A DNA stretch of 64,000 bases from Trueperaceae bacterium (lineage in GTDB: Bacteria; Deinococcota; Deinococci; Deinococcales; Trueperaceae), in assembly GCA_035266525.1 (NCBI GenBank), contig DATFNF010000020.1:35326-99325 (forward strand). The letters are read 5' to 3'. The notes beneath the pieces were generated by a model that was not told where the DNA came from, searched no databases, and saw nothing but the letters and a program-made list of their open reading frames with translations. This document shows positions 1 through 64,000 of this stretch, piece after piece; the stretch's first letter is position 1, and every line of letters begins with the position of its first letter. Made by a program: the position numbers and the translations under genes.

Positions 1-312
1 CAGGTGGACCAGCACCTCACGGTCCTGATCGCGGGTCAGGGCGTCGGCTTCGAGCACATCGATCTCGGTGTCGGTGACGGCCTCCGCGAAGTAGCGTCGC
101 ACCTCCCCGGTGAGCGCCTCCTCGCCGAAGAAGCCGCCCGGCTTCACGTAGCGCAAGGTCAGGCCGTTCCCCTCGTCGTCGACCATGTGGATCCGCACCA
201 GGCCGCTACGGACGCGGAAGAGGTACTCCGGGCCGCCAGGGAAGAGCACCACCTCGCCCGCCTGATGACCGCGAACGTCCACCAGGTCCGTGCCGCTGAA
301 GGATTGGCTCAT
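1..312 (-). CDS. Crp/Fnr-family transcriptional regulator, N-terminal part only (gene runs off the left edge)
   Basis: Own translation of the minus strand from ATG 312: MSQSFSGTDLVDVRGHQAGEVVLFPGGPEYLFRVRSGLVRIHMVDDEGNGLTLRYVKPGGFFGEEALTGEVRRYFAEAVTDTEIDVLEADAL. This is the cNMP-binding beta-roll pattern (GGFFGEEAL) of Crp/Fnr proteins. It is absent from the ORF track because no stop lies inside the window. Confidence 0.6.
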   Translation of the reverse strand, partial: MSQSFSGTDLVDVRGHQAGEVVLFPGGPEYLFRVRSGLVRIHMVDDEGNGLTLRYVKPGGFFGEEALTGEVRRYFAEAVTDTEIDVLEADALTRDQDREVLVHL

Positions 313-353
313 GACGTCCGCCTGCCTTCCCGTCTCCCCACGAACCCCCGGCC

Positions 354-374
354 TTTGTGAGGCCCGCCCACAAA
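354..374. promoter_or_regulatory. Candidate operator: inverted repeat TTTGTG-N9-CACAAA
   Basis: Perfect 6-bp arms (354-359 and 369-374) in the divergent crp-like/mpgS intergenic region. It contains the TGTG...CACA core of Crp-family sites, but with one extra spacer base. Confidence 0.35.
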
Positions 375-413
375 TGGAGGATACCGCCGGTCGGCCGGGA
401 CGGAAAACGCGCA

Positions 414-425
414 CGTTACGTAACG
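414..425. promoter_or_regulatory. Candidate operator: perfect 12-bp palindrome CGTTACGTAACG
   Basis: Self-complementary AT-richer 12-mer in a very GC-rich context. It lies about 20 bp upstream of the TACAAT -10 box of mpgS, in the -35 position. Confidence 0.3.
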
Positions 426-445
426 GCCGGGCACGGCCTCTCCGC

Positions 446-451
446 TACAAT
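446..451 (+). promoter_or_regulatory. Candidate -10 box TACAAT for mpgS-mpgP
   Basis: TACAAT lies 31 nt upstream of the GTG 483 start. It is followed by the SD GGGAGGA at 471-477. Confidence 0.35.
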
Positions 452-482
452 GGACTCCCACGCCGTTTGCGGGAGGACACGG

Positions 483-1676
483 GTGCGCATCGAGGTACCG
501 CGGGAGGCCGAACGGCTCGGCGCGACGCTCTTCTATGGCGTTCAGCGCGTCTACGAGCTCGACGCCGGTCTGGTGCGTGCGCCTGCCGGCGCGCTGGACC
601 AGATCATCGCCCCGGTGGCCTACGAGGCCATCGAGGCGGTGTGCAGCTCGATGGCCGTGGTGGTGCCCGTCCGCGGCGAGCGGATCAAGCTCCTGGAGGG
701 GGTCCTGGCCGGCATCCCGCACGCCTGCCTGGTGATCGTGGTCTCCAACAGCGAGCGCGAGCCGATCGACCGCTTCACGCTCGAGCTGAATGCCGTGCTG
801 AGGTACCGGCGCTTCACGGGGAAGCGCATCGTCATGGTGCACCAGAAGGACCGCGCCATCGGCGAGGGCCTGGCGCGCGGCGGGCTCGCCGAGCTGCTGG
901 GAGACGACGGCCGCGTCAAGGACGGCAAGGCGGAGGGGATGATGGTCGCCACGCTGCTGGCGGCGCTCGCCGGCAAGCGCTACATCGGCTTCATCGACGC
1001 GGACAACTACATCCCGGGAGCGGTCCACGAGTACGTGCGCGAGTTCGCCGCGGGCCTGCTGTTCCGGCGCTCGGACTACGCCATGGTGCGCATCAACTGG
1101 CACAGCAAGCCCAAGATCGTCCGCGACGCGCTCTTCTTCGCCAAGCTCGGCCGCGCCACCGTGGTCACCAATCGCTTCCTGAACGCACTCATCGGCTACT
1201 ACACCGGTTTCGAGACCGAGGTCATCCGCACCGGCAACGCCGGAGAGCACGCCATGACCATGGAGCTGGCGATGAAGCTGGGGTACGCCTCGGGGTACGC
1301 CGTCGAGACGCGGCACTTCCTGGACCTGCTGGAGCGTTTCGGAAGCATCCTGGAGAACCCGACGCCGGACGTGCTCGACAAGTACGTCGAGGTCTTCCAG
1401 ATCGAGTCGCGCAACCCGCATCTGCACGACATCGGCAAGGGGGAGGCCCACATCGGGGCGATGCTGCTGGCCTCGCTCGGCGTGATCCACGCCTCGCCCA
1501 TCTGCCCGGCCGAGCTGGCCGAGGAGATCCGCCTCGAACTGCGGCGCCGGCGCCTGCTCGGCAAGGAGACCGCGCCGCCCGCGCCGCTGCTCTACCCGCC
1601 GCTGGAGCGGCTGGCATTGGAGCCGTTCGCGGAGGCGGTCGCCGACCAGCCGTTCGTCGGCGCCCTCATGGAGTGA
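483..1676 (+). CDS. mpgS: Mannosyl-3-phosphoglycerate synthase (GT55 type)
   Basis: Track ORF 357..1676. By eye the product matches Thermus/Rhodothermus/Pyrococcus MpgS (VRIEVPREAERLG, VVPVRGERIKLLEGVLAGIPH, FIDADNYIPGAV). I moved the start to GTG 483 for three reasons: GGGAGGA lies 5 nt upstream, the -10 box overlaps the earlier ATG 450, and as I recall homologues begin with MRLEIP-like residues. Confidence 0.88.
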   Translation: MRIEVPREAERLGATLFYGVQRVYELDAGLVRAPAGALDQIIAPVAYEAIEAVCSSMAVVVPVRGERIKLLEGVLAGIPHACLVIVVSNSEREPIDRFTLELNAVLRYRRFTGKRIVMVHQKDRAIGEGLARGGLAELLGDDGRVKDGKAEGMMVATLLAALAGKRYIGFIDADNYIPGAVHEYVREFAAGLLFRRSDYAMVRINWHSKPKIVRDALFFAKLGRATVVTNRFLNALIGYYTGFETEVIRTGNAGEHAMTMELAMKLGYASGYAVETRHFLDLLERFGSILENPTPDVLDKYVEVFQIESRNPHLHDIGKGEAHIGAMLLASLGVIHASPICPAELAEEIRLELRRRRLLGKETAPPAPLLYPPLERLALEPFAEAVADQPFVGALME

Positions 1677-2491
1677 GCACGACGTCGCATCGCCCGCCCC
1701 CGTTCGTGGTGTTCAGCGACCTCGACGGCACCCTGCTCGACGACGCCTACCGGCCGGGGCCCGCCCCTGGCGCGCTGGCGCGGCTGCGCGGCGCCGGCGC
1801 CGAGGTGGTGCTGTGCTCGTCCAAGACGCGCAGCGAGCAGGAGGCGTGGCGGGCCGCCCTGGGCGTCACGGGCCCGTTCGTGGTGGAGAACGGCTCGGCC
1901 GTGCTGGTGCCGCTTCCGTGCCCCGATCTGGAGGTCAGGTCCGGCCTCGGGGTGCACGTCCTGGGCGTATCGGCTGAACGGTGCCGCGCCGCCGTGCGCG
2001 AGGCGCGTGAGCGGGCGGAGGCGCCCTGCCGCGGGTTCCGGGAGATGACCCCCGGGGAGGTGGCCGCCGCCACGGGCTTGGAGCCGGCGGCCGCCGTCCG
2101 GGCCCGCGACCGCGAGTACAGCGAGACCCTGGTCGGTCTCACGCCGGCGGCCGCCGCGCGCCTCGCGGCCGCCCTCGCGCCGCACGGGCTGCAGCTCGTC
2201 CCGGGCGGCCGCCACCACACCGTCACCGGCGCCGGGGCAGACAAGGGTGCCGCGCTGCGGTGGCTGGCGGCACGCCTGCGCCGCGACCTCGAGGCCCCCG
2301 ACCTTCCCGTGATAGCCGTGGGCGACAGTGAGAACGACGTGCCCATGCTGGCCGCCGCGGACCGGGCGTTCCTGGTGGCGCGCAGCGATGGCCACTGGCC
2401 CGAGGCGCCGGGCGCGCGCCGCCTCTCCGGTGTGGGCCCGCACGGCTTCGTCGAGCTCGTCGACCTCCTGCTGCAGGAGCTCCGCGCCTGA
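1673..2491 (+). CDS. mpgP: Mannosyl-3-phosphoglycerate phosphatase (HAD superfamily, YedP/MpgP type)
   Basis: In the frame of track ORF 290..2491. HAD motifs FSDLDGTLL, CSSKT and GDSENDVPML. GTG 1673 overlaps the mpgS stop (GTGA). Confidence 0.85.
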   Translation: MSTTSHRPPPFVVFSDLDGTLLDDAYRPGPAPGALARLRGAGAEVVLCSSKTRSEQEAWRAALGVTGPFVVENGSAVLVPLPCPDLEVRSGLGVHVLGVSAERCRAAVREARERAEAPCRGFREMTPGEVAAATGLEPAAAVRARDREYSETLVGLTPAAAARLAAALAPHGLQLVPGGRHHTVTGAGADKGAALRWLAARLRRDLEAPDLPVIAVGDSENDVPMLAAADRAFLVARSDGHWPEAPGARRLSGVGPHGFVELVDLLLQELRA

Positions 2492-2500
2492 GCGGCGCGG
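2482..2500. terminator. Small GC hairpin between convergent mpgP and ychF
   Basis: CCGCGCC (2482-2488) pairs with GGCGCGG (2494-2500) around a 5-nt loop that contains the mpgP stop codon. Only 16 nt separate the two stop codons. Confidence 0.3.
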
Positions 2501-2507
2501 CGAGCGG

Positions 2508-3593
2508 TCACACGTTGAACAGGAAGTGCATCACGTCGCCGTCCTCGACGACGTAGTCCTTGCCTTCGGTGCGCAGCCAACCGCGGCTGCGGGCCGCCGC
2601 GATGGAGCCGGCCTCGACGAGCCTGTCCCAGGCGATGACCTCGGCCCGGATGAAGCCCCGCTCGAAGTCGCTGTGGATGACGCCTGCGGCCTCTGGCGCA
2701 CGCGCGCCGCGCCTGACCGTCCAGGCACGGACCTCCTTCTCGCCCGCGGTCAGGAAGGTGAGAAGCCCCAAGGTGTGGTAGCCCACCGCGATCAGGCGCT
2801 CCAGGCCCGGGCGCTCCAGCCCCATGTCGGCCAGGAAGGCCCGCGCATCCTCGTCGCTGAGGTCGGTGAGCTCCTCCTCGATCCGCGCCGAGATCACCAC
2901 CACGTCGGCGCCCTCCTCGGCGGCCACCGCGCGGACCTCGTCCACGTAGTCGTTGCCATCGGGGAGTGCGTCCTCGGAGACGTTGCAGACGTAGATCACC
3001 GGTTTGGCGGTGAGAAGGTTCAGGTCGGGCGGCAGCTCCACGCCTGCCGCTCTCGCCGGAACGCCGTCCGACAGGCCGGCCAGCACGCTCTCCAAGGCGG
3101 GCAGCAGGGCGGCGTCCTCGGCGTTGCCCTTGGCGCTCCGGCGCAGCCTGTCGAGCCGTCTCTCCAAGGTGGCGATGTCGGCCAGGGCCAGCTCGGTCCG
3201 GACGGTCTCGATGTCGTCCCTCGGTGCGACCTGGCCCGACACGTGGACCACGTTCGGGTCGTCGAAACAGCGCACCACGTGGGCGACGGCCGCCACCTCG
3301 CGGATGTTGGCCAGGAACTGGTTGCCGAGGCCCTCACCGCGGCTGGCGCCGCGCACCAGCCCCGCGATGTCGACGAACTCCACGCTGGTGGGCACGAGTG
3401 GCGGGACCCGCTCCCCCTTGACGTAGAGCGCCTGCAGCGCTTCCAGCCGCGCGTCCGGCACCGCCACCACGCCGACGTTCTTGTCGATGGTGGCGAACGG
3501 GTAGTTGGCGGCCTCCACGCTCGCCCGGGTGATGGCGTTGAAGAGCGTGCTCTTGCCGACGTTGGGGAGTCCGACGATTCCGATGCCCAGCAT
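2508..3593 (-). CDS. ychF: Redox-regulated ribosome-binding ATPase YchF
   Basis: Track ORF 2508..3848, trimmed to ATG 3593 (MLGIGIVGLPNVGKSTLFNA). P-loop GLPNVGKS and C-terminus DGDVMHFLFNV are typical of YchF/OLA1. GGAG lies 5 nt upstream of the ATG. Confidence 0.93.
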   Translation of the reverse strand: MLGIGIVGLPNVGKSTLFNAITRASVEAANYPFATIDKNVGVVAVPDARLEALQALYVKGERVPPLVPTSVEFVDIAGLVRGASRGEGLGNQFLANIREVAAVAHVVRCFDDPNVVHVSGQVAPRDDIETVRTELALADIATLERRLDRLRRSAKGNAEDAALLPALESVLAGLSDGVPARAAGVELPPDLNLLTAKPVIYVCNVSEDALPDGNDYVDEVRAVAAEEGADVVVISARIEEELTDLSDEDARAFLADMGLERPGLERLIAVGYHTLGLLTFLTAGEKEVRAWTVRRGARAPEAAGVIHSDFERGFIRAEVIAWDRLVEAGSIAAARSRGWLRTEGKDYVVEDGDVMHFLFNV

Positions 3594-3644
3594 GTTCGCT
3601 CCGTTGCCCGCGCGGACGCACAGCGCGCCCGGGGCCGAGTGAGG

Positions 3645-3650
3645 ATTGTA
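3645..3650 (-). promoter_or_regulatory. Candidate -10 box TACAAT for ychF
   Basis: The minus strand reads GCGTTACAAT, 51 nt upstream of the ychF ATG. It sits back-to-back with the plus-strand -10 box at 3662-3667. Confidence 0.3.
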
Positions 3651-3658
3651 ACGCATGG

Positions 3659-3667
3659 TGGTAGGAT
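3659..3667 (+). promoter_or_regulatory. Candidate extended -10 promoter TGGTAGGAT
   Basis: TGn plus TAGGAT. An ATG (3675) lies exactly 7 nt downstream, the geometry of a leaderless transcript. Confidence 0.4.
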
Positions 3668-3674
3668 CGCGGCC

Positions 3675-3749
3675 ATGACGCAGATCGGGACGTCCTCGCA
3701 GCGCCAGCTCCGCCGCCCGGTCGGGCGGGGCGTACCGCCGTGCCCGTGA
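3675..3749 (+). CDS. Candidate leaderless 24-codon upstream ORF coupled to thrC
   Basis: MTQIGTSSQRQLRRPVGRGVPPCP. The ATG is 7 nt after the -10 box and has no SD. Its TGA (3747-3749) overlaps the GTG 3746 of thrC as GTGA. Confidence 0.3.
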   Translation: MTQIGTSSQRQLRRPVGRGVPPCP

Positions 3750-5047
3750 GCTTCCACAGCACGCGCGCGGCCGCCGGACAGGGCGGCGTCGACTTCGAGA
3801 CCGCCCTGCTGCGCGGTCTCGCCCCGGACGGAGGGCTCTACCTGCCACGGCCCGTGCCGCCGCTCCCGCCGGGGTGGCGGGAGGCGCGGTCGCTGGCGGA
3901 CCTGGCCGCGCGGGTGCTGCCGCCTTATCTCGGGACGACGAGGGAAGCCGTCGAGCCGCTGCTGCAGGCGGCGCTCGACTTCCCCGTGCCGCTCACCCGG
4001 CTTCCCCGCGAGCGCTCCGTCCTGGAGCTGTTCCATGGACCGACGCTGGCCTTCAAGGACGTGGGCGCCCGCACCATGGCGCGGCTGATGGCGGGCGCCG
4101 CCGCCCGCCGGGACGAGCGCCTGACCGTTCTGGTAGCCACCTCGGGGGACACCGGCAGCGCGGTCGCCGACGCCTTCAAGGGCTTCGAGCGGGTGCGCGT
4201 CGCGCTGCTCTATCCCGAGGGCATGGTCAGCGAGATGCAGGAGCGGCAGCTCGCCGCCGCCCGGCCTGGCGTGCAGGCCTACCGGGTCCGCGGCTCGTTC
4301 GACGACTGTCAGCGCCTGGTCAAGGGCGCCTTCGGCGACCCGGAGCTCGCCGGGGTCCGGCTCTCCAGCGCCAACTCCATCAACGTCGGGCGGTTGCTGC
4401 CGCAGGCGCTCTATTACCTCTGGGGCGCGCTGCAGCTCGCGCAGCGGGAGGGCGACGGTGCGGCGCCGGTGATCGTCGTGCCCAGCGGCAACCTCGGCAA
4501 CCTCACGGGCGGCGTCCTGGCGAGCCGCATGGGCCTCGAGGTCGGCCGTTTCCTGGCGGCCCACAACGTCAACGACTACTTCCCCGACTACCTGGCGGGA
4601 CGGGCCGAAGCCTACGCCTTCCGGGTCACGCGCGCCACGCTCTCAAACGCCATGGACGTGGGCGCACCCTCGAACTTCGAGCGGCTGCTGGCGCTGCTCG
4701 GGGAGGACCTCCCGGAACGCGTGTGGGGCGTGAGCGTGGACGACGACGCCACGCTCGCGAGGATGCGCGCCAGCGACGCGGAGGACGGCTACCTGCCGTG
4801 CCCGCACACCGCGGTGGCGCTGGAGGGGCTCGAGCGCTACCGAGCCCGCACCGGTGACGGCCGCCGGGCGATGGTGCTGGCGACGGCGCACCCGGCCAAG
4901 TTCCCCGACGCCGTCCGTCGCGCCACCGGCAGACCGGCACCCACCAGCCCCGTTCTGGAGGGACTGGCGTCCGCCGAGCGCAGCGTGATCCCGCTCGACC
5001 CCGAGCCCGCAGCGCTCCGCGAGGCCCTTCTCCGCTTCGCCGCGTAG
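3746..5047 (+). CDS. thrC: Threonine synthase
   Basis: Track ORF 3740..5047. Motifs: FHSTRAAAG...ALLRGLAPDGGLYLP, the PLP lysine motif HGPTLAFKDVG, and TSGDTGSA. I prefer GTG 3746 because it gives the canonical four residues before STR and forms GTGA with the upstream ORF stop. GTG 3740 is equally possible. Confidence 0.9.
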   Translation: MSFHSTRAAAGQGGVDFETALLRGLAPDGGLYLPRPVPPLPPGWREARSLADLAARVLPPYLGTTREAVEPLLQAALDFPVPLTRLPRERSVLELFHGPTLAFKDVGARTMARLMAGAAARRDERLTVLVATSGDTGSAVADAFKGFERVRVALLYPEGMVSEMQERQLAAARPGVQAYRVRGSFDDCQRLVKGAFGDPELAGVRLSSANSINVGRLLPQALYYLWGALQLAQREGDGAAPVIVVPSGNLGNLTGGVLASRMGLEVGRFLAAHNVNDYFPDYLAGRAEAYAFRVTRATLSNAMDVGAPSNFERLLALLGEDLPERVWGVSVDDDATLARMRASDAEDGYLPCPHTAVALEGLERYRARTGDGRRAMVLATAHPAKFPDAVRRATGRPAPTSPVLEGLASAERSVIPLDPEPAALREALLRFAA

Positions 5048-5114
5048 GCCGCCTGAGAAGCCGTCCGCACGCTCGCGGCTCGCCGTGCCGGCGGCTCGAG
5101 ATGGGCTGCGGCCC

Positions 5115-6005
5115 TCAGCGGCGCAGCGCGTAGGGCCCGGAGGGGTCCTCGCCGAGGTGGAGCACGCGCATCTCGCGCATCAGCTTGTGGAGGTGAGCGA
5201 GCAGGCTGCGCTCGGCGAGGTCGTGCGCGGGCCGCGGCAACGAGGGGTAGATGCGTTGCCGCAGCGTGCCCAGGTCGGTCGCGCCGGCCGCGAGCGCCCG
5301 CACGACCTGGCGTTCGCGCTCCCGGCGGTGCTCGCCCGCCTCGACCAGCTTGGCGTCGGGGTCGTCGACGAGCGGCCCGTGGCCCGGAGCGAGGCCGGCG
5401 GGCGCCAGCGCCCGCAGACGCTCCAGGCTCTCCAGGTAGTCGGCCACGTCGCCCTCGGGCGCGCCCACCCAGCTGGAGCCGCGCCCGGCCACCAGGTCGC
5501 CGGCCAGCGCCACGGCGTCCTCCTCCACCAGGAAGGCGAGGTGGCCCGGGCTGTGGCCCGGCGTGTGGACGCTGCGCACCGTGGCGTCGCCCACGGCGAT
5601 GCGGCGGTCGCCCGCCAGCGCGACCGTGCGCACCGCGCTCGTCAGGCGCTCGGCCTCCAGAGGGTGCACGTACACGGGGCAGTCGTCGTGCGCAGCGACC
5701 AGGGCCGCCACGCCCTCGACATGGTCGCGGTGGGTGTGGGTGAGCAGCACTGCCTTGAGCAGGCGCACGCCCGCCGCGGCCAGCGCCGCATCGGTGGCCC
5801 GCACGGCGTCCTCGTCCGGCGAGCCGGGGTCGACGACCACCGCCACCCCGTTGGACGCCACCAGGTACACGTTGATGTGATCGAAGGGGGGCAGCGTGCG
5901 GCTCGGCAGGCGCAGCCGCCACACGTGCTCGGAGATCCGTTCGGAGACGTGCTCGCTACCGTGGTCGCTGCCGTCGTGCGTGCCGCCGTAGGGGGCTGCC
6001 GTCAT
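5115..6005 (-). CDS. MBL-fold metallo-hydrolase
   Basis: Track ORF. Metal-binding motif THTHRDHVEG, later HTPGHSPGH. Confidence 0.85.
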   Translation of the reverse strand: MTAAPYGGTHDGSDHGSEHVSERISEHVWRLRLPSRTLPPFDHINVYLVASNGVAVVVDPGSPDEDAVRATDAALAAAGVRLLKAVLLTHTHRDHVEGVAALVAAHDDCPVYVHPLEAERLTSAVRTVALAGDRRIAVGDATVRSVHTPGHSPGHLAFLVEEDAVALAGDLVAGRGSSWVGAPEGDVADYLESLERLRALAPAGLAPGHGPLVDDPDAKLVEAGEHRRERERQVVRALAAGATDLGTLRQRIYPSLPRPAHDLAERSLLAHLHKLMREMRVLHLGEDPSGPYALRR

Positions 6006-6006
6006 G

Positions 6007-7056
6007 TCAGCGCCGGCGCAGCAGCGCCTCGGCTGCGGCGAGCGCGTCCTCCGGCGCGGCAGGAACGTCCGGGACGACGCCGCGACCTTCCCACGTGGGG
6101 CCGCCGATGGGCGCCAGCACGCCGGTGGCGATCCAGGCCTGCGAGCCGTCGGCGAGGCAGAAGGGCAGCACGGCCTCCACGTTGCCGGCGGTACGTGCGC
6201 CCACCACCGTGGCGCGCCCGTCCTTCTGGAGCGCGCCGGCGAGCCCCTCCGCGGCGCTGTTCACGTCGCCGTCGACGAGGACGGCCAGGGGCAGGCGTGT
6301 AGCCACCGGCCCGATCGCCGGGTAGGGCAGAGGCAAAGCCCAGCGCGTGACCACGCGCCACAGGAAGCCGGAGGTGAAGATCCCGGCGACGCGCATCATG
6401 GTCAGCAGGCGGCCGCCCGGGTTACCGCGCAGGTCGAGCACCAGCGCCCGCGCGCGCGCCGCCTGGAGCGTGCTCACCGCGTTGCGCACGCCGGAGCTGG
6501 TGCCGTCCGTGGCCAGGTCCGGCAGCCGGACGTAGCCGATACCGTCCGCGAGCATGCGGTAACCCACGTGGCCAAGCTGGCCATGGACGCCGTTGGGAGG
6601 GGCCTGCGGCGCGGCCGCCGGCTTCCCGCTCGCGGCCTGGGCCATGCCGAACACGCCCAGGCAGGGCAGGTCGCCATACTCGGCGTGCAGCTCGGCCACC
6701 TTGCTCGGCGGCACGAACGCGGTGTGGCCGTCGTTGATCCGGGCGTACATTGCCTGCAGCACGGCGTAGAAGGCCTGATCGTCGGGGGCGGCCAGCGCCT
6801 TCGGCCGGTACTCGCTGCGCATCGCCCGCCAGTCCACATCGAGCCCGCCCACGTCCCAGTAGCGCTGCTCCACCAGCTGCCAGGCGACGTCGAAGCGCTG
6901 GGCGTAATCGGCATGGACGTGGTCGGCGGGCGCCGCCGCCAGCGCCCCGCCCCAGGCGCTCAGGGCCAGCAGCAGCGCGGCCCACCACAGCGGCCGGCGC
7001 GGGCGTGCTCCGCGGCGGGCGAGCGCCCGCAGGCGTGCGCGCTCAGCCGCTGGCAC
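6007..7056 (-). CDS. S41-family (C-terminal processing) peptidase, secreted
   Basis: Track ORF 6007..7149. Motifs DLRGNPGGRL and VLVDGDVNSAAEG (Ser nucleophile region). N-terminal signal-like PLWWAALLLALSAWGGALAAA. The start is uncertain; GTG 7056 was chosen and overlaps the upstream kinase gene by 14 nt. Confidence 0.75.
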   Translation of the reverse strand: MPAAERARLRALARRGARPRRPLWWAALLLALSAWGGALAAAPADHVHADYAQRFDVAWQLVEQRYWDVGGLDVDWRAMRSEYRPKALAAPDDQAFYAVLQAMYARINDGHTAFVPPSKVAELHAEYGDLPCLGVFGMAQAASGKPAAAPQAPPNGVHGQLGHVGYRMLADGIGYVRLPDLATDGTSSGVRNAVSTLQAARARALVLDLRGNPGGRLLTMMRVAGIFTSGFLWRVVTRWALPLPYPAIGPVATRLPLAVLVDGDVNSAAEGLAGALQKDGRATVVGARTAGNVEAVLPFCLADGSQAWIATGVLAPIGGPTWEGRGVVPDVPAAPEDALAAAEALLRRR

Positions 7057-7987
7057 CGGCGAAGGCCGAGGCGTGCCGCTCCAACGTGTCGGCGTCCAGC
7101 AGCACGCTCTGCGCGCCGACCTTGGTGGTGTTGAGGGCCCCCGCGACATTGCCGAGCCTGGCGGCGGCCAGCAGGTCGTAGCCCTTCATGATGCCGTGGG
7201 CGAAGGCGGCGGTGTAGTAGTCGCCGGCGCCGGTGGAGTCCACTACGCCGTCGACGTCGTACGCCTCCACCAGCTCCGTCAGCTCCGGCGTGATGACGAT
7301 GCTGCCCATCGCCCCGACCTTGACGATGAGGCGCTCGATGCCGTGACGGTTGAGGCCCGACACGGCATCGGAGATCGACGACTCGCCGGTCAGGGTGTAG
7401 AGCTCCTGCTCGTTCATGAGCAGGTAGTCGACGTCCCGGACGAGGGAGATCAGGCGGTCCCTCAAGGCGTTGACCGCACCGCTGCCGAGGTCCACGAAGG
7501 TCGTCACCTTGGCGTCGCGGGCGTACCCTAGAGCCTGTACCGCGTACTCGCGCTGGCGCCCTCCGACCAGGCTGTAGGCGCTCATCACCAGCGCGTCGGC
7601 CGAGGCGATGGCGTCCTCCTCGAGCTCGGCCGAGTCCAGGTGGCGGCTGGCCCCGGCGGCGCTGATCATGGTGCGCTGCGCGTCCGGCGTGATGATCAGC
7701 GTCACGCTGCTGGTCTGCAAATGCTCGTCGATCTGCACCATGGCGTCCTTCACGCCCGCCTCGCGCACGTGCTTGAGCGCCAGCTCGGAGAAGGGGCCGG
7801 TCCCGACCCGGGTGGCGATGTGCACCTCGTTGCCGAGGCGACCGAGCACCGTCGCGATGGTGCCGCCGGCACCGCCCGGTTCCATGACCGCCCGCAGGGC
7901 GTTTACCTCGCCGCCCGGCTCGGGGAACTCCTGTACGAAGTACATCTGGTCGACGGTGGCATCGCCGACCACAACGAATCGTCCCAT
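7043..7987 (-). CDS. PfkB-family carbohydrate kinase
   Basis: Track ORF 7043..7990. Ribokinase-like motifs GGAGGTIA and DSTGAGDYYTAAF. I prefer ATG 7987 because GGAG lies 4 nt upstream. Confidence 0.85.
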   Translation of the reverse strand: MGRFVVVGDATVDQMYFVQEFPEPGGEVNALRAVMEPGGAGGTIATVLGRLGNEVHIATRVGTGPFSELALKHVREAGVKDAMVQIDEHLQTSSVTLIITPDAQRTMISAAGASRHLDSAELEEDAIASADALVMSAYSLVGGRQREYAVQALGYARDAKVTTFVDLGSGAVNALRDRLISLVRDVDYLLMNEQELYTLTGESSISDAVSGLNRHGIERLIVKVGAMGSIVITPELTELVEAYDVDGVVDSTGAGDYYTAAFAHGIMKGYDLLAAARLGNVAGALNTTKVGAQSVLLDADTLERHASAFAGASG

Positions 7988-8053
7988 CACACTCCAGACC
8001 CGGCCGTGGCCGGCGGGGTCGCTTTGTCGCTTAGGGCAGTATACCCAATCGCG

Positions 8054-8998
8054 CTAGCTCCGGTCGGTGCGGTCGGTCAGCTCGTGCCGGAGCTGCCGGA
8101 AGGCGTTCAGGTCGAGCGCTTCGGCTCGTACCCGCGGGTCCAGGGAGAGGCGGCCGAGCGCCGTCAGGACGCGGTCGCGGGCGAAGCCCGTCATCACCAG
8201 GTTCTTGACCAGCGTCTTGCGTCGGTGGGCGAAGCCGGCCCGGATGAACGCGAACAGCTCGGGGTCGGGGGCCACACCCTGGCGCACGTCGATGCGGACC
8301 ACCGCCGAGGTGACCTTGGGCGGGGGCAGGAAAGCGCCCGGAGGCACCCGGCGCAGGCTGCGCGCCACCCCGAAGTGCTCCACCAGCACGGTCAGCGCGC
8401 CGTACGCCGACGTGCCCGGCGAGGCGGTGAGGCGGTCGGCCACCTCGCGCTGCACCAGGAACACCATGCGCTTGAAGCGTCCGGACTCCAGCCCCCGCGT
8501 CACCAGGGCGGTCGCCACGCTGTAGGGGAGGTTGGCGACCATCAGCGCTCCCGGCTCGAGCGTGGTGAGGTCGAAGCGGCCGGCGTCGCCCTGGACGAGC
8601 TCGACGTTGTCGAGCCCCGCCAGGGTCTCCGCGAGCACCCCGGCCAGGCGTCGGTCGAGCTCGACGCTGACCACCCGGCCGGCTCGGGAGGCGAGCTCGC
8701 GGGTCAGCACCCCCAACCCCGGGCCCGCCTCGAAGACGGTGTCCCGCGGGTCGATCTCGGCGGCGTCGAGGATGGCCCGCAGGGCTGCGGCGTCGACCAG
8801 GAAGTTCTGGGAGAAGCCCTTGTCGGGCGTGACACCGTGCCGCCTGAGCAGCGCGGTCACCTGCGACGGCGCGGTGAGCGAGCCGATGCCGCCGGAGCGC
8901 GACGCCTGGGCGGCCCCGGGCCGGGGTTCCTCCCCGGCTGGTCCGCCGCCGGCGGGGCCGGAGCGGGAAGCGGCGACCACAGGGTCGCCGGAGCTCAC
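8054..8998 (-). CDS. rsmA: 16S rRNA (adenine1518/1519-N6)-dimethyltransferase
   Basis: Track ORF 8054..9235. Motifs GFSQNFLVD, EAGPGLGVLT and ANLPYSV. GTG 8998 overlaps the carD stop (GTGA). Confidence 0.9.
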   Translation of the reverse strand: MSSGDPVVAASRSGPAGGGPAGEEPRPGAAQASRSGGIGSLTAPSQVTALLRRHGVTPDKGFSQNFLVDAAALRAILDAAEIDPRDTVFEAGPGLGVLTRELASRAGRVVSVELDRRLAGVLAETLAGLDNVELVQGDAGRFDLTTLEPGALMVANLPYSVATALVTRGLESGRFKRMVFLVQREVADRLTASPGTSAYGALTVLVEHFGVARSLRRVPPGAFLPPPKVTSAVVRIDVRQGVAPDPELFAFIRAGFAHRRKTLVKNLVMTGFARDRVLTALGRLSLDPRVRAEALDLNAFRQLRHELTDRTDRS

Positions 8999-9486
8999 GT
9001 GATGCGCTCGGAGATGAACGCTTCGAGCTGCCCGGCGGCCTCGTCCAGCGTGACCTGCTGGACCACCGCCAGCTCGCTGGAGAGCATGCTCTTGGCGTGC
9101 TCGAGGACCTCGCGCTCGGTAGCGGCCAGGCCCTTCTCGAGATCGCGCTTGGCCAGCACCCCGATGAGGCGGGCGAGGTCGTAGGCGCTGCCGCCGGCGA
9201 GGATGTCCTGTTCCGCACGGTAGCGCGGCGGCCACTGCGTCGGAAGCGAGAGGTCGGCCTTGGCCAGCGCGTCGAAGACCTGTGTGATCTCGTCGGCACC
9301 GACGGTGTGGCGGAGCCCCACCTCCTGCCCCTTGCGCAGCGGGACCAGCACTTCCATGTCGCCCCGGACGAAGACGATCTTGAGGTACTGCTGGGTTTCG
9401 CCCAGCACCTCGCGCGTGGCGAGTTCCTGCACGACGCCTGCACCCTGCGACGGGTAGACCACGTTGTCACCGACCTGGAATGTCAC
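8995..9486 (-). CDS. carD: CarD/CdnL-family RNA-polymerase-binding transcription regulator
   Basis: Track ORF 8995..9546. VTFQVGDNVVYPSQGAGVV matches the canonical CarD N-terminus, so GTG 9486 was chosen. A TATGGT -10-like hexamer lies 15 nt upstream. Confidence 0.88.
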   Translation of the reverse strand: MTFQVGDNVVYPSQGAGVVQELATREVLGETQQYLKIVFVRGDMEVLVPLRKGQEVGLRHTVGADEITQVFDALAKADLSLPTQWPPRYRAEQDILAGGSAYDLARLIGVLAKRDLEKGLAATEREVLEHAKSMLSSELAVVQQVTLDEAAGQLEAFISERIT

Positions 9487-9558
9487 AGTAGCTACGAGGT
9501 TACCATAGCGCGCGCACGTCGGCCGAAGCGGCCGCCACCAGAGCACCGCGGCCGTGGG

Positions 9559-12500
9559 TCACGCCCGTGCCCGCTGCCCGCGCCCCGGGATCGTCGGCAC
9601 GTCGACCTTCTTCCCCTCGAGACGCGCCTCGATCTCGTGGATGCGGTCGCGGATGGCCGCGGCGCGCTCGAAGTCGAGGTCCTCCGACGCCTTCCACATC
9701 TCCGTCTCGAGCTGCGCGAGTTCCTGCTTGAGGTCGTCGAAGAGCAGCTCACGTTCCCAGGGGTCGAGCCTCTCGGCCTTCTGCGGCTCCGCCTCCTCGC
9801 CGCGGATGACCTCGTGGATGCGTTTGCGGATGGTCTCGGGGGTGATGCCGTGCTCGCGGTTGAAGGCGAGCTGCTTGTCGCGGCGCCGGTTGGTCTCGTC
9901 GATGGCCGCCCTCATCGCCTCGCTCACCTCGTCGGCGTAGAGGAACACCTCGCCGTTGACGTTGCGGGCCGCGCGCCCGATGGTCTGGATGAGCGAGCGT
10001 TCGCTGCGGAGGAAGCCGGTCTTGTCGGCATCGAGGATCGCCACCAGGCTCACCTCGGGCAGGTCGAGCCCCTCTCGGAGCAGGTTGATGCCGACCAGTA
10101 CGTCGAAGTGTCCGAGGCGCAGGTCGCGGATGATGACCTGACGCTCCACCGCGTCGATGTCCGAGTGCATGTAGCGCACGCGGATCCCCTGCTCGGCGAG
10201 GTACTCCGTCAGGTCCTCCGCCATCTTCTTGGTGAGCGTCGTGACCAGCACGCGCTCCTTGCGCTTGGCGCGCTCACGGACGGCGAACATCAGGTCGTCG
10301 ATCTGGCCGCGGCTCGGCTTGACGCTGAGCATGGGGTCGACCAGCCCGGTGGGGCGGATGACCTGCTCGACGGTCTTGTCGCTCAGGCGTGTTTCCTGGT
10401 CCGCCGGCGTGGCCGACACGAACACCGCCTGACCGACGCGCCCGAAGAACTCCTCCTCCTTGAGCGGGCGGTTGTCCAGGGCGGCGGGCAGCCGGAAGCC
10501 GTAGTCCACCAGCGTCTGCTTGCGGGCGCGGTCCCCGTTGAACATGCCGCGGATCTGCGGCAGCATCACGTGCGACTCGTCCAGGAAGGTGATGAAGTCG
10601 TCGGGGAAGTAGTCGAGCAGGGTGTTGGGCGGCTCGCCCGGCTTGCGGCCCTCGAGGTAGCGCGAGTAGTTCTCGATGCCGCTGCAGTACCCGAGCGTGC
10701 GCAGCATCTCCAGGTCGTACAGGGTGCGCTCGCGCAGGCGCTGCATCTCCACCAGCTTGCCGGCCTTCTCGAACAGCGCCAGCCGCTCCTGCAGGTCCGT
10801 CTCCATCTGCGCGATGGCCGGCTCGAGCTTCTCGTAGGGTGTCACGTAGTGGCGGGCAGGGAAGATCATGGCGGTCTCGAGCTCGCTGGTCTCGTCGCCG
10901 GTGATGGGGTCGACCATGGTGAGACGGTCGACCTCGTCGCCCCACAGCTCGATACGCAGCGGCTGCTCCTCGTAGGCGGCCCACACCTCGATGACGTCGC
11001 CGCGGGCGCGGAAGCGGCCGGGCGCCAGCTCGATATCGTTCCGTTCGTACTGCTGCGTGACCAGCGTCTCCAGGATGGCGTCGCGCCCCACGCTGCCGCC
11101 GACCTCCAGGATGAGGTGCATGCGCTGGTACTCCTCGGGCGACCCCAGGCCGTAGATGGCCGACACCGAGGCCACCACGATCACGTCCTTGCGCGTGAGC
11201 AGGCTGCGGGTGGTGGAGTGGCGCAGCCGCTCCAGCTCCATGTTGATGTTGGCGTCCTTCTCGATGAACAGGTCGCGCGCCGGCACGTAGGCCTCGGGCT
11301 GGTAGTAGTCGTAGTAGCTGATGAAGAACTCCACCGCGGCGGTGGGGAACAGGTCCCGGAACTCGGAGGCGAGCTGGGCGGTCAGGATCTTGTTGGGAGC
11401 CATGATGAGGGCCGGGCGCTGCGCGCGCTCGATGATCTTGGCCATGGAGTAGGTGTTGTGGACGAAGAGGCCGCCCCGACCCGTCATGAAGGTCTCGAAG
11501 CCGTCGACGCTGAGGTCGTAGACGTACGCGCCATCCGGAGGGATCACGTCAACGGACGCGACCTGCGACCAGCGGACGTGCGCCAGGCCCTTGAACGTGG
11601 CGTCATCGATCTCGAGCGCCCTGCACAGGCGACCGAACACCAGCTTCGACGGGCTGCGCCTGTTGTGCTCGACCAGCGACACCATCGATCGCGTGACACC
11701 GGCTCTATGGGCGACCTCCCGCTGGAGCAGACCGCGAGCTTCGCGCGCCGCGCGAAGGCGTTCTCCGACCCCGTAGACCAGGTCGACGTTGGTGTCCACG
11801 TTCTTGCGCCAGGCGAGCATGGCCGCACGCTTGCGTTCACTCAGGAAGCCGATGGCGATCGCGAAGTGAGCGAGGTTCTCAGCCCCTGAGATGGTGATTC
11901 TGTAGTACGTGCCCATCGTGCCGTCCGGTCGGCGCTTGCGCACGCGCCGGTTCCGGGCCCAGATCTCGAAACGCAGGAGCGCCTCGGTGATCTCCGAAGC
12001 AAGCGTGGAGCTGGCGGTCACCGCCGTGACGCTCCCGGCCTCCATGCCGCCGTCGCCCTCGAAGTAGGCTCGGAGCAAGGCGGCAAGATGACGGTTACCG
12101 AGCGAAGCCCAGAACGCCGGGAGCCGCTTGTTCGGGGCATGCGTTCCCAGCATCGCTGCGAACACGTCACGCCACATGCGTGTCCCGATGACGAAGTCGC
12201 CGTCGCGCGTCCTGAAGAAGTGGATGTCGAGATCGTCGAGCCAGCCGGCCACCATGCGCTGAAGTTGAGGTTCGCGCACCGACAGCATGGCGTACCGATC
12301 CGCTGCATGGCCCTCCGCGATGTAGAGGCCCAGCAGGCCCAGCGAAGCCTCGTCCAGGTCCAGAGAGGCGCCACGGGAGTAGCGACGCCCGTGGGTCTCG
12401 ATGTCCTCGATGGCCAGGTGCCCCCGCTCCACCAGCTCTGCCGCGGCGGACACGCCTACGCTGTCGCCCTTCAGCCCCTGGCGCATGGCGTAGAGCTTCC

Positions 12501-13152
12501 CGTACGGGCGGGGGTTGTGCCGGCCGATCCAGTCCGCCAGCTCCTCCGCCTCCATGCGGTCCATGACCTTGCGCACATCCGCAAACGTGCCCGTGCTCGT
12601 CGAAAGGTAGTCGAGGAGGTCGAGCTGCGTGATCGGCCGGTCGGGCTCCGGGACCTTCTCGGGGAGCGGGAGCGCGTCACCCGGCCGAACCTGCGAGCCC
12701 TGTAGGAGTTGGAGCGAACCTTCCCTCAGCACCCACACGCTGTGGTCCCCCGTTACAGAGACCCTTCGCCCGCAGCGCGTCGCCAGCTCGTACATGATCT
12801 CGGGCGCGCGGTGGCGGCTGAGCGCGCGGACCTCACGCCAGCCCACCGTTCCGTCGTCCGGATTCCAAGCCAGGACCTTCCACGGCCCGGGCGGGGCGCC
12901 CTCGACAGTCTCGGCAACCTCTGCCGTGTGGCCCAGAGCGCCGTCCACGAGGTTGCCGATCGGCCCGTGGTAGGTGCCCTCCGCGCCCATATCGACGGTC
13001 ACCGGCTCGGCGCGCCCCACGCTCTTGCCGGAGCCGGTCACGCCCAGCAGCGTCTGGAAGCGCAACCCGTCTCCGAGCCCCTCGACGATGCCGTCGATGG
13101 CCCGCGGCTGGTCGCCGCGGGGCTCGTAGGGGGAGTGCACTTCGAGCGGCAT
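9559..13152 (-). CDS. uvrB: Excinuclease ABC subunit B, interrupted by an intein
   Basis: Track ORF, 1197 aa. UvrB motifs: LLGVTGSGK...[40 protein letters not shown] and the C-terminal UVR domain [14 protein letters not shown]. It is about 520 aa longer than typical UvrB because of the insert at 11455..13023. Confidence 0.95.
11455..13023 (-). mobile_element. Intein (523 aa) with LAGLIDADG homing-endonuclease domain and XRE-like HTH, inserted in the UvrB Walker A motif
   Basis: Ser1 (AGC, 13023..13021) follows GSGK. Block B is [20 protein letters not shown] motifs are [11 protein letters not shown] and [14 protein letters not shown] is [23 protein letters not shown]-terminal blocks are [23 protein letters not shown], followed by Thr (ACC, 11454..11452). 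Excision restores GSGKT. Confidence 0.85.
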
Positions 13153-13160
13153 GTCCTAAT

Positions 13161-13166
13161 AGTTTA
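13161..13166 (-). promoter_or_regulatory. Candidate -10 box TAAACT just upstream of uvrB
   Basis: The minus strand reads CCTTAAACTATTAGGAC followed by ATG. The hexamer ends 8 nt before the start codon and there is no strong SD. Confidence 0.3.
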
Positions 13167-13240
13167 AGGTATCGCCCCGCGGCCGGTGTGGCCCGGTGAA
13201 ACGTGCGCCGGCAGATACCGACCCGGCTCGATCGCGCCCG

Positions 13241-13269
13241 CCGGAGCGGAGCCGTGCCGGTCGCTCCGG
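13241..13269 (-). terminator. Stem-loop downstream of the ABC exporter gene
   Basis: CCGGAGCG (13241-13248) pairs with CGCTCCGG (13262-13269), with a 13-nt loop. It lies 14 nt beyond the exporter stop codon. Confidence 0.35.
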
Positions 13270-13282
13270 CGCCGGCCGGCGC

Positions 13283-15112
13283 TCAGGCCGGACTCGTCGC
13301 CGCCTCGAGGCTCCGGAACTGCCGCTCGAACAGCTCGCGGTACAGGCCTCCCTCGGCGAGCAGGTCCCGATGGGAGCCCCGTTGAACGATCCGGCCGCCG
13401 TCGAGCACGAGCACGGCGTCCGCCCCGATCACGGTGCTCAAGCGGTGCGCGATGACGAAGGTGGTGCGCCCCCGCATCAGGTGCTGCAGGGCGTCCTGCA
13501 CCAGCGCCTCCGACTCGCTGTCGAGCGAGCTGGTGGCCTCGTCGAGGATGAGGATGCGCGGGTCCTTCAGCAGCGCGCGGGCGATGGCCACGCGCTGCCG
13601 CTGGCCGCCGGAGAGCTTCACGCCGCGCTCGCCCACGAGCGTGGCGTAACCGTCGGGGAAGGCGCGGATGAAGCCGTCGGCGTTGGCCGCGCGCGCGGCC
13701 TCGACCACGGCGGCGTCGTCGGCGCCGGGTCTGCCGTAGCGGATGTTCTGGGCGATGCTGCCCGAGAACAGCTGGGTTTCCTGCGGCACGCTGCCGATCA
13801 CGGCGCGCAGCTCGCGGGTGGGCAGCCTGCGCAGGTCGATGCCGTCCAGCAGGATGCGCCCTGCGGTGGGGTCGAAGAAGCGCGGGATCAACGACACCAG
13901 CGTGCTCTTGCCGGCGCCGCTGGGCCCCACCAGCGCCAGCACGCGGCCGGGCTCGGCCGTCAGGTCGACGCCGTCCAGCACCAGCGCATCGCCGCGGTCG
14001 CCGTAGCGGAACGACACGCGCTCGAAGCGGACCTCGCCGCGCACCTTCCCGGCCGAGGGAGCCAGCTGCACCGGCTCCTCGGGCTCGGGCAAGTCGCTCA
14101 CGGCGTCGAGCAGCTCGAAGATGCGGCGCGAGGCGCCGAGCGCCTCCTGCAGCTGCGAGTACAGCCCGGTGAAGGAGCCGATGGAGCCGGCGACGAACAC
14201 CGTGATGAGCAGGAAGGCGATGAGGTCGCCGCCCTGCAGCGCGCCCGAGAGCACCAGCCGGCCGCCGTACCACAGCACGACGCCGATGCCGGTGGACATG
14301 GCGAGGATGACCGTGGGTACGAACAGCGCCCGTACGCGGACGCGTAGCAGGGCGAGGCGGTAGGACGCGTCGATGCCTTGCGCGTAGCGGCGGCGCTCGA
14401 CGTCCTCGGCGGTGAAGGACTTGACGACGCGGACCCCCGAGATCGCCTCCTCGGCGCTGGCGTTGGCGTCGCCGACGGCGTCCTGGAAGCGCGTGCTGAT
14501 GCGCCTGAGCTGGCGCCCGAAGTACGCCGCCGCCAGCACCACGGCCGGCACGATGGCCAGCATCACCAGCGTCAGATGCAGGTTCAGGACCAGCAGCACG
14601 ATGATCCCGCCGACCAGGGTGATGAGCTGGTTGACGAACTGTGCCAGCGCCTGCGACACGGCGTTCTGGACGGTACCGATGTCGGAGGTCAGGCGGGAGG
14701 TGATCTCACCGGTCTTGCGGGTCTCGAAGAAGCGCACCGACAGCCCGAGGACATGGTCGAACAGCGCCTTGCGGAGGTCGGCCACGAGCGCCTCGCCCAC
14801 CAGGCCGAGGTTGTAGGTGCGCAGGAAGTTGAAGACCGCCTGGGCCGCGAACAGCCCGAACAGCATGAGGGCGATGCGGCTGAGGCCCGCGCTCGCCGCG
14901 TGCTGGCCGAACGCGGTGTTGAAGAGGTCGCGGATGAGCAGCGGGAAGGCCAGGCCGAAGGCGCTGGAGACGCCCACCGCCACGATGCCGACGACCAGGC
15001 GCACGCGGTAGGGCCGGGTGAAGCCGAGGAGCCGGCGCAGCTGGGCGATGTCGACGGCGCCGCTCTCGCCAGCCGTCGCAGCCCGCCGTCCGAGACGCAG
15101 TGCGCGTCGCAC
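13283..15112 (-). CDS. ABC exporter, fused permease and ATP-binding protein (MsbA/MdlB-like)
   Basis: Track ORF 13283..15616. Six-TM N-terminal domain, Walker A GPSGAGKST, signature [15 protein letters not shown], Walker B ILILDEATS. GTG 15112 gives 609 aa. It is preceded by TACACT 5 nt upstream. Confidence 0.85.
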   Translation of the reverse strand: MRRALRLGRRAATAGESGAVDIAQLRRLLGFTRPYRVRLVVGIVAVGVSSAFGLAFPLLIRDLFNTAFGQHAASAGLSRIALMLFGLFAAQAVFNFLRTYNLGLVGEALVADLRKALFDHVLGLSVRFFETRKTGEITSRLTSDIGTVQNAVSQALAQFVNQLITLVGGIIVLLVLNLHLTLVMLAIVPAVVLAAAYFGRQLRRISTRFQDAVGDANASAEEAISGVRVVKSFTAEDVERRRYAQGIDASYRLALLRVRVRALFVPTVILAMSTGIGVVLWYGGRLVLSGALQGGDLIAFLLITVFVAGSIGSFTGLYSQLQEALGASRRIFELLDAVSDLPEPEEPVQLAPSAGKVRGEVRFERVSFRYGDRGDALVLDGVDLTAEPGRVLALVGPSGAGKSTLVSLIPRFFDPTAGRILLDGIDLRRLPTRELRAVIGSVPQETQLFSGSIAQNIRYGRPGADDAAVVEAARAANADGFIRAFPDGYATLVGERGVKLSGGQRQRVAIARALLKDPRILILDEATSSLDSESEALVQDALQHLMRGRTTFVIAHRLSTVIGADAVLVLDGGRIVQRGSHRDLLAEGGLYRELFERQFRSLEAATSPA

Positions 15113-15117
15113 ACCGC

Positions 15118-15123
15118 AGTGTA
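15118..15123 (-). promoter_or_regulatory. Candidate -10 box TACACT for the ABC exporter (leaderless geometry)
   Basis: The minus strand reads GGGTACACTGCGGT followed by GTG 15112. Confidence 0.3.
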
Positions 15124-15303
15124 CCCGAGCCGGCGCGGAGTCCCGGAAGCGCCGCAGGCAGCGGTCGAACGCCGTGGCGGCGGCGGTAGACTGACGCCAT
15201 CGGAGCCTGGCGCTCGGGCTGCGCCGACCGGTCCGGCTCCTCGGCGACGTCCCGTGCTTCCCGCTGGCGGCGCGGCGTGCGCCACAGCCGTGAGGTGACG
15301 ACC

Positions 15304-17289
15304 ATGGAGCAACCCCTGTGGAGGCCGTCCGAGGCGCGCGTCGCCGAGGCCGCCATGACCGAGTTCCGAGCGCTGGCCCAGGAGCGCGCCGGCCGCGAGC
15401 TCCCCGATTACGACGCCTTGCACGCCTGGAGCGTGTCGGACCTGGACGGGTTCTGGCGGCTCTATGCCGACGCCTCCGGCATCCGCTTCGACACGCCCGC
15501 CAGGCGCGTCCGGTCCGACGATCCGATGCCCGGCACACGCTGGTTCGAGGGGGCGACGCTGTCCTACGCCCGCGAGCTGCTGTATCCCTCGCGCGTCGAC
15601 AGCGGCCGTCCGCCACAGGTGATCGGCGTGACCGAAGCGGGTGCCCAGGTCAGGCTCGATCTGCCGGCCCTGCGCCGACTGGTCCGGCGCGTCCAGGACG
15701 GCCTACTGTCCGCGGGCGTGGGCCGCGGCGACGCCGTCGCGGCGTACGCCGCCAACGTGCCCGAGACGTTGGCGGTGCTGCTGGCCTGCGCCGGCGTGGG
15801 GGCCGTGTTCTCCTCGTGCTCTCCGGACTTCGGCGCCGAGGCGGCGGCGGCCCGCTTCGTGCAGCTCCGACCCAAGCTGCTGTTCGCGTCTCCCCGGTAC
15901 CGGTACGGCGGCCGCGTGTTCGACACCGGCGACGCCGTGCGCGCGCTGTCGGCGGCGTTGCCGGGGCTGGCGCAGCCCGGCGTCGTGGCGCTGCCGTACC
16001 CCGGCGAGGGCGTGCCGCCGGGCGCACCCGGGACGCCTTGGGACGCCTGGCTGGGCCCCGATGACGGACCGGCCGATCCCCGCTGCGAGCCGCTGCCCTT
16101 CGACCAGCCGCTGTACGTGCTGTACTCCTCGGGGACGACCGGCCGTCCCAAGGCGATCGTCCACCGCGCCGGCGGCGCGCTGATCGCGCACCACAAGGAG
16201 CACCGGCTGCACAGCGATATCCGGGCGGGGGACGTGGTGCTCTACTACACGACCTGCGGCTGGATGATGTGGAACTGGTTGGTGTCGGCACTGGCGCAGG
16301 GCGCGAGCGTGGTGCTCTACGACGGCTCGCCGGCGTATCCCGACATGGGTGCGCTGTGGCGGCTGGCGGGCGCGCTGGGGGTGACGCTGTTCGGGACCAG
16401 CGCCCGGTTCATCCACACCCTGCAGGCCCACGGCTTCGAGCCCGCCGCGGGCGTCGACCTGACCCGCCTCAGGACGGTCGCCTCGACCGGCTCGCCCCTG
16501 TCGCCGTCGGGGTTCCGCTACGTGTACGAGGCCATCCATCAGGACGTCCACCTCGCGAGCATCTCCGGGGGTACCGACATCGTGAGCTGCTTCATGCTGG
16601 GGGTCCCGACCCTGCCGGTGTACGCCGGCCAGATCCAGCGGCCCGGCCTGGGCGTGGACCTGGCCGTCTTCGACGAGGCCGGCGCCGAGATCGAGGGCTC
16701 GCCCGGCGAGCTGGTGTGCCGGCAACCGCTGCCGTCGATGCCGCTGGCGTTCCTCGACGATCCCGAGGGGCGGCGCTACCACGAGGCATACTTCTCGGTC
16801 TATCCAGGCGTGTGGCGCCACGGAGACCGCGTCGCCCGCACGCCCGAGGGCGGCATCGTCATCTACGGACGGAGCGACGCCACCCTCAACCCCGGCGGCG
16901 TGCGCATCGGCACCGCCGAGGTCTACCGTCCCCTGGAGCGCGTGCCGGAGGTGGTGGAGGCGGCTGCGGTGGGGCGCAGGGCGGGGGGCGGCGAGGCCGG
17001 CGACGAGGAGATCTGGCTGGTGGTGGTGCTCGCCGAGGGGCGCACCCTCGACGCGGCGCTGATCGCACGCATCAAGGATGCCATCCGTCAGGGAGCGTCC
17101 CCGCGCCACGTGCCGAAGCGCGTCTTGCAGGTGGCCCAGCTTCCACGCACGCGAAGCGGCAAGTCGATGGAGATGGCCGTCGCGCGGCTGGTGAACGGCC
17201 TGGACGTGCCCAACGCGGCGGTGGTCGCCAACCCGGAAGCGCTCGACGCGGTGCGGGCGGCGGTGCAGGCGGAGCGGTCCGACAGCTGA
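15304..17289 (+). CDS. Acetoacetate-CoA ligase (acetoacetyl-CoA synthetase)
   Basis: Track ORF 15277..17289. N-terminus PLWRPSEARVAEAAMTEFR...DYDALHAWSVSDLDGFW is typical of AACS. AMP-binding motif YSSGTTGRPKAI. ATG 15304 is preceded by GAGGTGA. Confidence 0.85.
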   Translation: MEQPLWRPSEARVAEAAMTEFRALAQERAGRELPDYDALHAWSVSDLDGFWRLYADASGIRFDTPARRVRSDDPMPGTRWFEGATLSYARELLYPSRVDSGRPPQVIGVTEAGAQVRLDLPALRRLVRRVQDGLLSAGVGRGDAVAAYAANVPETLAVLLACAGVGAVFSSCSPDFGAEAAAARFVQLRPKLLFASPRYRYGGRVFDTGDAVRALSAALPGLAQPGVVALPYPGEGVPPGAPGTPWDAWLGPDDGPADPRCEPLPFDQPLYVLYSSGTTGRPKAIVHRAGGALIAHHKEHRLHSDIRAGDVVLYYTTCGWMMWNWLVSALAQGASVVLYDGSPAYPDMGALWRLAGALGVTLFGTSARFIHTLQAHGFEPAAGVDLTRLRTVASTGSPLSPSGFRYVYEAIHQDVHLASISGGTDIVSCFMLGVPTLPVYAGQIQRPGLGVDLAVFDEAGAEIEGSPGELVCRQPLPSMPLAFLDDPEGRRYHEAYFSVYPGVWRHGDRVARTPEGGIVIYGRSDATLNPGGVRIGTAEVYRPLERVPEVVEAAAVGRRAGGGEAGDEEIWLVVVLAEGRTLDAALIARIKDAIRQGASPRHVPKRVLQVAQLPRTRSGKSMEMAVARLVNGLDVPNAAVVANPEALDAVRAAVQAERSDS

Positions 17290-17318
17290 CGTCGCGCCGG
17301 CGCCGGCAGGACAGCGAC

Positions 17319-17347
17319 GCGGGGCGCGCCGTGAGGGCGCGCCCCGC
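17319..17347. terminator. Bidirectional intrinsic-terminator-like hairpin
   Basis: Perfect 12-bp stem: GCGGGGCGCGCC (17319-17330) with GGCGCGCCCCGC (17336-17347), 5-nt loop. It lies between the convergent ligase and permease genes. There is no U-tract. Confidence 0.5.
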
Positions 17348-17394
17348 GATGGCTCAGCCGAGCGTGCGGGCGTGTGCCGCGCCCGGGCCCCGCG

Positions 17395-18246
17395 TCAGCC
17401 CTTCACGGCGCCTGCGGTCAGCCCGGCCACGATGCGCTGCTGGAAGATGAGCACCAGGATGATCAGCGGCACCGTGACGATCACCGAGGCCGCCATGATC
17501 TGTGCCCACGGCAGCACGTATTGGCTGGCGCCGCTGAACAGCGCGATGGCGACGGGAACGGTGCGAGCGTGATTGTCGACGGTGAAGGTCAGGGCGAAGA
17601 GGAACTCGTTCCACGCCTGGATGAACGCCAGCAGCCCGGCCGTGACCAGGCCCGGCGCCATCACCGGCAGCAGCACCCGCAGGAGCGACTGCACCGGCGT
17701 GGCGCCGTCGACGAACGCGGCCTCCTCGAGCTCGCGCGGGATCTCCCGCACGAAGCTGGTGAGCACCCACACCGTGAACGGCAGGGTGAAGACCATGTAC
17801 GACAGGATCAGGCCCCACCACGTGTTGTAGAAGTGCAAGGTCCTGATGAGGACGAACATGCCGCCCAGGATGGCGATCTGCGGGAACATCGAGACGCCGA
17901 GGATGCCGTAGAAGATGGTGCGCTTGCCGCCGAAGCGGATGCGCCCCAGCGCGTACGCGGCGGTGCCGCCGATGAGCAGGGCCAGCAGCGTGGTGAGGCC
18001 CGCGACGACCAGGGAGTTCAGCAGGTTGTGCGCGAACGGCTGAGCCGTGAAGACCTCCACGTAGTTGTGCCACTGAGGTATCGGCGGCCAGTACACCAGA
18101 GGCGTCGCGAACAGCTCGTTCGGGGTCTTGAGCGACGAGGAGATGGCCCAGAAGAAGGGGAAGACCAGATAGATGAACACCAGCACCACCAGGATCGCGA
18201 AGGCGACCTGGCTGAGGTAGTAGCCGACACCGCGCCGCCGCCGCAT
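17395..18246 (-). CDS. Carbohydrate ABC transporter permease (MalG/UgpE-like)
   Basis: Track ORF. Polytopic membrane protein of the binding-protein-dependent transporter family. The start overlaps the upstream permease stop by 1 nt (TGATG). Confidence 0.9.
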
Positions 18247-19172
18247 CAGTCCACCTCCACGCCGAGGCTGACTACGTACGCCACGACGAACAGGCCGATG
18301 ATGACGAAGATGCCAACGGACATGGCGGAGCCGTAGCCGAGCGCGCCGAAGTCGACGAGCTGCTGGCGGGCGTACACGGCCATGGACATGGTGTTGGGGT
18401 TGGTGCCGGTCATGACGTAGATGGCATCGAAGACCCGGAGGGCATCGAGCGTGCGGAAGATGAGGGCCACGAGCAGCGCCGGCCTCAGCAGCGGCAAGGT
18501 GACCCGGACGAAGTTCTGCCAGGGGTTCGCGCCGTCCACCCTGCCGGCCTCGTAGAGCTCACCGGGGATCGACTGCAGGCCGGCGAGCAGGAGCAGCGCC
18601 ATGAAGGGCGTCGTCTTCCAGACGTCGACCGAGATGACCGCCGGCATCATCAGCTTGGGGTTCGCCAGCCAGGCGTAGGCCTTGTCCGTCAGGTGGAGCT
18701 TCATGAAGATGTCGTTGATGACGCCGTAGACGTCGTTGTACATCCAGCGCCACATCTGCGCCGAGACGACCGTGGGGATCGCCCAGGGGATCAGCATGGC
18801 GGTGCGCATCGCGCCGCGCCCGGGGAACTTGGCGTTCACGAGCATGGCGATGCCGAGGCCGAGGACCGTCTCGATGCCTACCGAGACCACCGTGAACACC
18901 ACGGTGTTCAGCACCGAGTGCCACCACTGGCTGTCCTGCAGGAGGAACTTGTAGTTGAGGAACCCGACCACGTGCGACTTCAGGGGGAACTGCAGCAGGC
19001 TGGTCTGCGTGAAGCTGAGCTGGATGGTACGGAACAGCGGGTAGCCGGCGACGAGCAGGATGACGATGAGCGAGGGGGCCAGGAACAGCCAGGCCGTTCG
19101 CGCCCGCCGGCGCTCCAGCGACATGCCCCGCCCCCCGCGCCGGCGCTTGGCCTCGATCGCGGTCTGTTGCAT
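18246..19172 (-). CDS. Carbohydrate ABC transporter permease (MalF/UgpA-like)
   Basis: Track ORF. Polytopic membrane protein, in an operon with the binding protein and the second permease. Confidence 0.9.
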
Positions 19173-19231
19173 CGGTCACCTCTGGTCGGGAATCCACGAG
19201 AGACGGCGCCCGGTCGCTACAGAAGGGCGGC

Positions 19232-19250
19232 CCCTCCCGTGACGGGAGGG
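19232..19250 (-). other. Intercistronic stem-loop between the binding-protein and permease genes
   Basis: CCCTCCCG (19232-19239) pairs with CGGGAGGG (19243-19250), 3-nt loop. It lies 20 nt downstream of the binding-protein stop. Such hairpins commonly stabilise or attenuate after the binding-protein cistron. Confidence 0.35.
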
Positions 19251-19270
19251 ACCGCGACCGGGTGCCGGGT

Positions 19271-20548
<1,278 letters not shown>

Positions 20549-20805
20549 GGTTCACCTCTTTCCCTAGGTATCACCCCGGGGGCACGAGGCCGGCGGAGCG
20601 ATGGTACCCAGAACAAGCGACGGAGCCTACCGCTACCGCGGGACTGCGGCCATGTTCCGGTATGCCTCCGCTCCCCCCGGGATGGTCGTCTGCTTCGCAC
20701 GAACGATAGCACGTGCCTGTCGGCATCGCAACCGGAACATCGTGTGGTACGACGACAACGAACCGCCGTCGGCATGATGTGGTCACGCCGGCGGCGGCGA
20801 CCGCG

Positions 20806-21873
20806 TCACGCCAGCGGTCGCCCCACCATGCGGGTGATGATCTGCTGGAACTCGATCTCGTGGAAGGGCTTGAGGAGCACCTCGGCGCGGGGACGCCGGG
20901 CGCGACCGAAGATCCCGCCCTTGGGCTCCTCGTCGACCAGCATGAGCACCGGGAGGTGGCTCTGGCCGGGCTGCTTCCGCAGCTCCTTGACCAGGGCCCA
21001 GCCGGCGCCCTCCTGGTCGTCGACGACCAGGGCCGAAGGGTGGATGCCGGGCAGCACCTTGAGGGCGTCGTCGTAGTCGAGCGCCACCTCGGCGCGGAGC
21101 CGCGCGCGTTGCAGCGACAGCCGCAGCAGCCGCTGCAACGCGCTGCTGGGCGACACCGCCAGGACCAGCGGGTCCTCCACGCGGAACGGTTGTGCCTCGA
21201 TCACGCCACGCTCGCTCAGCTCGTGCATGAGGTGGAAGACGTGCGTCTCGGTGAGGTCGAGCTCGGCCGCCACCGAGCGCGCGGTGCGCTTGCCGTCCAC
21301 GTAGCCGAGGACCTCCCAGGCGCCGGCCGGCATGTCCACCTTGGTGGGGTCGCCGCTGCGCCGGTAGATGGTGTCGGTGTCCACCAGCCCGCCCTCGAAC
21401 TCGTGCTGCCGCTGCGCCACGGACATGAGCAGGGCCATCGCGTCCACCGAGTGGTTGGTCGGGGCCTGCGATGCCCAGCCGGAGCGCTCGGCGAAGTTGA
21501 ACTGGCCGTCGGACCAGCTCATCAGCTCGCTGACGACCTCCAGCACCTGCCGCTCGAGCGCGTGCTTGAGGTCGTCCTCGTCGATGAGCCGCATCTCCAC
21601 CGCCATCAGGCCGAGCGGGGTGCCGGCGTTCTCGACGTGCTGGCGCCTCAGGATCTCCTGCACCTCGTGGGTGGTCAGCAGGTCCATGCGCACCAGGATC
21701 TCGCCGAGGTGGACGCCGGGCGAGATGTGGGCGTACTGGATGCGGCCTTGCTCGAAGTAGATGCGGGCGCGCGCCTTGCCGCGCATGACCGTGAGGATCC
21801 CCGACTTCTGACCCGTGGCGATGATCTGGAACACGTCCGACAGCGGGACGTTACGGAGACCCCCCTCGATCAT
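20806..21873 (-). CDS. PATAN/DUF4388 domain protein with central winged-helix-like segment and C-terminal degenerate receiver domain
   Basis: Track ORF. The N-terminus LSDVFQIIATGQKSGILTVMRGKARARIYFEQGRIQYA is the DUF4388 signature. The middle segment is VLGYVDGKRTARSVAAELDLTETHVFHLMHELSERGVIE. The C-terminal REC-like fold keeps VVDD and LLKPF but lacks the N-terminal acidic pair. The start is 7 nt after the ruvB stop, with an overlapping GAGGA. Confidence 0.75.
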   Translation of the reverse strand: MIEGGLRNVPLSDVFQIIATGQKSGILTVMRGKARARIYFEQGRIQYAHISPGVHLGEILVRMDLLTTHEVQEILRRQHVENAGTPLGLMAVEMRLIDEDDLKHALERQVLEVVSELMSWSDGQFNFAERSGWASQAPTNHSVDAMALLMSVAQRQHEFEGGLVDTDTIYRRSGDPTKVDMPAGAWEVLGYVDGKRTARSVAAELDLTETHVFHLMHELSERGVIEAQPFRVEDPLVLAVSPSSALQRLLRLSLQRARLRAEVALDYDDALKVLPGIHPSALVVDDQEGAGWALVKELRKQPGQSHLPVLMLVDEEPKGGIFGRARRPRAEVLLKPFHEIEFQQIITRMVGRPLA

Positions 21874-21880
21874 CCCGTCC

Positions 21881-22867
21881 TCAGCCGCCCTCGCCGAAGA
21901 GTCCGGCCGGTGCCGGGGCCGTCTCGAGCCCCAGGTGCGTGTAGGCGGCCTCCGTGGCCATGCGCCCGCGCGGGGTACGTTTCAGGAGGCCGCGTTGGAT
22001 GAGGAACGGCTCGTACACCTCCTCCAGCGTGGCCCGGTCCTCCCCGACGGCGGTGGCGAGGGTATCGAGCCCCACCGGCCCGCCGGCGAACTTCTCGACG
22101 AGCGCCGCCAGGATGGTCCGGTCGCGCCGGTCGAGGCCCGCATCGTCGATGCCCAGCGCTCCCAGCGCCGCGCCGGTGCGCTCGAGCGTGATCCGCGGTT
22201 CGCCGGCGACCTCGGCGAAGTCGCGCACGCGCCTCAGCAGGCGCTTGGCGATGCGCATGGTTCCCCGTGCCCGACGGCCGATCTCCAGCGCCGCCGCGGG
22301 GTCGAGGTCGAAGCCCAGCATCTCCGCGTCCCTGGCCACGGCCTCCGCCAGCTCGCTCTCGACGTAGAAGTCGAGGTGCTCGATGATGCCGAAGCGGCTG
22401 CGCAGCGGGCCGGTGATGAGCCCGGGGCGCGTGGTGGCGCCGACCAGCGTGAAGCGTGGCAGGTCGAGACGGATCGACCGCGCGGCGGGCCCCTGGCCCA
22501 GCACGATGTCGATCTTGAAGTCCTCCATGGCGGGGTAGAGATGCTCCTCGGCCACGCGGCCCAGCCGGTGGATCTCGTCGATGAACAGCACGTCGCCGTC
22601 TTCGAGCGCGTTGGTGAGGATGGCGGCCAGGTCGCCGGGCTTCTCGATGGCAGGACCGCTGGTGACGCGGATGCCCACCCCCAACTCGGCAGCGATGATG
22701 TGGGCGAGGGTGGTCTTGCCGAGGCCGGGGGGCCCGTACAGCAGCACGTGGTCGAGGGGCTCTTCGCGATTGCGGGCCGCCTCCAGGTAGACCTCCAGCT
22801 TGCGCTTCAGCCGCCGTTGCCCCACGTACTCGGCGAGCGAAGACGGTCGCAGTCGCGCGTCCTCCAC
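21881..22867 (-). CDS. ruvB: Holliday junction branch migration DNA helicase RuvB
   Basis: Track ORF. Motifs [30 protein letters not shown] and the C-terminal RTPRGR. Confidence 0.95.
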
Positions 22868-22873
22868 GGCATC

Positions 22874-22882
22874 ACACTAGCA
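22874..22882 (-). promoter_or_regulatory. Candidate extended -10 promoter TGCTAGTGT for ruvB (leaderless geometry)
   Basis: The minus strand reads CATGCTAGTGTGATGCC followed by GTG 22867, with a 6-nt gap and no SD. Confidence 0.35.
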
Positions 22883-22962
22883 TGCGGCCGAGCGGCGCCA
22901 ACATGCGGAACCTAACGCCTGCCGGCTCCTCGACGGACCGAACGCCGCGGCCGTGGCGCCGG

Positions 22963-22971
22963 TGCTAGCCT
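22963..22971 (+). promoter_or_regulatory. Candidate extended -10 promoter TGCTAGCCT for purU (leaderless geometry)
   Basis: GGTGCTAGCCTGGCCGCC followed by ATG 22979, with a 7-nt gap and no SD. Confidence 0.4.
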
Positions 22972-22978
22972 GGCCGCC

Positions 22979-23914
22979 ATGGCGGAGCGGTCGGATCCTC
23001 AGCGGCGGCCGGACACGGGCGGACCGCCCGCGCCCGGCGGAGCGCCGTCGTCCACGGGCGGCAGGGCCCGACTCCTGATCTCCTGCCCGGACCGGCCCGG
23101 CATCGTCGCCGCGGTATCGCGGTTCCTGTACGAACGCGGCGCCAACATCACCGACGCCGACCAGCACAGCAGCGATCCCCACGGGGGCACGTTCTTCATG
23201 CGCATGGCGTTCGAGCTGGCCGGCGACGCTGCGCTCGACGCGCTCCGGGTGGCGTTCGCGCGTGACGTGGCCTCCCGCCTCGACATGCGCTGGCGCATGA
23301 CCGACGCACGGCAAGGCAAGCGCATCGCCATCCTGGCGTCCAAGGTCGAGCATTGCCTGCAGGAGCTCCTGTGGCGGCGCAGGGCCGGCGAGTTCGAGGA
23401 CGCCATCGTCATGGTGATCTCCAATCACGACGTCTTGCGCCCGGTGGTGGAGGGCTTCGACGTGCCGTTCCACCACCTGCCGATCGCGCCCGGCCAAGGT
23501 TCCGGGGCGGCGCAGGAGACGCGGGTGCTGGGGCTCCTGGAGGGGGCCGCGGATGTGGTGGTGCTGGCGCGTTACATGCAGATCCTGAGCCCGGAGTTCG
23601 TGGCCCGCTACCCCGAGCGCATCATCAACATCCATCACTCGTTCCTGCCGGCTTTCAGCGGCGGGCGCCCCTACCACCGCGCCTACGAACGCGGCGTGAA
23701 GCTGATCGGCGCCACCGCGCACTACGTCACCGACGCGCTGGATCAGGGACCGATCATCGAGCAGGACGTGGTGCGCGTGACGCATCGGCACAACGTGCCG
23801 GAGCTGGTGCGGATGGGGCGGGAGATCGAACGGCGGGTGCTGGCGAGAGCCGTCAAGCTCCACCTCGAGGACCGCATCCTGGTGCACGGGAACAAGACCA
23901 TCGTCTTCGACTAG
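22979..23914 (+). CDS. purU: Formyltetrahydrofolate deformylase
   Basis: Track ORF. N-terminal ACT domain ([19 protein letters not shown]) and a formyltransferase domain ([18 protein letters not shown]). Confidence 0.9.
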
Positions 23915-23973
23915 GGGTTACCCTTTGGGGGTGCCGCCGGCAGGCGCCGGCCCCGAGTCGGAGGTTGAAGAGG

Positions 23974-24534
23974 ATGCAGACGCACCATGTACGCATCGGA
24001 GATCAGGAGCGGGACCTCCAGATCGTCAACGTGGGGGAGGTGTCGGTGGCGCTCCTGAACCTGCTCGGCGACGCCGATCTCACGGAGGCCGCGGCGGCCG
24101 AGCTGGCCAAGCGCATCCCCGCCGAGGTGGAGACCCTGGTGACGCCGGAGGTGAAGGCGGTGCCCCTGGCGCATGCCATCAGCGTGCGCACCAAGATCCC
24201 CTATGTGGTGGCCCGCAAGACGGAGAAGCCCTACATGGTGGGTGCCGTCAAGAAGACGGTCGTCAGCATCACCACCGGCCGGCCGCAGGAGCTGGTGATC
24301 GACGGGGCCGACATCGAACGCCTGCGCTCGAAGCGCGTGGCCATCGTGGACGACGTGGTCAGCACCGGCGGCACGCTGCAGGGCCTGCGCGACCTGCTGA
24401 ACGAGGTCGGCGCCCACGTGGTCGCCACGCTGGCGGTGTTCACGGAGGGCGGCGACCGGCCCGACGTGGTGGCCCTGGGCCATCTCCCGTTGTACCCGGC
24501 GAGCGGCCGCGAGGCCCCCTCGGATACGGCCTGA
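23974..24534 (+). CDS. Phosphoribosyltransferase family protein (Apt-like)
   Basis: In the frame of track ORF 23353..24534. PRPP-binding motif [18 protein letters not shown] lies 8 nt upstream of ATG 23974. Confidence 0.8.
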
Positions 24535-24573
24535 ACCCGCACCCAGACGCGGTCCTCGCCGGTCGGGGGCGCG

Positions 24574-24582
24574 TGCTATCGT
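24574..24582 (+). promoter_or_regulatory. Candidate extended -10 promoter TGCTATCGT upstream of dnaG
   Basis: TGn plus TATCGT. The identical 10-mer GTGCTATCGT recurs on the minus strand upstream of the sugar-binding-protein gene (20703-20712). Confidence 0.3.
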
Positions 24583-24636
24583 GAAGCCACGCCGGTGGCC
24601 GGCGCTCGTGTCACGGTGGAGCGGAAGGTCCTGAGC

Positions 24637-26484
24637 ATGCCCCCTGATCCCAAGGAGCTCATCCGGGAACGTCTGAACATCGCGGACGTGATCGGCGACA
24701 TGGTGGCGCTGAAGCCGGCCGGGCGCGGCCAGATGAAGGGGCTGTGCCCCTTCCACAGCGAGAAGACGCCGTCGTTCCACGTGCATCTCGATCGCGGGTT
24801 CTACTACTGCTTCGGCTGCCAGGCGAAAGGCGACATCTTCGACTTCGTCATGCAGACCCAGGGGCTGGGGTTCGCGGATGCGCTGCGCATGCTGGGCGAA
24901 CGGGCCGGCGTGGACGTGGGCACGCCCACGGCGGCCAGCGGGCGGCGGCGCGACCTCTTCGACGTCAACGGCCTGGCCCTGGGGTACTTCCGCGGCCACC
25001 TCGAAGGGGAGGCTCTGGCCTACCTCGAGGGGCGCGGCCTGAGCCGTGCCAGCATCGATGCCTTCGAGCTGGGTTTCGCGCCCGACGGTTGGGACGGCCT
25101 GCTCAAGCATGCCCTGACCAAAGGCGTGCGCGACGACGACCTGCTGGCCGTGGGCCTGGTCGTCGAGAACGAGCGCGGCCGGCGTTACGACCGCTTCCGC
25201 AACCGCGTCATGTTCCCGATCAAGGACGCCATGGGACGGGTGGTGGGCTTCTCCGGCCGGGTGCTGGACGGCGGTGGGGAGCCGAAGTACCTGAACACGC
25301 CCGAGACCGAGCTGTTCCACAAGGGCGAGCTGCTCTACGGCCTCGACCGTGCCCGGCCGGCCATCCGCAGGTCGGGCGACGTGATCGTGGTGGAGGGGTA
25401 CATGGACGTCATCGCTCTCCACCAGACCGGCTTCGAGCACGCCGTGGCGGCCCTCGGCGCCGCGCTGACGGAGCAGCAGGCGGAGCAGCTGGCTCGGCTG
25501 GACGCCCGGCGCGTCCTGCTGGCGTTCGACGCCGACGACGCCGGCCAGCGGGCGGTGCTGGCGGGGCTGGACCAGGCGGTGGGCAGGCGCCTGCTGGTCA
25601 GTGCGGTGCGCGTACCGCACGGCAAGGATCCGGCCGATGCGGTGCTGGGCGGGCACGTCGACGCCTTCCGCGAGGCGCTGGAGCACGGCCTCTCCGAGGT
25701 CGAGTTCCGGTTCCGGCGCGTCGTCGAGCGTTTCGATCGCTCCGGCATCGAGGGACAGCGGCAGATCCTCGAGGAGCTGGCGCCCGTGCTGGTGCCGCGC
25801 GACGTCTTCGATCCCGTGGCCGCGGAGATGCGCCGCCTCGTCATCGATCACCTGGGCATGGACGGCGCGCGCCTCGACGCCTGGATCGAGGCCAATCATC
25901 GCCGCCAGCGCCCGCTCTCCGAGACGCAGGTGCGCGGGATGCGCAGGCGCCGGGTCGAGGTCGATCAGGTGCGCGCCGTGGAGCTCGAGCTCGTGGCGCT
26001 GCTGCTGAGCCGGCCCGGGCGTCTGCGCCGGCGTCTGGACGCGGCCCTGGCGCAGCTCCCCGAGGACCGTCAGGGCTCGGCGCTCGTCGAGCTGGCAGCG
26101 CTGTGCGACGAGCATGGGGACGACCCCGAGGCGGTGCTGCTGGCCTACCGCGAGCGCGAGGAGGGGGCGCACGTGTTCGAGCGCGTGCTGGCGCTCTCGG
26201 GTGAGGACCCCGAGGTCCGCTTCGATGCCGATGATGCCGTGAGCCAGGCGCTGTCGCGCCTGCGCGAGCTCCATCTCGAGGCGCGCAAGGAGAGCACCCG
26301 CTCGCGGCTGCTGGCCCGGCGCGAGGAGCTGGGGCGGCTGCTGGAGGACCCGGGCGCGGGCGGTCAGCAGGTGCCCGAGCTCTACGCCGAGCTGCAGCAG
26401 ATACACGCCGTGCTGTCCGAGCGCGAGGCGGAGCGGCGCACGCGCGTCCCGGCGCGCCGCACCAGAGGCAAGCGGCGGCGCTGA
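24637..26484 (+). CDS. dnaG: DNA primase
   Basis: Track ORF 24595..26484. Zinc-ribbon CPFHSEKTPSFHV...YYCFGCQAKGD and TOPRIM VVEGYMDVI, FDADDAGQRA. I prefer ATG 24637 (SD GGAGCGGAAGG); the in-frame GTG 24595 is possible. Confidence 0.9.
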   Translation: MPPDPKELIRERLNIADVIGDMVALKPAGRGQMKGLCPFHSEKTPSFHVHLDRGFYYCFGCQAKGDIFDFVMQTQGLGFADALRMLGERAGVDVGTPTAASGRRRDLFDVNGLALGYFRGHLEGEALAYLEGRGLSRASIDAFELGFAPDGWDGLLKHALTKGVRDDDLLAVGLVVENERGRRYDRFRNRVMFPIKDAMGRVVGFSGRVLDGGGEPKYLNTPETELFHKGELLYGLDRARPAIRRSGDVIVVEGYMDVIALHQTGFEHAVAALGAALTEQQAEQLARLDARRVLLAFDADDAGQRAVLAGLDQAVGRRLLVSAVRVPHGKDPADAVLGGHVDAFREALEHGLSEVEFRFRRVVERFDRSGIEGQRQILEELAPVLVPRDVFDPVAAEMRRLVIDHLGMDGARLDAWIEANHRRQRPLSETQVRGMRRRRVEVDQVRAVELELVALLLSRPGRLRRRLDAALAQLPEDRQGSALVELAALCDEHGDDPEAVLLAYREREEGAHVFERVLALSGEDPEVRFDADDAVSQALSRLRELHLEARKESTRSRLLARREELGRLLEDPGAGGQQVPELYAELQQIHAVLSEREAERRTRVPARRTRGKRRR

Positions 26485-26507
26485 CGCCGAACCGCCGCCG
26501 GCGTCAG
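26481..26507. terminator. Hairpin spanning both stop codons of convergent dnaG and the methyltransferase gene
   Basis: CTGACGCCG (26481-26489) pairs with CGGCGTCAG (26499-26507), 9-nt loop. Confidence 0.4.
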
Positions 26508-28198
26508 TCCGCCGCCGGCGGGGTGCCCCCCGGCGGCCCGCGCCGCAGCGACCGCAGGCGCGCGGCGCCGGCGCGCAGGGCCTCGACGTCGGCAGGCGCG
26601 AGCCCGGCGGCGTCCAGCAGCAAGGCGCGGTCGGCGGCGGCGCGCGCGGCCTCGCGGTCGTTCGCGCGCAGGGCCGCGTCGGCGGCCGCGAAGGTCCGGT
26701 CGAGGTCGTGGCCGGACGCCGGCCGGCCCTGCGGCTCCGGAGGGGACAGCAGCGGTAACAGCAGCCGGAGGGCCTCCGACGGCTCGAGCTTCAACATCCC
26801 CCCGCCCAGAGCGTGCCCCTCCATCTCGGCGCTGAGCTCGGCCAGCGAGCTCAGCGCGGCCAATGCCAGCAGCCGCGCCGCGCCGGGCGCGGCCGACGGG
26901 GCGAGCCGCACCGCATGCAGCGTGTTGGATACCACGGCTCCGGCCTCGTTGACGGCGAGGCGCGGGGCGACGGCGCACATGGCGGTGAGGACGAGGTCGG
27001 GGGGCGTAGCCCGACCGACGCGGTACCAGGGCCGGCGGCGGCGGATCTTGGCTCGGCCGCGGACCCCGTCGTCGGCGGTCCGGAGGTAGGCGGCCACGGC
27101 CGGGTCGTCGCCGTCCTCGGGGAGCAGCAGGTAGCCGCTGTGCCCGCGCTCGCCGCCGCGCCGCCAGTCCTCCTCGGTGACGGTCAGCCCGCGCAGGGCA
27201 CGACTGCGGAACAGGGCAGGGCGCAGGTGGCGGGGCGCCAGCTCCAGCGCCCGGGCGCGCCCCGGTGTCAGCTGGAAGAAGGCGTTGGCGCCCGTCACGT
27301 AACCGGTGCTCACGCCGGCCCACACGCCCAGCGCGCTGCACCTCCCGCTCCCGCGCAGCGCGCCGAACAGCTCGGCCGCCGGCTCCGGCAGCCAGGCATG
27401 ATGCAGGCGCGCGGCGCCGCACACGAGCGCGCCGGCGTCGAGCCGCCGGTGCGGCAGGCTCGACAGGCCGCCTGCCAGCGCCGCCGCGGAAGCGAGGTGC
27501 GCGACCGAGAAGCCCTCGAACGCGCGGCCGTGCCCGTCGGCGAGGAGGAGCAGGGCTCCCTGGTCGAGGCGCGGGAACAGCGCGGACTCGAAGAGCACGA
27601 AGGTCGCTCGGGCGAAGCGCTGCCGGAGCAGGTCGAGGACGCTGCGGGCGTAGCGCGCGTGGCCGATCTCGCTGGGCAGGACCAGCGCCAGGCGGCCGCC
27701 GGGCGCGAGGAAGCGCTCGGCGTGGAGCACGAAGGCCGCCCAGCTCGACGCGAGCGGGTCGGCACGCAGCCCCGCCGCGGCGGCGATGGCGGCCGCCCGC
27801 TCCCGCTGCGAGCGGTCCAGGCGTTGGAAGCGTACGTAGGGCGGGTTGCCCACGACCGCGTCGACCGGCGGCAGGCGTGCAGGGTCCAACGCCAGGAAGT
27901 CGCCGACCGCGACGCGGCCGGCGTCGGCGCCGGCCGAGGCGAGCCGGGCCCGCGCCTCGCGGGCGGCGTCCGCGCGGAGCTCCACGCCCGTCACGGCGGG
28001 CGCCCGGCACCCCAGGGCGCGCAGGCGCGCCGACGCCTCGGACAGGAACACCCCGTCGCCGGCGGCCGGGTCGAGCACGCTGTCGGTCGCCCGGCGGAGC
28101 GCCCAGGCGGCGAGTGCCCGGGCCACGGATGGCGGGGTATAGTATGCGCCGACGGACTTGACTCCGTTCGGTGCTCCGTAGGAGGGGTCCCGGCCCAC
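26504..28198 (-). CDS. Gamma-class N6-adenine DNA methyltransferase with TaqI/Eco57I-like C-terminal specificity region
   Basis: Track ORF, 564 aa. Motifs YYTPPSVARAL, AdoMet motif VLDPAAGDGVFL, catalytic VVGNPPYVRFQ, and a TRD-like GVSTGYVTGANAFF. No nuclease domain or partner gene is visible. Confidence 0.8.
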   Translation of the reverse strand: MGRDPSYGAPNGVKSVGAYYTPPSVARALAAWALRRATDSVLDPAAGDGVFLSEASARLRALGCRAPAVTGVELRADAAREARARLASAGADAGRVAVGDFLALDPARLPPVDAVVGNPPYVRFQRLDRSQRERAAAIAAAAGLRADPLASSWAAFVLHAERFLAPGGRLALVLPSEIGHARYARSVLDLLRQRFARATFVLFESALFPRLDQGALLLLADGHGRAFEGFSVAHLASAAALAGGLSSLPHRRLDAGALVCGAARLHHAWLPEPAAELFGALRGSGRCSALGVWAGVSTGYVTGANAFFQLTPGRARALELAPRHLRPALFRSRALRGLTVTEEDWRRGGERGHSGYLLLPEDGDDPAVAAYLRTADDGVRGRAKIRRRRPWYRVGRATPPDLVLTAMCAVAPRLAVNEAGAVVSNTLHAVRLAPSAAPGAARLLALAALSSLAELSAEMEGHALGGGMLKLEPSEALRLLLPLLSPPEPQGRPASGHDLDRTFAAADAALRANDREAARAAADRALLLDAAGLAPADVEALRAGAARLRSLRRGPPGGTPPAAD

Positions 28199-28203
28199 GT
28201 CGG

Positions 28204-28209
28204 AGTCTA
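28204..28209 (-). promoter_or_regulatory. Candidate -10 box TAGACT for the methyltransferase gene (leaderless geometry)
   Basis: The minus strand reads GGGTAGACTCCGAC followed by GTG 28198. Confidence 0.3.
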
Positions 28210-28267
28210 CCCGGGGCGCCGCCCGACAGCGGCGATCTCAGGGGGCTGCGGGGGACATCTGTCTCGA

Positions 28268-28297
28268 TTGACACGAAATCCCGGCGGTTGATATGGT
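28268..28297 (+). promoter_or_regulatory. Candidate sigma-70-type promoter of the V/A-ATPase operon
   Basis: TTGACA (28268-28273), 18-nt spacer, TATGGT (28292-28297). This is the best -35/-10 pair seen in the window and implies a leader of about 120 nt before the TTG 28423 start. Confidence 0.4.
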
Positions 28298-28422
28298 TGG
28301 TCGGAAACGCCCAAGGGGTTCTTGCCGCGTCAGACGCGGTTTCTTGTACCTCACGCAGCATCCAGGCGACTTCACGACAACCTGTCGTAACCCGCGTCGA
28401 CGCGCGGCGGAAGGAGGGCTGG

Positions 28423-28743
28423 TTGGAAGCTCAGGGTGAACGACTCCTGCAAGACCTCGTGAACCAGGAGAAGAGCCTGGTGGCCAAGGTCGAGGAAGCG
28501 CGCAGTCAGGCCAGGACCATCCTGGAGGAGGCCGAGGCCGAGGCCGAGCGCATCCATGACGAGGCCCGGAGCAAGGCCGAGACCCTTGCCCAGCAGGAAG
28601 CCGACCGGGGCGCCAAGGAAGCCGAGGCGGCGCGCGAGGACATCGTCAAGGCCGCGCGCGAGGCCGCCGGCAGGCTGGAAGCGGAGGCCCGCGCCGGCAA
28701 GGACGGCGCCGTCACGCTGGTGATGGAGCGGGTCTTGCCATGA
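28423..28743 (+). CDS. V/A-type ATP synthase peripheral-stalk subunit G-like coiled-coil protein
   Basis: In the frame of track ORF 28171..28743. E/A/R-rich helix. It is the first gene of the operon, as in the Thermus atp operon. TTG 28423 is preceded by AAGGAGGG 4 nt upstream. Its stop overlaps the atpI start (ATGA). Confidence 0.6.
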   Translation: MEAQGERLLQDLVNQEKSLVAKVEEARSQARTILEEAEAEAERIHDEARSKAETLAQQEADRGAKEAEAAREDIVKAAREAAGRLEAEARAGKDGAVTLVMERVLP

Positions 28744-30746
28744 TCGCCCGCATGGAGCAGCTCCTGGTCGTCGGGCGGCGCTCGGCGGCCAAGGATGTGC
28801 TCGTGAGCCTCCAGAGCCTGGGCGTGGTGCAGGTCGAACCGCTCGAGCAGGGCGAGGACGAGGTCCTGCGCCGCATCGAGCTGGAGGGGGAAGAGCTCCG
28901 TCAGAAGGAAGCGTGGGACTACCTGGTCTCGCGCGCGGACGCCCTCCTCGACGCCTTGACGTTGGAGGGTGCCGTCGGCGGCCCGCGTGTGGACGTCGGG
29001 AGCGATCCCGACGGCCTGCAGCGCGAGCTCGCTCCCATCGGGGACTCCGTCGACCGGCTTCTCGCCGAGCGCGCCGACGCGCGCGACGAGCTCGAGCTCA
29101 CCGAGACCTACCTGGTGGTGTTCCGCCAGCTCGCTCCCATGATGGCCCAGCTCGAGGAGGCCAGCTACCTGACCGGCGCCGCCTTCATGGTGGCGGACGA
29201 CGACTACGCCGAGCTCGAGCGCGCCCTCGAGGACGAGCTCGACGGCGGCTTCGCCCTCGCCTGGCAGCGGCACGCCAGCGAGCGCCTGGTGGTCGGTGCC
29301 TGCCTCGGACGAGACCTGGAGCGTCTGCGCTCCACCTTCACCGGCCTGGGTCACTCCGAGATCGCGCTTCCGGAGCGCTATCAGGACCTCGGCGTCGCCA
29401 AGGCGGCGCACGTGATGGAGGAGCGCTCGCAGACCCTGCCCCGGCGTATCGCGGCCATCCACGACGAGCTCTCCAAGCTCGCCGGCCAGCACGGCCGGCG
29501 GCTCGCGTCGATCGCCACGGTCGCGCACAACCACCAGGCACGCTTCGCGCATCTCGAGGACATGCTCGAGGGACGCTACGGCTTCGCCCTGAAGGGCTGG
29601 CTGCCGGCGGACGACGCGGCGCGTGTGGTGGAAGCGCTGCGCAAGCAGTTCTCGGACGCCGTCCTGGTGGCGTCCCGCCCGGCCGACGAGCGCGCCGATC
29701 ATGGCGTCCCGGTCAAGCTCGACAACCCCGGTTGGGTGCGGCCGTTCCAGGGGCTGCTGGCGCTGTTCCAGCCGCCCCGCTACGGCAGCTTCGACCCCAG
29801 CTGGACGCTGGCCGTGTTCTTCCCGATGTGGTTCGGCATGCAGGTCGGCGACATCGGCTACGGCCTGCTGTTCGCCTCCATCGGCTGGTGGCTGAGGCAG
29901 CGCGGGGCGGCCGGCAAGAACGTCGACACCGGGCCGCTCCAGATCGTCATCCCTGCCCGCATCCTGCGACCCCTGAGCACGGTGATCTTCTGGCTGTCGG
30001 CCTGGACGATCGGCTTCGGGTTCCTCTACGGGGAGTTCTTCGGCAACCTCTTCGAGCGCTTCCCGCCCGGCCATCCCGTCTTCTACACGCTCTCGGCCGG
30101 CGGCGCCTCGGGGATCGGCGCCCACGGCACGGGCCTGATCCACATCGCGCTGCTGCGCATCGAGGTGTTCGCGCCGTTGCTGCTCGCGTCCACCTTGTTC
30201 GGCGTGCTCCAGGTGCTGGGGGGCTGGCTGATCCGCGCCTTCTACTCGATCCGGCACGGCGAGTCCGCTCACCTCTACGAGGCGCTGGGGATGTTCACCG
30301 GCCTGGTGGGCGTGGTGACCTTCGCCACGGCGTACCAGCTGCACGGCGTGAGCTCCGCCGTGGTCGCGGTCACCCTGGTGCTGCTGGCGGCGTTCGCGGT
30401 GTTCGCCTTCCTCGCCCGCAACGGCCTGATGGTGCTCGAGCTCATCTCCAACGGCGGGCACATCCTCAGCTACCTCCGAATCTTCGCTGTCGGCCTGGCC
30501 TCGGCGATCATCGCCAACATGGCGACCGATCTCGGCTGGGCGCTGGGCGGCGTGCTCCCCATCGTGGGACCCATCATCGGCATCGTCATCGGCGCCAGCG
30601 TGCACCTGCTTGCGCTCACGCTCACCATCATCAGCGACACGCTGCAACCTCTCCGACTTCACTACGTCGAGTTCTTCACCAAGTTCGGTTTCTACGATGA
30701 GAGCGGTCGTCCGTATCGGCCCTTCCGTCTCCTAGGAGGAAAGTGA
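28740..30746 (+). CDS. atpI: V/A-type ATP synthase subunit I (a-subunit, stator/proton channel)
   Basis: Track ORF, 668 aa. Soluble N-terminal half plus a polytopic C-terminal half with LSYLRIFAVGLAS (conserved Arg). Confidence 0.9.
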   Translation: MIARMEQLLVVGRRSAAKDVLVSLQSLGVVQVEPLEQGEDEVLRRIELEGEELRQKEAWDYLVSRADALLDALTLEGAVGGPRVDVGSDPDGLQRELAPIGDSVDRLLAERADARDELELTETYLVVFRQLAPMMAQLEEASYLTGAAFMVADDDYAELERALEDELDGGFALAWQRHASERLVVGACLGRDLERLRSTFTGLGHSEIALPERYQDLGVAKAAHVMEERSQTLPRRIAAIHDELSKLAGQHGRRLASIATVAHNHQARFAHLEDMLEGRYGFALKGWLPADDAARVVEALRKQFSDAVLVASRPADERADHGVPVKLDNPGWVRPFQGLLALFQPPRYGSFDPSWTLAVFFPMWFGMQVGDIGYGLLFASIGWWLRQRGAAGKNVDTGPLQIVIPARILRPLSTVIFWLSAWTIGFGFLYGEFFGNLFERFPPGHPVFYTLSAGGASGIGAHGTGLIHIALLRIEVFAPLLLASTLFGVLQVLGGWLIRAFYSIRHGESAHLYEALGMFTGLVGVVTFATAYQLHGVSSAVVAVTLVLLAAFAVFAFLARNGLMVLELISNGGHILSYLRIFAVGLASAIIANMATDLGWALGGVLPIVGPIIGIVIGASVHLLALTLTIISDTLQPLRLHYVEFFTKFGFYDESGRPYRPFRLLGGK

Positions 30747-31060
30747 TGAACAAGCTCGCCAAGGTCCTCGGATTGCTCGCCGTGGTCGGCGTCGTCGCCA
30801 GCGTCGCCTTCGCTCAGGGTGCCGCCGGCGGGGGCGGGAACATCGGTGCCGGCCTGATGGGCGTCGGCGCCGGCCTGGCCATCGGCCTGGCGGGCATCGG
30901 CGTGGGCATCGCCCAGGGCTACATCGGGTCGGCCGGCCTCGGGACCATCACCGAGAAGCCGGAGATGTTCGGCCAGGTGCTGGTGTTCCTGGTCATCCCC
31001 GAGACCATCATCATCTTCGGCTTCGTGATCGCGTTCTTCCTCTACGGCAAGATGGGTTGA
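30746..31060 (+). CDS. atpK: V/A-type ATP synthase subunit K (proteolipid)
   Basis: Track ORF 30743..31060. Gly-rich helices and the carboxylate in VIPETIIIFG. I prefer ATG 30746 because AGGAGGA lies 5 nt upstream. Confidence 0.9.
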   Translation: MNKLAKVLGLLAVVGVVASVAFAQGAAGGGGNIGAGLMGVGAGLAIGLAGIGVGIAQGYIGSAGLGTITEKPEMFGQVLVFLVIPETIIIFGFVIAFFLYGKMG

Positions 31061-31064
31061 CCCT

Positions 31065-31658
31065 GTGGCCGACCTAGCTGCCATGCTCGAGAAGGAAGCG
31101 AGCACGGAGATCGAGTCGATCCTCTCCGAGGCGCGCGAGCGTGCTTCGGAGGTGGTCGCCAGGGCGCGCGAGGACGCCGAGGGGCTGGTGGCCGGGCGGC
31201 AGCGCCAGGCCGAGGCTCAGCGGAACGCCGCCCTGGTGCGGGCGCGGTCGAGCGCCCAGCTCGAGGCGTCGTCGCTGCAGCTGCGCGCCCAGCACCAGGG
31301 CGTGGAGGCGGTCTTCGGGGAAGCGCGAAAGCGTCTGGAGCAGCTCCTGGACGACAGCGACGCCTATCCTCCCGTGCTCGCGAAGCTGCTGGCCGAGGCG
31401 CTCGAGGGACTCGACGCGGACCGGGTGGAGGCCGTGGTGGTGAACCCGGACGACGAGGATGCGGCGCGGAAGGCCGTCAAGGACGCCAAGCTGGCCGTCG
31501 AGGTCGAGACCTCCGGCGACGTTCGCGGCGGCGTGCGCCTCCGTCTCAAGGGGAGCAACACCGTTCTCAACTCGCTGTTCCAACGCCTGGAGGTCCTGCA
31601 GTCGGAGCTCGCGTCGGAGGTGTCCGAGGCCCTGTTCGGCGCCTCGAAGGAGCGCTAG
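31065..31658 (+). CDS. atpE: V/A-type ATP synthase subunit E
   Basis: Track ORF. Long N-terminal helix and C-terminal globular part (GGVRLRLKGSNTVLNSLF). Position in the operon supports the call. Confidence 0.85.
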   Translation: MADLAAMLEKEASTEIESILSEARERASEVVARAREDAEGLVAGRQRQAEAQRNAALVRARSSAQLEASSLQLRAQHQGVEAVFGEARKRLEQLLDDSDAYPPVLAKLLAEALEGLDADRVEAVVVNPDDEDAARKAVKDAKLAVEVETSGDVRGGVRLRLKGSNTVLNSLFQRLEVLQSELASEVSEALFGASKER

Positions 31659-31660
31659 CC

Positions 31661-32674
31661 ATGTCCACGGACTACGGCTACATCAACGCCCGGGTTCGCG
31701 GGATGAAGACGAACCTGCTCGGCGACGAGTTCTACTCGGAGGCGCTGGCATCCAGCGACTTCCGCGCCTTCCTGTCGGTGCTGGGTCAGTCGCGCTACAT
31801 GCACGAGCTGGAGGAGTCGCAGTCCCGCTACGAGGGTCTGCGGGCCGTCGACGACGCCCTGGCACGGGACTTCTTCAAGACCACCCGCAGCCTGCTCGCC
31901 GCGTCCGACGGCAACGCCGGCATGCTGATGGAGCTGCTGCTGCTGCGGTACGACCGCGAGAACCTCAAGACCATCGCCCGCGCCAAGCACGCCGGCAAGA
32001 GCCTCGAGGAGATCGTCGGCTCGCTCTACCCGGCCGGCCCGCTGCGCCCGGCGGTCCTGGAGGAGGTCGCCGCCGCCCCCGACATGGGCTCGGCGGCGCA
32101 GGCGCTGGCGGTCACCAAGACGCCGCTGAAGTCCGCGTTCTCGCAGGCCGCGGGGCGCTACCAGTCCGACGGCGACCTCTACGCGCTGGAGCTGTCCATC
32201 GACCGGGCCTATTACCGCGTGTTGCTGCAGCGGCTGCGGCGTGTCAACGCGCCCATGAGCTTCATGCGGCACCTCACCCGGGAGATCGACGCCACCAACC
32301 TGCGCACCGCTTTCAAGCTGCGCGGCGCCGAGGAGAGCTCCGAGGACGCGTTCGTCCCCGGCGGCCGCGAGATCACCCGGAACGTGTTCGACAGCATCCG
32401 CTCGGCCGAGGGCTCCGGTGGTCTGCAGGCGCTCTCCGGCACCAGCTTCGCCGACGTCGGCGAGGTCGAGAGCCTGGCGGAGGCGGAGCAGAAGGTCCGC
32501 GAGGTCCTCGACGCCAGCGCCCGCAGCGCCGCGTCCGACCCGCTGGGGCCGGGCGTGGTGGTCCGCTACCTGCGCCTCAAGGAGGCGGAGATCGCGCGGC
32601 TGCGCTTGCTGGCGCGGGGCAGCTACTACCAGGTGCCCCGCGACGCGCTTCAGAGGGAGCTCGGTCATGCCTAA
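31661..32674 (+). CDS. atpC: V/A-type ATP synthase subunit C (d-subunit)
   Basis: Track ORF. N-terminus YGYINARVRGMK and C-terminus YLRLKEAEIARLRLLARG are typical of this subunit. Confidence 0.85.
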   Translation: MSTDYGYINARVRGMKTNLLGDEFYSEALASSDFRAFLSVLGQSRYMHELEESQSRYEGLRAVDDALARDFFKTTRSLLAASDGNAGMLMELLLLRYDRENLKTIARAKHAGKSLEEIVGSLYPAGPLRPAVLEEVAAAPDMGSAAQALAVTKTPLKSAFSQAAGRYQSDGDLYALELSIDRAYYRVLLQRLRRVNAPMSFMRHLTREIDATNLRTAFKLRGAEESSEDAFVPGGREITRNVFDSIRSAEGSGGLQALSGTSFADVGEVESLAEAEQKVREVLDASARSAASDPLGPGVVVRYLRLKEAEIARLRLLARGSYYQVPRDALQRELGHA

Positions 32675-32993
32675 GATGGTCGTGTTGACCGACAGCGAGA
32701 CCGCTGTCGGGTTCCGGCTCGCGGGCGTCGAGGTGCGAGAGGTCGCGGCGGACGAGGCCAAGGACGTGCTCGAGGAGCTCATCGCCGCCGACGACTACGG
32801 TCTGTTGGTGGTGGACGAGGGCCTCATCCCGGATCCCATCGCCGCCAGCGAGCGCGCCATGCGCGGCCGCGAGCTGCCGGTCGTGCTGCCGCTGCCGAGC
32901 CTGGGGCAGGCCTTCGGCGAAGAGGACGACGCCGTCAGCTACATGAAGTCCCTGGTGCGCAACGCCATCGGGTTCGATATCAAGCTGGAGTGA
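32667..32993 (+). CDS. atpF: V/A-type ATP synthase subunit F
   Basis: In the frame of track ORF 32418..32993. MPKMVVLTDSETAVGFRLAGVEV. The start overlaps the atpC end by 8 nt. Confidence 0.85.
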   Translation: MPKMVVLTDSETAVGFRLAGVEVREVAADEAKDVLEELIAADDYGLLVVDEGLIPDPIAASERAMRGRELPVVLPLPSLGQAFGEEDDAVSYMKSLVRNAIGFDIKLE

Positions 32994-33008
32994 CGCAGGA
33001 GGGCTTAC

Positions 33009-34748
<1,740 letters not shown>

Positions 34749-34763
34749 GGCCGGAGAGGGAGC

Positions 34764-36188
<1,425 letters not shown>

Positions 36189-36234
36189 GACCGAGTATCG
36201 GGTCCGCGCGCGTACAGTCCGAGAGGATACCTGC

Positions 36235-36879
36235 ATGGCCGAGCAGATCGCTCCTACCCGTTCCAACCTTCTTCAGCGCCGCGACCAGCGCAAGCTGGCG
36301 GTGCGTGGCGCCGACCTCCTGAAACGCAAACGCGACGCGCTGGTGGCGGAGTTCTTCGACCTGGTCAAGGTGTCGCTGGAGGCACGGCGCCGGCTCGCGC
36401 GGGCCAGCCGCGAGGCCTACTTCGCGCTCTTCCTCGCCAACGCCTGGGACGGGCCCGAGGCGGTGTCGAGCCTGGCGCTCGCGTCGGTACGTTCGCTGGA
36501 CGTACCGGTCACGGTCGAGAACATCTTCGGCGTGAAGGTGCCCCAGGTCCAGCCCCCGGAGTTCGACCCCAGGCTGCCGTTCTCCCCGGTCGGTGCGGGC
36601 TCGCAGACGCTCTCCGCCGCCCGCGAGTTCCGCAAGCTCACCGAGGCCATCGTCAACGTGGCAGCCACCGAGACGCGGCTCCGGCGCATCGGCGAGGAGA
36701 TCAAGAAGACCAACCGGCGCGTCAACGCCCTCGAGCAGCTCGTGATCCCGAACATCAACGGCGAGATCCGCCAGATCCGCAGCGTGCTCGACCAGCGCGC
36801 GCTCGAGGAGGTCACGGTGCTCAAGCGCATCAAGGCCAAGCTCGAGGCGCGCGAAGCAGCGGACGAGGCGGAAGCCTAG
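36235..36879 (+). CDS. atpD: V/A-type ATP synthase subunit D (central stalk)
   Basis: Track ORF. Motifs IAPTRSNLL...LLKRKRDAL and RRVNALE. Confidence 0.92.
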
Positions 36880-36903
36880 CTGCCGCCTGCCTGCCGCGGC
36901 CCG

Positions 36904-36931
36904 TTCGACTTCGTCGACGTGGCACTATGGT
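36904..36931 (+). promoter_or_regulatory. Candidate promoter TTCGAC-N16-TATGGT for the glnQ-like gene
   Basis: The -10 hexamer is the same as in the V/A-ATPase and carD candidates. GGAGGAGAGAC precedes ATG 36992. Confidence 0.3.
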
Positions 36932-36991
36932 CGCCAACCAGTCGGCCCCGCTGCCCGTGCCGGGCGGCGTGATGGCCTTCGGAGGAGAGAC

Positions 36992-37777
36992 ATGAGCGAG
37001 GAGACGCTGCTCAAGCGCCCGGTGCGGGCGGACGCTCCCCCGGGTGGCGCGCGGATCATCGAGGTCGAGGGGCTGAACAAGTGGTTCGGTGAGTTCCACG
37101 TGCTCAAGGACATCAGCCTGTCGATGAACCGCGGCGAGGTGGTGGTGATCATCGGGCCGTCGGGGTCGGGGAAGTCGACGCTCATCCGCTGCATCAACCG
37201 GCTCGAGGAGCATCAGCAGGGGCGCATCGTGGTGGACGGCATCGAGCTGACCGATGACGTGCGCCACATCGATCAGGTGCGCCGCGAGACGGGGATGGTG
37301 TTCCAGCAGTTCAACCTGTTCCCGCACCTGACGGTGCTGGACAACGTCACGCTGGCGCCGCTGCGGGTGCGCAAGTGGCGCAAGAGCCGCGCCGAGGAGC
37401 GCGCCATGTACTTCCTGGAGAAGGTGGGGATCCCGGAGCAGGCGCGGAAGCACCCGGGCCAGCTGTCCGGGGGCCAACAGCAGCGTGTGGCGATCGCCCG
37501 GGCGTTGACGATGGAGCCGAAGGTGATGCTCTTCGACGAGCCGACCAGCGCGCTCGACCCGGAGGTGATCGGGGAGGTGCTGGAGGTGATGGTCACGCTG
37601 GCCAAGGAGGGCATGAGCATGGCCGTGGTGACGCACGAGATGGGTTTCGCGCGGGAGGTGGCGGACCGGGTGATCTTCATGGATGCCGGGCAGATCGTGG
37701 AGGTGGGCACGCCCGAGCACTTCTTCGAGAATCCCCGTGAGGAACGCACCCGTGCCTTCCTGTCGAAGATCCTCTAG
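36992..37777 (+). CDS. Amino-acid ABC transporter ATP-binding protein (GlnQ-like)
   Basis: Track ORF. Motifs [24 protein letters not shown] and [10 protein letters not shown]. No permease or binding-protein gene is adjacent. Confidence 0.9.
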
Positions 37778-37857
37778 GGGGGAATCTCACAGCTGCCGCC
37801 ACGCGCGCGCGCCTATGCTCGGCTCATGAAGCCAACCCTGTCGGAGCCCGCCACAGC

Positions 37858-39036
37858 ATGACCGACGCCACCCAGGAGGCCAGCTCCGGGCGCGGCATGC
37901 GCATCGCGGACCTGCTCCGCAGCATGGTCGCCAAGGGCGCCTCCGACGTTCACCTGCAGGCCGGAGCGCCGCCCTACATGCGCATCGACGGCGAGCTGAT
38001 GCCGTTCGAGGGCGTCCCCGCGCTGACGCCCGAGCAAACCGAGCAGATCGCCCTCGCCATGATGAGCGAGAGCCAGCGCGAGATGTTCCGGCATCGCCAC
38101 GAGGTCGACTTCGCCTTCACCATCCCCAACGTGGCACGCTTCCGCTGCAACGTGCTCAGGCAGCGCGGGTCCGTCGGCGTGGTCATGCGCGTCATCGGCG
38201 ACGCCATCCCCAGCTTCGAGTCGCTGGGGCTGCCCTCCACCGTGGTGACCGAGCTGGCCGCCCAGCCGCGCGGGATGGTGCTGGTGACCGGCCCGACCGG
38301 CTCCGGCAAGACCACCACGCTGGCGGCGATGGTCGATTACATCAACCGCCGCTTCGCGCGCAACATCATCACCATCGAGGACCCCATCGAGATCCTCCAC
38401 AAGAACCACAAGAGCCTGGTGATCCAGCGCGAGATCGGCCTCGACACCGCGGACTTCGTCGGGGCGCTCAAGTACGCCATGCGCCAGGACCCCGACGTGA
38501 TCATGGTCGGCGAGATGCGCGACAAGGAGACGGTCGAGGCGGCGATCACCGCCGCACAGACCGGTCACCTGGTGCTCAGCACGTTGCACACGCTCGACGC
38601 CATCCGCAGCGTCAACCGCATCATCGACTTCTTCCCGCCGCACGAACGCGGCCAGATCCGCATCATGCTGGCGGAGTCGCTGCTGGGGATCCTCAGCCAG
38701 CGCCTGCTGCCGCGGGCGGACGGGCCCGGCCGCGTGCTCACCATCGAGGTGCTGGTCAACACCCCGCTCATCCGCGACTACATCAAGGACGAGGAGAAGA
38801 CGCCGCTGATCAAGGAGGCGCTGATGGAGGACAACCTCCGCGGCATGCAGACCTTCGATCAGCACCTGGTCGAGCTCTACCTCGAGGGCCGGGTCACGCT
38901 GGAGGACGCCACCTTCATGGCGACCAGCCCTCACGAGCTGCGGCTGATGGTCACGCAGCGTCAGGGCGGCATGGACAAGCGCGAGGAAGAGGAGTTCGAC
39001 CGCCTGCTGCAACAGAACCGCGGCCCGCTGGGCTGA
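37858..39036 (+). CDS. pilT: Type IV pilus twitching-motility ATPase PilT
   Basis: Track ORF. Motifs ASDVHL, GPTGSGKTTT, the Asp box, GEMRD, and the His box GHLVLSTLHT. Confidence 0.9.
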   Translation: MTDATQEASSGRGMRIADLLRSMVAKGASDVHLQAGAPPYMRIDGELMPFEGVPALTPEQTEQIALAMMSESQREMFRHRHEVDFAFTIPNVARFRCNVLRQRGSVGVVMRVIGDAIPSFESLGLPSTVVTELAAQPRGMVLVTGPTGSGKTTTLAAMVDYINRRFARNIITIEDPIEILHKNHKSLVIQREIGLDTADFVGALKYAMRQDPDVIMVGEMRDKETVEAAITAAQTGHLVLSTLHTLDAIRSVNRIIDFFPPHERGQIRIMLAESLLGILSQRLLPRADGPGRVLTIEVLVNTPLIRDYIKDEEKTPLIKEALMEDNLRGMQTFDQHLVELYLEGRVTLEDATFMATSPHELRLMVTQRQGGMDKREEEEFDRLLQQNRGPLG

Positions 39037-39066
39037 GCCTGCCGCCCGGACAGGGTCGGGCGGGCC

Positions 39067-40323
39067 TCAGGCCAGCGTCGCCGGAGCGTCCTTCGTCGCC
39101 GCGGCCGCCCGGCGCGCCATGCGCCTCAGGCCGGGACGCACCCGGCCCGCCAGGTAGAGCGAGCCCGCGACCACCACGGTCGCGTCGGGCGCGGCCTCGC
39201 GTAACGCCGCCCGCAGGGCCGCCAGCGGCTCCGGGATGTAACGGCGGCCCCGCAGGTCGGGGAGCGGCGGCTCCCCGGCGACCGCCTCCGTCACGAGGAC
39301 CGCGCTCGCGGCCGGCTCGAGCGCGGCCAGGGTGGCCGCCCCCTGCTTCCGGGGCAGGGCTCCGAAGACCAGCACATAGCCTGGGGGCAGCGAGCGTGCC
39401 AGCAGCGCCGCGGCCGCCGGGTCGTGGGCGCCGTCCAGCACCACCTGCCGGCCCGCGGCGACGGTGAAGCGCTCGCCACGGGCGGGCAGCGGAGGCGCCG
39501 CCAGCCCCGCCGCTACCGCCGGCTCACGGAGGCCCAGAAGCCTCAGGCCGGCGGCCGCCAGGCGGGCGTTCCGCCGCCGCGCGCCGTCGGCCGGGAGCTC
39601 GCACCGCAGCCCCGCGGCCGTCGCCGGGAGCTCGAACAGCGGCGTGCGGCCGTCGTCCACGTAGAGCGGACACCCCAGCCGCGCCGCCTCGGCGCGCACC
39701 ACCGCCAGCGCCTCCCCGTCGGCCCCGGTCACGACCGGCACGCCTGGCCGTAGCGCCCCCGCCTTGTCGCGGGCGATGCTGGCCACGTCCGGACCGAGCG
39801 TCTCGAGGTGGTCCAGCGCCACGTTGGTGAGGACCACCAGCGCCATGGGTTCGAGCGCCCGGGTGGCGTCCCGTGCGCCGCCCACCCCCGCCTCGAAGAC
39901 GCCCCACGTCACGCCGTGGCGCGCGAACGCCCGCAGCGCCAGGGCCAGCGTCAGCTCGAAGAAGGCGGGGGCCGGCGCGAGCGTCAGGGTGGCGGCGTGG
40001 GCCACGAAGTCCCGCACGGCCTCGCGCGAGATCGGCGCGCCGCCTACCGCGATGCGCTCGCGGAAGTCCTCCACGTGCGGGGAGACGAAGCGGCCGCTGC
40101 GTGCGCCGCCGGCGCTCAGGCCCGCGGCGAGCATGGCGCTCACCGTGCCCTTGCCGTTGGTGCCGACGACGTGCACGCCGTGTGGCGTGGGGTGGAGTGC
40201 GAGAGCGCCCATGAGGCTCCGCATGCGCTCCGGATCCCTCGGCGCGCCCGCGCGGTGGCGGGCGTAGAGCCAGGCGATGGCGTCGCGGTAGCTGGGCGGT
40301 CGCGCGGGCGCGGGCGCGATCAT
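39067..40323 (-). CDS. folC: Bifunctional folylpolyglutamate synthase / dihydrofolate synthase
   Basis: Track ORF. Mur-ligase P-loop VGTNGKGTVSAM. The start overlaps the stop of the upstream hypothetical gene (ATGA). Confidence 0.85.
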   Translation of the reverse strand: MIAPAPARPPSYRDAIAWLYARHRAGAPRDPERMRSLMGALALHPTPHGVHVVGTNGKGTVSAMLAAGLSAGGARSGRFVSPHVEDFRERIAVGGAPISREAVRDFVAHAATLTLAPAPAFFELTLALALRAFARHGVTWGVFEAGVGGARDATRALEPMALVVLTNVALDHLETLGPDVASIARDKAGALRPGVPVVTGADGEALAVVRAEAARLGCPLYVDDGRTPLFELPATAAGLRCELPADGARRRNARLAAAGLRLLGLREPAVAAGLAAPPLPARGERFTVAAGRQVVLDGAHDPAAAALLARSLPPGYVLVFGALPRKQGAATLAALEPAASAVLVTEAVAGEPPLPDLRGRRYIPEPLAALRAALREAAPDATVVVAGSLYLAGRVRPGLRRMARRAAAATKDAPATLA

Positions 40324-41084
40324 CCGGTCTTGCGCTTGCCGCGGCGCGGCCGTCGACGCCGCGAGCGCCGGCGCTTCGAGCTGCCCTGCCGCTTGGGGCC
40401 GCCGCCGGGGACGCCCCAGTCCTCGAGCTCCCCCTCCTCGGCGACCTTGACCAGCAGCGCATCGACGTAGCCGTCGCTCAGACGCTGCGTCATCTTCAAG
40501 AGCAGGTGGGGCGGCTCGCGGTCGACGTAGACGGCGCTGCCGCCGGGGTGGAGGAGGTAGGCGCGCGCGGTCCTGGTGCCGAGCGCCGTGTCCAGCCGGA
40601 CCTCGCCCGCGGCCTGCACGGTGACGTCCTTGCCCAGCATGGGGACCACGACGTGCTCGGCGGCGGCGTCCTGGCCGTGTTCCGCGAGGCCCTCACCGCG
40701 GTCCCCGGCGCCCAGCTCGGGCCGGCCGGCGAGTCCGCGCAGCTCCAGGAGCAGCGACAGTGGGTCGCGATAGGGCAACAGGTAGGGGGCGGTCGCTTCG
40801 TCCCGTCCGCGCGACGCCGTCACCACGCCCTGATCGGCGTCGAAGGCGACCTCGAAGGTGCGCTGGCCGGAGCGTTCGCTGGTCTCCTCGCGGAATCGCA
40901 AGCTCACCGGCGCCTCGCTCCCGCAGCGGCTGCGCTGGACCACGGTGACCGTCCCCAGGCCGCCCTGGAAGAGCGCCTTGCTCTCGAGCAAGGTCACGCG
41001 GCCGCCGCGCTGCACCTTGATCTCGTGGTTGCCGACCGGCTTGCCCTTGTGCGTGAGCCGGTAGCTGCACACCTCGACCGCCAT
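40320..41084 (-). CDS. Hypothetical protein with polybasic C-terminal tail
   Basis: Track ORF, 254 aa. It has coding-like composition and no family that I recognise. It ends KRQGSSKRRRSRRRRPRRGKRKTG. Supported by its coupling to folC and by the TGGTACCCT promoter-like motif 6 nt upstream of its ATG. Confidence 0.55.
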   Translation of the reverse strand: MAVEVCSYRLTHKGKPVGNHEIKVQRGGRVTLLESKALFQGGLGTVTVVQRSRCGSEAPVSLRFREETSERSGQRTFEVAFDADQGVVTASRGRDEATAPYLLPYRDPLSLLLELRGLAGRPELGAGDRGEGLAEHGQDAAAEHVVVPMLGKDVTVQAAGEVRLDTALGTRTARAYLLHPGGSAVYVDREPPHLLLKMTQRLSDGYVDALLVKVAEEGELEDWGVPGGGPKRQGSSKRRRSRRRRPRRGKRKTG

Positions 41085-41090
41085 GACGGC

Positions 41091-41099
41091 AGGGTACCA
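41091..41099 (-). promoter_or_regulatory. Candidate extended -10 promoter TGGTACCCT (leaderless geometry) for the hypothetical-folC pair
   Basis: The minus strand reads CGTGGTACCCTGCCGTC followed by ATG 41084. Confidence 0.35.
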
Positions 41100-41172
41100 C
41101 GCGTCCTCCGAGCCCCGTCCCTCACGGGGGTAGCATGGTGTGGGCGCGCACGGCGCGCCCGCGGAGGTGCCG

Positions 41173-42243
41173 ATGGATGCTGCGCCGCAGGAGCCGGGCT
41201 GTCATCGAGAGCCGTGGGGCACCGTCGACGGTCGCGAGGCGTCCCTGTACACGCTGGTCAACGCCGCCGGCTTGCGGGCGCGCGTCAGCGACTTCGGCGC
41301 CACGTTGGTGGCGCTGGAGGTCCCCGACGCCGGCACCATGGTCGACGTGATCCTGGGCCTGGACGCGCTGGCGGGCAGCAACGGCGGCGGCTACGCCGGG
41401 AGCCAGCCCTACCTGGGGGCGGTCATCGGTCGCGTGGCGAACCGCATCGGCGGCGCCGCCTTCGAGCTCGACGGACGGCGCGTGCAGCTGCCCGCGAACG
41501 ACGGGGCGAATCACCTGCATGGCGGCCCGGCCGGTTTCCACCACCGCTGCTGGGCGGCCCAGGCCGTCGCGGACGCGGAGGCGCCGGGACTGGTCCTGAG
41601 CTACCTGTCGGAGGACGGCGAGGGCGGCTTCCCCGGCCGCGTGTGGGTGGCCGCACGGTACGCGCTGGGGCCGGGGCGGGAGCTGAGCTTGGAGCTGCGC
41701 GCCACCTGCGACGCCGTGACGCCGGTCAGCCTCACCCATCACCCCTACTTCAACCTGGCAGGGCATGCCTCCGGCAGCGTTCTCGATCACCGCCTCACCG
41801 TGTTCGGCGACCATTTCACAGCTACGGACGCCGGGCTCGTGCCCACCGGCGCGGTGCAGCCGGTGGCGGGCACGCCGTTCGACCTGCGCGCGGGCCGGAC
41901 GCTGGGCGACGCCGTGCGCGACGGGGCCCTGCCGGGCGGTTACGACGTGAACCTGCTGCTGACCGGCGCCGCGGGCACGCTGAGGCCGGTGGCGCGGCTC
42001 GAGGAGCCGGCGTCCGGCAGGCGCCTGGAGCTGTGGACGACGCAGCGCGCCCTGCAGATCTTCACGGCCGGCAGCCTGGACGGGTCCCTGGTGGGGAAGG
42101 GCGGCACGCCTTACGACCGCTTCGCTGGCGTCGCGCTGGAGGCGCAAGCCATCCCCAACGCCGTCAACCTGTCGCATCTTCCGCAGGTGTGGCTCCGCCC
42201 CGGCGAGGTCTACCGGGAGCGCATCGTCTACCGCTTCCTCTAG
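41173..42243 (+). CDS. galM: Aldose 1-epimerase (galactose mutarotase)
   Basis: Track ORF 41140..42243. Motifs GAVIGRVANRI, ANHLHGG and THHPYFNL. ATG 41173 has GGAGG 5 nt upstream. Confidence 0.85.
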   Translation: MDAAPQEPGCHREPWGTVDGREASLYTLVNAAGLRARVSDFGATLVALEVPDAGTMVDVILGLDALAGSNGGGYAGSQPYLGAVIGRVANRIGGAAFELDGRRVQLPANDGANHLHGGPAGFHHRCWAAQAVADAEAPGLVLSYLSEDGEGGFPGRVWVAARYALGPGRELSLELRATCDAVTPVSLTHHPYFNLAGHASGSVLDHRLTVFGDHFTATDAGLVPTGAVQPVAGTPFDLRAGRTLGDAVRDGALPGGYDVNLLLTGAAGTLRPVARLEEPASGRRLELWTTQRALQIFTAGSLDGSLVGKGGTPYDRFAGVALEAQAIPNAVNLSHLPQVWLRPGEVYRERIVYRFL

Positions 42244-42252
42244 CGGGGCCGG

Positions 42253-44630
<2,378 letters not shown>

Positions 44631-44634
<4 letters not shown>

Positions 44635-44957
44635 CGGGCCGCCTTCCCCACGCGCTCGGCGATCCGCTCCTCCGCCGCGGGCGTCGGCCCCTTCAACGCG
44701 TAGGCGTTCGGCCACATCTCGCCGTCGTCGAGCTCCGGCGCGCTCGCCTTGGCGATGGCATGGACGCGCTCCGCCATGGCGCGATCGGCGTCCTGCATCG
44801 CGGCGATCTCGGCCCGCACCTCACGCTCCGTGTCGCTGCCGCGCGAGCGCGGCAGCTCCCGGGCGCGTTCCTGGTCCGTGGATCCTTCCGCCCCCTCGCC
44901 GGCGGCGCTCGGGGCGGAACGCTGCCTGCGCGACGCGGCAGGCTCGTTGTCGGCCAT
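44631..44957 (-). CDS. Small conserved-looking protein, DUF1801/YdhG-like ends with an apparent internal deletion
   Basis: Track ORF, 108 aa. IAAMQDADRAMAERVHAIAKASAPEL and DDGEMWPNAYALKGPTPAAEERIAERVGKAA resemble the N- and C-terminal parts of an actinobacterial DUF1801 family as I recall it. The middle part seems to be missing. Confidence 0.45.
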
Positions 44958-45005
44958 GGCGTTCTCCTTCGCGTGGCCCGCCGTGCGGGCCGGGGATGGG
45001 GTGCG

Positions 45006-45425
45006 TCAGCGCACCTGCTGGATGCGGATGAGATTGCCGGCAGGGTCGCGGAAGGCGCAGTCGCGGACGCCGTACGGCTGCTGGGTCGGTTCCTGGACGA
45101 TCTCGGCATCGCCGGCCTGCAGCCGCTCGAAGACGCCGTCGAGGTCGGGGGTGGCCAGGTTGATGCTGGCGAACGTCCCCTTGGCCATCATCTCGGCGAT
45201 CGTGCGGCGTTCCTCGTCGGTGATGCCCGGCGTGGCGGCCGGCGGGTACAGCACGATGGACGTCCCGGGCTGGCCCTCGGGGCCGACGGTGATCCAGTGC
45301 ATCCCGCCGTACTCGACGTCGGCGCGGACCTCGAAGCCGAGGCTGTCGCGGTAGAAGGCCAGGGTGGCTTCCGGGTCGTTGTGCGGGAGCATGCTCGAGT
45401 GGATGGTGATGGTCATGCCGGTCAT
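45006..45425 (-). CDS. VOC-family protein (glyoxalase / bleomycin-resistance fold)
   Basis: In the frame of track ORF 45006..45689. MTGMTITIHSSMLPHNDPEATLAFYRDSLGFEV...CAFRDPAGNLIRIQQ. ATG 45425 overlaps the araC-type gene stop (ATGA). Confidence 0.85.
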   Translation of the reverse strand: MTGMTITIHSSMLPHNDPEATLAFYRDSLGFEVRADVEYGGMHWITVGPEGQPGTSIVLYPPAATPGITDEERRTIAEMMAKGTFASINLATPDLDGVFERLQAGDAEIVQEPTQQPYGVRDCAFRDPAGNLIRIQQVR

Positions 45426-45946
45426 TCTAGGGGCGGCTCGGGAGCCGGCGCTTCTCGATTCCTGATCGGCCCGCTGTCCGGCTGGCGCGCGGCGGCCCGG
45501 CGCGACTCGCCTTGCGAGCTGCCGCCGCGGCTGACCCGGGTCGGCCGGGTCACCTGCTTCGCCACGCACGGCGGCATCCCCGCGGTCGCGCGTGCCTCGC
45601 GGTCCCGGTAGGCGCTCGGCGACATCCCGACGAGCTCCTTGAAGCGCGTGCTGAAGCTCCCCAGCGACGCGCAGCCGACCTCGAAGCACACGTCGGTGAC
45701 GCCGAGGTCGCCGCGGCGCAGCAGCGCCATCGCCCGCTCGATGCGCCGCGTCATCAGGTAGCTGTAGGGCGACTCGCCGTAGGCGAGGCGGAACTGGCGG
45801 CTGAGGTGCCCGGCGGACATGTGCGCGTCCCGCGCGAGCGCCGCCACGTCCAACGGTTGCGCGTAGTCGCGGTCGATCCGGTCCCGAACGCGCCGCAACC
45901 GCGCGAGATCGCGCAGGCGCTGCGTTGCGTCCGGGTTGCCGGTCAT
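45422..45946 (-). CDS. AraC-family transcriptional regulator (short, HTH-only type)
   Basis: Track ORF. LDVAALARDAHMSAGHLSRQFRLAYGESPYSYLMTRRIERAMALL and VGCASLGSFSTRFKELVGMSP. Confidence 0.85.
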   Translation of the reverse strand: MTGNPDATQRLRDLARLRRVRDRIDRDYAQPLDVAALARDAHMSAGHLSRQFRLAYGESPYSYLMTRRIERAMALLRRGDLGVTDVCFEVGCASLGSFSTRFKELVGMSPSAYRDREARATAGMPPCVAKQVTRPTRVSRGGSSQGESRRAAARQPDSGPIRNREAPAPEPPLE

Positions 45947-46003
45947 GTCCGCGATCCTGCCACCTTCCCCCTGGGCCCGCTCGGGCCGGGATTACGACCC
46001 GCC

Positions 46004-46043
46004 CCGCCTCCGTTGCCCGCGCGACCGCGTGCCGCGGAGGCGG
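46004..46043 (-). terminator. Stem-loop downstream of the HD-GYP gene
   Basis: CCGCCTCCG (46004-46012) pairs with CGGAGGCGG (46035-46043), with a 22-nt loop. It lies about 28 nt beyond the stop codon. Confidence 0.3.
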
Positions 46044-46070
46044 CGTCGGGCGGAGCGATGCCGCTCCCGG

Positions 46071-47165
46071 TCAGAACGGCAGGTCGCTCTCCTCGAGCCG
46101 GGAGAGCTCGGTGGTGTTCTTGCCCTGCCGCAGGATGTTGACGAAGAGCTGCACCAGGGAGGGGTCGAGCTCGCGCCCGGACCGTGCCTCCAGGGCCTTC
46201 TCCACCTCGCGCATGGGCATGGCCTGGCCGCGCTCGCTGGAGAGGACGTCGAAGACGTCGGCGACGGCGACCACTCGAGCGAGGAGAGGGATCTGCTCCT
46301 TGCGCAGCCCCGCCGGGAACCCGGTTCCGTCCCAGTTCTCGTGGTGGCTGCGGATGCCGTCGGCCGCCGGCCGCAGCAGGGCGGCCGACGCGACGAGATT
46401 GGCGCCGCGCTGGGGGTGCTCCATGTCCTCGATGGAGAGGTCCAGGCCGGCGCCCAGCTTGCCGATGTCGTGGAGCATGGCGGCGAAGTAGAGGTCGACC
46501 ATCTCCTGGTTGCTGAGCTCGAGCGCCCGACCCACCGCCTGGGCATAGGCGGTGACGCGCTCGGCGTGGCCGAGCTGGGCGAAGTCCTGGGCCTCCATCG
46601 CCTGCACGAAGGCGCGGGTGAACTCCACCAGGCTCAGCTTGGTGCGCCTGAGCTCCACGGCCTGGCTCTGCGCCTCGCCCAGGATGCCGCCCCAGTGGGC
46701 GATACCCCGGAGCTCGTCGTCGGCGAACACGCTTCCCGCGTGGCGGTGCAGCACGAGCGAGCCGTGGCGGTAGAAGCGCCCCTCCACCGGAACCACCACG
46801 GTGCTGACGGCGTTGCGCAGGCCGAGCTCGCCGAGGGCGGCCCTCAGCTCGGCGGTGTTGGGCTGGAACAGCTCCGCTACCAGGTTGCCCACCACACGGG
46901 GCCCGGGCTCCCGCCACGGGCCGTGCTCCGGCGTGAGCGCGAGCATCGACTGGCTGTAGCCCTGGACCGCCTCGAAGGCGTACTTGCCGCGGTCGGTGCC
47001 CCGCACCACGTAACCGCGGACGTCGCCCGGGAGCGTCTTCACCAGCGCGCGGAGGACCTCCGCGCTGCGCTCGTCCGAGCGCACGTGATGGAGCAACCGT
47101 TCGACAGCGGCCAGGATGTCCGGCCCGCCCTCGGTCTCCGAGCTCGCGAAGAGGCGTCTGAACAC
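46071..47165 (-). CDS. HD-GYP domain protein (probable c-di-GMP phosphodiesterase) with N-terminal sensory region
   Basis: Track ORF. Motifs HAERV, AAMLHDIGK and HHENWDGTGFP (GFP in place of GYP). GTG start is preceded by GAGAGGA. Confidence 0.82.
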   Translation of the reverse strand: MFRRLFASSETEGGPDILAAVERLLHHVRSDERSAEVLRALVKTLPGDVRGYVVRGTDRGKYAFEAVQGYSQSMLALTPEHGPWREPGPRVVGNLVAELFQPNTAELRAALGELGLRNAVSTVVVPVEGRFYRHGSLVLHRHAGSVFADDELRGIAHWGGILGEAQSQAVELRRTKLSLVEFTRAFVQAMEAQDFAQLGHAERVTAYAQAVGRALELSNQEMVDLYFAAMLHDIGKLGAGLDLSIEDMEHPQRGANLVASAALLRPAADGIRSHHENWDGTGFPAGLRKEQIPLLARVVAVADVFDVLSSERGQAMPMREVEKALEARSGRELDPSLVQLFVNILRQGKNTTELSRLEESDLPF

Positions 47166-47314
47166 GTCGTCCTCTCAGGCGGGCGCAACCGGCCCCCGCA
47201 CGCCCGGAGTGTACTCCTGGCGGGCACGGGTGAGCTAAGGAAATGGTTACACCGGGCGCGCGGGGCGCCCGGCCGTGCCCGTCGCCTCCCGTAAGCTCGG
47301 GGAAGGGAGGCTCC

Positions 47315-49792
47315 ATGGATGATACCGAGGTGTTCGCCGAGCCGCCGCGTGGGCCCGGAGCCCTGCGCGAGCTGATCACGGAGGAGCGGGCGGTGGAGGC
47401 CGTCTTCGAGGCCGCCCGCACGCGGGCGGAGTCGGTGGCCGAGGGGATCGCGCGCGTCCGCATCGCCGAGGGCGGCTTCGCGCCGTCGCGTTCCTGGGAC
47501 GTGCTGCAGCCGTTGCCCCCGGACCACGGCGCGAGCGTCAGGCAGGACGCCGGCGGCACCGTCCTCGATCTCGGGGGCATGCGCGTGGCCTTGAGCGGCG
47601 AGGGCCGCCTGCGGGTGGAGGGGCGTCGGGCGGGGGTGTGGCTCGAGCAGGTCGGGCCCCCCGTCTGGGGCCGGGCGCGCCCGGAGACGCTGGGGATCCG
47701 CCTGCGGCAGGGCGATGCCCTTCCGCCGGGACGGGACGGCGTGCTCGCGAGGCTGCAGCTCGCGCTCGACCCCGCCGATCGGCTGTGGGGCTTCGGGCAG
47801 CGCACCGGCGGTCTCGACCGGCGCGGCCGCCGCCTCACCAACTGGACGTCGGACAGCTTCGGGGTCCACCATCACCGCGGCAGCGACAACCTCTACCAGG
47901 CCCAGCCGGTCTTCCTCGCCGTGCAGGCCGGGCGCGCCTTCGGCGCCTTCCTGCACGTCAGCCACCTCAGCCGGCTCGATGCCGGCTACACGAACCCCGA
48001 CCGGCTCGGGATCGACGCGCTCGGCGGGGAGATCGACCTGTTCCTGTTCGCCGGGCCGACGCCGGCGGCGGTGGTGGAGCAGCTCACGCGCCTCACCGGG
48101 CGTCCGCTCCTGCCCCCGCACTGGGCGCTGGGCTTCCACCAGTCGCGCTGGGGCTACGATCGCGCCGAGCAGGTGCTGGCGGTGGTGGACGGCTTCCGCG
48201 ACCGGGACCTCCCTCTCGACGCGGTCCACCTGGACATCGACTACATGCGCGGCTTCCGGAGCTTCACCTGGGATCCGGTGCGGTTCCCGGACCCGCGAGG
48301 CTTCTGCACGGCCGTCCACGAGCGCGGCGCGCGCGTCGTGGCCATCATCGACCCCGGTATCAAGGACGACCCCGGCTCGGGCTACCGTGCCGCGGACGAG
48401 GCGCTGACCGGCGCTCACGTGTTGCGCAACGCCGACGGCTCGCCGTTCCGCGGCTACGTGTGGCCGGACCGGGCCCTGTTCCCGGACTTCGCCCGGGCGG
48501 AGGTGCGCGCCTGGTGGGGGGAGATGCACCGCGAGAGCCTCGTGGAGGCGGGCGTGGACGGGGTGTGGAACGACATGAACGAGCCCACCGCCTTCGACGC
48601 CCCGTTCTCCAGCGGCCAGGCCCGGGACCGGCCGTTCCCGCTCGCGCTCCGCCACGGCGCCGAGGATGAGCGCGCCAGCCATCTGGAGGTCCGCAACCTC
48701 TACGGCACCCTGGAGGGTCGGGCCACCTTCGAGGCGCTGGCGCGCCTGCGACCGGAGCGCCGCCCCTGGGTGCTGACGCGCTCCGCCGGGGTCGGCAGCC
48801 AACGCACCTGCGCCACCTGGATGGGGGACAACGACAGCTGGTGGGAGCACCTGGCCATGAGCGTGCCGCAGCTGCTCTCGATGGGGCTCTCGGGCTCGCC
48901 GCATGCCGGCGTGGACATCGGCGGCTTCTTCGAGAACGCGGGCGCCGAGCTGTTCGCCCGTTGGATGGAGCTGGGCGCCTTCTACCCGTTCATGCGGGAC
49001 CACACCGCGCAGGGCACCCGTGCCCAGGAGCCCTGGGCCTTCGGGGCCGAGGTCGAGACGCTGGCGAGGCAGGCGCTCGAGCTGCGCTACCGGTTGCTTC
49101 CCTACCTGGTTACGCTGGCGCACGAAGCCGCCGCTACCGGCGCGCCGCTGATGCGTGCCCTCGGCTACGCCTTCCCCGACGTGGAGGCCACCCTGGACGA
49201 GGAGGACGCCTTCCTGCTGGGCCCGTGGCTGCTGGTGGCGCCCGCCACCCGACCCCGGCAGCGCTGGCGCGCCGTCACGCTGCCGCCGGGCGCCTGGCGC
49301 GACTTCTGGAGCGGGCGCGAGGTCGTCCCGGAACGGCGCGACGAGGCCCGCCCGGCGTTGCTGCCGACCCCGCCCGGCCGGCCGCCCCTGCTGCTGCGCC
49401 AGGGGGCGCTGCTGCCGCTGGGAGACGTCCGCCGCAGCACCGCCACGCCCGTCTCCGAGCTGCGCCTGGTGGTGACGCCCGCGACCGCCAGCCGGTACCG
49501 GCTGGTGGAGGACGACGGCCTCTCACCTGACGCCGACGGGGCGGGCACCGCGGTCACGGAGATGGCGCTCGATCGTGACGAGGGCGCCTTACGGCTCGAG
49601 CTGCAGGCGCGCGCCGGCGGCTTCCTGCCCGCGCCCCGGACCTTCACGGTCGAGCTGCGCCTCGACCGTCCGCCGGACCGTGTGGTCCTCGATGGGGCCG
49701 ATGTGTCGGCCGCGTGGGACGGCGAGCGGCACGCCGCCAGCGTCTCGTGGCCCGACGACGGCGCCGGCCACGAGCTGCTGGTGAGCGACTGA
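47315..49792 (+). CDS. Glycoside hydrolase family 31 (alpha-glucosidase / alpha-xylosidase type)
   Basis: Track ORF 47243..49792. Nucleophile motif GVWNDMNEP, and WMGDNDSWWEHL. ATG 47315 has GGGAGG 4 nt upstream. Confidence 0.88.
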   Translation: MDDTEVFAEPPRGPGALRELITEERAVEAVFEAARTRAESVAEGIARVRIAEGGFAPSRSWDVLQPLPPDHGASVRQDAGGTVLDLGGMRVALSGEGRLRVEGRRAGVWLEQVGPPVWGRARPETLGIRLRQGDALPPGRDGVLARLQLALDPADRLWGFGQRTGGLDRRGRRLTNWTSDSFGVHHHRGSDNLYQAQPVFLAVQAGRAFGAFLHVSHLSRLDAGYTNPDRLGIDALGGEIDLFLFAGPTPAAVVEQLTRLTGRPLLPPHWALGFHQSRWGYDRAEQVLAVVDGFRDRDLPLDAVHLDIDYMRGFRSFTWDPVRFPDPRGFCTAVHERGARVVAIIDPGIKDDPGSGYRAADEALTGAHVLRNADGSPFRGYVWPDRALFPDFARAEVRAWWGEMHRESLVEAGVDGVWNDMNEPTAFDAPFSSGQARDRPFPLALRHGAEDERASHLEVRNLYGTLEGRATFEALARLRPERRPWVLTRSAGVGSQRTCATWMGDNDSWWEHLAMSVPQLLSMGLSGSPHAGVDIGGFFENAGAELFARWMELGAFYPFMRDHTAQGTRAQEPWAFGAEVETLARQALELRYRLLPYLVTLAHEAAATGAPLMRALGYAFPDVEATLDEEDAFLLGPWLLVAPATRPRQRWRAVTLPPGAWRDFWSGREVVPERRDEARPALLPTPPGRPPLLLRQGALLPLGDVRRSTATPVSELRLVVTPATASRYRLVEDDGLSPDADGAGTAVTEMALDRDEGALRLELQARAGGFLPAPRTFTVELRLDRPPDRVVLDGADVSAAWDGERHAASVSWPDDGAGHELLVSD

Positions 49793-49922
49793 GCCGCCGG
49801 CCCCAGCGGGAGCGGCGGGGGCGCACCGCGCAGGCGAACAGGGCGGGAGCGGGGCCCGGTCGCGACGAACGCCGGGAAGGCGTACCCTGGAGGCAGCTGG
49901 AGGCACCCCCGTCGCAGGAGGG

Positions 49923-51443
49923 ATGATGCACCGACGCCCTCGCGTCCTCCTCGTTCCCGTCGTCTCGTTGACGTTGATGTGGCTCCTCGCCGGCTGCCTG
50001 CCGATCCCGCGGCTGCAGGGGCACCTGGAGCTTCCCACCCCCCGCTACCGGATGGCGCCGGATGCCGTCCTGAGCGATTACTTCCCGGTGCCCGGCGCGC
50101 GCGAGCCGCATACCCCGACGAATCTCGACGCCAGCTACGTCCTGCGCCTCCGCGCGGACGAGCCGGCCCGCGCGGTCCTGGTGCTGGTACCCGGCCTGTT
50201 CGGCGGTGCCGGCAGCCTGGAGGTCCTGGGGCGACAGCTGGTCGCGGCGACCCCCGGTCTCCAGGTGTGGCTCTGGGACCGCCGATCCAACGCGCTCGAG
50301 GACCACGAGGGCTTCGCGCTGGCACGGGCCAGCGACGACCCCGACGTGGCGCTGCGCTACTACCTGGGCACGGCGGGCGTGCCGCCGCGCTACCATCCGC
50401 CGAAGCCCGCGGACATCCGCTTCATGGCCTACTGGGGACTGCAGGTTCATCTCGAGGACCTGGCGGCGGTCATCGAGCGCGCCCACCGCACGGCCGCCAC
50501 CGTCTATCTCGGCGGGCACTCGCTGGGCGCCAGTCTGGTCGCGCTCTACGCGGCCTACATCCTCCCCGACGGCCGCCCCGGCGCCGACACCATCGCGGGC
50601 CTGGTCCTGCTCGACGGCGCTCCCGGCCGCACCGGCACCTTCGCGCTCGCCGACGCCGTCGAGGGCCGCAGCCTGTTCGGCTACCCGCTGGTGCCGTCCC
50701 TGCCGGATCTGCTCTCGGGCAAGGCCGTGCCCTACCTGGGCCCGGGCGTGGTGCCGCAGCACATCGTGCGGTCGGACGTGATCGCCACGCTGGCGCGGAT
50801 GCGTCCGGACGCCCTGGCGCCGCGGCGCCTGGTCGACTATCCCATCACCGACTTCGCGCTGGCGGGCGTCGATGCCGACGACACCTACTCGGTGCTACCG
50901 ACCTTCACCCCGCAGCTCGGCGAGGCGGTCGGCGCACGCTTCTCCGGCTTCATCGTGCCGTTCCTGCTGGAGGGAAGCTACGGCGCCCGCAGCCGCAGCG
51001 TGGTGGGGGTCGCACCGGGCGTCCGCGCGGTCACCTGGTCGCCCGGCGACCCGCCGCAGCCGACCGACCTGTCGACCTACATCCGCAGCGTCACCGGGGC
51101 GTACACCGACCGCAGCGAGTGGTACTTCCCGGCCCGGTTGCTGATCGACATCTCGCGGCTGGACGTGGGCCTGGAGCACGCCGCGGGCTTCGAGCCGACC
51201 GCCGACGTGCGGGTTCCCACGCTGGCGGTCGGGGCCGGCAAGGGGATGATCCGCAACCTCGACGGCTTCGCGGCTTACAGCGACGCGCGGCTGGGGTCGC
51301 CGATCGCCAGCTACGTGGTGCCGGGGCTCACCCACATCGACCTGGTGACGGCGCGGGCCGCCCCGGTGGTGACGCTGTTCCAGCGCTGGTCCGGGCTGCC
51401 GGCCGCGGCCGTGGGGGTCGCCGCGCGCCGACGCGGCGGGTGA
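49923..51443 (+). CDS. Alpha/beta-hydrolase lipoprotein
   Basis: Track ORF. Lipobox LLAGC after a hydrophobic signal peptide. Nucleophile elbow GGHSLGAS. Confidence 0.7.
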   Translation: MMHRRPRVLLVPVVSLTLMWLLAGCLPIPRLQGHLELPTPRYRMAPDAVLSDYFPVPGAREPHTPTNLDASYVLRLRADEPARAVLVLVPGLFGGAGSLEVLGRQLVAATPGLQVWLWDRRSNALEDHEGFALARASDDPDVALRYYLGTAGVPPRYHPPKPADIRFMAYWGLQVHLEDLAAVIERAHRTAATVYLGGHSLGASLVALYAAYILPDGRPGADTIAGLVLLDGAPGRTGTFALADAVEGRSLFGYPLVPSLPDLLSGKAVPYLGPGVVPQHIVRSDVIATLARMRPDALAPRRLVDYPITDFALAGVDADDTYSVLPTFTPQLGEAVGARFSGFIVPFLLEGSYGARSRSVVGVAPGVRAVTWSPGDPPQPTDLSTYIRSVTGAYTDRSEWYFPARLLIDISRLDVGLEHAAGFEPTADVRVPTLAVGAGKGMIRNLDGFAAYSDARLGSPIASYVVPGLTHIDLVTARAAPVVTLFQRWSGLPAAAVGVAARRRGG

Positions 51444-51473
51444 TGCCGACCGTTGCCCGCCTGGACGAGCGCC

Positions 51474-52784
51474 TCAGGCGATCGCGGCCAGCGCCTGCGC
51501 CAGCCGCCCGCAGCCGTCGTCGATCTCCTTGGCGTCCACGTCGAGATGCGGCGCGATACGGATGACGTTGTTGTGGAGGCCGCCTTTGCCGATGAGCAGA
51601 CCGCGCTCCCGCGCGGCGGCGAGCAGGGCGTCGGCGCGGGCGGCATCCGGCGCCTTGCTGCCGTCCGGCACCACGATCTCCAGCCCCTGCATGAGCCCCA
51701 TGCCGCGCACCTCGCCCACGAAGCCGTGCGCCTCGCAGGCCTCCTCGAGCCGCATGCGCAGGCGCAGGCCCTGGCGGTGGGCGTTGTCCGGCAGGTTCTC
51801 ACGCTCGATGATCTCGATCGTGGCCAGCGCCGCGGCCATGCTCACCGGGTTGCCGCCGAAGGTCGAGAAGGTGGTGCCGGTCATGGCGTCTGCCACCTCC
51901 GGCGTGGCGACGGTGCAGCCGATGGGCGCCCCGTTGGCCATCCCCTTGGCGAACGTCATGATGTCCGGTGTCACGCCCCAGTGCTCGACGGCGCACATCG
52001 TCCCGCCGGTGCGGCCCCACCCCGTCTGCACCTCGTCGATGATGAGGAGGCCTCCCGCTTCGCGGACCAGCGGCTCGATGCGGCGCAGGTAGTCGCGCGG
52101 GAGCACCACGAAGCCGCCCACGCCCTGGATGGGCTCGGCCATGAAGGCGGCGATCCGCCCGTCGGTCACCGTCGCCAGCGTCTCTTCCAGGTCCTGGACG
52201 CACAGGTCGACGAGGCGCTCCTCGTCCAGGCCGACGGGCGCGCGGTAAGCGTAGGGGCTGCGCACGTGTCTGACGTCGCCGTCGAAGGTCCCGCCCAGCC
52301 GCCAGGGGCCGTGCGCGGTGAGGCTCATCGCCTCCATGGTGCGCCCCGAGTAGGCGTGGCGGAGCGTGACCACGGTGCGATTCCCGGTGGCCATGCGGGC
52401 GGCGGTGACCGCCGTCTCGTTCGCCTCGCTGCCGCTCGAGGTGAAGAAGCACTTCTGCAGCCGCCCGGGCGTGATGGCGGCGACCTTCTCGGCCAGGCGG
52501 GCCATGACCTCGTTGACGTACAGGGTCGAGGTGTGCTGGACGCGGTGGAGCTGCTCGCCGACGCGGCGCGTCACCTCGTCGTTGCAGTGCCCGACCGACA
52601 CCGTGAGCACGCCGCCGAAGAAGTCGAGATAGGCGTTCCCTTCCACGTCCCAGACGGTGTGCCCCTTGGCGCGGTCGACGATCAGGGGGTGGTCGGCGTA
52701 ATAGGGGTGGACGGCGGGGAAGAGGTACCGCTCCTGGAGCGCGAGGACCTCTTGGGACTGCGTTCGCTGGGGGATCACGGCCAC
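51474..52784 (-). CDS. Class III (omega-type) pyridoxal-phosphate aminotransferase
   Basis: Track ORF, 436 aa. Motifs SGSEANE, IDEVQTGWGRTG and TFAKGMANG (PLP lysine). Confidence 0.88.
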   Translation of the reverse strand: MAVIPQRTQSQEVLALQERYLFPAVHPYYADHPLIVDRAKGHTVWDVEGNAYLDFFGGVLTVSVGHCNDEVTRRVGEQLHRVQHTSTLYVNEVMARLAEKVAAITPGRLQKCFFTSSGSEANETAVTAARMATGNRTVVTLRHAYSGRTMEAMSLTAHGPWRLGGTFDGDVRHVRSPYAYRAPVGLDEERLVDLCVQDLEETLATVTDGRIAAFMAEPIQGVGGFVVLPRDYLRRIEPLVREAGGLLIIDEVQTGWGRTGGTMCAVEHWGVTPDIMTFAKGMANGAPIGCTVATPEVADAMTGTTFSTFGGNPVSMAAALATIEIIERENLPDNAHRQGLRLRMRLEEACEAHGFVGEVRGMGLMQGLEIVVPDGSKAPDAARADALLAAARERGLLIGKGGLHNNVIRIAPHLDVDAKEIDDGCGRLAQALAAIA

Positions 52785-52935
52785 CTCCGAGGGCTCCGGA
52801 CGTCCTGGCCGAGAGGCGGAAGCGCTGACCGCACGCCCTCGCGATGCGGGCGTCCAGGCGGTTCTCGGAGCGCGTGCTGGCGGTCAGTCTAGCACCGCGT
52901 GGCCGGCGCCGGTCCTGCGGCGCCCGCCCCTCACG

Positions 52936-52941
52936 TAGACT
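52936..52941 (+). promoter_or_regulatory. Candidate -10 box TAGACT for serS (leaderless geometry)
   Basis: CACGTAGACTGGTACGC followed by ATG 52949, with a 7-nt gap and no SD. Confidence 0.4.
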
Positions 52942-52948
52942 GGTACGC

Positions 52949-54229
52949 ATGCTGGACTTGAGGTTCATCCGCGAGAACCCCGACGCCGTGCGTCGGGCGA
53001 TCCGCGCCAAACAGCTCCCGGACGCCCTCGAGAGCCTCGAGCAGCTCCTCCTCGCCGACGAGGAGTACCGGCTCCTGCGCCGCGACCTGGAGGAGAAGCA
53101 GGCGCTCCGGAACGCGAGCAGCAAGCATATCGGGGAGCTCAAGCGCAAGGGCGAGGACGCCGAGCCGCTGATGCGCGAGATGGGCGAGGTCGCCGCGGAG
53201 GTGAAGCGCCTCGAGGAGCGCGGGCGGAGCCTGGAGGCGCGCATCGGCGAGTGCCTGCTGGAGGTCCCCAACCTGCCGCACGCGAGCGTGCCGTACGGCG
53301 AGAGCGAGCACGACAACGTGGTGGTCAAGGAGTGGGGGACCGCGCCGAGCTTCGGCTTCGAGCCGCGTCCCCACTGGGAGATCGCGGCGGCGCGCGGCTG
53401 GGTGGACCTGGAGGCGGGGGTGAAGATCACCGGCGCCGGCTTCCCGCTCTTCCGCGGCCAGGGTGCGCGGCTGGTGCGGGGGCTCGAGGGGTTCTTCCTC
53501 GATCGCCTGGCCGATGCCGGCTACACGGAGCTGGTCGTGCCGCTGATGGTCAACGCCGCGTCGGCGACGGCCACCGGCCAGCTCCCGGACAAGGAAGGGC
53601 AGATGTATCAGGTGCAGGACGGGTACTACCTGATCCCCACCTCGGAGGTGGCGATCACCAATCTGCACCGCGACGAGATCCTGGACACGGACGCCCTCCC
53701 GTTCCTCTACACGGCCTACTCCGCGTGCTTCCGGCGCGAGGCCGGGAGCTACGGCAAGGACGTGCGCGGCCTCAACCGCGTGCACCAGTTCGACAAGGTC
53801 GAGATGGTGGCCTTCACCACGCCGGAGGCGAGCTACGACGCGCTGGAGGCGATGACGGCCACCTCCGAGGCGATGCTGGAGGCTCTCGGGCTCGGCTACC
53901 GCCGGTTGCTGATGTGCACCGGCGACATGGGCTTCACCCAGGCCAAGAAGTACGACCTGGAGGCGTGGAGCCCCGGTCAGCGGCGCTGGCTGGAGGTGTC
54001 GAGCATCAGCAACATGGAGGCGTTCCAGGCCACCCGCCTGCACACGCGCATGCGGGCCGGAGGCGCCGCAGGCAAGGGCAAGCCCGGCTTGGTGCACACC
54101 CTCAACGGCAGCGCGCTGGCGTTCCCGCGCACCATCGCCGCGATCCTGGAGACGTACCAGAACGAGGACGGCAGCGTCCGCGTCCCGGCCGCCCTCGCGC
54201 CTTACGTGGGGCGGGAGCTGCTGAGCTGA
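52949..54229 (+). CDS. serS: Serine-tRNA ligase
   Basis: Track ORF 52844..54229, trimmed to MLDLRFIRENPDAVRRAI, the canonical SerS N-terminus. Class II motifs FRREAGSYGKD and GSALAFPRT. Confidence 0.95.
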   Translation: MLDLRFIRENPDAVRRAIRAKQLPDALESLEQLLLADEEYRLLRRDLEEKQALRNASSKHIGELKRKGEDAEPLMREMGEVAAEVKRLEERGRSLEARIGECLLEVPNLPHASVPYGESEHDNVVVKEWGTAPSFGFEPRPHWEIAAARGWVDLEAGVKITGAGFPLFRGQGARLVRGLEGFFLDRLADAGYTELVVPLMVNAASATATGQLPDKEGQMYQVQDGYYLIPTSEVAITNLHRDEILDTDALPFLYTAYSACFRREAGSYGKDVRGLNRVHQFDKVEMVAFTTPEASYDALEAMTATSEAMLEALGLGYRRLLMCTGDMGFTQAKKYDLEAWSPGQRRWLEVSSISNMEAFQATRLHTRMRAGGAAGKGKPGLVHTLNGSALAFPRTIAAILETYQNEDGSVRVPAALAPYVGRELLS

Positions 54230-54272
54230 GCGCGGGACCGGAGAGGCCGCTCCGCCACGGCGGGCGCGGCGG

Positions 54273-54554
54273 TCAGTCCTCGTCGACCGTGCGAGGCACC
54301 CGCACGAAGCCGTCCTGGCTTGCGTTCGCCAGCTCCAGCGCGCGCTCGCGGGCGAGCGACGGGGTACGGGCGTCGTCGCGCCAGGTGCGCTCCGGGACCA
54401 AGGGCCGCACCATCTCCTCGACCCCTTCGGTGTCGACCTCGGCGAGCTGATCGAAGTACGCCAGGATCTCGGCGACGTCCTCGGCGAGCTCGTCGGCCTC
54501 GGCGGGGTCGAGGTCGAGGCGCGCGAGGCGCTGCAGGTGCGCCATGTCGATCAT
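54273..54554 (-). CDS. gatC: Asp-tRNA(Asn)/Glu-tRNA(Gln) amidotransferase subunit C
   Basis: In the frame of track ORF 54273..55139. MIDMAHLQRLARLDLDPAEADELAEDVAEILAYFDQLAEVDTEGVE. The alternative ATG 54596 would add 14 aa. Confidence 0.85.
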   Translation of the reverse strand: MIDMAHLQRLARLDLDPAEADELAEDVAEILAYFDQLAEVDTEGVEEMVRPLVPERTWRDDARTPSLARERALELANASQDGFVRVPRTVDED

Positions 54555-54652
54555 GGGGCCACGAGCCTGGTGACGGTCGCCGTGGTGCGCGCTCATGCGG
54601 CCGATGCTAGCACGCGTGGTCCGCGGACGCCGGACGCTCCCGCCGGGGCCGG

Positions 54653-55384
54653 TCAGACGAACAGCCGCCCGAGGTAGTAGAAGGCGACCACCAGCACCAG
54701 GGACGGCAGGAGCGCGGCGATGCGGATGCGCTTGATGTCCAGCAGGCCCAGGCCCAGCGCCACGATGAGCAGCCCGCCGACGCCGTTGACGAGGAGCACG
54801 CGCGGGTCGTGACCAGGGTCGGGGACGAGCGAGGCGAACAGGCCCGCCGCCAGCGACAGCCCGCCCTGGTAGACGGCGATCACCACCACCGAGAAGACGA
54901 CGCCGAAGCCGAAGGTGGTGGCCAGCGCCAGGGACGAGAAGCCGTCCAGCGCCGCCTTGAGCAGCAGGAAGCTGGGGTCGCCGCTGAGGCCGTTCTGGAT
55001 GCTGCCGATGAGCGTGAGAGGCCCCACGCAGAACAGCAGGGTGGCGGCCACGAAGCCCTCGGTGAAGCGGCCCTGGCCCCGGAAGCGCCGCTTGAGCGCC
55101 TCCCCGATCGCGTCGAGGCCGTCGTCGAGGCGCCACCACTCCCCCAGCGCGCCGCCCAGAGCCAGCGCCAGCAGCCCCAGGATGATCCCGGGGGGCGTGC
55201 TCACGCGGGTCAGGTCGAGGGCGTTGTCGAACCCGATGAACAGCGTCAGCAGGCCGATCGCCTGCATGACCACGGTGGTGATCCGCAGGGGCAGCCGGCC
55301 GCGCAGGAGCAGCCCGAGCGACGACCCCAACAGCACGGTGGCGAGGTTGACCAGCGTCCCCGACGTCTCCTGCAGCAGCGACAT
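54653..55384 (-). CDS. DUF554-family membrane protein
   Basis: Track ORF. N-terminus GTLVNLATVLLGSSLGLLL and a polytopic profile typical of YdfK/YqgA-like proteins. Confidence 0.78.
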   Translation of the reverse strand: MSLLQETSGTLVNLATVLLGSSLGLLLRGRLPLRITTVVMQAIGLLTLFIGFDNALDLTRVSTPPGIILGLLALALGGALGEWWRLDDGLDAIGEALKRRFRGQGRFTEGFVAATLLFCVGPLTLIGSIQNGLSGDPSFLLLKAALDGFSSLALATTFGFGVVFSVVVIAVYQGGLSLAAGLFASLVPDPGHDPRVLLVNGVGGLLIVALGLGLLDIKRIRIAALLPSLVLVVAFYYLGRLFV

Positions 55385-55429
55385 GCTGGGGCGGATGCTA
55401 CCACGGTGCCCGCCCCGTCCGGCAGGCGT

Positions 55430-56044
55430 CTAGCGCTCGCGGTCGGCGTCCGCGCCGCGCGGACCCGGCTGGCCCAGCGGCGCCGTCAGCAGGGGCGTGT
55501 GGCGAGCGCCCCCCTGCTGCAGCTCGCTCTCGAACAGCACCATCGCGGTCACGGGCCAGGTCGCCGCGGCCGGCTCGAAGCCCGCCAGAGCGTCGTCCAC
55601 CTGGGCGCGGTCGACGCCGCGCAAGGTCTTGACACGGGCCAGCGTCAGGTGCGGCACGAAGCGCTGGCGATCGGGGCTCCCTGCCGCTCCGCCCAACGCC
55701 TCCGCCAGCCCTTGCTGCAACCGCTCCAGGGCGCCGTCCGCGTCGTCGCTGAGGCCGATCCACAGCACGCTGGGGCGCCTGGCGTTGGGGAAGGCACCGA
55801 GGCCGCTGGTGCGGGCCACGAAACGCCGTGAGGTCCGGGCCACGCCCGCCACGGCGCGCGTCACCCGGGGCACGCTCGCCTCCTCGACCTGCCCGAGGAA
55901 CGCCAGCGTCAGGTGGGCGGCGTCGGGATCGGCGAAGCGCGCCTGCAGCTGGGGCAGGGCGCGGCGCAGGTGCTCGCCCGCCCGCTTCGCTTCCGTGCGG
56001 ACCTCCGGGGGCGGGACCAGGGCCACGAACAGGCGGCGGCTCAC
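55430..56044 (-). CDS. thpR: RNA 2',3'-cyclic phosphodiesterase (2H phosphoesterase, LigT/ThpR)
   Basis: In the frame of track ORF 55430..57022. Two HxT motifs (AHLTLAFLG and PHLTLARV). GTG 56044 overlaps the amidase stop (GTGA). Confidence 0.85.
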   Translation of the reverse strand: MSRRLFVALVPPPEVRTEAKRAGEHLRRALPQLQARFADPDAAHLTLAFLGQVEEASVPRVTRAVAGVARTSRRFVARTSGLGAFPNARRPSVLWIGLSDDADGALERLQQGLAEALGGAAGSPDRQRFVPHLTLARVKTLRGVDRAQVDDALAGFEPAAATWPVTAMVLFESELQQGGARHTPLLTAPLGQPGPRGADADRER

Positions 56045-57015
56045 GGCGCGGCGCTCCGGGTGCCGGCCGCACCTCGAGCGTGCGCGGGCGCGCCCGCCTG
56101 CACCGGCGCGCCCGCCGGCCGGGGCGGCCCCGGCGGGATGCGCTGCACGTCGTGGAGGTAGCTCACGATGCCGTCGGCGAGCGCGGCGGCGAGCGGTCCG
56201 GGCCGCTCCAGCAGCGCGCGGTCGTGGCGGTTGGTGAGGTAGCCCATCTCGACGATGAGCGCCGGCGTCGCCCGCGCCACCGAGTGACGGAAGTGCAGGG
56301 AGTTGAAGGCGTAGTACTTCAGCATGTCGATCGACACGTTGGCGTCGTCGTCCCCGAGCGCCGTCTCGCTGAGAACGGCGCGATCGATGTCGAGCTTGAG
56401 CAACGGGTCGCGGGCGTTGCGGAGCGGCAGGTAGTGAGCGCTCTTGTAGCCCTCGCGGCGGGGGTCGCTGCTGGCGTCGGCGTGCACCGCCAGCAGCAGC
56501 GTGGCGCGGTACCCCGGGGGCACGGTGGCGCCCAGGATGTCCACCCGGAAGCCGTCGCTCTCCAGCCGTCGGGCCAGCGCCCGCACGATGGCCAGGTTGA
56601 CGTCGACCTCCTCCACGCCGTTCACCTCGGCGCCGGTGGCGGTGCGGAGCTTGGCGAGCTCGCGCGGCATGGCGGTCTCGCGGAGGTGGCCGACCTGCAG
56701 GCCGATGCGCACCGGTCCCCGCAGCGCAGCCAGCGCCTCGCGCAGGGTGGGCGCGAGCCCGCGGCTGGGGTGGCCGACCGCGCCGAAGGCGGACGACCAG
56801 TTGAGGGCCAGCAGCACGCTCAGCGCCAGCAGGAAGCCGCCGCCGAGCAAGACGCGGCGCGCGGCGCGTCCTGGCCGGCGCTGGCGCGGCCCGGGACCGC
56901 CATCGCGGTTGGGCCGACCGGCCCCGCCCGCGCCCGGCGCGTCTCCCGCCGCGCGTTCCCATCCGCCCAGGTGGTCTCCCTCGCGGCCGTCTGCGCGTCC
57001 CGCCACGGCTCCCAC
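56041..57015 (-). CDS. N-acetylmuramoyl-L-alanine amidase (Amidase_3 type), membrane-anchored
   Basis: Track ORF. TM anchor VLLGGGFLLALSVLLAL, then IGLQVGH...LLLAVHADA...IVEMGYLTN. The exact start is uncertain. Confidence 0.78.
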   Translation of the reverse strand: MGAVAGRADGREGDHLGGWERAAGDAPGAGGAGRPNRDGGPGPRQRRPGRAARRVLLGGGFLLALSVLLALNWSSAFGAVGHPSRGLAPTLREALAALRGPVRIGLQVGHLRETAMPRELAKLRTATGAEVNGVEEVDVNLAIVRALARRLESDGFRVDILGATVPPGYRATLLLAVHADASSDPRREGYKSAHYLPLRNARDPLLKLDIDRAVLSETALGDDDANVSIDMLKYYAFNSLHFRHSVARATPALIVEMGYLTNRHDRALLERPGPLAAALADGIVSYLHDVQRIPPGPPRPAGAPVQAGAPAHARGAAGTRSAAP

Positions 57016-57054
57016 CGTACACGAGGCGACGCGTCGCCGGCGTGAACCTTCCGG

Positions 57055-57696
57055 TCAGGCGGGCCGCTCGCCGGTGAGCCAGAACATCACGTGCTCATCG
57101 ACGTTCTCGAGGTGGTCGCCGAGCCTCTCCAGGTAGCGCGCGACCGCCAGCAGCTGCGTGGCGCGGCCGATGGTCTCCGGATCCTCGATCATGTAGGTGA
57201 GCAGCTCGCGCTGGATCTGTTCGTAGAGATCGTCGATCTCCCTGTCCATGGCGTGAGCGCGTCGCGCCGCGTCGATGTCGGACTCGGCGACCGACTTCAT
57301 GGTGGTGTCGATCATGCCGCCCAGCACCTCGAGGATGCGCGCCATGTCCAGGTACTTCTTCAGCGGCGGTCTCTCGGCCAGCGTCACGGCCGATCGCGCG
57401 ACGTGCTCGGCGTAATCGCCGGCGCGCTCGATGTCCGCCAGAGACTGGTAGGCCGCGCCCAGGAACCGGAGGTCGCCGGCGGCCGGCTGCCGGCGCGCGA
57501 TCACGGTGAGGATGCGCAGCTCCAGCGTGGCCTGCATGGCGTCGATGCGGGCGTCGTTCTCGACGCAGCGCTCGGCGGCCGCCATGTCGGACTCGACGAG
57601 CGCGCGACGCGCCAGCTCGCAGGCCTCCCGGACCTGGCTGAGCATGCGCACCAGGGAGGCATTGATGTCCTGCAGGTCCTGATCCAACTGGGTCAT
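57055..57696 (-). CDS. phoU: Phosphate signalling complex protein PhoU
   Basis: Track ORF 57055..57726. Two PhoU repeats (DIERAGDYAEHV and YLERLGDHLENV). I prefer ATG 57696 (MTQLDQDLQ); ATG 57726 is possible. Confidence 0.9.
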   Translation of the reverse strand: MTQLDQDLQDINASLVRMLSQVREACELARRALVESDMAAAERCVENDARIDAMQATLELRILTVIARRQPAAGDLRFLGAAYQSLADIERAGDYAEHVARSAVTLAERPPLKKYLDMARILEVLGGMIDTTMKSVAESDIDAARRAHAMDREIDDLYEQIQRELLTYMIEDPETIGRATQLLAVARYLERLGDHLENVDEHVMFWLTGERPA

Positions 57697-57792
57697 GGTA
57701 GACGGGCGCATCATAACCCACAGCATCGGGCCTTCTCGTCAGAGCTGCGTCAGCCACGCCGTCTGCGAGGCGATGGACGGCGCGCCGGTGGT

Positions 57793-57870
57793 GCGGTGTC
57801 CCGCGGCGCGCGATCCGCGCGGTGTCCGGCGGCGCGCCGTTTTCGCGGTGTCCGGCGGGGCGCCGTGGCG
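57793..57870. repeat. Three tandem 26-bp direct repeats in the phoU / phoBR divergent intergenic region
   Basis: Units start at 57793, 57819 and 57845: GCGGTGTCCCGCGGCGCGCGATCCGC, GCGGTGTCCGGCGGCGCGCCGTTTTC and GCGGTGTCCGGCGGGGCGCCGTGGCG. The first 20-22 nt are nearly identical. Confidence 0.6.
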
Positions 57871-57913
57871 GCCGGCCGGGGCCCGGGATGACGAGCCGAT
57901 GACGGCCGCTCCG

Positions 57914-57919
57914 TATGAT
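57914..57919 (+). promoter_or_regulatory. Candidate -10 box TATGAT for the phoB/phoR-like operon
   Basis: TATGAT lies 62 nt upstream of GTG 57982. A second TATGAT on the minus strand (57715-57710) precedes phoU. Confidence 0.3.
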
Positions 57920-57981
57920 TGAGGCGTGGACCGAGGCGGCTCCTTCCCGACCCGCTACCGAGCGCGGCGAGGCGGGCGGGC

Positions 57982-58677
57982 GTGACCGGCAGGACGGCGA
58001 CGGTGCTGGTGGTCGAGGACGACGACACCGTGCGCGAGCTGGTGGCGTACCACCTGTCTTCCGCCGGCTTCCACGTCGTCGAGGCGGCCGACGCCGAGAG
58101 CGGCTGGGGACGGGTGGAGGGGGCGGATGCGGTGGTCCTGGACTGGATGCTCCCCGGCGAGTCCGGCTTGCACTGGCTGGCGCGCTTGCGTGCGCAACGC
58201 GGACATACCGTGCCGGTGCTGCTCCTGACGGCTCGAGCTCGCGAGGTGGACCGCGTCGAGGGGCTCGAGGGCGGCGCCGACGACTACCTGGTGAAGCCCT
58301 TCAGCGCCGCCGAGCTGGTGGCGCGCGTGCGCGCCCTGCTCCGGCGCGCCCCGCCGCGCGGCACGCTGGCCGTGGGCCCGCTGCGGGTGGACACGGAGCG
58401 CGCACGGGTGGCGCTTCGCGGCAGCGAGGTGGACCTCACCCGGCGCGAGTACGAGCTGCTTGCCTTCTTCGCCGAGCACCCCGGGCGCGTGTTCAGCCGC
58501 TCGGAGCTGCTCGACCGCGTCTGGGGAGAGGACTTCGTCGGCTCCGAGCGCACCGTCGACCAGCACGTGGCGCAGCTCCGGAGCCGCCTCGGCGCCGAGC
58601 TGATCGAGACCGTGCGGGGCCGCGGCTACCGCCTCGCGGAGCCGCCGGGCGCCGCATCCTCGGCCCGCGCGCCGTGA
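57982..58677 (+). CDS. OmpR/PhoB-family response regulator
   Basis: Track ORF 57919..58677. Receiver motifs VLVVEDD, VVLDWMLPG and YLVKPF. Winged helix LTRREYELLAFF...RGRGYRL. The GTG 57982 start is tentative. Confidence 0.9.
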   Translation: MTGRTATVLVVEDDDTVRELVAYHLSSAGFHVVEAADAESGWGRVEGADAVVLDWMLPGESGLHWLARLRAQRGHTVPVLLLTARAREVDRVEGLEGGADDYLVKPFSAAELVARVRALLRRAPPRGTLAVGPLRVDTERARVALRGSEVDLTRREYELLAFFAEHPGRVFSRSELLDRVWGEDFVGSERTVDQHVAQLRSRLGAELIETVRGRGYRLAEPPGAASSARAP

Positions 58678-59639
58678 CCCGCGGGCCCGTCGCCGGCATC
58701 GGCGCCTGGCTCGATGCCCTCGATGAGGGCGTGGTGCTCATGGAGGAGGGCCGCGTGACGCTGGTGAACCGGGCGGCCGCACGCTTCCTGGAGGTGGCGC
58801 CCGAGCGCGCCGTGGGCGAGCCGCTCATCCGGGTGCTACGGGACCATCGCCTGGAGGACGCGGTGGCGTCCGGCCGGACCGTCGAGCTGGAGACGCGAGG
58901 CCGCCGGCTGCAGGCGGTGCCGGTGGAGGGGGCGCTGCTGTTGCTGGACCTGACCGCGCTCCGGCGCGCGCAGGAGGATGCCCGTGAGCTGCTGGCGGTG
59001 CTGTCCCACGAGCTCCGGACGCCCGTCACGGCCATCCGGGCCACCCTCGAGGCGCTCGATGACGACCTCCCCGAGGCCCTGCGGCGTCGCTTCGTGAGGC
59101 GCGCTCGTGACGAGTCCGCCCGCCTGGTACGGCTGCTGGAAGACCTGACCGTGGAGGTGCGGCCGCCGCGGGAGCGCAGCCTGGTGCTGGCCGAGGTGGT
59201 GGAGCGGGCGGTGGCGGTGGTGCAGCCGTCGCTGCGCGCGCACGCGGTGCGGCTCAGCGTCGACGTTCCGGGGACGGCGGTGTGGGCCGATGAGGACAAG
59301 CTGCTGCAGGTGCTCATCAACCTGCTCGAGAACGCCGCGGTGCACGGCCCCGACGGCGGGCGCGTGCACCTCCAGGCGTCGCCGGCGGAGCGGCTCGTGC
59401 GCCTGGAGGTGTCCGACGAGGGCCAGCCGCTGGACCCCTCCCGCGTCCCCCAGCTGTTCGAGCCGCATGCCAGGGCGGACGGCGTGAAGGCGAAGGGCAC
59501 GGGGCTGGGACTCTACATCGTGCGCTCCATCGCCGAGCGCTGGGGCGGCCAGGCGTGGGGCGGCCCGGCTCCGGACGGTGCGGGCAACGTCTTCGGCGTG
59601 AGCGTTCCGCTGGCGCGGCTGCCCGGCGAGCGCGGTTGA
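58674..59639 (+). CDS. Sensor histidine kinase, PhoR-like but without transmembrane segments (PAS-HisKA-HATPase)
   Basis: In the frame of track ORF 57915..59639. H-box SHELRTPVTAI, N-box NLLENAAVHG, G-box GTGLGLYIV. GTG 58674 overlaps the regulator stop (GTGA). Confidence 0.85.
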   Translation: MTRGPVAGIGAWLDALDEGVVLMEEGRVTLVNRAAARFLEVAPERAVGEPLIRVLRDHRLEDAVASGRTVELETRGRRLQAVPVEGALLLLDLTALRRAQEDARELLAVLSHELRTPVTAIRATLEALDDDLPEALRRRFVRRARDESARLVRLLEDLTVEVRPPRERSLVLAEVVERAVAVVQPSLRAHAVRLSVDVPGTAVWADEDKLLQVLINLLENAAVHGPDGGRVHLQASPAERLVRLEVSDEGQPLDPSRVPQLFEPHARADGVKAKGTGLGLYIVRSIAERWGGQAWGGPAPDGAGNVFGVSVPLARLPGERG

Positions 59640-59646
59640 GGCGCGG

Positions 59647-60498
59647 TCAGTCGGCGTCGCCGTCGTCGGAGAGGCGGTTCGGGAACGGCTCCAGCTCGCG
59701 TTGGTGGCGTCCCCGCTCGAGGGCGCGCGGCAGCTCGGGGTGGGTGAGCGTCATGGGGTCGCGTCTGCCGTCGCGCGCGCGCTCGTGCTCGGCGGCGTCG
59801 GCCGGCGCGGGGGCTCCGGGCTCGGGCGGGGCGATGCGGCTCCCCGGGAAGAGGCGGTCGTAGGCGCCGGGCGAGACCAGGACCAGCAGCACGACGGTCA
59901 CGGCGACGCCCAGGACGACGTGCTGGTGCTGCGCCCAGAGCGCGCTCGGCGTGACCGTGCCGTGCCGGGAGTCGAGCAACGCCAGCCCGCCCGTTCCCCA
60001 GGCCAGGGCGTAGGCGAGCACGGCATCGAAGGGGCCCGCCCAGCGGCCGCGACGCGGGGACGGGTAGATGGCGAGCCACCCCAGCACGACCAGCTCCAGC
60101 GTGACCAGCACGGCATCCCAGCCTGCCGCCCCACCGCCGGCCTGCAGGCCGGCGAAGAGGGCGCCGGCCACCAGCCCCACCCCGGGCCCGTACGCCAGCG
60201 CCGTCAGGTAGAGCGGGAAGCGTGCCAGGCCGCCCACCACCTCGACGATCGGCACGGTGCCGAGGCTGCGTTGCAGGAGGGTGCCCGCCAGCCACAGCCC
60301 GAAGGCCAGCAGCACCGCGGCGACCACGCGCAGCAGCAGCCGCGGGCGCAGCAGCACGGCCAGGTCCCGGCGAAGCAGGCTGGTGGCGAGGGAGACCACG
60401 GCCAGCAGGGCCGCCGCCAGGAGCGAGTAGGCGAACACCGGATCGTGCTCGATGGCGTCGACGAATGGCGTCAGCGCGTGCGCGGCCGAGGCGGTCAC
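59647..60498 (-). CDS. Polytopic membrane protein of unknown function with acidic C-terminal tail
   Basis: C-terminal 283 aa of track ORF 59647..62526. About six hydrophobic helices. GTG 60498 overlaps the GT2 stop (GTGA). Confidence 0.55.
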   Translation of the reverse strand: MTASAAHALTPFVDAIEHDPVFAYSLLAAALLAVVSLATSLLRRDLAVLLRPRLLLRVVAAVLLAFGLWLAGTLLQRSLGTVPIVEVVGGLARFPLYLTALAYGPGVGLVAGALFAGLQAGGGAAGWDAVLVTLELVVLGWLAIYPSPRRGRWAGPFDAVLAYALAWGTGGLALLDSRHGTVTPSALWAQHQHVVLGVAVTVVLLVLVSPGAYDRLFPGSRIAPPEPGAPAPADAAEHERARDGRRDPMTLTHPELPRALERGRHQRELEPFPNRLSDDGDAD

Positions 60499-61442
60499 GG
60501 GCGGCGGGACCCTTCCAGCCGCTGCGGCGGGGTTCCCGCCGGCGGGTCGACGTCCGCCAGCGTGGCGCCGAACGGGGGGTCGTCGAAGCCGCCGCCGCGC
60601 GCCATCGCCGCCACCGTGCGATAGGCGTCGCGGCGCTCGCCGGGAGCCATGGCTGCGGCCACCCCGACCCAGGCGAGCAGGCCGGCGCGATGGGCGCGCC
60701 GCAGGGCGGGCGGCAGGTAGCGGCGCGAGAGCTGATAACCGCCGCGTACGCCCTCGACCAGGAAGGCGCCCGCCGCAGGGGTGGAGCTGCCGCCGAGATG
60801 CAGGACGGGCGCGTCGACCAGGCGCGCATGGAAGCCCGCGGCGCGCAGCCGCCGGCAGAAGTCGATGTCCTCGTTGTAGAAGCGCAGGCTGGCGTCCATT
60901 CCGCCCACCGCGTCCAGTGCCTCGCGGCGCAGCACGTGCAGGTAGCCGGGAACCCACGCGACCCGGACGCTGCCGCCAGGCCTGAGCGCGAGACGCAGGT
61001 AGTTGGGGTGGTAGAGCGGGCCGTGGTCCTGACGGCGGCCGCGCGGCGTGCGCGCTACCGGCGCGACCACGCCGGCCGACGGATGTGCCCGCAAGGCGGC
61101 CAGCAGCCGTGGCAGGGTGTCGGGCTCCAGGTACAGGTCCGGGTTCATCAATGCCAGGAAGCGCCCGCGGGTGTGCTTGAGCCCCAGGTTCGCCGCGTGG
61201 GCGTAGGAGTGGTTGGGTGCGGCCACCGTGACCAGCTCGGGGAGCACCGCGCGTGCTCTGGCGAAGACGGCGGGGTCTGCATCGGTGTCCACCAGCACCA
61301 CCTCGGCATGCGGCGCCGCCCGGGCCAGCCGGCGCAGCGCCTCCATAAGGATGTCCGGCACCCGGTAGTGCACCACCACCACGCTCAGCTCCGGCTGCGC
61401 TCGGGCCTCCGCCGCCTCCGCGGCCGTTACCGTCGACGTCAT
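60495..61442 (-). CDS. Family 2 glycosyltransferase
   Basis: Track ORF 60495..61544. LSVVVVHYRVPD, VLVDTDA, LMNPDL and the ED motif YNEDIDF. ATG 61442 is preceded by GGAG. Confidence 0.8.
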   Translation of the reverse strand: MTSTVTAAEAAEARAQPELSVVVVHYRVPDILMEALRRLARAAPHAEVVLVDTDADPAVFARARAVLPELVTVAAPNHSYAHAANLGLKHTRGRFLALMNPDLYLEPDTLPRLLAALRAHPSAGVVAPVARTPRGRRQDHGPLYHPNYLRLALRPGGSVRVAWVPGYLHVLRREALDAVGGMDASLRFYNEDIDFCRRLRAAGFHARLVDAPVLHLGGSSTPAAGAFLVEGVRGGYQLSRRYLPPALRRAHRAGLLAWVGVAAAMAPGERRDAYRTVAAMARGGGFDDPPFGATLADVDPPAGTPPQRLEGSRRP

Positions 61443-61507
61443 ACCGCTCCAGCATGGCATGTCGGGGTGAGGCGAGCGGAGTGACAAAGAACTCATGGAG
61501 CCTCCCG

Positions 61508-61513
61508 TACACT
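61508..61513 (+). promoter_or_regulatory. Candidate -10 box TACACT for the patatin-like gene (leaderless geometry)
   Basis: CCGTACACTGAACAGCG followed by ATG 61522, with an 8-nt gap and no SD. Confidence 0.3.
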
Positions 61514-61521
61514 GAACAGCG

Positions 61522-62421
61522 ATGGACGTTCCCGAGACCCACATCGCAGCCGAGCGCCGCTACCGCATAGGGGTCGCGCTCGGCGGTGGCAGCGCCCGCG
61601 GCTACGCGCACATCGGTGCGCTCGCCAGCCTCGAGCGTCATGGCTTCGCTCCCGACATCCTCGCCGGGACCAGCTTCGGCGCCGTCATCGGTGCCCTGTA
61701 CGCCATGGGGCGCAGCCCGGCAGACCTCCGGGCCGAGGCGGCGGCCATGCGCCGCCGGGACGTCTTCCCGTACATCGCCGACTTCGGCCTGCACAAGGGG
61801 GCCCTGTTCGGCGGTCGCCGGCTGGAGGCCTACTTCGACGCCATGGTCGAAGGGCGCAGCTTCGAGGACCTGGAGCGGCCGCTGGTGGTGGTGGCGACGG
61901 ACGTCGACAGCGGCGAGCGGGTGCTGCTCTCGAGCGGACCGCTGGCACCCGCCCTGCGCGCCAGCGCCTCGATCCCCGGCGTGTTCGCGCCCGTCACGGT
62001 AGGTGGGCGCCGGCTGATGGACGGCGGCATCGGCTCGCCCGTGCCGCTCGACACCCTGCGGAGCTTCGAGGTGGATCTTGCCATCGGTATCGGGGCCGGC
62101 ATGGAGGCCGGTGACTCGCGGAGCATCCGCGCCGCCCGTCGCTTCCTGCATACCGACCTGGGGCAACGCCTGCACCGCTCGCTGGGGCAGGGGACGGGAC
62201 GCGGCGTCGCCGCGCGGCTGGGTCGCGCGCTCGCCTGCGCCGCCGACGGCTGGCTGATGGAGGTGGACGAGGAGGCGAGCCTGCACGTTCAGACCCGGCC
62301 CCCCATCCACTGGCTGAACTTCCACCGCGCGGAGATCGCCATCCGCGCCGGCGACGAGGCCCTCAACAGCTTCATGCCGCGCATCCGTCAGGCCATGGCC
62401 ACGGCGGCGGTGCCCGTCTGA
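61522..62421 (+). CDS. Patatin-like phospholipase (RssA-like)
   Basis: Track ORF. Oxyanion motif GGGSARG, nucleophile GTSFG, catalytic Asp in MDGG. Confidence 0.85.
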   Translation: MDVPETHIAAERRYRIGVALGGGSARGYAHIGALASLERHGFAPDILAGTSFGAVIGALYAMGRSPADLRAEAAAMRRRDVFPYIADFGLHKGALFGGRRLEAYFDAMVEGRSFEDLERPLVVVATDVDSGERVLLSSGPLAPALRASASIPGVFAPVTVGGRRLMDGGIGSPVPLDTLRSFEVDLAIGIGAGMEAGDSRSIRAARRFLHTDLGQRLHRSLGQGTGRGVAARLGRALACAADGWLMEVDEEASLHVQTRPPIHWLNFHRAEIAIRAGDEALNSFMPRIRQAMATAAVPV

Positions 62422-62460
62422 GCCGGGGCCGCCGGGTGCGGCACGGGCGCGCAGCGTATG

Positions 62461-62485
62461 GCCGCCGGGGTCAGGCTCCGGCGGC
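62461..62485 (+). terminator. Terminator-like hairpin after the patatin-like gene
   Basis: GCCGCCGG (62461-62468) pairs with CCGGCGGC (62478-62485), 9-nt loop, followed by GTTCT. Confidence 0.35.
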
Positions 62486-62513
62486 GTTCTCGTGGGCGGC
62501 GGCGGGCACGCGG

Positions 62514-62535
62514 CCCGCGCCGGCACGGGCGCGGG
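62514..62535 (-). terminator. Terminator-like hairpin after the arginase gene
   Basis: CCCGCGCC (62514-62521) pairs with GGCGCGGG (62528-62535), 6-nt loop. It lies 18 nt beyond the arginase stop. Confidence 0.35.
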
Positions 62536-62553
62536 ACGGGTGCGCCGGAAGGG

Positions 62554-63453
62554 TCACAGGATCTTCTTGCCGAGCAGGCTGGCGGCCATCTCGACCATGA
62601 TGGCGGCCGTGCGGTTGCGCTCGTCGAGGATGGGGTTCACCTCGACCAGGTCGAGGCTGGTGGTACGGCCGGAGTCGCTGAGGAGCTCCATGAGCAGGTG
62701 CGCCTCGCGGTAGCTGAGCCCGCCCGGGACGGGCGTGCCCACGCCCGGCGCGAGGTCCGGGTCGAGGACGTCCGCGTCGAAGGAGACGTGCAGCCGGTCG
62801 ACGTGCCCGAGGCGCTCGATGGCCTCCGACGCGATGCCGGCCATGCCGCGCTGGTCGATGTCTTTCATGGTGTACGCGGCCATGCCGCGCTCCCGGATGA
62901 GCCGGCGCTCGGCCGGGTCGATGCTCCGCAGACCGACGAACACGATGTCCTCGGCGCGCAGCGCGGGCCCGCCGTCCCACACGCCGGTGAGGCGCGCGTC
63001 CCCGACACCCAGGAGATGCGCCAGCGGCATGCCGTGGATGTTGCCGCTGGGGCTCGTGTCGGGCGTGTTGAGGTCGGCGTGGGCGTCGATCCAGACCACG
63101 CCGGTGCGGCGGCCCGCCGCCACCCCCGGCACGGTGCCCATGCTCACCGAGTGGTCGCCTCCGAGTCCGATCACGAAGGTTCCCGGCTCGAGGCTCCGCA
63201 GGCGCTCGTAGGCGGCCCTGCAGGTCGAGGCGATGGCGTCGGCGTAGTGGAGGCCGTTCGGGTTGGGGACCGCCTCCGGCACCGGCACCTCGACGTTGCC
63301 GAGGTCGGTCACGCGGTGGCCGAGCTCGCGCAGGGTGGGCGCCAGCCGCGCCAGGCGCAGGGCGCTGGGGCCCATGTCGACCCCGCGCCGCCCGGCGCCG
63401 AGGTCCATGGGGATGCCGAGTATGCTGACGGAGGTCACGCCAGAATCTACCAC
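62554..63453 (-). CDS. rocF: Arginase
   Basis: Track ORF. Ureohydrolase motifs GGDHS, DAHADLN, SGNIHGMP and SFDADVLDP. N-terminus VSILGIPMDLG. Either GTG 63453 or GTG 63438 could be the start. Confidence 0.88.
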   Translation of the reverse strand: MVDSGVTSVSILGIPMDLGAGRRGVDMGPSALRLARLAPTLRELGHRVTDLGNVEVPVPEAVPNPNGLHYADAIASTCRAAYERLRSLEPGTFVIGLGGDHSVSMGTVPGVAAGRRTGVVWIDAHADLNTPDTSPSGNIHGMPLAHLLGVGDARLTGVWDGGPALRAEDIVFVGLRSIDPAERRLIRERGMAAYTMKDIDQRGMAGIASEAIERLGHVDRLHVSFDADVLDPDLAPGVGTPVPGGLSYREAHLLMELLSDSGRTTSLDLVEVNPILDERNRTAAIMVEMAASLLGKKIL

Positions 63454-63459
63454 GAAAAG

Positions 63460-63465
63460 CGTCTA
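63460..63465 (-). promoter_or_regulatory. Candidate -10-like hexamer TAGACG upstream of arginase
   Basis: The minus strand reads CCTAGACGCTTTTC followed by GTG 63453, inside the only AT-richer stretch of this intergenic region. Confidence 0.25.
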
Positions 63466-63599
63466 GGACGCAATTCGTGCAATTGTATGCGTGTCTGTAT
63501 GGTGGATATCCAGCGGGCCTTGCAGGTGTCTGCCGGGCGCGCCCGAGGCCATGCGGGCGCCCCCGCCCGGTCGTCCACCGGCGAGGCGCCCGGGGGTCT

Positions 63600-64000
63600 T
63601 CAGTCCTCCGCCGGGCGGTGCCAGTAGCGCCCCTCGTCCTCCAGCAGCCTATAGGCGGGGTCCGGGCCCATGCTGCCGGCCTCGTAGAAGCTGGGCGTGG
63701 GCGGGTCGCGGTCGACCAGCTCGAGCAGTGGCCCGATGACACGCCACTGCGCCTCGACCTCGTCCGCCCGCATGAACAGCGTGGCGTCGCCGAGCATCAC
63801 ATCGAGCAGCAACGTCTCGTAGGCGTCGGGGTTGGGACGATCGAAGCTGCGGCCGTAGAGGAAGTCGAGGCTGATGCGATCGAGCTCGATGCCCTGTCCG
63901 GGCCGCTTGCCGTTGAAGCGGAGCACGATGCCCTCGTCCGGAACCAGGCGCAGCACCAGGCGATCGGCCTTGAGGCTCGAGGGCAGGTCGAAGGGGACAT
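63600..64000 (-). CDS. zwf: Glucose-6-phosphate dehydrogenase, C-terminal part only (gene continues past the right edge)
   Basis: Track ORF 63600..63956, with the open frame continuing to 64000. LRFNGKRPGQGIELDRISLDF...PDAYETLLLDVMLGDATLFMRADEVEAQW matches the G6PD C-terminal domain. Confidence 0.85.
   Translation of the reverse strand, partial: VPFDLPSSLKADRLVLRLVPDEGIVLRFNGKRPGQGIELDRISLDFLYGRSFDRPNPDAYETLLLDVMLGDATLFMRADEVEAQWRVIGPLLELVDRDPPTPSFYEAGSMGPDPAYRLLEDEGRYWHRPAED

Follow-up and report, generated by a model that had tools for sequence, protein, structure and literature searches.

A predicted mobile intein with an XRE-type helix-turn-helix domain in the Walker A motif of UvrB from a Trueperaceae bacterium

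The stretch of DNA analyzed here (64 kb, referred to as the window) contains a uvrB gene on the reverse strand whose product, at 1197 amino acids, was identified by exact-sequence look-up as HKI55982.1, deposited as 'excinuclease ABC subunit UvrB [Trueperaceae bacterium]'. UvrB equivalog models of NCBIfam matched this protein with ~997 bits in two stretches, with the break at profile position 41/42. A preliminary description of the locus had reported the 1197-residue UvrB reading frame and an insert at residues 44–566; both were recovered, these residues map exactly to positions 11455..13023, and all motifs quoted in that description were found at the places given. The main features are:

9559..13152, reverse strand: uvrB precursor gene, 1197 codons plus stop (ORF list, NCBIfam UvrB equivalogs, exact-sequence look-up)
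13024..13152, reverse strand: N-extein, residues 1–43, ending in LLGVTGSGK, which is Walker A up to the Lys
11455..13023, reverse strand: intein, 523 residues (precursor 44–566), from Ser1 to His522-Asn523 (Pfam/NCBIfam, exact excision, AlphaFold model, Foldseek)
9559..11454, reverse strand: C-extein, residues 567–1197 plus stop, starting with Thr567 and aligned to 1d2m residues 43–663

The insertion point lies between the Lys and the Thr of the UvrB Walker A motif (GSGK/T, the slash marking the insertion point). Directly after the end of the insert (GGLFVHN), the C-extein opens with TYSMAKIIE, and Thermus thermophilus UvrB (1d2m) aligns across the junction as GTGK/TVTMAKVIE. Thr567 is thus both the +1 nucleophile and the Walker A Thr. 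Once the 1569 nt are removed, the remaining gene of 2025 nt is colinear, with no gap, with a natural intein-free uvrB; this allele encodes 674 amino acids with 90% amino acid identity and lies in a related Deinococcales metagenome-assembled genome (MAG), at a syntenic locus. The intein-free proteins (P0159-61) belong to the same 90%-identity cluster as the window UvrB, both loci L081 and L082 are syntenic, and the ten amino acids on each side of the junction are identical between the window exteins and the empty allele of L081. On the sequence level, exact excision gives back a form of UvrB carried naturally by a close relative, and gap-free colinearity of this kind is far beyond chance. The expectation that excision would restore GSGKT and a UvrB of ~674 residues is therefore matched by a natural allele. 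No second intein or second uvrB was found within the 64-kb window, Rfam, tRNA, and tandem-repeat scans of the rest of the window gave nothing relevant, and reading by eye of the 130-bp region upstream of uvrB revealed no obvious palindromic operator.

The source of the contig is a MAG, and the interrupted gene might in principle represent an assembly or binning artefact, or else a permanent, unspliced domain insertion in UvrB. Such an explanation is extremely improbable. The insert is in frame and its termini are exactly those of an intein, a 1197-residue protein with 99% identity (P0158) comes from an independent ENA assembly, and an equal architecture is present in 71 other genomes. A block of 523 residues that stayed permanently within Walker A, separating its Lys from its Thr, could not be reconciled with the conserved ATPase site, and the splicing residues are invariant (see below), as purifying selection for splicing predicts.

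To characterize the insert, its sequence was compared with profile models and its structure was predicted using AlphaFold (AF2). The domain order is HINT-N, LAGLIDADG endonuclease, XRE-type helix-turn-helix (HTH) accessory domain, and HINT-C. The parts related to splicing, and the region that follows HINT-N, are:

12664..13023, reverse strand: HINT-N part, intein residues 1–120, with Ser1 in block A; beta-rich in the AF2 model
12736..12768, reverse strand: block B, T91-x-x-H94 (VSVTGDHSV; T91-G-D-H94)
12349..12663, reverse strand: linker/helical region between HINT-N and the endonuclease core, intein residues 121–225 (AF2 secondary structure)
11455..11574, reverse strand: C-terminal intein segment with D503, H522, and N523 (TIGR01443 match)

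The profile searches for splicing, LAGLIDADG, and HTH domains that the preliminary description had proposed placed Intein_splicing, LAGLIDADG_3, and both HTH_3 and HTH_31 above their curated cut-offs. Within the 523-residue insert, Pfam Intein_splicing scored 44.1 bits (cut-off 35.8), and the NCBIfam model for the intein C-terminus (TIGR01443) scored 17.4 bits (cut-off 15.6). On the other hand, the N-terminal model (TIGR01445) reached 23.4 bits, slightly under its cut-off of 24.5, which counts against the intein reading. The AF2 model has a pLDDT of 88.4; its top Foldseek matches are inteins containing a homing endonuclease, and mini-inteins were also matched through the HINT fold with an rmsd of ~3 Å. 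The canonical splicing residues are complete, namely Ser1, T91xxH94, D503, H522-N523, and Thr+1. Comparative analysis of UvrB inteins revealed that S1, T91, H94, D503, H522, and N523 are invariant in all 71 members, and that the +1 residue (Thr567 in the window) is Thr or Ser in every homolog, which bears out the earlier assignment of Ser1 and Thr+1. The linker region (residues 121–225) is the segment that varies most in length across the family.

Based on the established intein mechanism, the precursor would be made as a single chain of 1197 residues; its Walker A motif is interrupted, and therefore it should be unable to bind ATP. Splicing would begin with an N-O acyl shift at Ser1, Thr567 would attack the resulting ester (transesterification), and cyclization of Asn523 would free the intein; a final O-N shift would yield UvrB of 674 residues with an intact GSGKT.

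We then analyzed the distribution of this element. A complete UvrB intein at the identical site was detected in at least 71 species-level genomes from phyla including Deinococcota, Armatimonadota, Abditibacteriota, Chloroflexota, Patescibacteria, and Acidobacteriota. This genome scan was based on a six-sequence alignment, with C-terminal junctions called by the pattern G..GG..HN, and the 71 family members scanned for domains and residues consist of 70 of those genomes plus the window. Thus, the survey of relatives suggested in the preliminary description yielded both an intein-free uvrB in a related MAG and same-site inteins in 71 species-representative genomes, and the view of UvrB as a rare intein host could not be maintained. 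UvrB lies outside the top 15 bacterial intein hosts in the ranking given by Novikova et al. (PMC4760082), as far as that ranking extends, and a literature search judged mostly from titles and abstracts returned no published description of a UvrB intein.

The endonuclease features of the insert are:

11824..12348, reverse strand: LAGLIDADG homing-endonuclease domain, intein residues 226–400 (Pfam LAGLIDADG_3, Foldseek)
12304..12336, reverse strand: LAGLIDADG motif 1 (LLGLYIAE237G), with acidic residue E237, present in 64 of the 71 UvrB inteins
12046..12078, reverse strand: LAGLIDADG motif 2 (LLRAYFEGD324G), with acidic residue D324, present in 66 of the 71

LAGLIDADG_3 scored 44.8 bits (curated cut-off 22.5), and Foldseek matched this fold to PI-TkoII, PI-PfuI, I-DmoI, and I-Tsp061I. 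In addition to the two acidic residues, K299 is conserved in 68 of the 71 UvrB inteins; all three are intact in the window intein, and each occurs in at least 90% of the family. Once free, the 523-residue intein would be a site-specific LAGLIDADG endonuclease, predicted to cut intein-free uvrB around ...GGCTCGGGCAAG/ACGTACTCCATGGCG...; the corresponding candidate target in the empty allele of L081 is GGCGTCACGGGCTCGGGCAAG/ACGTACTCCATGGCGAAGATC. Repair from an intein-bearing copy would then spread the element (homing).

Several observations count for mobility. The presence of the intein is polymorphic among close relatives. Intein identities (45–60%) hardly vary from phylum to phylum and do not follow extein identities (55–91%); for example, L001 compared with Armatimonadota (L002, L003, and L013) gives 58–59% for the intein and 56–63% for the exteins, and compared with Deinococcus gives 52% and 73–75%, respectively. 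The GC content at third codon positions (GC3) is 0.86 in the intein versus 0.96 in the exteins, and this step coincides with the intein boundaries. On the other hand, the nearest relative of the intein is just ~52% identical, so no trace of a recent donor is left, which counts against mobility. Comparison with the empty allele gave no clear signal of a co-conversion tract around the insertion site.

These last two points would also be expected if the intein still splices but has become an immobile relic, in which the endonuclease is inactive or its target gone and the HTH domain is vestigial. Decay of the endonuclease does occur in this family, since 9 of the 71 UvrB inteins (~13%) have lost an acidic residue or carry deletions, and the window intein is ~50% diverged from every known relative. 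However, E237, K299, D324, and the HTH domain are all intact, both domains are confidently predicted by AF2, intein-free alleles that could serve as targets exist in related MAGs at 90% extein identity, and the GC3 of the intein has not yet been ameliorated. We therefore consider a relic unlikely. Judging from the sequence, the insert is very probably a mobile class-1 intein with a homing endonuclease in the UvrB P-loop, in which both splicing and homing would take place.

The remaining domain of the insert follows the endonuclease and precedes the C-terminal splicing segment:

11578..11790, reverse strand: accessory domain, a five-helix HTH of the XRE/Cro-C1 type, intein residues 412–482 (Pfam, AF2, Foldseek, phmmer)
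11605..11757, reverse strand: Pfam HTH_3 match within the accessory domain

The insert scored 40.8 bits with HTH_3 (curated cut-off 23) and 41.4 bits with HTH_31 (cut-off 27). Five helices are present at intein residues 420–480 in the full AF2 model and again in a model of the isolated domain (pLDDT 81). Foldseek matched the domain to C.AhdI, C.BclI, SinR, DdrO, and P22 c2 with TM-scores of 0.7–0.84, and phmmer also returned XRE proteins. The central proposal of the preliminary description, which places a LAGLIDADG intein carrying an XRE-type HTH between Lys and Thr of Walker A, is thus upheld by profile matches, by the predicted fold, by the splicing residues conserved throughout the family, and by the empty allele. 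Kinship with the DdrO damage regulon of Deinococcus was considered and rejected: identity to DdrO is 31–33%, no better than to controller proteins of restriction–modification systems, and the HTH occurs in phyla that lack DdrO.

An HTH at this place had been thought unusual, which is not borne out. HTH_3 scores in 53 of the 71 UvrB inteins scanned, and the HTH is likewise present in related inteins from MCM, HerA, and T2SS ATPases. Structural work on TliVMA and PI-TkoII had already placed an HTH-like accessory domain after the endonuclease and ahead of the C-terminal splicing segment (PMC8966425). As the preliminary description itself had anticipated, many same-site UvrB inteins with an HTH remove the novelty of the find and leave its identification as an intein standing.

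The HTH would add DNA contacts beside the endonuclease saddle and so modulate target recognition. By analogy, such added contacts for the endonuclease are its most likely role: the corresponding domain of the TliVMA intein has been shown experimentally to modulate target recognition, the position is that of the accessory domain in TliVMA and PI-TkoII, and the module is kept in related inteins of the unrelated hosts MCM, HerA, and T2SSE. The HTH need not sharpen specificity, however, as the TliVMA accessory domain makes cleavage more promiscuous, not more specific (PMC8966425). Among UvrB inteins, those that lack the accessory domain have more often lost endonuclease acidic residues as well (3/5 versus 6/66, Fisher p = 0.013), an association based on five cases and uncorrected for phylogeny.

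Alternatively, the HTH might be regulatory, such that DNA- or damage-dependent splicing gates UvrB maturation, or the intein, once excised, serves as a transcription factor of the XRE type. In that case, nucleotide excision repair would be switched post-translationally by an intein within a repair ATPase. The domain is a genuine XRE fold with 31–37% identity to C-proteins and DdrO, and conditional protein splicing is on record for other inteins in repair and replication proteins, e.g., mycobacterial DnaB (PMC6195587, PMC7360933). However, the same HTH is found in MCM, HerA, and secretion-ATPase inteins and in UvrB across at least eight phyla, implying that it travels with the intein and its endonuclease and is tied neither to nucleotide excision repair nor to the biology of Deinococcota. 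Moreover, the HTH tends to vanish together with the endonuclease active site, and its resemblance to DdrO is no better than that to many other XRE proteins. A regulatory role is thus a very doubtful alternative, and nothing in our analysis supports the earlier suggestion that the HTH couples UvrB maturation to the state of the DNA.

The window protein and dozens like it, of ~1200 residues, are deposited as 'excinuclease ABC subunit UvrB' with no intein feature, and flagging this recurrent P-loop intein allele of UvrB would improve both annotation and intein censuses. Together with L081/L082, the window forms a natural pair of intein-plus and intein-minus alleles with 90% identical exteins and syntenic loci, which offers a ready system for testing homing and the contribution of the HTH accessory domain. 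Such a test bears on the contribution of accessory domains to homing-endonuclease specificity and to the movement of P-loop inteins among unrelated ATPases.

Among known systems, the deposited UvrB inteins, including those of Deinococcus murrayi DSM 11303 (L006), D. phoenicis (L008), and many Chloroflexota and Armatimonadota MAGs, share the host protein, the insertion site, Ser1/HN/Thr+1, and the domain order with the window intein, and mostly also an HTH. They are just 30–53% identical to it, and none is annotated as an intein. P-loop inteins of MCM, HerA, T2SS/PilB-type, and TraG-type ATPases are sequence relatives (E-values 1e-25 to 1e-46). Those of HerA, T2SSE, and TraG have the insertion point in common with the window, i.e., GK before an intein that begins with Ser or Cys and ends with HN before Ser or Thr. 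Many inteins of this group also contain the HTH module, with HTH_3 scoring in MCM P0051 and P0103 and in HerA P0091. However, all of these ATPase inteins occur in other hosts, most of them archaeal, and several begin with Cys1. The best NCBIfam match, with 112 bits over residues 22–523, is to archaeal RNA polymerase A'' inteins (NF011491/PRK14898); those of loci L078–L080 are ~30% identical, of equal length, and have like termini (S...THN/T), whereas their archaeal hosts carry them at GEPGTQM/S and not in a Walker A motif.

The best structural match is PI-TkoII, the Pol intein of T. kodakaraensis (PDB 2cw7), with an E-value of 1e-26, TM-scores of 0.64–0.66, and 21% identity. No other intein gave a strong sequence match in the PDB, where the part matched was HINT-N (8.6e-17), and PI-TkoII likewise has an HTH-like accessory domain (PMC8966425). 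Unlike the window intein, it is archaeal, interrupts a family B DNA polymerase and not a P-loop, and has an extra domain IV. The TliVMA (PDB 7qss) and PhoVMA inteins, at the archaeal VMA-b site, likewise lie in an ATPase P-loop and share HINT and a LAGLIDADG endonuclease, the latter followed by an accessory domain ahead of HINT-C (Beyer and Iwai 2022, PMC8966425). The accessory domain of TliVMA is HTH-like and changes which DNA sites are cut (PMC8966425). Foldseek aligned the TliVMA intein with the window intein at an E-value of 1e-23 and a target-normalized TM-score (TMt) of 0.74, with an overall identity of just 17%. The host of TliVMA differs, being the V-ATPase A subunit of Archaea, as does its first residue (Cys1, with the crystallized construct being C1A, versus Ser1 in the window), and a PDB sequence search detected no match between its accessory domain and the window HTH. 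According to the predicted model, the window intein fits the HEN-associated intein with an accessory domain as defined by Beyer and Iwai (2022), and its closest structural neighbors, PI-TkoII and TliVMA, are the two inteins in which that domain is HTH-like. The insert belongs to a widespread and structurally well-understood class of inteins and reveals no new mechanism.

Both ends of the precursor ORF belong to UvrB: the NCBIfam equivalogs PRK05298 (~997 bits) and TIGR00631 (~992 bits) each matched in two stretches, the second of which covers residues 566-1176 and starts at profile position 42. Comparison with solved structures showed that precursor residues 10-46 and 567-1195 align with residues 9-45 and 43-663 of Thermus thermophilus UvrB (1d2m), whose Walker A motif reads GTGK-TVTMAKVIE; here, GSGK is followed by 523 residues and then by TYSMAKIIE. 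All motifs quoted in a preliminary description of this intein were found in the ORF, and the insert occupies exactly the residues and coordinates proposed there.

9559..13152, minus strand, uvrB precursor ORF, 1197 aa (ORF list)
11455..13023, minus strand, insert (intein), 523 residues, precursor residues 44-566 (motif positions and UvrB alignment)
13153..13282, minus strand, uvrB upstream intergenic region, 130 bp, ending ...GATACCTTAAACTATTAGGACATG

The exact precursor protein is publicly recorded as HKI55982.1, a MAG-derived "excinuclease ABC subunit UvrB [Trueperaceae bacterium]", and this record carries no intein annotation. Within this intergenic region, an AT-rich patch directly 5' of the start codon is a possible -10 element, and no obvious palindromic operator was seen by eye in the 130 bp upstream of uvrB. 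A 930-aa ORF (9097..11889, plus strand) lies antisense to uvrB and further long ORFs overlap the gene on both strands; these look like the usual stop-codon-poor artefact of ~70% GC DNA rather than genes. Within the 64-kb window, no tRNA genes and no Rfam families above threshold were detected, and tandem repeats were short and low-copy only.

The insert matched all of the profiles named in the preliminary description (Hint, LAGLIDADG, and HTH_3) above the curated Pfam cut-offs: Intein_splicing (44.1 bits; cut-off 35.8), LAGLIDADG_3 (44.8; 22.5), HTH_3 (40.8; 23), as well as HTH_31 (41.4; 27). Its best NCBIfam match was the model of an intein-containing archaeal RpoA'' (112 bits, residues 22-523). 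AlphaFold2 modeled the 523 residues confidently (mean pLDDT 88.4, pTM 0.87) as a beta-rich HINT domain divided into N- and C-terminal parts, a helical linker region (residues 121-225), an alpha/beta endonuclease core, and, separating this core from HINT-C, a five-helix bundle (residues 420-480). Foldseek comparison of this model with the PDB placed inteins containing homing endonucleases on top, including PI-TkoII (2cw7; E 1e-26), the TliVMA intein (7qss; 1e-23), PI-PfuI (5e-18), PhoVMA (5e-16), and, at lower rank, PI-SceI, followed by mini-inteins and I-DmoI. Modeled in isolation (pLDDT 81), the five-helix segment resembles XRE-family DNA binders (TM 0.7-0.84), such as the restriction-modification controllers C.AhdI, C.BclI, and C.Esp1396I, and SinR, ClgR, DdrO, and P22 c2. 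Because Pfam, the isolated-domain model, and a PDB sequence search with the segment agree, the assignment of an XRE-like HTH holds for the sequence as well as for the predicted fold.

A search for intein-free uvrB in relatives, as the preliminary description had suggested, revealed a natural empty allele. Three 674-aa UvrB proteins of Deinococcales MAGs fall in the 90%-identity cluster of the precursor, and 674 is the precursor length minus the insert (1197 − 523). Two contigs encoding one such protein (L081 and L082) are syntenic with the window over the side of uvrB that was compared, where an acyl-CoA synthetase and an ABC transporter precede uvrB. Removal of 11455..13023 leaves a gene of 2025 nt, which aligns with that of L081 without gaps (86% nucleotide identity), and the ten amino acids on each side of the excised junction are identical. 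The insert boundaries are therefore settled, and the intein is polymorphic for presence and absence among close relatives. GC3 is 0.94-1.00 in the exteins; along the insert, most 100-codon windows lie at 0.82-0.87 and one at 0.93. The step coincides with the insert boundaries (11455..13023 versus the C-extein at 9559..11454), a pattern expected of foreign DNA whose amelioration is incomplete. Owing to a higher GC2 in the intein, intein and extein hardly differ in total GC (0.68).

To examine the distribution of this family, one genome per GTDB species was scanned with a profile-guided approach; 143 relatives were found and 80 kept. Among those kept, 70 loci plus L073 have a full-length intein inserted in UvrB at exactly this site (GK/S ... 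HN/T or S, the slash marking the junction), five carry the same allele broken by a contig end or frameshift, three are archaeal RpoA'' inteins (L078-L080), and one (L075) lies in a P-loop ATPase encoded by a Saccharibacteria MAG. Cultured hosts of the UvrB intein include Deinococcus murrayi DSM 11303, D. phoenicis, and Deinococcus sp. SM5_A1; MAG hosts include Deinococcales, Armatimonadota/Chthonomonadaceae, Abditibacteriaceae, many Chloroflexota, Patescibacteria, Acidobacteriota, Gammaproteobacteria, Planctomycetes, and Omnitrophica. The Chthonomonadaceae MAG locus L073 has the Walker A sequence GATATGK/S instead of GATGTGK, ~6 nt upstream of locus position 6001, which fits GxxxxGK[ST]. The 3.9-kb contig JBPBQB010000079.1 (L004, "MAG: Janthinobacterium lividum") encodes an Armatimonadota-type intein in a UvrB whose extein shares 90% identity with its counterpart in an Armatimonadota MAG (L013); the contig is probably misbinned rather than a betaproteobacterial case. 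In five Chloroflexia MAGs, mostly "MFD" assemblies (L049, L058, L069, L070, and L072), uvrB or its intein is frameshifted, owing either to pseudogenization or to indel errors in the assemblies.

Alignment of the window intein with 70 loci revealed the following conservation.

Conserved intein residues (71 sequences, intein numbering)
S1, T91, H94, D503, H522, N523: splicing, 71/71 each
E237: endonuclease acid, 64/71
D324: endonuclease acid, 66/71
K299: endonuclease Lys, 68/71

The idea that the insert is an artefact or a non-spliced domain insertion can be excluded for practical purposes, considering the invariant splicing residues, the 71 homologous cases, and a 1197-aa protein, 99% identical to the precursor, in an independent ENA assembly. 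An immobile relic, competent in splicing but with a dead endonuclease, appears unlikely, since the window intein retains every residue listed, those of the endonuclease active site included, and empty target alleles exist. Elsewhere in the family, an acidic endonuclease residue is lost in 9/71 members, several of which also have deletions, and two more members are shortened with both acids kept, as expected from the decay predicted by the homing cycle. Eight shortened inteins of 419-495 aa (L038, L046, L059, L065-L068, and L074) lack parts of the endonuclease, of the HTH accessory domain, or of both, but keep all splicing residues; they resemble intermediate stages at which an intein is losing its endonuclease and becoming a mini-intein. 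Five members have a truncated accessory segment, and three of them have lost an endonuclease acid, compared with 6 of the 66 members whose segment is intact (Fisher p = 0.013, in a small sample with members counted regardless of phylogeny).

Related inteins also occur in other host proteins. An exhaustive search of 1.84 billion representatives yielded 2503 matches at E ≤ 1e-3, of which 67 reached E ≤ 1e-30. A word-indexed protein search returned nine matches and missed the query's own cluster, even though the collection contains the identical protein; taken alone, such a search would make the intein look misleadingly rare. In the sample scanned with Pfam, the HINT–LAGLIDADG_3–HTH_3 arrangement is common to archaeal MCM, HerA helicases, and UvrB, and related inteins were found in T2SS/PilB-type, TraG-type, and CDC48 ATPases; the HerA, T2SSE, and TraG examples have GK/[S or C] ... 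HN/[S or T] junctions. Since arrangement and junctions recur in other ATPases, the UvrB intein is a member of a broad P-loop intein clade, and the same module in MCM, HerA, and UvrB inteins indicates that the HTH travels with the intein and not with the host. An HMM built from the HTH segments of the family detected the module in 63/161 collected proteins, and among the 71 UvrB inteins Pfam found HTH_3 in 53 and HTH_31 in 51. Thus, the view that the HTH is an unusual feature does not hold, all the more as accessory domains of this kind have published precedent. A regulatory or sensor role of the HTH, the second suggestion of the preliminary description, appears very improbable, as the module also occurs outside UvrB and outside Deinococcota and resembles DdrO no more closely than it does many other XRE proteins.

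Within the closest subgroup (N-terminus SVAW...), intein identity between lineages is flat (45-60%), whereas extein identity (55-91%) tracks taxonomy.

Intein and extein identity in the SVAW... subgroup
L001 (Deinococcales) versus Armatimonadota (L002, L003, L013): intein 58-59%, extein 56-63%
L001 versus Deinococcus: intein 52%, extein 73-75%
L011 versus L015: intein 55%, extein 84%

The window intein is ~50% identical to every subgroup member, and its closest extein relatives are intein-free. Judging from these identities, the history of the UvrB intein fits repeated invasion or transfer rather than vertical descent. No recent donor was visible among the relatives compared, and no co-conversion tract was detected around the insertion site against the empty L081 allele.

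P-loop LAGLIDADG inteins are a textbook class, many deposited genomes contain the UvrB intein, and there are structural as well as biochemical precedents for its HTH accessory domain; we therefore consider it an intein of known class. No published description of a UvrB intein was found in papers pairing inteins with UvrB or excinuclease, mostly at the level of title or abstract, and UvrB is absent from the list of top-15 bacterial intein hosts (UvrD, RecG, and others) of Novikova et al. 2016 (PMC4760082). Its practical value lies in a natural intein-plus/intein-minus allele pair and in the annotation gap.

Class-1 inteins splice by an N-O acyl shift, transesterification, Asn cyclization, and an O-N shift. 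By this pathway, Ser1 would undergo the acyl shift, Thr567 (precursor numbering) would carry out transesterification, Asn523 would cyclize to release the intein, and the O-N shift would join the exteins, giving a 674-aa UvrB with intact GSGKT and a free 523-aa intein. With its Walker A motif interrupted between Lys and Thr, the unspliced precursor is expected to lack ATPase activity, which would explain why the splicing residues are invariant. The free intein is predicted by homology to act as a LAGLIDADG endonuclease targeting the empty uvrB site, with the HTH as its putative accessory DNA-binding domain. Accessory domains between endonuclease and HINT-C were defined by Beyer & Iwai (PMC8966425), and those of PI-TkoII and the P-loop intein TliVMA resemble HTH DNA binders; deletion and grafting of the TliVMA domain change the sites cleaved, and the domain adds a second cleavage site, making cutting more promiscuous (PMC8966425). 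The most economical reading is that the HTH of the window intein, which likewise lies between endonuclease and HINT-C of a P-loop intein, plays the same role.
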